From the NCBI GenBank assembly GCA_016700135.1, contig CP065004.1, forward strand, positions 60,001 through 92,000: a stretch of DNA of 32,000 bases, written 5' to 3'. This stretch comes from Candidatus Saccharimonadota bacterium. GTDB taxonomy: Bacteria > Patescibacteriota > Microgenomatia > UBA1406 > GWC2-37-13. A program made the position numbers and the translations under genes. Numbering within the stretch: the stretch's first letter is position 1; each line of letters opens with the position of its first letter. Below are positions 1-32,000 of this stretch, piece after piece. Under the pieces are notes generated by a model, which worked only from the letters and a program-made list of their open reading frames with translations, had not been told where the DNA came from and did not search any database.

Positions 1-406
1 TTTCATGCGTCTGGAGTCTCCCGATAGCAAGATCCATGGTGGGATCATCTTTTGCTTCCTGGGCAACTTCAATAAGTTTTTTGGCTGTTTTCGTAAGTTT
101 CATATGATCATTTTTCAGTGAAACGAGCATTTCTTTACTTTCCTTTTTGACATCTTCCGAGTCAATCTCGGATAATGACCGGAATTCGTCAAAAGTACCC
201 GGAGATTTGACTCCAATAGCCCGAAGTCTCTCGGCAATTTCATCAACTGCCGTAAACAGATCTTCGTACTGAGTTTGAAACATCTCATGAAGTGCATGAA
301 AATGAATTCCCGTCACATTCCAGTGATAATTTTGGGTCTTCAGCATCAGGATATAGGAGTCTGCAAGAAGGTTTTTAAGCGGTTGAGCGAGTTCGGTAGT
401 AGCCAT
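1..406 (-). CDS. dps: Dps-family ferritin-like protein (DNA protection/iron storage); C-terminus runs off the window edge
   Basis: Absent from the ORF track because it has no in-window stop. Hand translation from the ATG at 406..404 gives MATTELAQPLKNLLADSYILMLKTQNYHWNVTGIHFHALHEMFQTQYEDLFTAVDEIAERLRAIGVKSPGTF..., which matches the canonical Dps pattern (KTxNYHWNVxG, LHxxF). Confidence 0.85.
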   Translation of the reverse strand, partial: MATTELAQPLKNLLADSYILMLKTQNYHWNVTGIHFHALHEMFQTQYEDLFTAVDEIAERLRAIGVKSPGTFDEFRSLSEIDSEDVKKESKEMLVSLKNDHMKLTKTAKKLIEVAQEAKDDPTMDLAIGRLQTHE

Positions 407-519
407 ACTATTTCGATAAATTCATTAACTATCTATCTAATAGTATAAAACAATTGTAAGGAATCCGTGAGAAAGAAATGAACCTCGCATCATATAAGTA
501 TTTTCTGTATCATAGTAGT

Positions 520-1077
520 ATGAACAAGAAGAAAACGAATGCCAGACATCTGAAGCATCCTTTTCATGTCTCCTTTTTAACGTTGTTCCCCATTCTTTTG
601 CTTACCACGATATTGCTTTTCGGTACGGCACTTTGGAAGGCTACAACTGATCTTAAAATCATCGGACGCGGTTTAAGAACCGATATTCAGGAGCCTCAGA
701 TTCGTGATCAACTTGTGATGTATCGGGTACAGCAGGATGACACTTTGGAAAGTATTGCCGAAACGTTTGAAATAACGGTAGATACAATAAAATGGGCAAA
801 TACAATACCTGAAACCGGGATAGCGGTAAATATGATCCTGAGTATCCCTCCCGTATCAGGTGTAATACATGAGGTAGAAAGCGGTGAAACCACGGAGGAA
901 ATTGCATTTAAGTACAACGCAGACCCCCAAACGATTAAGGATTTCCCCTACAATGTCTTTGCCGACAATGAAAAAACGATCCCCGTTCCGGGTCAGCTAC
1001 TGATGGTTCCCGGAGGAAGAAAAGCGGAAGAAAAAGAAGATGTGCTCGGTGAATTTTTTAAGAGATTAGGGTTTTAG
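520..1077 (+). CDS. membrane-anchored protein with two LysM peptidoglycan-binding repeats
   Basis: ORF 478..1077. The likely start is MNKKKTNARH at 520, followed by a TM helix (FLTLFPILLLTTILLFG). Two LysM-like repeats are present: YRVQQDDTLESIAETFEITVDTIKWAN and HEVESGETTEEIAFKYNADPQTIKDF. Confidence 0.8.
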   Translation: MNKKKTNARHLKHPFHVSFLTLFPILLLTTILLFGTALWKATTDLKIIGRGLRTDIQEPQIRDQLVMYRVQQDDTLESIAETFEITVDTIKWANTIPETGIAVNMILSIPPVSGVIHEVESGETTEEIAFKYNADPQTIKDFPYNVFADNEKTIPVPGQLLMVPGGRKAEEKEDVLGEFFKRLGF

Positions 1078-1590
1078 TCTCCTTTTTATCAAACCGGACT
1101 CAACGCCGATAGTTATTATTATGCCTGCAATACTGATAATCAGGAAAAAAGCGCCGCAGTAAAAAAATATCGAACCGATTATTTCCGCTTTAGAAAGCAT
1201 GTTCATCTCTGTAAAAAGCCAATTCCAGTCGTGAATAAGACCGTCTGCAATGAGCGGAAGCTGACGAACCCGGGCATCGGCCATATAGGTCGCAACATTT
1301 ATCACACTGTCACCAAGCCAGAATATGCTGAAAAAAACACCCGGATATTCTTCTTTCAAGAGAAAATAAACTACAAATGATATCGGCACAATAATCTGTA
1401 GGAGAGAACCGCCCAGTATTTCAATAAATTTCCCGAATATCATAAAGACGATATGTCCTGCTTCATGAATAACCAGATTCATAGCATCAAGAAGTATCCA
1501 GGGAGGGTCCTGCGTCAGAAGCTGAAAGGAAAAAAACACAATGATACCAAACAGTATGATATGTCCTACCGCCGCTCCCGTTATTTTCAT
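1066..1590 (-). CDS. polytopic membrane protein with HExxH motif (putative membrane zinc metalloprotease)
   Basis: 174-aa ORF with several hydrophobic helices and a HEAGH motif (NLVIHEAGHIVF). I could not assign a family by eye. Confidence 0.55.
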   Translation of the reverse strand: MKITGAAVGHIILFGIIVFFSFQLLTQDPPWILLDAMNLVIHEAGHIVFMIFGKFIEILGGSLLQIIVPISFVVYFLLKEEYPGVFFSIFWLGDSVINVATYMADARVRQLPLIADGLIHDWNWLFTEMNMLSKAEIIGSIFFYCGAFFLIISIAGIIITIGVESGLIKRRLKP

Positions 1591-1648
1591 AATTCAAGTG
1601 TAACAAAAAACAGAAAATGATTTATTTCAGATATATTAAATACTATTT

Positions 1649-1657
1649 TGATATAAT
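1649..1657 (+). promoter_or_regulatory. extended -10 promoter element (TGaTATAAT) upstream of the small GC-rich ORF
   Basis: tg at 1649-1650 and tataat at 1652-1657. An AAGGAG Shine-Dalgarno at 1696-1701 lies 7 nt before the ATG at 1709. No good -35 element is present. Confidence 0.4.
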
Positions 1658-1708
1658 ATACTGCCCTGGAATTGCCAGGACATGCCATATATCCAAAGGA
1701 GAAAAATC

Positions 1709-1966
1709 ATGGCACAGTCAAGCGCACAGCAGTTGAATGATTTGCAGGCAGCAGCTCTCTGGGAAGGATCCCTTCTCACATACGGGGAGCTTGCTCAGTT
1801 GCTCGGTATCCCAACGGATGGGGAGACAGTCAACGGCGTTGATTTTTTCAATGCCTGTATGGGTGTCCAGAGCAACGAAGCAGTTCAGGCTCTGTCCTAC
1901 GAGGAGCGGATCCGGGCGATTGCATCAGCAGGCGCTGCGATGGATGAGCTGCAGTTTGGCAGCTAG
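1709..1966 (+). CDS. small hypothetical protein (85 aa) with a possible helix-turn-helix-like segment
   Basis: The ATG at 1709 follows a strong SD and lies within ORF 1682..1966. The product is MAQSSAQQLNDLQAAALWEGSLLTYGELAQLLGIPTDG.... The segment TYGELAQLLGI resembles an HTH recognition region. GC is about 55% by hand count, against about 38% in the neighbouring gene. Confidence 0.55.
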   Translation: MAQSSAQQLNDLQAAALWEGSLLTYGELAQLLGIPTDGETVNGVDFFNACMGVQSNEAVQALSYEERIRAIASAGAAMDELQFGS

Positions 1967-2090
1967 GGCAAACGGTTGGTCGCCGTATAAGACCAAAGGA
2001 GTGACGGCGTAAAGGGAGTATCTCTTCGCCTCAAAGCTTAGGTTTATGGGTTAGTCCCGAAAACCGTCATCCCGATCGTTCATTTATTGA

Positions 2091-3416
2091 TTAACGATAG
2101 GTAATGACAAGACGCACGGCACGTGCAGCACTTCCTTCAAAACTTGTTATTTTCTTTCTGGACCATCTGCTTCCGTTACCAACTCCGATCAAAGATATTG
2201 TGTTCGAATTTCCCCAGTCTGACCTATTGACTAGTTCCTGCAACGAACTTGAGATATCCGGTGAACGGTAGCTTTGATTTCTCTTCCATTGAACATTTTC
2301 ACTCATTCTTGCCGAATTAGTTGTTAACGTTCTACTTGAGGGCATTGAGCTATTGCTGAAAGCTGCACTATCTGCAGTATTTTCAAATGCGAAGGTCACA
2401 TCAACTGAGATCCACGAATTTCCGGACGAGTTCATCTCAAGATATGCGCTCATGATCTGGGCACTTTTCGGTAGAGAAACATCCTTGAATCTAAACGCTG
2501 AGTAGCTTTGTGATGCCAGTCCCCGACCGAGCCAGACCGAACGTCCGCCCCGATAGAGAAGAATATCCTCGTAGACGTCGTCATTCTTATCGGTAATTTG
2601 ATAGGTCACGGTCTGTTCTCCCTGCGGCGCAGTAGGTGATGGAACAGGTGTCTGAGTCGGTATCGGTGTAGTTGTGAGCGGTACACGAGTGGGTGTTGCC
2701 GTAGGTGCTCTTGTCGGTATTGCTGTCGGTGTTTTAGTCGGGGTGAGAGTGGCGGTCGGAGGCACAGGTGTCCATGTCGGCGCCGTAGTCGGTGTACTGG
2801 TTGGTACATTTGCCGAGGCCGGAAGTATCGTAATACCGGCATTTTCTGATGTACTCAAAATATCTGAAGGAATTTCTCCGGTTTCAACAATGTTGCTGTC
2901 ATCAGTCTGACCGGCAACGGCATTCCACGAAAGAGTGGTTTGCCCTTCAGTGATAGGTTCAAACAGCAATGTTGCTATGATTGTATTGCCGTTATACGTG
3001 CTGGGAACTCCCCCGTCTGTTGCTACGACTGAAAATGATACCAGGCCCGATTGTCTGGCCGTCGTCAGAACCGTATCTTTATCAAAACTACGATCTGTCT
3101 TTTGAGGTAAGAATGTTTGTAATGTCGTCGAACCGTCAAAAGGAACAATATCAATTAATCGAAGTATTGACGGAGAAAATGTGAGTGAAATATCCGCTCC
3201 GTAAATATCTGCATTATCCGTAGCTATTCGTATCGGAACACTAATAGGATCTGTTTGTCCTACCCGATACTCCGCATTTTGATTAACGGTAAAAGCCAAC
3301 ACTCCTTTGGCATTTGAAGCATTTGCCTGAATGAAAACATATGTTGCCCCACCTGCAATAACGGCAAGTGCTACAACGATTGCTACTGTTTTTCTGATTT
3401 TGGCTACATTATCCAT
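2091..3416 (-). CDS. secreted/anchored protein: N-terminal TM or signal, cohesin-like domain, Pro/Thr linker, C-terminal DNRLRE/CBM-like beta-sandwich
   Basis: 441-aa ORF with N-terminal hydrophobic segment VAIVVALAVIAGGATYVFI. The cohesin-like pattern is VPIRIATDNADIYGADISLTFSPSILRLIDIVP...GLVSFSVVA...IIATLLFEPITEGQTTLSW. The PT-rich linker maps to about 2630-2810. The C-terminal FRFKDVSLPKSAQIMSAYLEM pattern resembles DNRLRE-type domains. The start lies 1 nt after the upstream gene's stop, so the two are likely an operon. Confidence 0.7.
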   Translation of the reverse strand: MDNVAKIRKTVAIVVALAVIAGGATYVFIQANASNAKGVLAFTVNQNAEYRVGQTDPISVPIRIATDNADIYGADISLTFSPSILRLIDIVPFDGSTTLQTFLPQKTDRSFDKDTVLTTARQSGLVSFSVVATDGGVPSTYNGNTIIATLLFEPITEGQTTLSWNAVAGQTDDSNIVETGEIPSDILSTSENAGITILPASANVPTSTPTTAPTWTPVPPTATLTPTKTPTAIPTRAPTATPTRVPLTTTPIPTQTPVPSPTAPQGEQTVTYQITDKNDDVYEDILLYRGGRSVWLGRGLASQSYSAFRFKDVSLPKSAQIMSAYLEMNSSGNSWISVDVTFAFENTADSAAFSNSSMPSSRTLTTNSARMSENVQWKRNQSYRSPDISSSLQELVNRSDWGNSNTISLIGVGNGSRWSRKKITSFEGSAARAVRLVITYR

Positions 3417-3417
3417 A

Positions 3418-6400
3418 TTATCTTTTCGTAAAGATTCCTAATACCCGATCAAATAACGATGTGCTGCCGGTTGATTTCACTTCCTGAATCTGATTCAAGT
3501 CAGTGATATAGATAACCGGGTCTCCTTTGTACATATCAATCGTTCCGGTGATACGTACTTTCATATTCCCGTGATACTTTTTCATGGCTTCACCTTTCAG
3601 TTTATCGTATGCTTCATCCCGTATTCTTGCCAGGAATGTACCTGAGTGCGGTCTGGCAAACGTGATATATACTGCTTTTTTATTATCAAACACATCTACG
3701 ATGGTCCCTTCAACAGTTTTATTCTGACCGACAAATGAGAGCGTCGAATCTATCGGGATGATTGCCGGACCTGAAACTTCGATGTTCTCTTTTGCGTCTG
3801 ACTGCACTCCGGCAATGTTTGCAGCCCCTTCTGTGTCTTTTGCTAATGGATTGCCGCTCTCAAGAGCCACAACTGCTCCGTCAGTACTTCTAAAAAGTAT
3901 TATCCTGTCACTAATAACCCAGGATGCATAATCAACCCAGTACTGGTCATAAACTGCGGGTGAGTAAGATCCGTGGTATATATAGAATCCGGGTCCATCA
4001 AATGAGCGTCTATCACCCTCTTGATAGAGCGTGTCCGCGGTACAATAATGTGATGAACTGAATGTACAGTTTGCAGTAGCACTTGCATTCGTAGAGTTGA
4101 CGATATGTGGTAGTGATCGTGAGGTGATCGGTGAACCAAATGTTCCTTTTGATGAGTCTCTATTCTCAATAATCAAACCTTTCCCTGCCATCCAGTGAGC
4201 TCCAAAGAGATAATTTCCGGCCATACTGAGATACGGAGCTTCATCCGTCGGCATATTCGAAAGGCCTGTACCGTCCGGCCAACCAAAATTGTTGTAAGCT
4301 ATAAACCGCACATCGCCTGCCTCATAACCTGAGACTGTGGAACCGTTAAGAACCAGCTCGCCGAACTTAGAATCATCTCTTCCGTCAAATCCCGTACGAT
4401 TATCACCTCTTATCATCGCATAGGCTACCTCATTCCCATTGGCTTCTGTCTTTACAATTGGCATCGGTCCCATCGGCAAATAGTCACCGTCACCAAATCC
4501 TCCCCCGGTCATATTAACTTTGAAAGCTTCTTGACCTGTTGAAAGACTGAGTGCAAATACAGCTTGCTGTCCGGGATTGCTCAATAAGTTTTGTCTCATT
4601 GCGGCATTCGTTGTCGGCCACGGACTCCATGTCCAAATCGTGTTCCAATCCAATCGATAGGTAACCAGGACAATATCATTTGCCTCCGAGACAACGGGCC
4701 AGCCATATGCAACCTCTGCTTGATTGTTGGACATTGCGGTTCGTCCGTATGTCCCGCTTGACGGAAACTCTGTACGGATGGTTGGACGCACTCTCCAAAC
4801 ACGCGCTCCTGTCGCGGCATTGACTCCGTGAAAATAGAGATCACGAGCACCCGCAATAATCATTTTCCTGTTTGCAGCATATGTTGGTGGGGTATCTATG
4901 GCTACACCCGCATCATAGTACCATTGTCTTTCCATAGTAGCCTTATTCACCGCGTGTATACCGTTCCCCATTGAATAAATTACAATATTGTCAAGAATTA
5001 ATGGAGGAAGAGGAAATATGCTTGATGCATTCGGGTTATACGATGATGTAACTTGACCGTTTGCAGCGTTGAGTTTGTAAAGGACTCCGTTTGTTCCAAC
5101 AGCAAATACTGAGGAAGTTTGCGCATCATACGCAACTGTTGAGTTTATCGTCGCTCCCGTCCGCTGATTCCAGACGACCGACCCGTCAGAGCTTTTCAAT
5201 GCATAGACACCATTTGAACCTGCTGCCACGTAGACGCGTCCTCCTCCTGTTACCGGCTGCACGTTGCGTGGTAAGCTCATTTTTCCACTGACCACACCCC
5301 CGCTTGCATTGGCACCATTCCATGACCACTTCCATTTCCAAGGTGTCGGAACTTCAACTGAAGTATATGCAGTTCTTTGCGCATTTAATGCAAACTGCGT
5401 CCACTCATTTGAACCGGCTGAAGGCGGTAATGTCGGCTGTGGTTGCGTCGATGTCGGTGTCGCTGATGGTTGCGGAGCCGGTGTATTTGTGGATATCGGC
5501 ACCGGAGTGTTGGTCGGCGGTGCGACAGTCGGGACAACACTCAAATTTTTTGAAACAACAGCATAATCGAACGTATTGACGATTGCATCAATATACTGAT
5601 CGAGCGAACCTGTTGCCGGTTTGAACCAGTTACTAAATAAGGCAAGCACATCTTCGACGGTGACTGATCCGTCTTCGTTTACATCTCCGTTTCTCATGAT
5701 CGGAGTCGGAGTGACTGCAGGTGTATCAGTCGGCTGAGGTGCGACAGTCGGAACCCCGGATGAGCTCTCAATTTTAATAGCAAGATCCGTTGAAAGACCG
5801 GTGACATCAACAGCTGCTGTCCCGCTTTGTACAGTTACCGATTTTGTTGAAGTCACACTTCCCGATCTGGTATCAAAGTATGAAAGCCGGTACGTACCGT
5901 CAACAAGTCCGCTAAAAGTAAGTGTCGCGGATACTGCCTGTGGTGCCGAAGAAGCTTTCGACCAAATATTGTTCCTGTTCTGAATCCAAGCATAGAGAGC
6001 TCTGCCATCTTGTCGCCTCATCGCATAAGCTCTTACTGTAGTATTTGTGCTGAGAATCCGATCTGCGCCTGAGGAATATCCCGGCGGAAGGTCATTTGTA
6101 GTAGTATAAAATATCATGTTGCCGCCGTCATAGTCGACAGTTGAAAAGTACGTCGAAGCAGCCTTTCTTGCCGCATATTTGGCATTACGGGAAGTAGTGT
6201 CTTCTGCATCTTGAAACCAATCAAGCGGAGTGGTCCCCATCGGACTGAAAAGTCCCGTCCAAACAAGGTTATGTAGAAACCTTGCACCGGCTTCGCCACC
6301 TTGAATATTCTGTCCGTTCTGCTGAACTCCGATTTCACCCCATACCCATGGTTTTGCTGCACCCGACCAAGCGGAACCGTCACCCAATCCGAGTCCGTTA

Positions 6401-7131
6401 CAGTAGGGGCTTGACGGCCCTCTTGTGTCCGTCAAACACCAGGCAAATCTTTGAATCAGATTTACTTCATCGTTGGACATTGTCGTATACGGCGAACTCC
6501 TAAAGTCCAGATAATCATGATAATTGGCAAGGTCCATAGCACCCGATGACCAAAGTGCAGGGCTATAAGCTTGTGAATTCTGAGAGGTAGTTCTCAAATG
6601 ATGATAGATATCTGTCGATTTTTGGAACTGACCGTAATTCTGATAAAAAGTATATGTGCTGTCTCCCGGCGGTATATGACCGTGCTCATTGTGCTTCTCC
6701 CATGCCAATACTGCCGGCGAATATCCCCATCGTGCGACTCTATATCTGAAATTGCGTTGCCAGCTTTTTAAAACCCACGGTTCGCTCCAACTATATATAT
6801 CAGGGTCCTGAGGCCAGGTAAACCACGGTCCCGAACAGGAACAGAGTTGGATTTTTATGCCGTTTGCCTGTGCGCTTTCAATAATTTTGTCCAACTCATA
6901 TGATGTTTGCTGATTAAAGTAATTTCCGAATTCACGTGGGAGATTTCTGTCAGCATTCGGATCATTTCCGGGATTGTCTTTAGCAAAATGTCTCTCAATA
7001 CCGCCGTCAGTCAAAATGTTGTACGTTATTGATCCTCCGCTCAAGGGTCCCATCGAGACGTCATCAATATATATCGCACCCGCCGAAGAATTGTTTTCCA
7101 GAACTAATGAAACAGCTTCGGTTTTCGGCAC
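3418..7131 (-). CDS. large secreted multidomain protein, C-terminal part of a frameshift-split gene: rest of a GH5-like (clan GH-A) barrel, PT linkers, dockerin-like module, PQQ-like beta-propeller, C-terminal OB-fold-like domain
   Basis: 1237-aa ORF whose GTG start is probably artificial.
- GH-A-like motifs: NGIKIQLCSCSGPW and AWEKHNEHG.
- Dockerin-like EF-hand repeats: GDVNEDGSVTVEDVLALFSNW and DQYIDAIVNTFDYAVVSKNL, at about 5545-5697.
- PQQ/BamB-like repeats: GGRVYVAAGSNGVYALKSSDGSVVW and VFAVGTNGVLYKLNAANGQV.
- OB-like C-terminus: VEGTIVDVFDNKKAVYITFA...VRITGTIDMYKGDPVIYI. Confidence 0.8.
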   Translation of the reverse strand: MPKTEAVSLVLENNSSAGAIYIDDVSMGPLSGGSITYNILTDGGIERHFAKDNPGNDPNADRNLPREFGNYFNQQTSYELDKIIESAQANGIKIQLCSCSGPWFTWPQDPDIYSWSEPWVLKSWQRNFRYRVARWGYSPAVLAWEKHNEHGHIPPGDSTYTFYQNYGQFQKSTDIYHHLRTTSQNSQAYSPALWSSGAMDLANYHDYLDFRSSPYTTMSNDEVNLIQRFAWCLTDTRGPSSPYCNGLGLGDGSAWSGAAKPWVWGEIGVQQNGQNIQGGEAGARFLHNLVWTGLFSPMGTTPLDWFQDAEDTTSRNAKYAARKAASTYFSTVDYDGGNMIFYTTTNDLPPGYSSGADRILSTNTTVRAYAMRRQDGRALYAWIQNRNNIWSKASSAPQAVSATLTFSGLVDGTYRLSYFDTRSGSVTSTKSVTVQSGTAAVDVTGLSTDLAIKIESSSGVPTVAPQPTDTPAVTPTPIMRNGDVNEDGSVTVEDVLALFSNWFKPATGSLDQYIDAIVNTFDYAVVSKNLSVVPTVAPPTNTPVPISTNTPAPQPSATPTSTQPQPTLPPSAGSNEWTQFALNAQRTAYTSVEVPTPWKWKWSWNGANASGGVVSGKMSLPRNVQPVTGGGRVYVAAGSNGVYALKSSDGSVVWNQRTGATINSTVAYDAQTSSVFAVGTNGVLYKLNAANGQVTSSYNPNASSIFPLPPLILDNIVIYSMGNGIHAVNKATMERQWYYDAGVAIDTPPTYAANRKMIIAGARDLYFHGVNAATGARVWRVRPTIRTEFPSSGTYGRTAMSNNQAEVAYGWPVVSEANDIVLVTYRLDWNTIWTWSPWPTTNAAMRQNLLSNPGQQAVFALSLSTGQEAFKVNMTGGGFGDGDYLPMGPMPIVKTEANGNEVAYAMIRGDNRTGFDGRDDSKFGELVLNGSTVSGYEAGDVRFIAYNNFGWPDGTGLSNMPTDEAPYLSMAGNYLFGAHWMAGKGLIIENRDSSKGTFGSPITSRSLPHIVNSTNASATANCTFSSSHYCTADTLYQEGDRRSFDGPGFYIYHGSYSPAVYDQYWVDYASWVISDRIILFRSTDGAVVALESGNPLAKDTEGAANIAGVQSDAKENIEVSGPAIIPIDSTLSFVGQNKTVEGTIVDVFDNKKAVYITFARPHSGTFLARIRDEAYDKLKGEAMKKYHGNMKVRITGTIDMYKGDPVIYITDLNQIQEVKSTGSTSLFDRVLGIFTKR

Positions 7132-8183
7132 AAAGTCAAACGTAATCTGTTGCAGTTACTTTGTGTGCCTGAAAAAACCTGTGACTGAGCTAGGATTTGT
7201 CCTGATGTAAATAATGCTCCCGTTTTTACGTATATACGGGCCCCGGTGCCTGACAGACCTGAATACTTCACCCACGCAGTCAATCTGTGTGTGGTGTTTG
7301 GTTCTGAAATGGCTACCCGTTGATACCACGGATCCCCATTTGCAGGCCGTGCAGAACGCAGCCCATTTCGAACATTTGTTGTTTTTATCTCAACTCCGCG
7401 AGCTGCGAGATTCGGATCATTTTGGGTTTTCCAGACAGTCTGGGCCCCCTCAACACCTAAGGCAAAATCAAACTCGTCCCAGATACGAAGAAAATTTACG
7501 CCGTTATCTCCGTACGTCTTAAATAAATCATCATAGGAAAAACTTTTCTTCTCACGATCCGGATACCACTGACTTCCTGCCCCAATCGGAACATACGGTC
7601 TCCCGGAATCATAGGCCATGAAACGAGAGTCCTTCGTGCTGGTTCGTACAAATCCATCAGAGTTTGAATCACCGACTGCAAAACTCAATGTTCCTGTCTG
7701 AGGATAACGTGCTGTCCCTTCCTTGTCCTGCACGGTGAAGTAGTATATATACGTTCCGGTTTTTGAAGGTGTGTACCTTACTTTCCAGGTCGGAGACCCG
7801 ACTTTGCCTAAGACTTCCTGTCCGTCAACCAATACTCTTTTATACTCCTGATAATAAAACCCCGGAACTTTGAATGAATTACTACTCCCCGGCTCTGCGA
7901 TGACCATGTCGACCGATACTCCGTCTACCCCGTACCAGGTCATGTTCGATGGATTTGATTGAGGAGTATCAGAGGCGTCATAATAATAAAACGGATTAGG
8001 GTATTCTTTATTCACAGAAAGATCCCATTCAAGTTTGCTGAATTTTTGAAGTGTTCCCTGAGGTTGCGAAGCGGAGTTGATAGAAGGTGCAGCGGCTTCT
8101 ACTTTCATAGTGAAAGTCAAAGTAAAAGCCAAAATCAGTGCATAGATAAGATTCTTATTTAGCATCACTACACATGATCTCAT
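7104..8183 (-). CDS. N-terminal part of the same split gene: signal peptide, DUF5060-like Ig domain, start of the GH5-like barrel, CBM-like jelly-roll insertion
   Basis: 359-aa ORF; an alternative ATG lies at 8165. The signal peptide is MLNKNLIYALILAFTLTFTMKVEAAAP. The DUF5060-like pattern is FSKLEWDLSV...FKVPGFYYQEY...WKVRYTPSKTGTYIYY. GVNFLRIWDEF is a barrel strand. The CBM-like stretch HRLTAWVKYSGLSGTGARIYVKTG continues in the other frame as LQQITFDFVPKTEAVSLVLENNSSAGAIYIDDVSM. Confidence 0.75.
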   Translation of the reverse strand: MRSCVVMLNKNLIYALILAFTLTFTMKVEAAAPSINSASQPQGTLQKFSKLEWDLSVNKEYPNPFYYYDASDTPQSNPSNMTWYGVDGVSVDMVIAEPGSSNSFKVPGFYYQEYKRVLVDGQEVLGKVGSPTWKVRYTPSKTGTYIYYFTVQDKEGTARYPQTGTLSFAVGDSNSDGFVRTSTKDSRFMAYDSGRPYVPIGAGSQWYPDREKKSFSYDDLFKTYGDNGVNFLRIWDEFDFALGVEGAQTVWKTQNDPNLAARGVEIKTTNVRNGLRSARPANGDPWYQRVAISEPNTTHRLTAWVKYSGLSGTGARIYVKTGALFTSGQILAQSQVFSGTQSNCNRLRLTLCRKPKLFH

Positions 8184-8211
8184 ATTGAAAAATGAATTAC
8201 AAGAGGATAAT

Positions 8212-8329
8212 TGGCGGAGAGGGAGGGATTTACTGCTCGAAAAATCGTGAAGGTTGCTCCCAGCATAAACTTCGAATCCTACCCATCTTTGACAAGCTTA
8301 GTGCTGCAAGCACTGGGATTGGTGAAGTG
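8212..8329 (-). other. pseudo-3'-half module derived from tRNA-Ser(ACU): hairpin plus expanded T-loop plus an exact copy of the tRNA 3' end
   Basis: 17-nt exact direct repeat gcggagagggagggatt at 8214-8230 and 8329-8345. In RNA sense the module reads CACUUCACCAAUCC, hairpin CAGUGC-UUGCA-GCACU, then ...GAAGUUUAUGC..., then AAAUCCCUCCCUCUCCG followed by CCA. Confidence 0.6.
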
Positions 8330-8416
8330 CGGAGAGGGAGGGATTCGAACCCTCGGTGGTTTTGACACCACGGCGGTTTAGTAAACCGCTGCACTCGGCC
8401 ACTATGCGACCTCTCC
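8330..8416 (-). tRNA. tRNA-Ser, class II, with apparent anticodon ACU (A34)
   Basis: Hand fold:
- Acceptor 5' strand GGAGAGG, then UC
- D arm GCA-UAGUGGCCGAG-UGC, then A
- Anticodon arm GCGGU-UUACUAA-ACCGC
- Long variable arm CGUGGUGUCAAAACCACC
- T arm GAGGG-UUCGAAU-CCCUC
- Acceptor 3' strand CCUCUCC, discriminator G
- No encoded CCA. Confidence 0.85.
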
Positions 8417-8428
8417 TTGATGCATTCC

Positions 8429-8436
8429 ATTATACA
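8429..8436 (-). promoter_or_regulatory. extended -10 element (TGTATAAT) 12 nt upstream of tRNA-Ser(ACU)
   Basis: The reverse complement of attataca at 8429-8436 is TGTATAAT. No convincing -35 element. Confidence 0.35.
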
Positions 8437-8739
8437 AGAAGAATAACTTCATAGACTTGTCTAAATCGACTATTTTCACTGGATCATGAACGATTTGTAT
8501 ACTTTTTGAAAATATATGATATAATTACATATACTTAAGCTAATAAATCTGCTTAAATCATGTTTCGTTTCCGTCCGACTTCTTTTACGAAATCTACGTA
8601 ACAAACACTGTAATCTCACAAATCGAGAAGGTCATGCACATTATTGTTTATTGGACCTGTGATCTTGAGGAAAGCACCGTAAATACAAAAATTGTTTTAT
8701 GTTTGTAATTCAGCTGAGAATTTGAGCAGGTTTATTGGA

Positions 8740-9591
8740 TTAAGAACTTCCTTTGACACAAAAGAGGCTTGTATACCTTTCATCTTGCGCTGTGTAATTT
8801 TTCAGGAGTGCTGTTATGTTGACCGGATCTAATTGCTTGGTATTTTCATCAAGTTCATACAACGAAAAGCCCAGATCCCGGAGAAAAGTTAAAACAGTTT
8901 TCGTCGAAATCCCCGATCTTTTGAGTCCGATCGGCCAAAATTCAGTGATAATTTTCACAGAATCATTTCTCTTCAAAAGCTCCTGCATACCCTGTAATGC
9001 TAACCCTTCGGCTCCCTGTATATCCATTTTAATGAAGTCAAGGTGCTGATTTTTATCGAAGTAATCATCCAGCCTGATGCATTCAACATCAAGAATATCT
9101 CTCTCATCTCCTGAATTGTATATACGGTGATCACCTTTATTTTCTTCACATAAATACAACCGAACAGTCCCGGATTTATCAGAAACGGCTTTGGAAACAA
9201 GCACTACATTCTTGTATCCGTTCATCTCAACATTTTTCTTAAGTAATGCAAAATTTGTCGGGTCGGGTTCAAATGCAAATACCATACCTTTCTCTCCTAC
9301 AAGTCGTGCAAAAATGAGGGTATAGTATCCGATATTTGCTCCGATATCCAAGACAACATCACCTCTTTTAATTTCTTTTTGTACAATTTCCGTTTCAAAT
9401 TCCTCATAACTGCCGTTCAGGGAAAGACCGAGAGTGTCGTTTTTGTCAAGAAACATCTTGTGCCCGTGGATAAGAGCAACATCGGATTTTAAATGATTAA
9501 GAAGTAGATTAACAGGATACAAACCCCCGATGCCGGTACCCCGTAGAAGTGGGATTAGAGAGCGATATATAGCTATAAGGATGTGCTTCAT
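8740..9591 (-). CDS. FkbM-family SAM-dependent methyltransferase
   Basis: 283-aa ORF with the motif VVLDIGANIGYYTLIFARLVG...VFAFEPDPTNFALLKKNVEMNGYKNVVLVSKAVSDKSGTVRLY, typical of the FkbM methyltransferase domain. Confidence 0.85.
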   Translation of the reverse strand: MKHILIAIYRSLIPLLRGTGIGGLYPVNLLLNHLKSDVALIHGHKMFLDKNDTLGLSLNGSYEEFETEIVQKEIKRGDVVLDIGANIGYYTLIFARLVGEKGMVFAFEPDPTNFALLKKNVEMNGYKNVVLVSKAVSDKSGTVRLYLCEENKGDHRIYNSGDERDILDVECIRLDDYFDKNQHLDFIKMDIQGAEGLALQGMQELLKRNDSVKIITEFWPIGLKRSGISTKTVLTFLRDLGFSLYELDENTKQLDPVNITALLKNYTAQDERYTSLFCVKGSS

Positions 9592-9731
9592 TACGTTAGA
9601 TACGAGTATCGTAGAATTTTGCCCGAAAGCTAAAACACACCCTTACGATAAGTATCGTATGTTTCAGTATATAGATATTTATGTGAAAAACAGACGAAGA
9701 TTAAAAACGCACTGAATGCTATTATTAACAT

Positions 9732-10250
9732 ATGATGGGTCAGAAAAAATATATTACTCTAATTATCTCTCTTCTACTGATTATCATTCCGTTCATAGTA
9801 TTACCTCTGTTCCCCAGACGTGACGACCTGAGAGGTATCGATATTTTCGCATTTATCTCCATAGTAACGGGTTTTTTGACCTTTTCGGTTCTTGCGGTAT
9901 CACTCATAATCGGGTACTTCACCAGACAAAAGCTATCTTTGAAAAAGACTGCAGCGATTTTTCTTCTCACGGTACTAATCGAAATAGTAGTTTTACCTTT
10001 TGTACCATCGATAACGCAGTTTTTTCTTCATTCTGTCGGAATATATTTGGTCGAAGGACTGGATGATAAAATTTTTGGAGTTTACACAACAATTACCGAC
10101 AGTATATTAGCAGGCATACTGTATACCGTTGCAGGATATTTTATCTATTTTACTTCACCGCAAAAAAATATAAAAGCTTCCCTATTCCTCGGATTACTAC
10201 GAATGGTTGTGCCGATACTATTCGCACTCCCCTTTCTTGCAGCTGAATAA
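9732..10250 (+). CDS. hypothetical polytopic membrane protein
   Basis: 172-aa ORF with about five hydrophobic helices. No recognisable motif. Confidence 0.55.
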   Translation: MMGQKKYITLIISLLLIIIPFIVLPLFPRRDDLRGIDIFAFISIVTGFLTFSVLAVSLIIGYFTRQKLSLKKTAAIFLLTVLIEIVVLPFVPSITQFFLHSVGIYLVEGLDDKIFGVYTTITDSILAGILYTVAGYFIYFTSPQKNIKASLFLGLLRMVVPILFALPFLAAE

Positions 10251-10251
10251 G

Positions 10252-10650
10252 TTACGAAACTGGGTTTCGCCCGACTATTCGCGGCCCGAACAGAATGGCA
10301 ATCAGAACCAGCCCCCACACTCTTCCCTGAAGGATATTGTAATCTGCGAAAAGTTTTTCCCACGGATGACCGATCACATAATGCCCGAAAACAAACTCGA
10401 ATATGATTGTCGCAAGAAGCAGTTGCAAACCTATCTTCAATAACGCTCGAGCGTCATCAACGACCAATATTTTTCTGAAGAAGAAATACATCACACCGAA
10501 CATCACAAGGACATATGAGACAGTGCTGATAACATGTGCTAGATAATCACCTACCAACGGCTTATATCCGAACTCACGGACCGTACCGTTCAGGATGGCA
10601 AGAACGGCAAGAATCACCCATAGCAGAATAATCTTAATTGTCTTGTTCAT
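10252..10650 (-). CDS. hypothetical membrane protein (about 4 TM helices)
   Basis: 132-aa ORF. It overlaps the upstream gene's stop by 17 nt, suggesting an operon. Confidence 0.55.
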   Translation of the reverse strand: MNKTIKIILLWVILAVLAILNGTVREFGYKPLVGDYLAHVISTVSYVLVMFGVMYFFFRKILVVDDARALLKIGLQLLLATIIFEFVFGHYVIGHPWEKLFADYNILQGRVWGLVLIAILFGPRIVGRNPVS

Positions 10651-11326
10651 TTTCTGTACTTACCGGATACGGTAATGTAAATAAACTCTGATCCGTTGGC
10701 TCGGTATCCAATGAAGTAATGGTATAGGTGCTTGTGACCAAATCTGCTTCATCATCAGGTTTACGACTGGAAGTACGTGCTACTATTTTTGCAAGCTTTC
10801 CGTCTTGCACATAGTGTTTTACATCCTTCAAATAAAACTGCTGTTCCGCGTTCTCAATATCCCAAAGCTTATCCAGATCATACATTGTGACGTCATACCC
10901 TTCTTCTTTGGAGACTTCCTTTGAGAGATATTCTTTCGGCGTGAGAAATATTGCGTGATGCATAGCAGGCGGCATATATGAGATTTTCGAGGACTCATTA
11001 TCAACCTGTGCATGATACATTTGCTTTCCGTCAGGACTGATCATATGAAGCCTGGGAGTTCCGTCTTCGTTATACCAGGTGATTCTGTATTTATCACCGT
11101 CGAACCAGAACTCTCCCGTACTCTCTGCACCAATCCCGCTTTTAAATTGATACGTGCCGTGCATTACTGTTTGCTGTTTTTCTGATTTTTTATCTGACGT
11201 AGTTTCAGATTTCGATTTTGGGAATATAAAAATCACAACAATTCCAATAAGAAAGAGAAGAAGTAATAATATAAGCCAGAGATACTTTCGTTTTGGTGAT
11301 TTTTGTTCAACAGTTACCTGAGACAT
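10634..11326 (-). CDS. hypothetical N-terminally anchored extracytoplasmic protein
   Basis: 230-aa ORF with the TM helix YLWLILLLLLFLIGIVVIFIF followed by a soluble beta-rich domain. No motif assigned. Confidence 0.6.
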   Translation of the reverse strand: MSQVTVEQKSPKRKYLWLILLLLLFLIGIVVIFIFPKSKSETTSDKKSEKQQTVMHGTYQFKSGIGAESTGEFWFDGDKYRITWYNEDGTPRLHMISPDGKQMYHAQVDNESSKISYMPPAMHHAIFLTPKEYLSKEVSKEEGYDVTMYDLDKLWDIENAEQQFYLKDVKHYVQDGKLAKIVARTSSRKPDDEADLVTSTYTITSLDTEPTDQSLFTLPYPVSTENEQDN

Positions 11327-11411
11327 AGGCGGATATGGAATTATTAAGTAAAGAAACTAACTTTAATATACGCCTTGTGACAACTGAATTCAATATGAAG
11401 ATGTGATGTAG

Positions 11412-11523
11412 GAAATGCGGAGAGGGCGAGATTTCCCACGTCGCTTTCGCTCCTCTGGATAAACTTCTCATCTCGCCATTCTTCGCCAACCCCAGTGCTT
11501 TCAGCACTGAACTTGCCGAAATG
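11412..11523 (-). other. pseudo-3'-half module derived from tRNA-Ser(UGA)
   Basis: 22-nt exact direct repeat gaaatgcggagagggcgagatt at 11412-11433 and 11518-11539. In RNA sense the module reads CAUUUCGGCAAGUU, hairpin CAGUGC-UGAAA-GCACUG, GGGUUGGCGAAGAAUG, GCGAG, a 41-nt loop AUGAGAAGUUUAUCCAGAGGAGCGAAAGCGACGUGGGAAAU, then CUCGC CCUCUCC G. Confidence 0.6.
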
Positions 11524-11608
11524 CGGAGAGGGCGAGATTCGAACTCGCGGTCCCTTGCGGGACATCGGTTTTCAAGACCGACGCACTAGGCCACTATGCG
11601 ACCTCTCC
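11524..11608 (-). tRNA. tRNA-Ser(UGA), class II
   Basis: Hand fold:
- Acceptor 5' strand GGAGAGG, then UC
- D arm GCA-UAGUGGCCUAG-UGC, then G
- Anticodon arm UCGGU-CUUGAAA-ACCGA
- Variable arm UGUCCCGCAAGGGACC
- T arm GCGAG-UUCGAAU-CUCGC
- Acceptor 3' strand CCUCUCC, discriminator G
- No encoded CCA. Confidence 0.9.
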
Positions 11609-12014
11609 TGTACTAGCTGTTAGCGATTAGACGTTAGCTATTAGATTTTACTTTGTTAATTAAACCGTTCAATAATTTACCAACTTCGTTTATTTGATCT
11701 TCAATTTTACTATTCTCCTTTTTAAATAGAAAGCCTGCTATCTTTAAACAACCTAAAGTTTCGAACAATGATTTTCTTGCAATATACAAATATCTCTTAA
11801 ACTCTTTATCATTCTGAGACCCGGAGCCTTCAGCAATATTTAAGGGAACGGAAGTGACGGATCTTCTTATCTGATCTTTTAAACTATGATCATTAATACT
11901 CTCGGAAAACAGGTATACATTCCTTACCAATTCAAGAGATTTTTGCCACACGATCAGTTTTTCAAATTTGTACATCTCTATAGCTAATTGCTAAAAGCTA
12001 ATAGCTAAAACATG
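11609..12014 (-). other. IVS-like element: a long imperfect stem of TAGCT-rich arms (11609-11640 and 11976-12014) enclosing the four-helix-bundle ORF, lying between tRNA-Cys and tRNA-Ser
   Basis: The RNA 5' arm is GUUUUAGCUAUUAGCUUUUAGCAAUUAGCUAUAG and the 3' arm is UAAUAGCUAACGUCUAAUCGCUAACAGCUAGUAC. By hand alignment they pair at about 25 of 34 positions, in UUAGCU/AGCUAA blocks. Confidence 0.6.
11634..11975 (-). CDS. four-helix-bundle protein (23S rRNA intervening-sequence protein / Avd-like family)
   Basis: 113-aa ORF: MYKFEKLIVWQKSLELVRNVYLFSE...LKDQIRRSVTSVPLNIAEGSGSQNDKEFKRYLYIARKSLFETLGCLKIA. This matches the characteristic LxVWQKS...QxxRAxxSIxxNIAEG...F.xFLxIAxGS.xE pattern of that family. 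Confidence 0.85.
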   Translation of the reverse strand: MYKFEKLIVWQKSLELVRNVYLFSESINDHSLKDQIRRSVTSVPLNIAEGSGSQNDKEFKRYLYIARKSLFETLGCLKIAGFLFKKENSKIEDQINEVGKLLNGLINKVKSNS

Positions 12015-12086
12015 AGGCGCGGAGGGGAATCGAACCCCTGCGTGGGAGTTTTGCAGACTCCAGTGTTTCCACTTCACCACCGCGCC
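12015..12086 (-). tRNA. tRNA-Cys(GCA)
   Basis: Hand fold:
- Acceptor 5' strand GGCGCGG, then UG
- D arm GUG-AAGUGGAAA-CAC, then U
- Anticodon arm GGAGU-CUGCAAA-ACUCC
- Variable loop CACGC
- T arm AGGGG-UUCGAUU-CCCCU
- Acceptor 3' strand CCGCGCC, discriminator U. Confidence 0.9.
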
Positions 12087-12130
12087 GATGGTGACTTATA
12101 TTGTACCTTTACGTATTGTACAATACAACT

Positions 12131-13141
12131 ATGTCAAAAGTCACTGTAAAAGCCCCCGCAAACATTGCCTTTATCAAGTACTGGGGAAACACTGAAGACA
12201 ACCTTCCCCTGAACTCCAGTATCTCCATGACACTTGACGCCTGTCAGACTACGACGACAGTCGAGCTTACCGAAGAAAGATACGACATGATAGAGATAGC
12301 CTCGGAAAAAGGGAAATTTGAGGAACTGAAGAGGACATCGATAAAAGGTCTCAAAGCCTATGAACAAATCGAAAGAATCCGCAATTTGGCAGGAAAAACA
12401 GATCATGTTCATGTCAAATCCATAAACTCTTTTCCTTCAAGCGCAGGAATTGCATCGTCAGCGTCGGGATTTTGTGCATTGACTGCTGCATTGCTCCTTG
12501 TATACGGATTACAATCACAGTTTGATGATAAAAAAGAGCTTTCCAAACTTGTCCGCCTGAGCGGTTCGGGATCAGCCGCGCGCTCGGCCATGTCAGGATT
12601 TGTCGAGCTCATCGGCGGAGACGCACACCATGCTTCATATGCCGTACAGATCGCCGACGAAAAACACTGGGATTTGGCGGATGTGATCGCAATCATTGAC
12701 TCCGGCATGAAGAAAACTCCATCCTCTGAAGGTCATCGTACCGCAAACACCAGTCCGTATTTTGAAACCCGCCTGATAGAGATGAGAGACCGGATCAAAA
12801 ATGCCAGAAAAGCTCTCGTTGAAAAGAAACTCGAAAAACTGGGAAAAGCTATCGAACAGGATACAATTTCCATGCATACGGTGATGATGACATCAAAACC
12901 GCCTTTGTATTACTGGGCTCCCGGAACAGTAGAAGTGATAAACAATGTATTGAAATGGCGTGAAGAAGACAATCTTCAGGCCTATTTTTCCATCGATGCC
13001 GGAGCAAACGTGCATGTCATTTGCGAATACAAAGATGCCGAAGAGGTAAATGAGCGGTTGAAGAAACTAACTCTTGTACAATCAACCATTATTAACAAAC
13101 CGGCACCCGGAGTGCATCAAATTGAAGATCATTTATTCTAA
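12131..13141 (+). CDS. mvaD: diphosphomevalonate decarboxylase homolog (GHMP kinase superfamily; could instead be a phosphomevalonate decarboxylase)
   Basis: ORF 12101..13141 with an ATG at 12131. The N-terminus MSKVTVKAPANIAFIKYWGN is the hallmark MVD start. The GHMP motif SFPSSAGIASSASGF and the SGSGSAARS loop are both present. Confidence 0.85.
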   Translation: MSKVTVKAPANIAFIKYWGNTEDNLPLNSSISMTLDACQTTTTVELTEERYDMIEIASEKGKFEELKRTSIKGLKAYEQIERIRNLAGKTDHVHVKSINSFPSSAGIASSASGFCALTAALLLVYGLQSQFDDKKELSKLVRLSGSGSAARSAMSGFVELIGGDAHHASYAVQIADEKHWDLADVIAIIDSGMKKTPSSEGHRTANTSPYFETRLIEMRDRIKNARKALVEKKLEKLGKAIEQDTISMHTVMMTSKPPLYYWAPGTVEVINNVLKWREEDNLQAYFSIDAGANVHVICEYKDAEEVNERLKKLTLVQSTIINKPAPGVHQIEDHLF

Positions 13142-13145
13142 TTAT

Positions 13146-13940
13146 ATGAATATCACACTGCTCAAACTGGGAGGATCTCTCATTACTGATAAAGCAAAAC
13201 CATACACGACGCTTCCCGACCGTATTGAACGCATTGCAAAGGAAATCTCTGAAGCGCGCGGGGAAATGAAAAATGAGTACCTGATTCTCGGAAACGGGGC
13301 AGGTTCTTTCGCTCATCAATCAGCTGCCAAATATGATACGGTGCACGGTTTTATTGACGAACAAAGTTTATACGGCGCCTGTGTCGTACATGCTGATGCA
13401 ATGGAGCTGAACAGAATCATGGTACAGGCTTTTTTGAAGAAAAACCTTCCCGTTTTTTCAATCCAGCCTTCCGCTTTATATGTAGCAAAAGAAAAAACGG
13501 TTGTCACTGAACATATGAATATTGTCGAATCAATGCTGGAAAAAGAATATATCCCTTTTGTATACGGAGATGTCATAATTGATCAGAAACAGGGCTCAAC
13601 AATCTTCTCTACCGATACGATTTTCAAATATCTCGGATCGTTTCTTGCAGAAAAAGGTCATAGTGTCAGAATCATACATGCAGGCAGTTATCCCGGGGTT
13701 CTTGATCAAAGTAAAAACGTTATCCCCAAAATTACCCCTGAAATGCAGCCTGAACTGTCTCAAGTACTTTATCAACCCACGAATACTGATGTCACTGGCG
13801 GAATGAAACTCAAAGTCGAGGAAATGCTTGCACTGACACGACTGGGAGTTGAAAGCGTTATCATTGACGGCAAGAGTGAGGGTTCGATATACCAGGTACT
13901 TAAAGGTCACCGATCAGGAACTACCGTCTCTGCTTCCTAA
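13146..13940 (+). CDS. ipk: isopentenyl phosphate kinase (amino-acid-kinase fold)
   Basis: ATG at 13146, in frame with ORF 13074..13940 and 4 nt after the mvaD stop. The N-terminus is MNITLLKLGGSLITDKAKP. GNGAGSFAHQ, YGDVI and DVTGGM motifs are typical of IPK and the AAK family. Confidence 0.8.
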   Translation: MNITLLKLGGSLITDKAKPYTTLPDRIERIAKEISEARGEMKNEYLILGNGAGSFAHQSAAKYDTVHGFIDEQSLYGACVVHADAMELNRIMVQAFLKKNLPVFSIQPSALYVAKEKTVVTEHMNIVESMLEKEYIPFVYGDVIIDQKQGSTIFSTDTIFKYLGSFLAEKGHSVRIIHAGSYPGVLDQSKNVIPKITPEMQPELSQVLYQPTNTDVTGGMKLKVEEMLALTRLGVESVIIDGKSEGSIYQVLKGHRSGTTVSAS

Positions 13941-13955
13941 CTTTATAAATCCCGC

Positions 13956-13985
13956 TTGACATCCGCCATCGATTTTTCGTATTCT
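13956..13985 (+). promoter_or_regulatory. sigma-70-like promoter candidate (TTGACA, 18-nt spacer, TATTCT)
   Basis: TTGACA at 13956-13961 and TATTCT at 13980-13985. It lies upstream of the small ORF at 14015 and the NUDIX gene. Confidence 0.4.
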
Positions 13986-14014
13986 GTAGATATATTACCA
14001 TTTACAACATTACC

Positions 14015-14158
14015 ATGGCGAAAGCTACCAAGAAAAAAACACAACATCCGCAAGATAGTCCTGTCATCCAGGCAGGAATCATATTTGTAATTGTCTCAGC
14101 AATAGCGATTACAGCATACGTCTTTGCGAACTACTACACCGTCGGAGCCGGTTATTAA
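14015..14158 (+). CDS. possible small membrane protein (47 aa)
   Basis: Below the ORF-track size cutoff. Hand translation gives MAKATKKKTQHPQDSPVIQAGIIFVIVSAIAITAYVFANYYTVGAGY: a basic N-terminus followed by one TM helix. It sits downstream of the promoter candidate. Confidence 0.35.
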   Translation: MAKATKKKTQHPQDSPVIQAGIIFVIVSAIAITAYVFANYYTVGAGY

Positions 14159-14177
14159 TGCTCAATAATTACTACTG

Positions 14178-14603
14178 GTGATAACTGAAACTTCAGCTGG
14201 GGGTATTGTATATAAAAAAAACGGTGATCATTTTTTATGGCTTATTGTCCAACACAGAAAGGCTCTCCACTGGGGTTTTCCGAAAGGTCATATCGGCGAT
14301 CATGTTGAAAATGAACTGATGGAAGAAGCCGCACTGCGTGAAGTCAGCGAGGAAGGCGGAATCAAAGCAAGAATTGTCAAGGAAACCCCCATAAATACCA
14401 CATATTTTTTTAAACAAGGATCCGATCTGCATAAAAAAACGGTTCATTACTTTCTCATGGAATATGTTTCCGGGGATCCTGGTAATCATGATGATGAAGT
14501 TTCCAATGCTAAATTCGTTGAGACCGATGAAGCCTGGGATACTCTGACTTACAACACCGACAAAGAAGCTTTTTCAAAAATCCTTAAGGATATGAACACA
14601 TAA
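14178..14603 (+). CDS. NUDIX hydrolase
   Basis: 141-aa ORF with a GTG start. The Nudix box is GFPKGHIGDHVENELMEEAALREVSEEGGI (GX5EX7REUXEEXGU). Confidence 0.85.
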   Translation: MITETSAGGIVYKKNGDHFLWLIVQHRKALHWGFPKGHIGDHVENELMEEAALREVSEEGGIKARIVKETPINTTYFFKQGSDLHKKTVHYFLMEYVSGDPGNHDDEVSNAKFVETDEAWDTLTYNTDKEAFSKILKDMNT

Positions 14604-14644
14604 TCGTATGAATTTTTTACATTAATCCTGTTTAATGTCATCAC

Positions 14645-15220
14645 ATGGCAAAACTTCATTTCAAATACGGAGCAATGAACAGCGGCAAGAGCGATACTCT
14701 TATAAAGACCGCTTATAATTATAAAGAACGCGGCCTCAAAATTATTGTTATAAAGCCAAAAGTTGATACTAAAAGTGAAGATACTGTTGTCGCACGCGGC
14801 GGACACTCCTGCAAAGTCGACATTCTGGCGGATCAGGATACCGATCTACTTGCGGCAATACGGTCGTATAAAGATATTGCCTGTGTGCTGGTAGATGAAG
14901 CACAGTTTTTAAGTGAAAAGCAGATAAGTCAACTCTACCGGTGTGCAAAGCAAGATAACATTTCGGTGATCTGCTTCGGTTTGCGGGCTGATTTCAGAGC
15001 TGAGATGTTCCCTGGAAGTAAACGCCTTTTTGAAATTGCGGATAATATCGAAAAACTTCCAACCATGTGTTTTTGCGGATCACAGGCAGAATTTAATACC
15101 AGAAAAATTAACGGCAAATATACATTTACGGGAGAACAGGTGGCAATTGACGGAGATGATACGATCACCTATGATTCTTTGTGCGGAACATGCTATATGC
15201 GCGAAGGCGGAACAATCTGA
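14645..15220 (+). CDS. tdk: thymidine kinase
   Basis: 191-aa ORF. It has the P-loop GAMNSGKS, the VDEAQF motif, and C-terminal zinc-ribbon cysteines (CFCG...CGTC). Confidence 0.9.
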   Translation: MAKLHFKYGAMNSGKSDTLIKTAYNYKERGLKIIVIKPKVDTKSEDTVVARGGHSCKVDILADQDTDLLAAIRSYKDIACVLVDEAQFLSEKQISQLYRCAKQDNISVICFGLRADFRAEMFPGSKRLFEIADNIEKLPTMCFCGSQAEFNTRKINGKYTFTGEQVAIDGDDTITYDSLCGTCYMREGGTI

Positions 15221-15221
15221 G

Positions 15222-15485
15222 TTATTTCCCGTTTTTCTCACGATGTATGCATCCGGGCCAACAACACGGTCTCCGTTTACCTTTCAGCATATCTTCACGA
15301 ACTCGTCTTATGTGGTCTTCCCGTGTTTCCGCTTTCTTTACTGATGTAACCCAACAAATCCATTCATTACGGGCAAGAGGGGTGAGATCATTCCAGGCTT
15401 CTGTGATTTCCGATGAAGATAAAAGTGCATTGCGCAAGTCGTTCGGAATATCGTGTACTACTCCGGTCTCAAGAGTGTCTTTCAT
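15222..15485 (-). CDS. YdeI/OmpD-associated-family-like small protein
   Basis: 87-aa ORF with LTPLARNEWICWVTSVKKAETREDHIRRV...KRRPCCWPGCIHR, a pattern I associate with YdeI/DUF1801-type proteins. Confidence 0.6.
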   Translation of the reverse strand: MKDTLETGVVHDIPNDLRNALLSSSEITEAWNDLTPLARNEWICWVTSVKKAETREDHIRRVREDMLKGKRRPCCWPGCIHREKNGK

Positions 15486-15524
15486 AGTATCGGAAGATAA
15501 GTGATATTAAAAAACTCTTTTGTG

Positions 15525-15601
15525 TGAGCGGTGGAAGGGACTTCCCGCCTCAGCGGGATAAACTCCCCCTCGACCTCCCCGCCGTGGCGGGGCGTTCTAC
15601 C
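15525..15601 (-). other. pseudo-3'-portion of tRNA-Gly (D-loop to 3' end) with a replaced anticodon arm and an expanded T-loop
   Basis: The RNA reads GGUAGAACG, hairpin CCCCGC-CACG-GCGGGG, AGGUC, GAGGG, a 27-nt loop GGAGUUUAUCCCGCUGAGGCGGGAAGU, CCCUU, CCACCGC, U, CA. Three blocks are identical to the real tRNA: 15593-15601=15896-15904, 15567-15576=15869-15878, and 15525-15542=15847-15864. Confidence 0.65.
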
Positions 15602-15845
15602 GTTTCTTATCTATTAACTTTTTAAAACCCTTCCCGCCTTTATATGATTTGATTTGTAACTCTCTACGATAAGCTGTTGCTCTATCGGGATATTCTTCTG
15701 TATAGATCACAATAAAGGGACCTTTATTTTTTAATGAGTTGGTCTTATTGGAATTATGTTCGTTTAACCTACGTGGTAAATCGTTAGTAGAACCAATATA
15801 ATACTTGCCTGTAATCGTCGACTGAAGAATATAGACAGTATACAT
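15597..15845 (-). CDS. small GIY-YIG (URI-domain) nuclease
   Basis: The ATG at 15845 gives MYTVYILQSTITGKYYIGSTNDLPRRLNEHNSNK...YRRELQIKSYKGGKGF (GIY/YIG, R, E, N signature). The ORF-track extension to 15890 reads through tRNA-Gly and is rejected. Confidence 0.85.
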   Translation of the reverse strand: MYTVYILQSTITGKYYIGSTNDLPRRLNEHNSNKTNSLKNKGPFIVIYTEEYPDRATAYRRELQIKSYKGGKGFKKLIDKKR

Positions 15846-15848
15846 CTG

Positions 15849-15921
<73 letters not shown>

Positions 15922-15999
15922 AATTTTTAGCTGTCAGCTATTCGCAACTAGCTATTAGAATCCAGTAGCTAAAAGCTAATGATTTAAGAGCTAATAAAG
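15922..15999 (-). repeat. TAGCT-rich imperfect palindromic spacer between tRNA-Phe and tRNA-Gly (ORF-less IVS-like hairpin)
   Basis: Contains tttagctgtcagctattcgcaactagctattag ... agtagctaaaagctaatgatttaagagctaataaag. The outer arms (atttttagctgt / gagctaataaag) and the inner TAGCTA blocks are complementary. Confidence 0.5.
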
Positions 16000-16072
16000 T
16001 GCTGAGAGTCAGAGTCGAACTGACATCTGAGGTTTTTCAGACCCCCGCCGTGACCACCTTGGCTATCTCAGC
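16000..16072 (-). tRNA. tRNA-Phe(GAA)
   Basis: Hand fold:
- Acceptor 5' strand GCUGAGA, then UA
- D arm GCC-AAGGUGGUCAC-GGC, then G
- Anticodon arm GGGGU-CUGAAAA-ACCUC
- Variable loop AGAU
- T arm GUCAG-UUCGACU-CUGAC
- Acceptor 3' strand UCUCAGC, discriminator A. Confidence 0.85.
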
Positions 16073-16154
16073 TATCTTAGCTGTTAGCTTTTCGTCATTA
16101 GCTTTTAGATAAATATCTAATTGCTAAATGCCAATAGCAAAGAGCTAAACAAAG
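16073..16154 (-). repeat. TAGCT-rich imperfect palindromic spacer between tRNA-Ile and tRNA-Phe (ORF-less IVS-like hairpin)
   Basis: gttagcttttcgtcattagcttttagat-aaat-atctaattgctaaatgccaatagcaaagagctaaac. The reverse complement of the right arm (gtttagctctttgctattggcatttagcaattagat) aligns with the left arm. Confidence 0.5.
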
Positions 16155-16227
16155 TGCGTCTGGATGGATTCGAACCATCGACCCCTACTTTATAAGAGTA
16201 GTGCTACTACCACTGAGCTACAGACGC
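16155..16227 (-). tRNA. tRNA-Ile(UAU)
   Basis: Hand fold:
- Acceptor 5' strand GCGUCUG, then UA
- D arm GCUC-AGUGGUAGU-AGC (3 bp, GCU/AGC), then A
- Anticodon arm CUACU-CUUAUAA-AGUAG
- Variable loop GGGUC
- T arm GAUGG-UUCGAAU-CCAUC
- Acceptor 3' strand CAGACGC, discriminator A. Confidence 0.8.
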
Positions 16228-16229
16228 TT

Positions 16230-16253
16230 ATTATACCAAGACATTATATTATA
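16230..16253 (-). promoter_or_regulatory. AT-rich promoter-like region with three TATAAT hexamers upstream of the Ile-Phe-Gly tRNA array
   Basis: On the minus strand, TATAAT occurs at 16230-16235, 16243-16248 and 16248-16253. No clear -35 element. Confidence 0.3.
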
Positions 16254-16326
16254 ACGCTAGTACTAATAAAAGTTAGATTATTTCCTTTACCTTCACTAAT
16301 AAAACATCGCAAAAATCTATCTGTAG

Positions 16327-17106
16327 TTAGAACGTAAAGTATGTATCTGCCATCGCAGTTAGTTCTTTAAGATTTTCTTGAAGCGGAGTATCAACCGCAA
16401 ACATGATCGCAGCATAATCCGTTAAACCTTGGCCTTTCACGACTTCAGGAAGGATATAAACATACACATAGTCATCATATACTTGATCACTTGCCCCATT
16501 TGTGAATGTGTTAATTCGGGTACGCGTTACTTTATAACCTTGAAACCCAAGCGCGTTTATGAATTCATCTACACTTTTATTCTCACATCTTGCTGAACCT
16601 GTCGGTCCGTCAGCTGAACAATATAGGTCAGCCTGTAAAAGGCTGGTTTTGATATCACTGATATCCAATTCATATGTCCCTAAACCCTGAACTCGCATAT
16701 CTATTCTGTCAATTGACAAGCAGGGAGAATCCTGACACTCATACAATGAATCCGTCTTCAGATAATGAAATCCATACCCCAACTCTTCATTCCTGTACTC
16801 CTGATACCCTTCAGCAGGTGCAGGAACTAAAGCTTGCGGTGTTTGGGTAACCGGTAGTTGAGTTGGAGCCGACGTAACCGCCGGTGAATTGATTTTGATG
16901 GATGGTACTGCCTGATTGTCAGCAACATTATTGTTTTTCCGGGTTCCTAAATAATAGGCTTCCCCAACTGCGACAATTAGGAGAAATACTATTACAACAA
17001 CTAACGCAATAAATTTTTTGTTACTATGTCCCAGTGTATCAATTTCCTGTACGGGAGGAATATTGGGCGGAGTCGTAGGTTGTTGACGAGCCGGATCATT
17101 TTCCAT
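16327..17106 (-). CDS. hypothetical N-terminally anchored extracytoplasmic protein
   Basis: 259-aa ORF with TM helix FIALVVVIVFLLIVAVGEAYYL, a Pro-rich spacer, and a Cys-containing globular domain. No motif recognised. Confidence 0.6.
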   Translation of the reverse strand: MENDPARQQPTTPPNIPPVQEIDTLGHSNKKFIALVVVIVFLLIVAVGEAYYLGTRKNNNVADNQAVPSIKINSPAVTSAPTQLPVTQTPQALVPAPAEGYQEYRNEELGYGFHYLKTDSLYECQDSPCLSIDRIDMRVQGLGTYELDISDIKTSLLQADLYCSADGPTGSARCENKSVDEFINALGFQGYKVTRTRINTFTNGASDQVYDDYVYVYILPEVVKGQGLTDYAAIMFAVDTPLQENLKELTAMADTYFTF

Positions 17107-17159
17107 ACTTACAGTATGGCAAAATGCTTAATTCTTTGCAATATGTTAACACTCATTTG

Positions 17160-17230
17160 TGGACCTAGCCAGAATCGAACTGGCGACTGTACAATGCGAA
17201 TGTACCGGTATACCACTTACCTATAGGCCC
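17160..17230 (-). tRNA. tRNA-Ala(CGC)
   Basis: Hand fold:
- Acceptor 5' strand GGGCCUA, then UA
- D arm GGUA-AGUGGUA-UACC, then G
- Anticodon arm GUACA-UUCGCAU-UGUAC
- Variable loop AGUC
- T arm GCCAG-UUCGAUU-CUGGC
- Acceptor 3' strand UAGGUCC, discriminator A
- The G3:U70 alanine identity pair is present. Confidence 0.85.
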
Positions 17231-17304
17231 AATATTTAACCTTACCAACAAAAACAGAGCTCAAAATGAGCTGGTTTATATTATACACTCTCCCACCCTA
17301 TGAT

Positions 17305-17718
17305 TTATTTCAGATATTTTGTATAAATCAAAGCTGCGATGTATGCCTGAAGATACCCAGTCAGGGTCCATACCAGGATCATGAGAAAAGATATCTGAAA
17401 GCTTGTGTACGAAATAAACATACCTGGAATTGTCGCAATGATAAAGTATATCTTGGCAAACTGCAGTGCTTTTTGAGGGTCACTTCCTTTGAGTTGCTTT
17501 CGAAGAAGTCCCCACAGATATGCAAGAACGATACCTAGAATAAACGGATATGCAAAATACACCATCATCAAGGGATCCTGCCAGGGTCTGAAAATTGCAG
17601 TGTTTTGATATTCCTCTGCAAGCCCGGGAAGTATCATGTGAAGAACCACATTGACCCCCAACCCCAGCAGCAAATTCGCAACACCGGCAATAAATCCTGC
17701 TTTTACCATATATATCAC
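17305..17718 (-). CDS. hypothetical membrane protein (4 TM helices)
   Basis: 137-aa ORF preceded by a strong SD (GGAGGTG, 6 nt before the ATG). Confidence 0.6.
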   Translation of the reverse strand: MIYMVKAGFIAGVANLLLGLGVNVVLHMILPGLAEEYQNTAIFRPWQDPLMMVYFAYPFILGIVLAYLWGLLRKQLKGSDPQKALQFAKIYFIIATIPGMFISYTSFQISFLMILVWTLTGYLQAYIAALIYTKYLK

Positions 17719-17868
17719 CTCCTTTCCTGATATTCAGGATAGTACTTTTTTACGGTATATAACTTAATAGTCTGATTCCGCATTATTAAAGTTGTGTGGT
17801 GTTATAACGTCTTATAATGTTAAGTTGCATTATTAAGTAACTGCTTATATAATAATCCACAAATACTC

Positions 17869-19123
17869 ATGAAAAAAAGTCACAACAGTCCTTCTAACAA
17901 TAATCGCCCTCCTTGTAGTAAACACTATACGAGCATCATCGGCACAAATTGGCGGTCAGATAAATGGCTATCAGTGCGTCACTGCCGAGAATCGCTGGAA
18001 AACTGAAAACGATGCTACTGCAACACTTCCAAGCGGATATACGTTTGAATCTATCGTTGTTAAAGCAGGTCAGGGATGTATTCAGGTATATCCAACAAAC
18101 ACTGCACCTACTTGCTATCAAGTGAATATCAACGGCAATACTGTTACGGTAATAAAAATTGGAGATGGACCTGCGTGCCAAGATATCTCTCATCTTGAAG
18201 GAACATACGGTTTGAGCGGTCCGAGCGCGACCCCCACTCCAACCCATACACCGACGGACACACCCATTCCGTCAAATACGCCTACTAATACTCCTGAGCC
18301 GAGTCCGACATATACACCGACTCCGATAAGAGAGACTCCGACACCTACTCCTACAAAAGATGAAGAAGAAGGGCCAAGTCCGACACCGACAAATACTCCC
18401 ACTCCTGAAGAGGAAGAAGGAAATACTCCTACCCCGACCAAGACACCGGCACCTACCAATACGCCTACTCAAGGACCCACGAATACCCCCGGTCCGGGAC
18501 CGACAAACACACCGGGACCAAGTCCCACAAACACCCCAGGACCGACAAATACGCCGGCACCTGAAACATCAAATCCTGTCGTACAGGGTGTGACACGAAC
18601 AAGTACTGCACAGATTTTAAGTGCTGAAGACAACTTCAATCCGATCGTTCTCGGACTCAAAAGATCCTTCGGAGGACAAGTACTCGGTGCTTCAACGTTC
18701 CCGAAAACCGGAGCTGAAGATTCAGTTGAAGAAAAGCTTCCTTCAGGAAACGTTGAGATTGAGAATACCACACTGACAATTCCGGCAATCGGAGTAAACA
18801 GACCTGTTTATCAGGGAGGGAAACTGGGAGATATGCTGGTAGTCGGTGATAAAGAAATATTAAAAGCGGAAGATTTTCAAAATGTTTATTACGGTCACAA
18901 TACCCCAGAAACACTCGGTGCAATCAGTTATCTGTCATACGGAGACAGTATCATTGTGCAGGAAAAGGGATCCGTTTCCGTTTATAAAGTAACTTACAAA
19001 CAATACATCAACGGGTATGCCGAAATGGATCGGTATGTGAATGATAATAAACTTACTCTCATCTCCTGCGCACTTCAAAATCAGGATATCCGCGTTATCA
19101 TTACCGCTGAAAAAGTAAACTAA
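17869..19123 (+). CDS. secreted sortase-domain protein (signal peptide, small 4-Cys domain, long Pro/Thr linker, sortase fold); the ATG is out of frame because of an A7 tract
   Basis: ORF track entry 18122..19123 (GTG start). The same frame is open back to 17873 and encodes KKVTTVLLTIIALLVVNTIRASSAQ, a classic signal peptide, but contains no ATG, GTG or TTG. The ATG at 17869 is in the +1-shifted frame. Sortase motifs are TLTIPAIGVNRPVYQG, YYGHN (His), LTLISCA (Cys) and IRVIITAE (Arg). Confidence 0.75.
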
Positions 19124-19124
19124 C

Positions 19125-19721
19125 ATGGCAAAAACAAAAAAAACCACTCAAAAACCTCAGGAAGAATCATTTTCCTTATATTCACTCCTGAATCCGACGA
19201 TTATCGCAGTCAGCGCTATTGCACTGCTTTTGACTTCGATCGCTGTCACATCAGTGTTTAGAAACAAGAATACTGACACTGTTGAAGAATCCGTACCTGC
19301 CGAACAAATCCTCGTTCTCCCTGAAGGTTGGGAAAAAGTCACAAAGGAAGGATACGAAAATACATATATCAAGAAACAGGTTGAAGCAGCCGAGTATACA
19401 CCGACGGTTGCTTACGACCGCAATACCGTCAAGGAAACTACAGCAGGTGAATACTTTTCAACGATGATTGCCGGAGCAAAATCAGCAATCCCGAGTCTAG
19501 TTGTGACTTCCAATGAAGAGCATAAATATGACGGTTATGACGTACTGAATCTCGCGGGCAACTATTATCAGGGCGGGAACCATATTCAGATCCGTCAACG
19601 ATTGTTGCTCAAAGGGACCACTCTTCATACTATTGCTGCATCATATGTTGAAGGTCAGGAGATTTCAGAGGAAGAAATTGATGCACTATTTGACTACATC
19701 GTGCACAACTACATTAAGTAA
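19125..19721 (+). CDS. hypothetical N-terminally anchored extracytoplasmic protein
   Basis: 198-aa ORF starting 1 nt after the sortase stop. The TM helix is IIAVSAIALLLTSIAVTSVF. Confidence 0.6.
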   Translation: MAKTKKTTQKPQEESFSLYSLLNPTIIAVSAIALLLTSIAVTSVFRNKNTDTVEESVPAEQILVLPEGWEKVTKEGYENTYIKKQVEAAEYTPTVAYDRNTVKETTAGEYFSTMIAGAKSAIPSLVVTSNEEHKYDGYDVLNLAGNYYQGGNHIQIRQRLLLKGTTLHTIAASYVEGQEISEEEIDALFDYIVHNYIK

Positions 19722-19730
19722 TATTTTAAG

Positions 19731-19803
19731 TGCACTCGAGTGGACTCGAACCACCAACCTTCAGATCCGGAATCTGATGCTCTATCCATTAAGCTACGAG
19801 TGC
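19731..19803 (-). tRNA. tRNA-Arg(CCG)
   Basis: Hand fold:
- Acceptor 5' strand GCACUCG, then UA
- D arm GCUU-AAUGGAUA-GAGC, then A
- Anticodon arm UCAGA-UUCCGGA-UCUGA
- Variable loop AGGUU
- T arm GGUGG-UUCGAGU-CCACU
- Acceptor 3' strand CGAGUGC, discriminator A
- The tRNA starts 1 nt after the uppP stop. Confidence 0.85.
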
Positions 19804-19804
19804 T

Positions 19805-20590
19805 TTAGAAAAAGACAGTAACAAGCACCAATATTATACCAAGCACAATGCGATACCACCCGAAAAGTGCAAGGGAATGATTCTGAAGATATTTGATCAG
19901 CCACTTCACGCCAACTAATGCACTGACAAAAGCCACAATCGAGCCTCCGGCAAGTATCCATATATTTTCGGGATGAGCAAAAACTACTTCTCGCATTTCA
20001 ATAAAATCAAAGAGTGATGCGGCCATAATGGTCGGAACGGAAAGCATGAATGAATACTTCGCAGACTCACTTCTTTTGAAACCCAGCAGCATCATACCGA
20101 TAAGTACAGCTCCGGCACGGGAAACTCCGGGGATAATGGCGAGTGCCTGAAACGCTCCGATCACAAAAGCCTGCTTATAGTTCAGTTTTTGAATATCGGA
20201 CGTTGTGACAATAACTTTTTTGTTGATCAAATACTCTATCAAAAGAAATATTCCTCCGACAGCTATAAATACAATAGTTGTCCCCAATCTGCTCTCAAAA
20301 AAAATATTTTTGATCACATCGTACATTAAAAACCCCATAACGGCAGTCGGAATAAAGGAAGCTATTAATTTCAGTATCAGTTTCCAGTTCGAAAGAACCT
20401 CTTTCCAATAAAGCAACACGACGGCAAGAATTGCCCCCGACTGAATAAACACGGTAAATAGTTTCACTAACTCCGTCTCGGGAATACCAAGAATACGGGA
20501 TGTCCACAACAAATGAAATGTAGAAGATACGGGTAAAAACTCCGTCAGTCCCTCAACAATTCCTAGCAAAATGATCGTAATGAGATCCAT
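19805..20590 (-). CDS. uppP: undecaprenyl-diphosphate phosphatase (BacA/UppP)
   Basis: 261-aa polytopic ORF with GIVEGLTEFLPVSSTFHL and PGVSRAGA motifs. Confidence 0.9.
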   Translation of the reverse strand: MDLITIILLGIVEGLTEFLPVSSTFHLLWTSRILGIPETELVKLFTVFIQSGAILAVVLLYWKEVLSNWKLILKLIASFIPTAVMGFLMYDVIKNIFFESRLGTTIVFIAVGGIFLLIEYLINKKVIVTTSDIQKLNYKQAFVIGAFQALAIIPGVSRAGAVLIGMMLLGFKRSESAKYSFMLSVPTIMAASLFDFIEMREVVFAHPENIWILAGGSIVAFVSALVGVKWLIKYLQNHSLALFGWYRIVLGIILVLVTVFF

Positions 20591-20641
20591 AAGCTCAACT
20601 AATGATCTAATATGATTTCTACAGTATAATATACTGCATAG

Positions 20642-21760
20642 ATGAAAATTGCATTAGTACACGATCAACTCCAGGAGTTCGGCGGTGCCGAACGGGTTCT
20701 TGTCGCTTTAAAAGAGATTTTCCCTGAAGCGGATGTGTTCACGTCTTTTTACAATCCTGAATCACTGGGCATTCATGCCAAACACTTCAAAAACTGGAAG
20801 ATTGTCACCTCATGGGCTCAGAACGTACCGTTATTTAACCGGCTGTATTCGCCGCTTCGTTTCCTGACGCCATATATCTGGGAAGCATTCAACTTCAACG
20901 GATATGATCTTGTTATTTCCTCTTCAGGATCATATATGTGCAAAGGTGTGATCACCAGACCGGAGACAAAACATATTTGTTATATTCATCATCAGCCACG
21001 CTATTTGTATTACTATGAGACGGCACGCGAATGGCAGAAGTATTGGCCGATACGTGTATACGGACATTTGATCAATCACAGTCTACGGATCTGGGATTAT
21101 TTGTCTTCACAACGAGTCGATTTCTTCATCGCCAATGCCCAAGAGACAAAAAAACGGGTGCAGAAATATTATCGACGTGATTCAGATGTCGTTTATCCTC
21201 CTGTAGCTATCTCAAAAAATCCGCCAGAATTCAATCCATCAGAAGATGATGATTATTACATCACGACCTCACGACTAGCTCGGGCAAAACATATTGATGT
21301 CCTTATCAGAGCGGCAAATGAAGGAAATTTTAAATTAAAGATTATCGGGACCGGGCGGGATGAAGAATATCTGAAAAGCATCGCCGGACCGAATGTCGAA
21401 TTTTTATCACACGTACAGGATGATACGTTCAAAGCACTGTATACCCATGCAAAAGCATTTCTTTTTGCTTCAGTTGATGAGGAATTCGGTATCGCGCCAA
21501 TTGAAGCTATGGGATACGGTGTTCCCGTCATAGCATATGCATCCGGAGGACTCAAAGAAACCGTTCTGGAAGGAAAAAACGGATATCTGTATGAAGAGCT
21601 GAATTCAAAGAGTTTGTTGAAAAAAATTCAAAATTTTGAGAAACTCTCTGACAAAAAGCAGATCGAAATGAAAAAAGAAGCAAGAAAATCAGCAGAACAA
21701 TACTCTATTGAGAATTTTAAGAAACAAATATTGTCATTCGTGAAAGAAAAAACTTCTTAG
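20642..21760 (+). CDS. GT4-family (GT-B fold) glycosyltransferase
   Basis: 372-aa ORF with the C-terminal EEFGIAPIEAMGYGVPVIAYASGGLKETV (EX7E-type) motif. Confidence 0.85.
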   Translation: MKIALVHDQLQEFGGAERVLVALKEIFPEADVFTSFYNPESLGIHAKHFKNWKIVTSWAQNVPLFNRLYSPLRFLTPYIWEAFNFNGYDLVISSSGSYMCKGVITRPETKHICYIHHQPRYLYYYETAREWQKYWPIRVYGHLINHSLRIWDYLSSQRVDFFIANAQETKKRVQKYYRRDSDVVYPPVAISKNPPEFNPSEDDDYYITTSRLARAKHIDVLIRAANEGNFKLKIIGTGRDEEYLKSIAGPNVEFLSHVQDDTFKALYTHAKAFLFASVDEEFGIAPIEAMGYGVPVIAYASGGLKETVLEGKNGYLYEELNSKSLLKKIQNFEKLSDKKQIEMKKEARKSAEQYSIENFKKQILSFVKEKTS

Positions 21761-21845
21761 CTATCATCCTGGACCAATTGCCCAAGTCATCGCCTAAAGA
21801 CGAGTCAGAGAAGACACTTTTTTATTCAAAATAATTTGATTTTAT

Positions 21846-22694
21846 ATGCCCGAACTTCCAGAAATTGAAACAATTCGCTTGTACCTACACAAACACCTTA
21901 TCGGTAAAACGATTAATGGTACGGAAATCCGTGAACACAAAATGTTTCATGGCGACCCGAACGACATCTTCGATACTACGATCATTGACACTCAACGGAA
22001 AGGAAAAATTCTGACTCTTAAGCTGGAAAAAAATAACGATATTCTCTATCTGTCATTTCATCTCAAACTTTCGGGACAGATACTCTATGCGCAACATAAA
22101 GAAAAAGCTCAATTTTCTCATAAGATTCCTCTTGCAAATTCAGATAGAATGCCGGCCAAAACCACCCGCGTTATTTTCTTTTTTACTGATAATTCTGCTT
22201 TATTTTTCAATGATTTGAGAAAGTTCGGATGGGCGAAAGTTTCTGATAAACCCAAACAGCCGCAGGGTGAAGATGTACTTTCTGAGAGATTTACCTCTGC
22301 CTATTTGGACAAGGCATTGTCTCATACAAAAAGGCCTGTGAAAACAGTTCTTCTTGATCAGGAGATCATTGCAGGAATCGGTAATATTTATGCCAACGAT
22401 GCCTTGTGGGAATCTCTCATCTATCCAGCCAGACCGTCAAATACCTTATCTAAACAAGAAAAAACCGTTTTATATCAGGCAATCAAAAAGGTTGTCGGAG
22501 AGGGAATAACATATAAAGGATCTTCTGCAAAAGATGAATTGTATGTCCTTCCTGACGGGACAGCAGGAGGCTATCAGCATCATTTCCGGGTATATCATCG
22601 CCAGGGACAGGAATGTAAACGCTGTAAAACACTCATAGAAACCATGAAAATCGGCGGCCGCGGGACATTTTATTGTCCCCATTGCCAGACCTAA
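21846..22694 (+). CDS. mutM: formamidopyrimidine-DNA glycosylase (Fpg/MutM)
   Basis: The N-terminus is MPELPEIETI (catalytic Pro2, Glu3). An H2TH region is present, and the C-terminal zinc finger reads CKRCKT...FYCPHCQ. Confidence 0.9.
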   Translation: MPELPEIETIRLYLHKHLIGKTINGTEIREHKMFHGDPNDIFDTTIIDTQRKGKILTLKLEKNNDILYLSFHLKLSGQILYAQHKEKAQFSHKIPLANSDRMPAKTTRVIFFFTDNSALFFNDLRKFGWAKVSDKPKQPQGEDVLSERFTSAYLDKALSHTKRPVKTVLLDQEIIAGIGNIYANDALWESLIYPARPSNTLSKQEKTVLYQAIKKVVGEGITYKGSSAKDELYVLPDGTAGGYQHHFRVYHRQGQECKRCKTLIETMKIGGRGTFYCPHCQT

Positions 22695-22703
22695 CCGCTA
22701 TTT

Positions 22704-23258
22704 TCAACCGAAATGCTCTTGTCCAAGATTTTCAAGACAAGTACAAAGATCTTCATCTTTGAAATCAAGAGGATCAACATTGTCTTCATAACAAATAATA
22801 AGTCCTTCAATAAGTCTACGCAGTCTGAGTGCATCCTTATTCCACAAAAACTTAACCACTACTTCTCTATCACTGAAACCATATGTCCGAATTCGAATTG
22901 AACCGAATAATAATGCACGATCACAGCGCACATATTGAATATTGGCTATCGGAATCGTCCGGATCGTATCAGCAAATAAAAATGTTTTTTCTATTACGAC
23001 AACTCTGTGAATGTCGACTATGACATGGACCGGAAAAAGCTTAAATGGAAAAACCGTCTTCCGGTGAAGCAGCACACGTTTCGATTTATCACGAATATTA
23101 TCTACTGGAGTCCCTCTCTGATCGCGATTGGTTATATCGAATCTTCTATCTTTTATGTGTCGATATTGAGAATTATAGGGATTGACGAAACTTCTTCTGC
23201 CCTGCGGAAAAAGATGCTGTGTCGGCTGTTTGTATGCAAATATCGTAGTGCTTGACAT
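22704..23258 (-). CDS. hypothetical protein with a bacterial PH-like (bPH) domain
   Basis: 184-aa ORF with no TM helix. The stretch HRVVVIEKTFLFADTIRTIPIANIQYVRCDRALLFGSIRIRTYG resembles bPH/DUF304-type domains. Confidence 0.5.
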   Translation of the reverse strand: MSSTTIFAYKQPTQHLFPQGRRSFVNPYNSQYRHIKDRRFDITNRDQRGTPVDNIRDKSKRVLLHRKTVFPFKLFPVHVIVDIHRVVVIEKTFLFADTIRTIPIANIQYVRCDRALLFGSIRIRTYGFSDREVVVKFLWNKDALRLRRLIEGLIICYEDNVDPLDFKDEDLCTCLENLGQEHFG

Positions 23259-23384
23259 GGTATGATGGCGGTTTACTTTGCATAGTTAGGTACGTAAAAT
23301 TCTAAATCAATCTACTACTATCAAAAGTATATAAGAGATCTATGTGGACTATGTAACAAAACTTTTAGGTTGTCGTAAGAGTAC

Positions 23385-24590
23385 TTATTCGTACCGTATT
23401 GCCTCAATCGGAGAAAGATCAGCAGCTTTTTTGGCAGGGAATACACCGAAAATAATACCTATAGCAGATGATACTCCAAGTCCTAGGACCACAGACATGG
23501 TATCAATATAGGCAGGAAAGTACGGTTGAATCAACAAAACAATGAAATAAGAAACAAGAAGACCGCTTACTCCGCCAAGAAGTGATAAGATTACCGATTC
23601 GACAAGGAATTGAATAAGAATATCATTTTTCCTTGCTCCAAGAGCCCTACGAATTCCAATCTCTTTTATACGTTCGGTGACGGTGACATACATTATGTTC
23701 ATAATCCCGATCCCTCCCACCAGAAGTGAGATCGCGGCGATACCTACAAGAGCCATATTGATCATACCGAAGATTGACGTAATGGCACCTATCAGATCAC
23801 TGGGCTCAAGAACTGAAAAATCGTCTTCTTCATATTCTTTAAGCATTGTTCTTTCGATCTCCCGCTTTGCTGTTTCAACAACTTCCTCTGACTTTGCCTG
23901 AAGATAAAATGCAATAAATTTTTTATCGGAATTAAAGACATAGGCAGTTTTGTAGGGCATATACAAAGCGTTGTTAAAATCTCTTCCTGCCGGTCCTCCA
24001 CCCTTGCTTTCCAAAACTCCGATAATCTGAAACGACTGATTTTCAATTTTTACATCGCGTCCAAGTGCCTTTCTACCTGATCCGAACAAATCCTCGGCTA
24101 CTTGACTACCGATAACAACAATTTTTGATCGTTTTTCTACATCACTGGCTTTAAATATTTGACCGAATTCGGGCTTCAAGTTCCATGTCTGAAATACATC
24201 TGCACTCGTTCCATACAATTCAGCGTACGTTGTCTCATCAACCCCGGTCACCGTAAAGGAGCGCGTATACATCGGTACTACTGATTTTAAATACCGAATT
24301 CTAGAAAGAGCTTGATAATCCTGTTCATCAAATTGTATTGATCCCAAAGAAGAGCTTCCTGCTGAAAAGGATCCCTCCTGGATAACCCTACCCGGGACAA
24401 CTGTAATTAAGTTACTTCCAAGAGACTCAAATTGCTGCTCGATATATGCTCTAAGCCCGAGACCCAATGCAGTAAGAAGCACAACAGCCATCACACCGAT
24501 TAAGATTCCAAGAGATGTCAAAAAGGTCCGTCCTTTATTTCTTGAGAAATCAAAAAGTGCTGATTTTATCGTGATTATGAGTTTGTTCAT
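23385..24590 (-). CDS. ABC transporter permease, MacB/FtsX type
   Basis: 401-aa ORF with an N-terminal TM helix, a large extracytoplasmic MacB-like domain, and a C-terminal FtsX 3-TM bundle (GIRRALGARKNDI). Confidence 0.85.
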   Translation of the reverse strand: MNKLIITIKSALFDFSRNKGRTFLTSLGILIGVMAVVLLTALGLGLRAYIEQQFESLGSNLITVVPGRVIQEGSFSAGSSSLGSIQFDEQDYQALSRIRYLKSVVPMYTRSFTVTGVDETTYAELYGTSADVFQTWNLKPEFGQIFKASDVEKRSKIVVIGSQVAEDLFGSGRKALGRDVKIENQSFQIIGVLESKGGGPAGRDFNNALYMPYKTAYVFNSDKKFIAFYLQAKSEEVVETAKREIERTMLKEYEEDDFSVLEPSDLIGAITSIFGMINMALVGIAAISLLVGGIGIMNIMYVTVTERIKEIGIRRALGARKNDILIQFLVESVILSLLGGVSGLLVSYFIVLLIQPYFPAYIDTMSVVLGLGVSSAIGIIFGVFPAKKAADLSPIEAIRYE

Positions 24591-25255
24591 ACAATTTTTC
24601 CGTCAACAATCCTAATCTGTCGTTGGGTTTTTGCAGCGACATCAGCTTCATGTGTGACAATAAGTACCGTAATATTGTCAGCTCTATTAAGATCTTTCAG
24701 GAGTTTCATTATTTCATCACCTGTCTTCGTGTCAAGATTTCCTGTCGGTTCATCCGCCAGGATCAGATCAGGCTCCATAATAAGAGATCGCGCTATCGCG
24801 ACGCGTTGCTGTTGGCCTCCTGATATTCTATTCGGACGGGATTGTGCTTTGCTTGCAATACCGAATCGCTCCAGTATTTCCATTGCCTTCTTTTCAGGAT
24901 CGAAATGTAGTTTCTTCCTGGCATAGTAAGTAGGCAACAAGACATTTTCAAGAACAGTAAGCTTATTGATTAGATTGAACTGCTGAAAAACAAAACCGAC
25001 GAACTCATTTCGAAGGGTAGAGAGCTGATTATCATTAAGACGGGATACGTCTTTGCCATTGATTTCAATAGTTCCTGAAGTCGGCTGATCCAATAATCCT
25101 ATTATATGCATGAGCGTAGATTTTCCTGAGCCGGAAGGACCGAGAAGTGCCGTGAATTCACCCTTTTCTATCGTAAGATTTATATCTTCAAGAGCCGTAA
25201 AAATAACATCGCGGTCTATCTTATACTGTTTACCCACTTGCTGAAGTTTGATCAT
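24587..25255 (-). CDS. ABC transporter ATP-binding protein (MacB/LolD-like)
   Basis: Walker A GPSGSGKST, signature LSGGQQQRVAIARS, Walker B LILADEPTGNLD, and the H-loop are all present. Confidence 0.9.
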   Translation of the reverse strand: MIKLQQVGKQYKIDRDVIFTALEDINLTIEKGEFTALLGPSGSGKSTLMHIIGLLDQPTSGTIEINGKDVSRLNDNQLSTLRNEFVGFVFQQFNLINKLTVLENVLLPTYYARKKLHFDPEKKAMEILERFGIASKAQSRPNRISGGQQQRVAIARSLIMEPDLILADEPTGNLDTKTGDEIMKLLKDLNRADNITVLIVTHEADVAAKTQRQIRIVDGKIV

Positions 25256-25267
25256 TGGAGTTCATTA

Positions 25268-26335
25268 TTATTCAATCTCATAAATTACATCCCCTTCGTA
25301 TACACCGTTGAGAACCTGGACCTGGCCGTCATATTCCGGACCGACTGTTATTTCAACACGCTCTTTTTTTCCGTTCACTTTCTTATACACATACGTTTTC
25401 CCGTCATCTGTCTCTTCAATTATTGAAAAGGGAATTGATACGGCATTGTTGACTTCTTCCAAAATAAATTCAACATCTCCGGTCATACCGAGCCTGTATT
25501 TTGATCCTGAAACAGGTGTGAATGCCATTTTCGCTTCATAGACCGTTCCTGATTCATTGGTTTTGGGTGTAAATGAAATATCTGTAATGGTGCCCACTAT
25601 TTCCTGATCGGGATATGCATCAAGAGTAATTGTTCCCTGCATCCCCTCATATAGTTTGACCACCTCTGTCTGATCTGCTGAGATTGAAAAATATATTGAG
25701 TCAGGATTAATAACCTGAAAGGTATCTGTTACTGACACATTCATTCCAGCATTGGGAGTATCCACGCGGGTCACGATACCGTCAATCGGCGTGTATAAAA
25801 ATGAATATTCCTTGGCAATAGCCTGCAATTCCACATCAAGTACTGAATTATCCAGGTCAAACTGAGCATTCTCCAATGTCCGTTCCGCACGTGTGCGGAT
25901 TTCCTGGGATAAACCGAGGACCTCATCTTCGTTGTCGTCATTTGATTGTTCAAAATCACGCCGTTCTTTAGAATAGTTATTGAGATACTTCTGCAGCGTT
26001 TTTTCAAGCTGCCTTGTGTCAAGAGATGCTATACCGTCAAATTTCCTGACTGTATCTCCTTCCTTTACCCCTACCCATGAAAGACGTCCTCCTGATTGGA
26101 AATGTAAATCGACTTTATCCTCGGCATCAACAAAACCCGACAAATTCAAGATATCCTGCAGAGTTCCTTGTGTTACCGTATAGGTTGCTTCTTGTGCTGA
26201 TGCTTGAGAAGTACTTTTATTATAAAAATAGCCGCCGATAATACCGACAATAACAATTACTATAATCCATTTATTTTTCAATATTCCCGGAATACGACTA
26301 CCAATTGATCGTTTACCGGTCTCATCTTTTTCCAT
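25268..26335 (-). CDS. HlyD/MacA-type periplasmic adaptor (membrane fusion) protein
   Basis: ORF 25268..26371. The track start is a TTG that overlaps the upstream gene, so the ATG at 26335 (MEKDETGK) is preferred. It has a TM anchor, coiled-coil and beta-barrel segments, and a GDTVRKFDGIASLD lipoyl-like motif. Confidence 0.8.
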   Translation of the reverse strand: MEKDETGKRSIGSRIPGILKNKWIIVIVIVGIIGGYFYNKSTSQASAQEATYTVTQGTLQDILNLSGFVDAEDKVDLHFQSGGRLSWVGVKEGDTVRKFDGIASLDTRQLEKTLQKYLNNYSKERRDFEQSNDDNEDEVLGLSQEIRTRAERTLENAQFDLDNSVLDVELQAIAKEYSFLYTPIDGIVTRVDTPNAGMNVSVTDTFQVINPDSIYFSISADQTEVVKLYEGMQGTITLDAYPDQEIVGTITDISFTPKTNESGTVYEAKMAFTPVSGSKYRLGMTGDVEFILEEVNNAVSIPFSIIEETDDGKTYVYKKVNGKKERVEITVGPEYDGQVQVLNGVYEGDVIYEIE

Positions 26336-26352
26336 ACTATTTATTCTAACAC

Positions 26353-27483
26353 TTAAAGGAACGGACTCCAATCAGCAACGGGTATAACGTTATAAAGAAG
26401 AAAATTCCATGCATATAGATAGATTGCCGGGATAAGCAAAAGAAGTACGAGAAGAAATTTTCTTGAGGTCAAAAATTTTTCGAACGCGATCAAAGCAAAC
26501 GGCCACAGCGGTAGAAGATATCGGGACAAATCTCTATGCTGGACAAAAACAGCAAAAAGAAAAAATAACAGCGGAAAATAAAAAAGACTTCGATATTTCG
26601 AATCTTTCAATATGACGATTGCTGATAGATATATAAAGAAATACAACACAATTTCTTCTAGCCATGGCGTATCTACCCATCGTCCGTTGAAATTAAAGAC
26701 GGAAAAAGGATACGGCATCGGGACTACCCCACCGGTGTGAAAATATGCGAAAAAGTCGTTGTACTGAAATTGATATAATCCGAATACGAGAAGCAAACCG
26801 ACAGGGATCAAACCGATCCATAACCAGCGGAACGAAAAAGTCTTTTCCCGTATCATTTTTTCGAGAAAAACCAATCCGTATGCCCCGAAGAGTAAAATAC
26901 CGGGTGTCTTCGTCATAGTGGCCAGAGCTCCTAAAATCCCTGCGGCAAAATACTGTTTCTTTTCGAAAAAGAATATTGATGCAATAATGAGAAACATAAA
27001 CAGTGGCTCAGGTGCACCGACTGAACGTATGATGAAGAAACGGGGCAAAAAAAGCAATACTGTTGTCAATACCAGCGGATGCTTTGTCAGATTGAAGTGC
27101 CTGATAAAATAATAAAACATCAATGCAAGTGCAACCGTAAACAAGATGGTGACGCCGAGCATTGCATTCAGATATCCGAGAATAGGCGCCAGTAAAGCGA
27201 TGAAAAACGGATACAGCGGAAGGTGGGCGGCATAGTACTCAAGCGGTAACGTAAACTCAAGTCTCATCGCCTCAATAGCTTTCGGATTGTACCAGGAAAC
27301 CGCGGGAACAATGTAATACAGTCCGTCATAATTCTGATATACATACTGCATTGATGAATCTTTACTGAATCCGAGATATTTCAACGCATTGGTGGCAAAC
27401 GGCAGATAAAGCAGTAAAGTAGATACGATGATAACTGCTATAATGGATATTAATTGAGGGTATGAGATAGTTTTTTTATCCAT
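26353..27483 (-). CDS. GT-C-fold polytopic membrane glycosyltransferase (mannosyltransferase/DUF2029-like)
   Basis: ORF 26353..27522 with more than 9 TM helices. ATG candidates lie at 27483, 27498 and 27507. I chose 27483 (MDKKTISYP) to avoid overlap with the divergent gene. Confidence 0.65.
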   Translation of the reverse strand: MDKKTISYPQLISIIAVIIVSTLLLYLPFATNALKYLGFSKDSSMQYVYQNYDGLYYIVPAVSWYNPKAIEAMRLEFTLPLEYYAAHLPLYPFFIALLAPILGYLNAMLGVTILFTVALALMFYYFIRHFNLTKHPLVLTTVLLFLPRFFIIRSVGAPEPLFMFLIIASIFFFEKKQYFAAGILGALATMTKTPGILLFGAYGLVFLEKMIREKTFSFRWLWIGLIPVGLLLVFGLYQFQYNDFFAYFHTGGVVPMPYPFSVFNFNGRWVDTPWLEEIVLYFFIYLSAIVILKDSKYRSLFYFPLLFFLFAVFVQHRDLSRYLLPLWPFALIAFEKFLTSRKFLLVLLLLIPAIYLYAWNFLLYNVIPVADWSPFL

Positions 27484-27505
27484 ACCGTATTCTACCATTT
27501 TTGTC

Positions 27506-28957
27506 ATGCATAAAAGAATCATCTATTTCACCATCCTGACTCTTATCGGTATCGGAGCCTTTTTGAGGCTGTATGATCTGTCAGGTTTTATCACCTTTCT
27601 GGGAGATCAGGGCAGGGATGCACTTATCGTAAAACGGATAGTCACGTTTGAACATTTTCCGTCAATCGGTGCGCCGAGTTCAGTCGGGATGGTGTACCTG
27701 GGACCGTTTTATTATTATCTGATCGCTCCGTTTATACTTCTTTCCAATTTCGATCCTGTCGGTCTTGCTTACGGCGTGTCGTTCATGTCTATAGCCGGAA
27801 TGATTATCAGCTATCTGATTGTCAGAAAACTGGTCGATGAACGGACAGCAATTCCATTCCTTGTCTTTTCAGTTTTTTCCTATGCATCGGTTTACCTGTC
27901 CCGTTTTTCATGGAATCCGAATCTGCTTCCGATCTTTACGTTTCTGACATTATTTTTCTTTTATCAGTGGCTGACGACTAAAAAACGTATCATGAGTTTG
28001 CTTTCCGGAGCATTTCTTTCATTTTCAATCCAACTCCATTATTTAGCACTGTTCCTTTTTTTCCCTCTGTTTTTTGTTTACATCTTTCATTTTTTTCAAG
28101 AGAAAAAGAATAAAAAGCTGCTTACGGGTTTACTACCGGCGGTCCTTTCCTTTACTTTTTTCTCTTCACCGCTCATTCTTTTTGACCTGAGGCATAACTT
28201 TCTGAATGCCCGAAATTTCATTGCATTGTTCACCGAAGGGAAAGTCGAGTCAGCAACACCTTTCATAAATCGTTTGCTCCAGACAATTCAGCAGTTTTTT
28301 TCTCATAGTCTTCAGATCAATATGAATGAACCGATTGCACTGATTACTTTTATGGTAATTATTGCAGCTTTTGTCCTGCTTTTTAAAAAAACAAAATCGC
28401 AGTTCCTTTTGCTTCACGGGTTGACATTCATATCCTTTATCGTATTGTTTGCTTTTCTGGAAAGCGCCAGACATCTGCATTATTTCGGCCCTGCATACCC
28501 GAGTTTTTATCTGATAGTCAGTGCTGCAGTGTCCCTTATTCCTACAAAATTAGTCCGGTATGGAACTTTGGCATTAATTATGGCGTTGTTTGTATTCTTT
28601 AATGCAAAGCAGTACGCGTTTTTGCGGAAAGAGCCGAACAGTCAAATCGATTACGCAAAAGGTATTGCTGACTCATTCAAACCTCACATTACATCTGAGC
28701 CTATTCAGGTAGTGACAATTCCTTTTACCGAATCCGACGGACACTACAGATACTTTTTAGATCTGGCAGGATATGATCTGCTTGCTCACGATTCCCCAGA
28801 ACAGGCTGAAGAATTATTCGTCATGTGTTTTACGGAATGTAATCCGACAGGAGATCCTCAGTGGCAGATTGCCGCTTTTGCCGACAAACAACTTGCAGGA
28901 TCCTGGAGCATCGGCGATGTTACAATATATAAAATAATTCATAATAAAGCGAAATAA
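27506..28957 (+). CDS. GT39/ArnT-like GT-C membrane glycosyltransferase
   Basis: 483-aa polytopic ORF. The first extracytoplasmic loop is FLGDQGRDALIVKRI (Asp-containing, as in ArnT/PMT-type enzymes). A soluble domain sits at the C-terminus. Confidence 0.7.
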   Translation: MHKRIIYFTILTLIGIGAFLRLYDLSGFITFLGDQGRDALIVKRIVTFEHFPSIGAPSSVGMVYLGPFYYYLIAPFILLSNFDPVGLAYGVSFMSIAGMIISYLIVRKLVDERTAIPFLVFSVFSYASVYLSRFSWNPNLLPIFTFLTLFFFYQWLTTKKRIMSLLSGAFLSFSIQLHYLALFLFFPLFFVYIFHFFQEKKNKKLLTGLLPAVLSFTFFSSPLILFDLRHNFLNARNFIALFTEGKVESATPFINRLLQTIQQFFSHSLQINMNEPIALITFMVIIAAFVLLFKKTKSQFLLLHGLTFISFIVLFAFLESARHLHYFGPAYPSFYLIVSAAVSLIPTKLVRYGTLALIMALFVFFNAKQYAFLRKEPNSQIDYAKGIADSFKPHITSEPIQVVTIPFTESDGHYRYFLDLAGYDLLAHDSPEQAEELFVMCFTECNPTGDPQWQIAAFADKQLAGSWSIGDVTIYKIIHNKAK

Positions 28958-28958
28958 T

Positions 28959-29708
28959 ATGAAAATAACCCTTATTGTCCCCTGTTACAACGAGGAGGCA
29001 AATATTCAAAAAGGCGTCCTTGACCGGATCGGTAATTACACGAAAGATGACAGCCGATTCGGAGAAATTCTTATTGTGGATGACGGATCAAGCGATAAAT
29101 CTGTCGAAATTATCAAAGAAAAATACGAAGAATTATTTCCTAAGTTTCGGGTTATTAAAAATGCCCATTTGGGAAAAGCATTTGCGATAATCCGGGGTAT
29201 TGAAGAGGCAAAAGGAGATACGGTCATGTTTTCGGATATCGATCTGGCAACCCCGATTGAGGAATCCGAAAAACTGATCGAACAGGCTGAAAAAAACTTT
29301 GATATCGTCATCGGTTCACGAAGCGGTCATCGCGAAGGTGCCCCTCTCACAAGAAAAATCATGGCTTTGGGAATGATTTTTATCAGAAATTACATTGTCG
29401 GCCTGCACGGAATTCGAGATACCCAGTGCGGATTCAAGCTTTTCAATACCAAAGCAGCACGCCATATCATTTCTCATCTACAGGTTTTTAAGGACAGACA
29501 AAAAGCCGAAGGCTCATCTGTATCTGCTGGATTTGATCTGGAATTTCTGTTTCTTGCTGCCAGACTCGGATACACGATTAAAGAAGTTCCTGTCATGTGG
29601 CGGCATGTTGAAACAAAAAATGTCACATTTGTGAAATCTTCTCTCGAAGGGTTAAAAGATATACTCTCAATCAAGTGGTATGAGATTCTCAAAAAGTATC
29701 CTGTCTAA
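28959..29708 (+). CDS. GT2 polyprenol-phosphate glycosyltransferase (Dpm1/Ppm1/GtrB-like)
   Basis: Motifs are LIVPCYNEE, VDDGSSD, SDIDLATP (DxD) and DTQCGFKLF. Confidence 0.85.
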   Translation: MKITLIVPCYNEEANIQKGVLDRIGNYTKDDSRFGEILIVDDGSSDKSVEIIKEKYEELFPKFRVIKNAHLGKAFAIIRGIEEAKGDTVMFSDIDLATPIEESEKLIEQAEKNFDIVIGSRSGHREGAPLTRKIMALGMIFIRNYIVGLHGIRDTQCGFKLFNTKAARHIISHLQVFKDRQKAEGSSVSAGFDLEFLFLAARLGYTIKEVPVMWRHVETKNVTFVKSSLEGLKDILSIKWYEILKKYPV

Positions 29709-30978
29709 CATCGTACTTCCGATTACGCTGCTTATCATATCTGCAGGGATTGTCTTTTACCAATTTCCGTCTCTTCCTCAGAATATCGCTCTTGATGAAG
29801 TCGAGTTTATCAAGCTGGCCCGATCTCTGGAAAATGCTCCCTATGCCCCTTACAGTCAGCTAGCCACAGGTCATGCTACTTTGTATTTCTATATGCTTTT
29901 GGCATCAATCAGAATGTTCGGAGAAACCGTTTTTGCCGTCCGATTCCCGTCAGCTTTATTCGGAGTGATTGATGTATTACTTTTATACGGCATCTTCAAA
30001 CTGGTATTTGAAGAACGGAAAAAACTGCCTGAAACGGTACGTACGCTGATGCCCTTTTTTCTTGCTTTTACATTCATCACTATGCGGTGGTACTTCAACT
30101 TTGCGCGTTTCGGATTTGAAGCCAGTACCGTACTTTTTTTTGAACTCGCCGGAATTTACTCTCTGTTTCTGTTCAGAAAAACAAAATCGTTATGGTATGT
30201 CTTCTGGACGGGCATTGCTGCCGGACTGGCATACAATTCGTACACCCCCGGCAGAATATTTTTTATCCTTCCCTTGATCTTTCTCATCTGGGAATACGGA
30301 AGTCTGAAGCAAATCCGCAGAAACTTCGACAAACCCGTACTTCTTTTTATAATACCCTTTCTCTTACTGATCATACCGCTCAATCTGTATTTCACTCAGC
30401 ATGACGATAACCGAATCTATGAGCTCTTTTATTTGCAAAACGAGCAGCTTTCTCTTCAGGAAAAGGCAACCTACACCTGGCAAAATGTGACAAGTCTCAC
30501 CGGTATGTTCTTTGTGAAGGGTGATATGAACGGTCGCCATAACTATCCGGGGAAACCCATGCTCAATCCGATTCAGGGAATCCTCCTTGTCGGCGGTATT
30601 ATTGTCAGTTTGTACAACTGGAAAAAATACCATAACTCATTCTTTCTCCTGTATTTTGTGCTCGGTATGCTTCCGCCGATGATGACGTATCCGTGGGAAA
30701 ACCCGAATGCTCTTCGATCGGTGACGGTACTCCCTTCTGTTGTGTATTTTATCGGACAGGCACTGGTTTATATAACCCGCTTTCCTCTACCGAAAAAGTG
30801 GATTTTATTGGGGATATTTGTTCTTTTGAGTTTTTCAGCAATTTATGAACTGCGAACGTATTTTGTATTTCAGAAACTCGTGTTTCCAGAAGCTTTTGAA
30901 CTGAACACCAATCTTATTAAGCCGTATCTTGAAGGAAATTATTTTCTTGATCCGAATAAACCGAGACAGACGTTATGA
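29680..30978 (+). CDS. GT39/ArnT-like GT-C membrane glycosyltransferase
   Basis: 432-aa polytopic ORF. The first-loop LDEVEF motif resembles the DE motif of PMT/ArnT enzymes. It overlaps the GT2 gene by 29 nt. Confidence 0.7.
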   Translation: MRFSKSILSNIVLPITLLIISAGIVFYQFPSLPQNIALDEVEFIKLARSLENAPYAPYSQLATGHATLYFYMLLASIRMFGETVFAVRFPSALFGVIDVLLLYGIFKLVFEERKKLPETVRTLMPFFLAFTFITMRWYFNFARFGFEASTVLFFELAGIYSLFLFRKTKSLWYVFWTGIAAGLAYNSYTPGRIFFILPLIFLIWEYGSLKQIRRNFDKPVLLFIIPFLLLIIPLNLYFTQHDDNRIYELFYLQNEQLSLQEKATYTWQNVTSLTGMFFVKGDMNGRHNYPGKPMLNPIQGILLVGGIIVSLYNWKKYHNSFFLLYFVLGMLPPMMTYPWENPNALRSVTVLPSVVYFIGQALVYITRFPLPKKWILLGIFVLLSFSAIYELRTYFVFQKLVFPEAFELNTNLIKPYLEGNYFLDPNKPRQTL

Positions 30979-32000
30979 AAAACCTAAGTAAAATCCTTTC
31001 AAAGCATTATCCGGTAATAATCTACCTGTTCATTTTCACCGTTTTGTTTTCAGTAAAACTGATTCAGAACCCGTTTCCGTTTTTTGATTGGGATGAATCA
31101 ATATATGCCGAAGTCGGCTATGAAATGGTTCATCAGATCTCACCTGCCGTGCCGCTGTGGCAGGGGCAATACTGGCTGGACAAACCGCCGCTTGTTCCGC
31201 TTTTTTACGGCGTCGTGATGCTGATTACGCCTTTTTTACAGCCTGAAATATCCACAAGACTTGCGACATTATTTTTGTCTGTGTTCGCACTAGGTCTTTT
31301 GTACGCTCTGTACTATCGTGTCCTGAAAGAAACGTGGATTACGACACTGGTCGTGATGATGACCTCACTTACCTCGATTTTTCTGCAGCGCGCACAGGTA
31401 CTGAATGTCGATGTTTTCCTTCTGATCGGATGGCTGGGATATGTTTTGTTTTACAGAAGATTCTGGACTTCCCTGATTTTTCTGTCATTCTCAGTTTACA
31501 GCAAATCTCTCATCGGATTTTACCCCATCGGGATCATGGGGCTTTACTTTTTCTTTGAAGCCGTGACGGGAAAAATTTCCTGGAAGGAGTTTGCAAAAGA
31601 ACTCGGAAGAATGATATTGCAGGCTGGAATACTTCTTATTTGGCATCTTGCGATGTTTCTCCGTTTCGGACCTACATTCTTGTATCAGCATTTTTATGAG
31701 AGTCATGTCAAAAGGGTTACGGCATCAATAGAATCCCATTTCGGTCAGAGGACCTTTTACATCGATCTCCTGACGATCGAGTACGGGAAATATATTTTCT
31801 TCTCTGCACTCGGTTTTATCATTCTGTTCTATCAATGGATCAGAAACCAACTTAACGATAAAAAAGTTTTGTATAGTTATCTTTTCTTGCCGTGGTTTGT
31901 ATTTCTGAATCTCACCAAAACTAAAATATTCTGGTACGGTCATCCTTATCTCGGACAGTTTGCATTTCTGATGGTATACCCGATTACCTTATTGAAAAAG
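30975..32000 (+). CDS. GT-C membrane glycosyltransferase (partial; continues past the window end)
   Basis: Absent from the ORF track because it has no stop. The ATG at 30975 overlaps the previous TGA (ATGA). I hand-translated 342 codons with no stop: MKNLSKILSKHYPVIIYLFIFTVLFSVKLIQNPFPFFDWDESIYAEVGYEM...WLDKPPLVPLFYG. The DWDES loop and the DKPPL motif are typical of the ArnT/PMT_2 family. Confidence 0.75.
   Translation, partial: MKNLSKILSKHYPVIIYLFIFTVLFSVKLIQNPFPFFDWDESIYAEVGYEMVHQISPAVPLWQGQYWLDKPPLVPLFYGVVMLITPFLQPEISTRLATLFLSVFALGLLYALYYRVLKETWITTLVVMMTSLTSIFLQRAQVLNVDVFLLIGWLGYVLFYRRFWTSLIFLSFSVYSKSLIGFYPIGIMGLYFFFEAVTGKISWKEFAKELGRMILQAGILLIWHLAMFLRFGPTFLYQHFYESHVKRVTASIESHFGQRTFYIDLLTIEYGKYIFFSALGFIILFYQWIRNQLNDKKVLYSYLFLPWFVFLNLTKTKIFWYGHPYLGQFAFLMVYPITLLKK

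Follow-up and report, generated by a model that had tools for sequence, protein, structure and literature searches.

SegB, a free-standing GIY-YIG homing endonuclease encoded in the tRNA gene cluster of T4, reportedly cleaves the tRNA region with co-conversion of the flanks, and a 2026 paper describes it as driving segmental amplification of the tRNA locus (PMC2330249; PMC13096335). The cassettes that we describe here resemble SegB and other T-even GIY-YIG genes in that a nuclease gene lies outside any intron or intein, among tRNA genes, and their tandem arrays are reminiscent of SegB-driven amplification. They differ in that the predicted cassette protein has 80 aa, consists of the catalytic domain alone, and falls in the UPF0213/SLX1 clade; in that the ORF is fused base-to-base to the tRNA and the flanking partial cognate copies carry conserved GC hairpins; and in being chromosomal (CPR, Bacteroidota, other bacteria) and essentially absent from viral contigs. 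Integrase islands and prophages at tRNA 3' ends, like the cassettes, regenerate an intact tRNA and leave the displaced 3' copy as a direct repeat, and the modules studied here do have tRNA 3'-end direct repeats, exact over 22, 17, and 18 nt. However, the cassettes contain no tyrosine or serine recombinase, the element measures 0.1-0.4 kb, cassette duplications may span the 5' part of the tRNA as well (position 1 to the T-loop), and hairpins systematically alter the duplicate. REP/REPIN sequences and their RAYTs share with the cassettes short hairpins rich in GC, in some cases next to a conserved tetranucleotide, a link to a small nuclease-type gene, and compensatory stem variation. RAYT, in contrast, is an HUH/Y1 enzyme where the cassette gene encodes a GIY-YIG protein, and REPs are scattered between genes in hundreds of copies, whereas the cassette hairpins are restricted to pseudo-tRNAs that belong to a cassette. 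SLX1, which requires SLX4 and acts in repair, cleaves branched and stem-loop DNA. Full-text searches found no report that ties UPF0213 proteins to tRNA genes or hairpin-marked pseudo-tRNAs and no description of a tRNA-fused GIY-YIG ORF with hairpin-swapped tRNA copies, and a 2006 phylogenomic survey of GIY-YIG proteins mentions tRNA solely for a TrmH fusion; the cassette family is very widespread and apparently undescribed.

In the window (the whole 32-kb stretch of DNA analyzed), three tRNA genes have, downstream, a truncated copy of the tRNA's 3' part that includes an exact direct repeat of 17-22 nt (Table 1), and the other five tRNAs have no copy longer than 10 nt inside 700 nt. The locus of tRNA-Gly(GCC) is a complete, evolutionarily constrained cassette of intact tRNA, ORF, and pseudo-3' tRNA. 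The ATG of the GIY-YIG ORF lies 2 nt past the tRNA 3' end, and its stop codon, TAG, falls within the D-arm remnant of the pseudo-tRNA, GGTAGAACG. This remnant is followed by a hairpin in place of the anticodon arm, the variable region and T-stem 5' strand, a T-loop insertion, and the T-stem and acceptor 3' strands; the same anticodon-arm replacement is found in L002, L004, L010, L024, L033, L045, L057, and others. An earlier reading made from the sequence only had placed a module directly after each tRNA, which holds at the two Ser loci and fails at Gly, where the ORF separates tRNA and module. The Gly cassette with its ORF is present in both genomes available, that of the window and a relative, between which the module is 97.5% identical (L081), with a single change in the 42 nt of its non-tRNA parts, and the adjoining intergenic DNA 85%. 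The ORF and its ortholog differ mostly by synonymous changes, 14 of 18 differences being at third codon positions. At L014, the ORF lies on the other side of the same tRNA-Gly.

Table 1. Features of the three tRNA loci in the window
Feature	Coordinates	Strand	Basis or remark
tRNA-Ser(ACU), intact copy	8329..8416	minus	ARAGORN and Rfam
Ser(ACU) pseudo-3' module, ORF-less	8212..8328	minus	read directly; repeat; alignment to tRNA
Ser(ACU) hairpin CAGTGC-TTGCA-GCACT	8300-8315	minus	read directly
Ser(ACU) module parts	T-loop remnant TTCGAA; TTTA 8266-8269; insert to 8231; 17-nt repeat 8214-8230	minus	
Ser(ACU) direct repeat, exact core 17 nt	8209-8230 vs 8324-8345		spacing 115 nt
tRNA-Ser(UGA), intact copy	11523..11608	minus	ARAGORN and Rfam; variable arm and T-stem unlike the closest relative's allele
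Ser(UGA) pseudo-3' module, ORF-less	11412..11522	minus	direct repeat; folding; alignment to tRNA
Ser(UGA) hairpin CAGTGC-TGAAA-GCACTG	11493-11509	minus	read directly
Ser(UGA) module parts	GCGAG 11472-11476; TTTA 11460-11463; 22-nt repeat 11412-11433	minus	
Ser(UGA) degenerate T...A stem-loop	11434-11459	minus	
Ser(UGA) direct repeat, exact, 22 nt	11412-11433 = 11518-11539		spacing 106 nt
Promoter-like site TTGAAT-17-TATATT, for the downstream 230-aa gene	11365..11393	minus	consensus scan; past the Ser(UGA) module
tRNA-Gly(GCC), intact copy ("T") of the Gly cassette	15848..15921	minus	ARAGORN and Rfam; 74/74 identical in relative L001/L081
GIY-YIG nuclease ORF, 82 aa, UPF0213/SLX1-like	15597..15845 (249 nt)	minus	Pfam PF01541, E = 4.9e-18
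Gly pseudo-3' module	15525..15605	minus	read directly, aligned to tRNA; 79/81 identical in L081
Family hairpin CCCCGCC-ACG-GCGGGG	15577..15592	minus	exact replacement of anticodon-arm positions 27-43
TTTA-tailed hairpin TTTA-TCCCGC-TGAG-GCGGGA, T-loop insert	15543..15562	minus	with the preceding GGAG, the earlier reading's GGAGTTTATCC
Gly direct repeat, exact, 18 nt	15525-15542 = 15847-15864		spacing 322 nt

Residues 1-68 of the 82-aa protein are covered by PF01541, the catalytic domain only, and the separate DNA-binding domain of I-TevI and Seg proteins is absent. In line with membership of the GIY-YIG superfamily (GIY and YIG motifs with the catalytic Arg, His, and Glu), Y5, Y16, G18, R26, H30, and E50 are invariant in an alignment of 35 sequences. 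The closest relatives with solved structures are SLX1/UPF0213 (YhbQ-like) proteins: profile comparison with the PDB gave 1zg2 (9e-13), 1ywl (4.5e-10), SLX1 entries (~2e-5), and I-TevI (1mk0, 2e-3), which places the predicted protein in a UPF0213/SLX1-like clade, nearer to these than to I-TevI-type enzymes. The substrate range of SLX1 would fit recognition of a hairpin or a cloverleaf by the cassette nuclease. With 6,464 clusters (50% identity, E <= 1e-10), this is a large family, and hosts of the fetched loci include CPR/Patescibacteria, Bacteroidota, Omnitrophota, Zixibacteria, Lentisphaeria, and others. Viral contigs yielded only distant GIY-YIG relatives (<=43% identity), with a same-strand tRNA in 0 of 25 loci. 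In a tree of the ORFs, grouping follows the type of tRNA.

The repeats, the hairpins, and a common motif confirm that all three tRNA genes have a cognate pseudo-3' module, as first proposed. The motif, GRAGTTTATSC, is matched exactly at three places in the 32 kb and at no other, each within a module (chance expectation ~0.06 by our own estimate), so its restriction to modules within the window stands. Two anatomical details are revised: the D-arm, described as missing from all copies, retains its 3' part (GGTAGAACG; AGTGC), and what was taken for a 41-nt T-loop is more aptly seen as extra sequence inserted at the boundary of T-loop positions 57 and 58, with native A58-N59-T60 retained. The insertion comprises (A)AG, TTTA, and a stem-loop closed by T...A. 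The CCCGC...GCGGG hairpin occurs twice in the 32 kb, both times within the Gly module; the Ser modules have neither an ORF nor the canonical CCCGCC hairpin. Because of their architecture, the common TTTA-T...A insertion at the T-loop 57|58 junction, and locus L004, we class the Ser loci with the Gly cassette, as ORF-less derivatives or footprints of that type of element, an assignment that we hold to be probable jointly with the overall reading given below. In L004, a GIY-YIG cassette at tRNA-Asp is followed by a GAGAAGTTTATCC...GGAAG|TCCCGTC module, and the 57|58 junction is also found in L023, L005, and L065. The two Ser modules align end to end and, being ~60% identical over their full length, could be paralogous copies of one tRNA-plus-module unit rather than two separate insertions.

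The orthologous site of the Ser(UGA) module in the closest relative (L083) is empty. The adjoining tRNA-Ser(UGA) is a replaced allele: of the 41 positions that follow the anticodon arm, 13 differ from L083, although the two genomes have 100% identical tRNAs for Gly, Phe, Ile, and Ala. We rejected the idea that the interior of the module is the displaced 3' half of an L083-type ancestral allele, since 1116 of 2000 shuffles score as well. A metagenome scan with the conserved 31-nt flank of Ser(UGA) gave 0 matches. At Ser(ACU), the relative's contig stops 100 nt past the upstream methyltransferase gene, and a homolog search with the downstream 359-aa protein returned only itself.

We fetched 160 loci (80 genome and 80 metagenome) via the protein alone, and a same-strand tRNA abuts the ORF in 139 of them. 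This is the case for 72/80 genome loci, with either 0-56 nt between the end of the tRNA and the ATG or the tRNA 5' end overlapped by the terminal 10-23 nt of the ORF, and the metagenome loci replicate it (abutting tRNA in 67/80, hairpin in 74/80; none of the 80 has an opposite-strand tRNA abutting the ORF). At least one cognate pseudo-copy was found in 66 loci, and copies on both sides in 25, a partial copy usually lying on the far side of the ORF or of the tRNA. Most commonly, a 5'-side copy begins at tRNA position 1, and a 3'-side copy runs as far as the 3' terminus of the tRNA. A conserved GC hairpin, YCCCGCC...GGCGGGR, interrupts an arm or loop of the pseudo-copies or takes its place; its density is 4.4/kb within 200 nt of the ORF versus 0.28/kb elsewhere. 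It is this hairpin that is the general family signature; the status claimed for GRAGUUUAUSC was overstated, as outside the window the exact motif occurs in only 2 of the 160 loci, the ortholog L001 and L004, and it is made up of the T-loop junction and a form of the hairpin that has a TTTA tail. Four metagenome matches to the motif are one unrelated sequence. The broader proposal, a family of modules with stems matched to the local tRNA and one constant motif in common, fits the comparative data. In L045, L002, and L039, the pseudo halves together make one complete hairpin-tRNA, whose acceptor and T stems carry compensatory changes relative to the intact tRNA, and therefore one copy of the pair was imported. 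Hairpin-marked units are arrayed in tandem in L049, L052, L023, and L078. That the hairpins keep blocks of tRNA/pseudo-tRNA identity too short for recombination was considered and dismissed, many loci having at least 30 nt of uninterrupted identity.

Direct repeats of a tRNA 3' end are the classical signature of integrase-mediated integration and the Ser loci have no ORF, as would be expected if the modules were att remnants of integrase islands, or slippage-derived tandem duplications of tRNAs, unconnected to the GIY-YIG gene. We find such ordinary decay very improbable. The repeats are just 106-322 nt apart, too close to accommodate a recombinase, neighboring ORFs are not recombinases, and the sole ORF between any pair of repeats is the GIY-YIG gene, in agreement with the sequence-only reading, which had set classical integration aside. 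Moreover, the RAG-TTTA-T...A insert at T-loop 57|58 is common to the three tRNA loci of the window and L004, and the Gly copy is embedded in the cassette type of 139/160 loci.

A second alternative, raised at the outset, is that the modules are structured RNAs co-transcribed with the tRNA, acting as tRNA-like processing marks before the next mRNA or as decoys that engage tRNA-directed nucleases or the enzymes of tRNA 3' ends. Module and tRNA always share a strand, swaps of arm for hairpin preserve a cloverleaf-like geometry, and the non-tRNA parts of the Gly module have changed little relative to the intergenic DNA; conservation of the hairpins between two genomes could indeed also reflect a host-level or RNA-level function. 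Folding gives a divided picture, the Ser(UGA) module being more stable than its shuffles (z = -2.86), Gly intermediate (z = -1.39), and Ser(ACU) no better (z = 0.09). An Rfam search of the window at the gathering score matched the eight true tRNAs only, no module reaching that score for RF00005 or any other family and nothing meaningful appearing on the modules at E <= 10; in 20 related loci the tRNA model alone matched at the gathering score, including three weak matches to pseudo-tRNA copies. The acceptor/T minihelix is what RNase P and RNase Z use, and the copies cannot form it because one acceptor strand is missing. The Ser(UGA) module is missing in the closest relative, and past it lies a promoter-like site for the next gene, conserved in L082 and L083. 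Mismatches in hairpin stems do not have the excess of G.T over C.A of an RNA (5 vs 10, in small numbers), TTTA-tailed hairpins occur in both orientations, and tandem arrays with variable truncation points resemble turnover at the DNA level. On these grounds we judge the processing-mark or decoy proposal to be quite improbable.

The hairpins themselves could be the mobile units, as in REP/RAYT systems, with the GIY-YIG gene as their single-copy mobilizer and redundant tRNA copies merely tolerating GC hairpins, some of them TTTA-tailed; insertions would be seen in redundant copies because those into functional tRNAs are purged. Several features accord with this: the stem sequence is conserved across phyla with loops of 3 to >40 nt, stems vary in a compensatory manner (TCCCGCC/GGCGGGA, TGCCGCC/GGCGGCA, TTCCGCC/GGCGGAA), insertion sites are many (acceptor stem, D-loop, anticodon loop, and T-loop), both TTTA-hairpin and hairpin-TAAA forms exist, and some loops contain long perfect palindromes (L027, L025). 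Nevertheless, the hairpins are not dispersed, as their density away from the ORFs and their confinement to the Gly module within the window show, and only ~10 of 200 distinct hairpins have a TTTA/TAAA tail. The exact swap of a 17-nt arm for a 15-17-nt hairpin is not a simple insertion, and insertion sites are common to related cassettes (L025, L077, L080), which suggests that the hairpins are inherited along with the cassette and were not inserted independently each time. We therefore consider autonomous hairpin mobility unlikely.

The explanation that we favor, and regard as probable, is that the modules are hairpin-marked partial tRNA duplicates from selfish, tRNA-nested cassettes built around a GIY-YIG nuclease of ~80 aa, which would spread by homology-dependent insertion. 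The Gly cassette, the layout of 139/160 loci, and the empty Ser(UGA) site fit the earlier suggestion that a tRNA-targeting GIY-YIG element left the modules as footprints or as non-autonomous derivatives. Because it has no promoter or leader of its own, is always co-oriented, and is butted against tRNA sequence, the ORF would probably ride on tRNA transcription and processing for its expression. Spread may occur by nuclease-stimulated, homology-dependent insertion, of the homing or Campbell type, with tRNA-derived segments as putative homology arms; insertion would therefore regenerate one intact tRNA and leave a truncated duplicate. The element's GC hairpins, occupying the duplicate's D-arm, anticodon arm or loop, and/or T-loop (57/58), would disable it, and are probably also recognized by the structure-specific nuclease. 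Two points speak against this explanation: the intact tRNA copy stays and would be a target too if the nuclease cut tRNA sequence, and a catalytic-domain-only protein of 82 aa is unlike characterized homing endonucleases.

A further reading, which we think doubtful, has the hairpin-marked pseudo-tRNA act as targeting module for a minimal nuclease of 80 aa: the tRNA-matching part would specify the target, the GC hairpin would serve as a protein-binding handle, and the whole, together with the intact tRNA, would form a natural cleave-and-rescue gene drive. The tRNA-matching part would act as a DNA homology arm or a transcribed guide; the intact copy would sometimes be imported, and the drive would act on essential tRNA genes. 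If this were true, the cassettes would constitute a new mobile-element class, its targeting guided by RNA or by structure. The mechanism favored above, if correct, would give a selfish gene a compact route into an essential, universally conserved target with survival of the host, and the family could be a source of very small programmable or structure-specific nucleases.

For annotation, pseudo-tRNA fragments and tandem arrays beside tRNAs in metagenome-assembled genomes are not to be equated with assembly noise, and tRNA alleles can be replaced horizontally together with a cassette. Gene callers often stretch ORFs of this kind into the tRNA.

Partial pseudo-3' tRNA copies (modules) follow three of the eight tRNA genes that ARAGORN and Rfam place on the minus strand of the window, as the sequence-only reading had proposed, and direct-repeat search recovers the duplicated 3' end of each of the three tRNAs (see table); for the remaining five, any copy within 700 nt is 10 nt long or shorter. 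The motif that this reading gave as common to the modules, GRAGTTTATSC, has three exact matches in the 32 kb, all of them inside modules, and the hairpins it named are present. The Gly module does not directly adjoin tRNA-Gly: an 82-aa ORF lies between the two, whose weight the reading underestimated while being right about modules and repeats.

The ORF encodes a GIY-YIG nuclease (PF01541, E = 5e-18) that groups by sequence with UPF0213 and SLX1, not with I-TevI, and that keeps all the catalytic residues invariant in the family. Its ATG lies 2 nt past the 3' end of tRNA-Gly, and its TAG stop falls in the D-arm remnant of the Gly module, GGTAGAACG. Many database homologs are annotated as 100-130 aa with a GIY-YIG match beginning at residue 20-50, and gene callers appear to extend such ORFs back into the adjoining tRNA or pseudo-tRNA; the mechanically called ORF in the window, with a TTG start, shows the same extension.

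We collected relatives by protein alone, and in 72 out of 80 loci from species-representative genomes the ORF is abutted by a same-strand tRNA, which either lies upstream, with 0-56 nt between its end and the ATG (UP), or has its 5' end overlapped by the last 10-23 nt of the ORF (DOWN). Read directly, the eight exceptions are contig ends (L016, L040, L056, L060), ORFs with pseudo-tRNA sequence only beside them (L055, L077, L012), and a run of N (L006). In an independent set of 80 metagenome loci we find an abutting tRNA in 67 and the hairpin described below in 74, with no opposite-strand tRNA among those abutting the ORF, and a control set of distant viral GIY-YIG genes (25 loci) is free of same-strand tRNAs. 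The tRNA type also structures the ORF tree (neighbour-joining on 80 residues) into Pro, Ser-GGA, Tyr, Gly/Thr, and His/Ile. The tRNA-abutting arrangement is thus a trait of the family, which comprises 6,464 clusters (50% identity, E <= 1e-10). At L086, where the nuclease has its closest viral relative (43% identity), a tRNA-Ala lies 37 nt upstream on the opposite strand.

Partial copies of the same tRNA adjoin the ORF or the intact tRNA at 66 loci, on both sides in 25. By block mapping, which is noisy, the commonest 5'-side copies run from tRNA position 1 to the variable region or T-loop, and the commonest 3'-side copies from the D-arm or its vicinity, often the D-loop, to the last tRNA base. 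Nearly all copies carry a conserved GC hairpin, YCCCGCC-N3-5-GGCGGGR, with the variants CCACCGCC...GGCGGGG, which has a bulged A, and TGCCGCC...GGCGGCA; its stems vary in a compensatory manner, and its loops are free, from 3 to >40 nt. The hairpin either takes the place of an arm, namely the whole anticodon arm at positions 27-43 (Gly, Thr, His, Ile, Asp) or the D-arm (Pro), or it is inserted into a loop, alone or as a tandem pair; the loops concerned are the anticodon loop (Ser, Tyr), the D-loop, and the T-loop, there between positions 57 and 58. It occurs at 4.4/kb up to 200 nt from the ORF vs. 0.28/kb elsewhere. Some loci carry tandem arrays of hairpin-marked units: L049, for example, has 4 x 68 nt ahead of tRNA-Pro, and L023 has three pseudo-3' Ser(UGA) modules, in each of which one hairpin pair sits in the anticodon loop and another in the T-loop. 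Such arrays comprise two to four (or more) partial tRNA units and are placed directly up- or downstream of the intact tRNA. In L045, L002, and L039, the two flanking pseudo halves add up to one complete hairpin-tRNA that differs from the intact tRNA by compensatory changes in the acceptor and T stems, which indicates that the two copies are different alleles, one of them from outside.

The window has two such hairpins, both in the Gly module: the canonical one in place of the anticodon arm, and a TTTA-tailed one in the T-loop, TTTA-TCCCGC-TGAG-GCGGGA, followed by native A58-G59-T60. Both Ser modules have the same T-loop junction, (A)AG-TTTA-T...A / AAT-T-stem, with degenerate stems, so that GRAGTTTATSC is the junction, the TTTA tail, and the first bases of the hairpin taken together; the same form occurs in another genome at a tRNA-Asp downstream of a GIY-YIG cassette (L004). 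The two Ser modules align end to end, including CAGTGCT...AGCACT and GAAGTTTAT, sequence found in neither tRNA, and are therefore related by descent, while the final 17-22 nt of each are local tRNA sequence. One of the two tRNAs with an ORF-less module, tRNA-Ser(ACU), has A34, which is unusual in bacteria, whose AGY codons are as a rule decoded by tRNA-Ser(GCU). Another ORF-less case is a pseudo-5' tRNA-Ser with two D-loop hairpins directly upstream of an intact tRNA-Ser (L085); the sole GIY-YIG ORF on that contig is of a different, YhbQ-like subtype, with no adjoining tRNA.

Features in the window and in comparison loci
Feature	Locus	Position	Strand	Detail
tRNA-Ser(UGA) repeat	window	11412-11433 = 11518-11539	-	22 nt exact; direct-repeat search
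tRNA-Gly(GCC) repeat	window	15525-15542 = 15847-15864	-	18 nt exact; direct-repeat search
tRNA-Ser(ACU) repeat	window	within 8209-8230 / 8324-8345	-	17-nt exact core; direct-repeat search
tRNA-Ser(ACU)	window	8329-8416	-	
GIY-YIG ORF	window	15597-15845		82 aa
Mechanical ORF call	window	15597-15890		TTG start
tRNA-Ser(UGA) 3' half	window	11523-11575	-	compared with L083 1-55
PF05635/TIGR02436 ORF	window	11634-11975	-	
Heptamer arrays	window	11613-11646, 11982-12008, 15927-15979, 16077-16148		
Tandem repeats	window	18242-18561	+	in ORF 18122-19123
Hairpin-marked arrays	L049	1100-1390		
Hairpin-marked arrays	L052	930-1400		
Hairpin-marked arrays	L023	1840-2240		
Hairpin-marked arrays	L078	680-850		
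Hairpin-marked arrays	L018	1140-1400		
Closest viral relative, tRNA-Ala	L086	1389-1464		
Pseudo-5' tRNA-Ser	L085	1-140	-	
YhbQ-like GIY-YIG ORF	L085	2656-2928		
Heptamer array	L085	2540-2650		ahead of small ORF

The closest relative (MAG GCA_964504235.1) carries the orthologous Gly cassette of tRNA, ORF, and module (L001/L081). Between the two genomes tRNA-Gly is identical (74/74), the Gly module matches at 79/81 positions, the ORF at 92.8% (third codon positions account for 14 of 18 changes), the downstream gene at 93%, and the adjacent intergenic DNA at 85%. The non-tRNA parts of the module have a single change in 42 nt, in a loop, and by this comparison the cassette is alive rather than decaying. 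At tRNA-Ser(UGA) the relative has an empty site (L083), where the tRNA runs straight into the sequence found beyond the module in the window; a further relative has a tRNA 3' fragment only at the module position (L082). Simple deletion between the repeats cannot account for the difference, since 13 of 41 positions 3' of the anticodon arm (variable arm and T-stem) differ between the two tRNA-Ser(UGA) genes, with compensatory changes in the T-stem, while tRNA-Gly, Phe, Ile, and Ala are 100% identical. The 3' half was therefore replaced in at least one lineage, in what looks like horizontal replacement of part of the gene.

The empty site also weakens the reading that the modules act purely at the RNA level, as do the lack of any Rfam match, the poor folding of the Ser(ACU) module (z = 0.09) and unremarkable folding of the Gly module (z = -1.39), the absence of one acceptor strand from the module copies, and a conserved promoter-like site after the Ser(UGA) module. 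The same reading is weakened by the hairpin stems, in which G.U-type mismatches are not in excess, and by the TTTA tail, which is present on a minority of hairpins and occurs in both orientations (TTTA-hairpin or hairpin-TAAA). Integrase-type att remnants are excluded on size and gene content.

In the general layout of the family, the ORF stands between two copies of the tRNA, one and only one of them intact. The ORF always has the orientation of the tRNA sequence and is fused to it on both sides, its ATG taking the CCA-proximal A, or its stop U8-A9-G10 or the D-loop, which suggests expression from the tRNA transcript. Homology-dependent insertion with pieces of the target tRNA as homology arms, through repair of a double-strand break from a donor or through a circle in a Campbell-type single crossover, would produce this layout: an arm from position 18 to the 3' end would give the UP form, and one from position 1 to about 57 the DOWN form. 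Because its arms are tRNA sequence, such a cassette could enter any genome with that tRNA, which fits the tRNA-type clades of the ORF tree. The hairpins would disable the spare tRNA copy and, since their stem sequence is conserved across phyla, are probably also the recognition site of the SLX1-like, structure-specific enzyme. That the hairpins are themselves the mobile units, as in REP/RAYT elements, overlaps with this insertion model and seems to us improbable as an alternative to it. The Ser modules may be ORF-less derivatives, propagated as such or duplicated with their tRNA; their putative connection to the nuclease is architectural.

Of the systems already described, three come nearest. 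The first is that of the free-standing GIY-YIG homing endonucleases, among them T4 SegB, which lies in a tRNA cluster (PMC2330249) and was recently linked to segmental amplification of a tRNA locus (PMC13096335); the others are integration of the integrase type at tRNA 3' ends, and REP/RAYT elements. All lack the combination seen here, in which a nuclease consisting of the catalytic domain only is fused to tRNA sequence and partial duplicates of the tRNA have arms replaced by one conserved hairpin. Our full-text searches turned up no description of this arrangement, although one may still exist.

Between tRNA-Cys and tRNA-Ser(UGA), the window has an ORF for a four-helix-bundle "23S rRNA intervening-sequence" protein, with TTAGCTAA-like heptamer arrays on either side. 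These arrays also occupy the Ile-Phe and Phe-Gly spacers (11 matches vs. 0.37 expected), and are indels, as these spacers are only 9-13 nt in the closest relative; a second small type of cassette in tRNA clusters may have left them as footprints. Similar arrays occur ahead of a small ORF in L085 and downstream of a pseudo-tRNA in L024. Elsewhere in the window, tandem 18-24-nt CCGACACCGACAAATAC-like repeats (families D1, D3, D4) lie within an ORF, making its protein repetitive.
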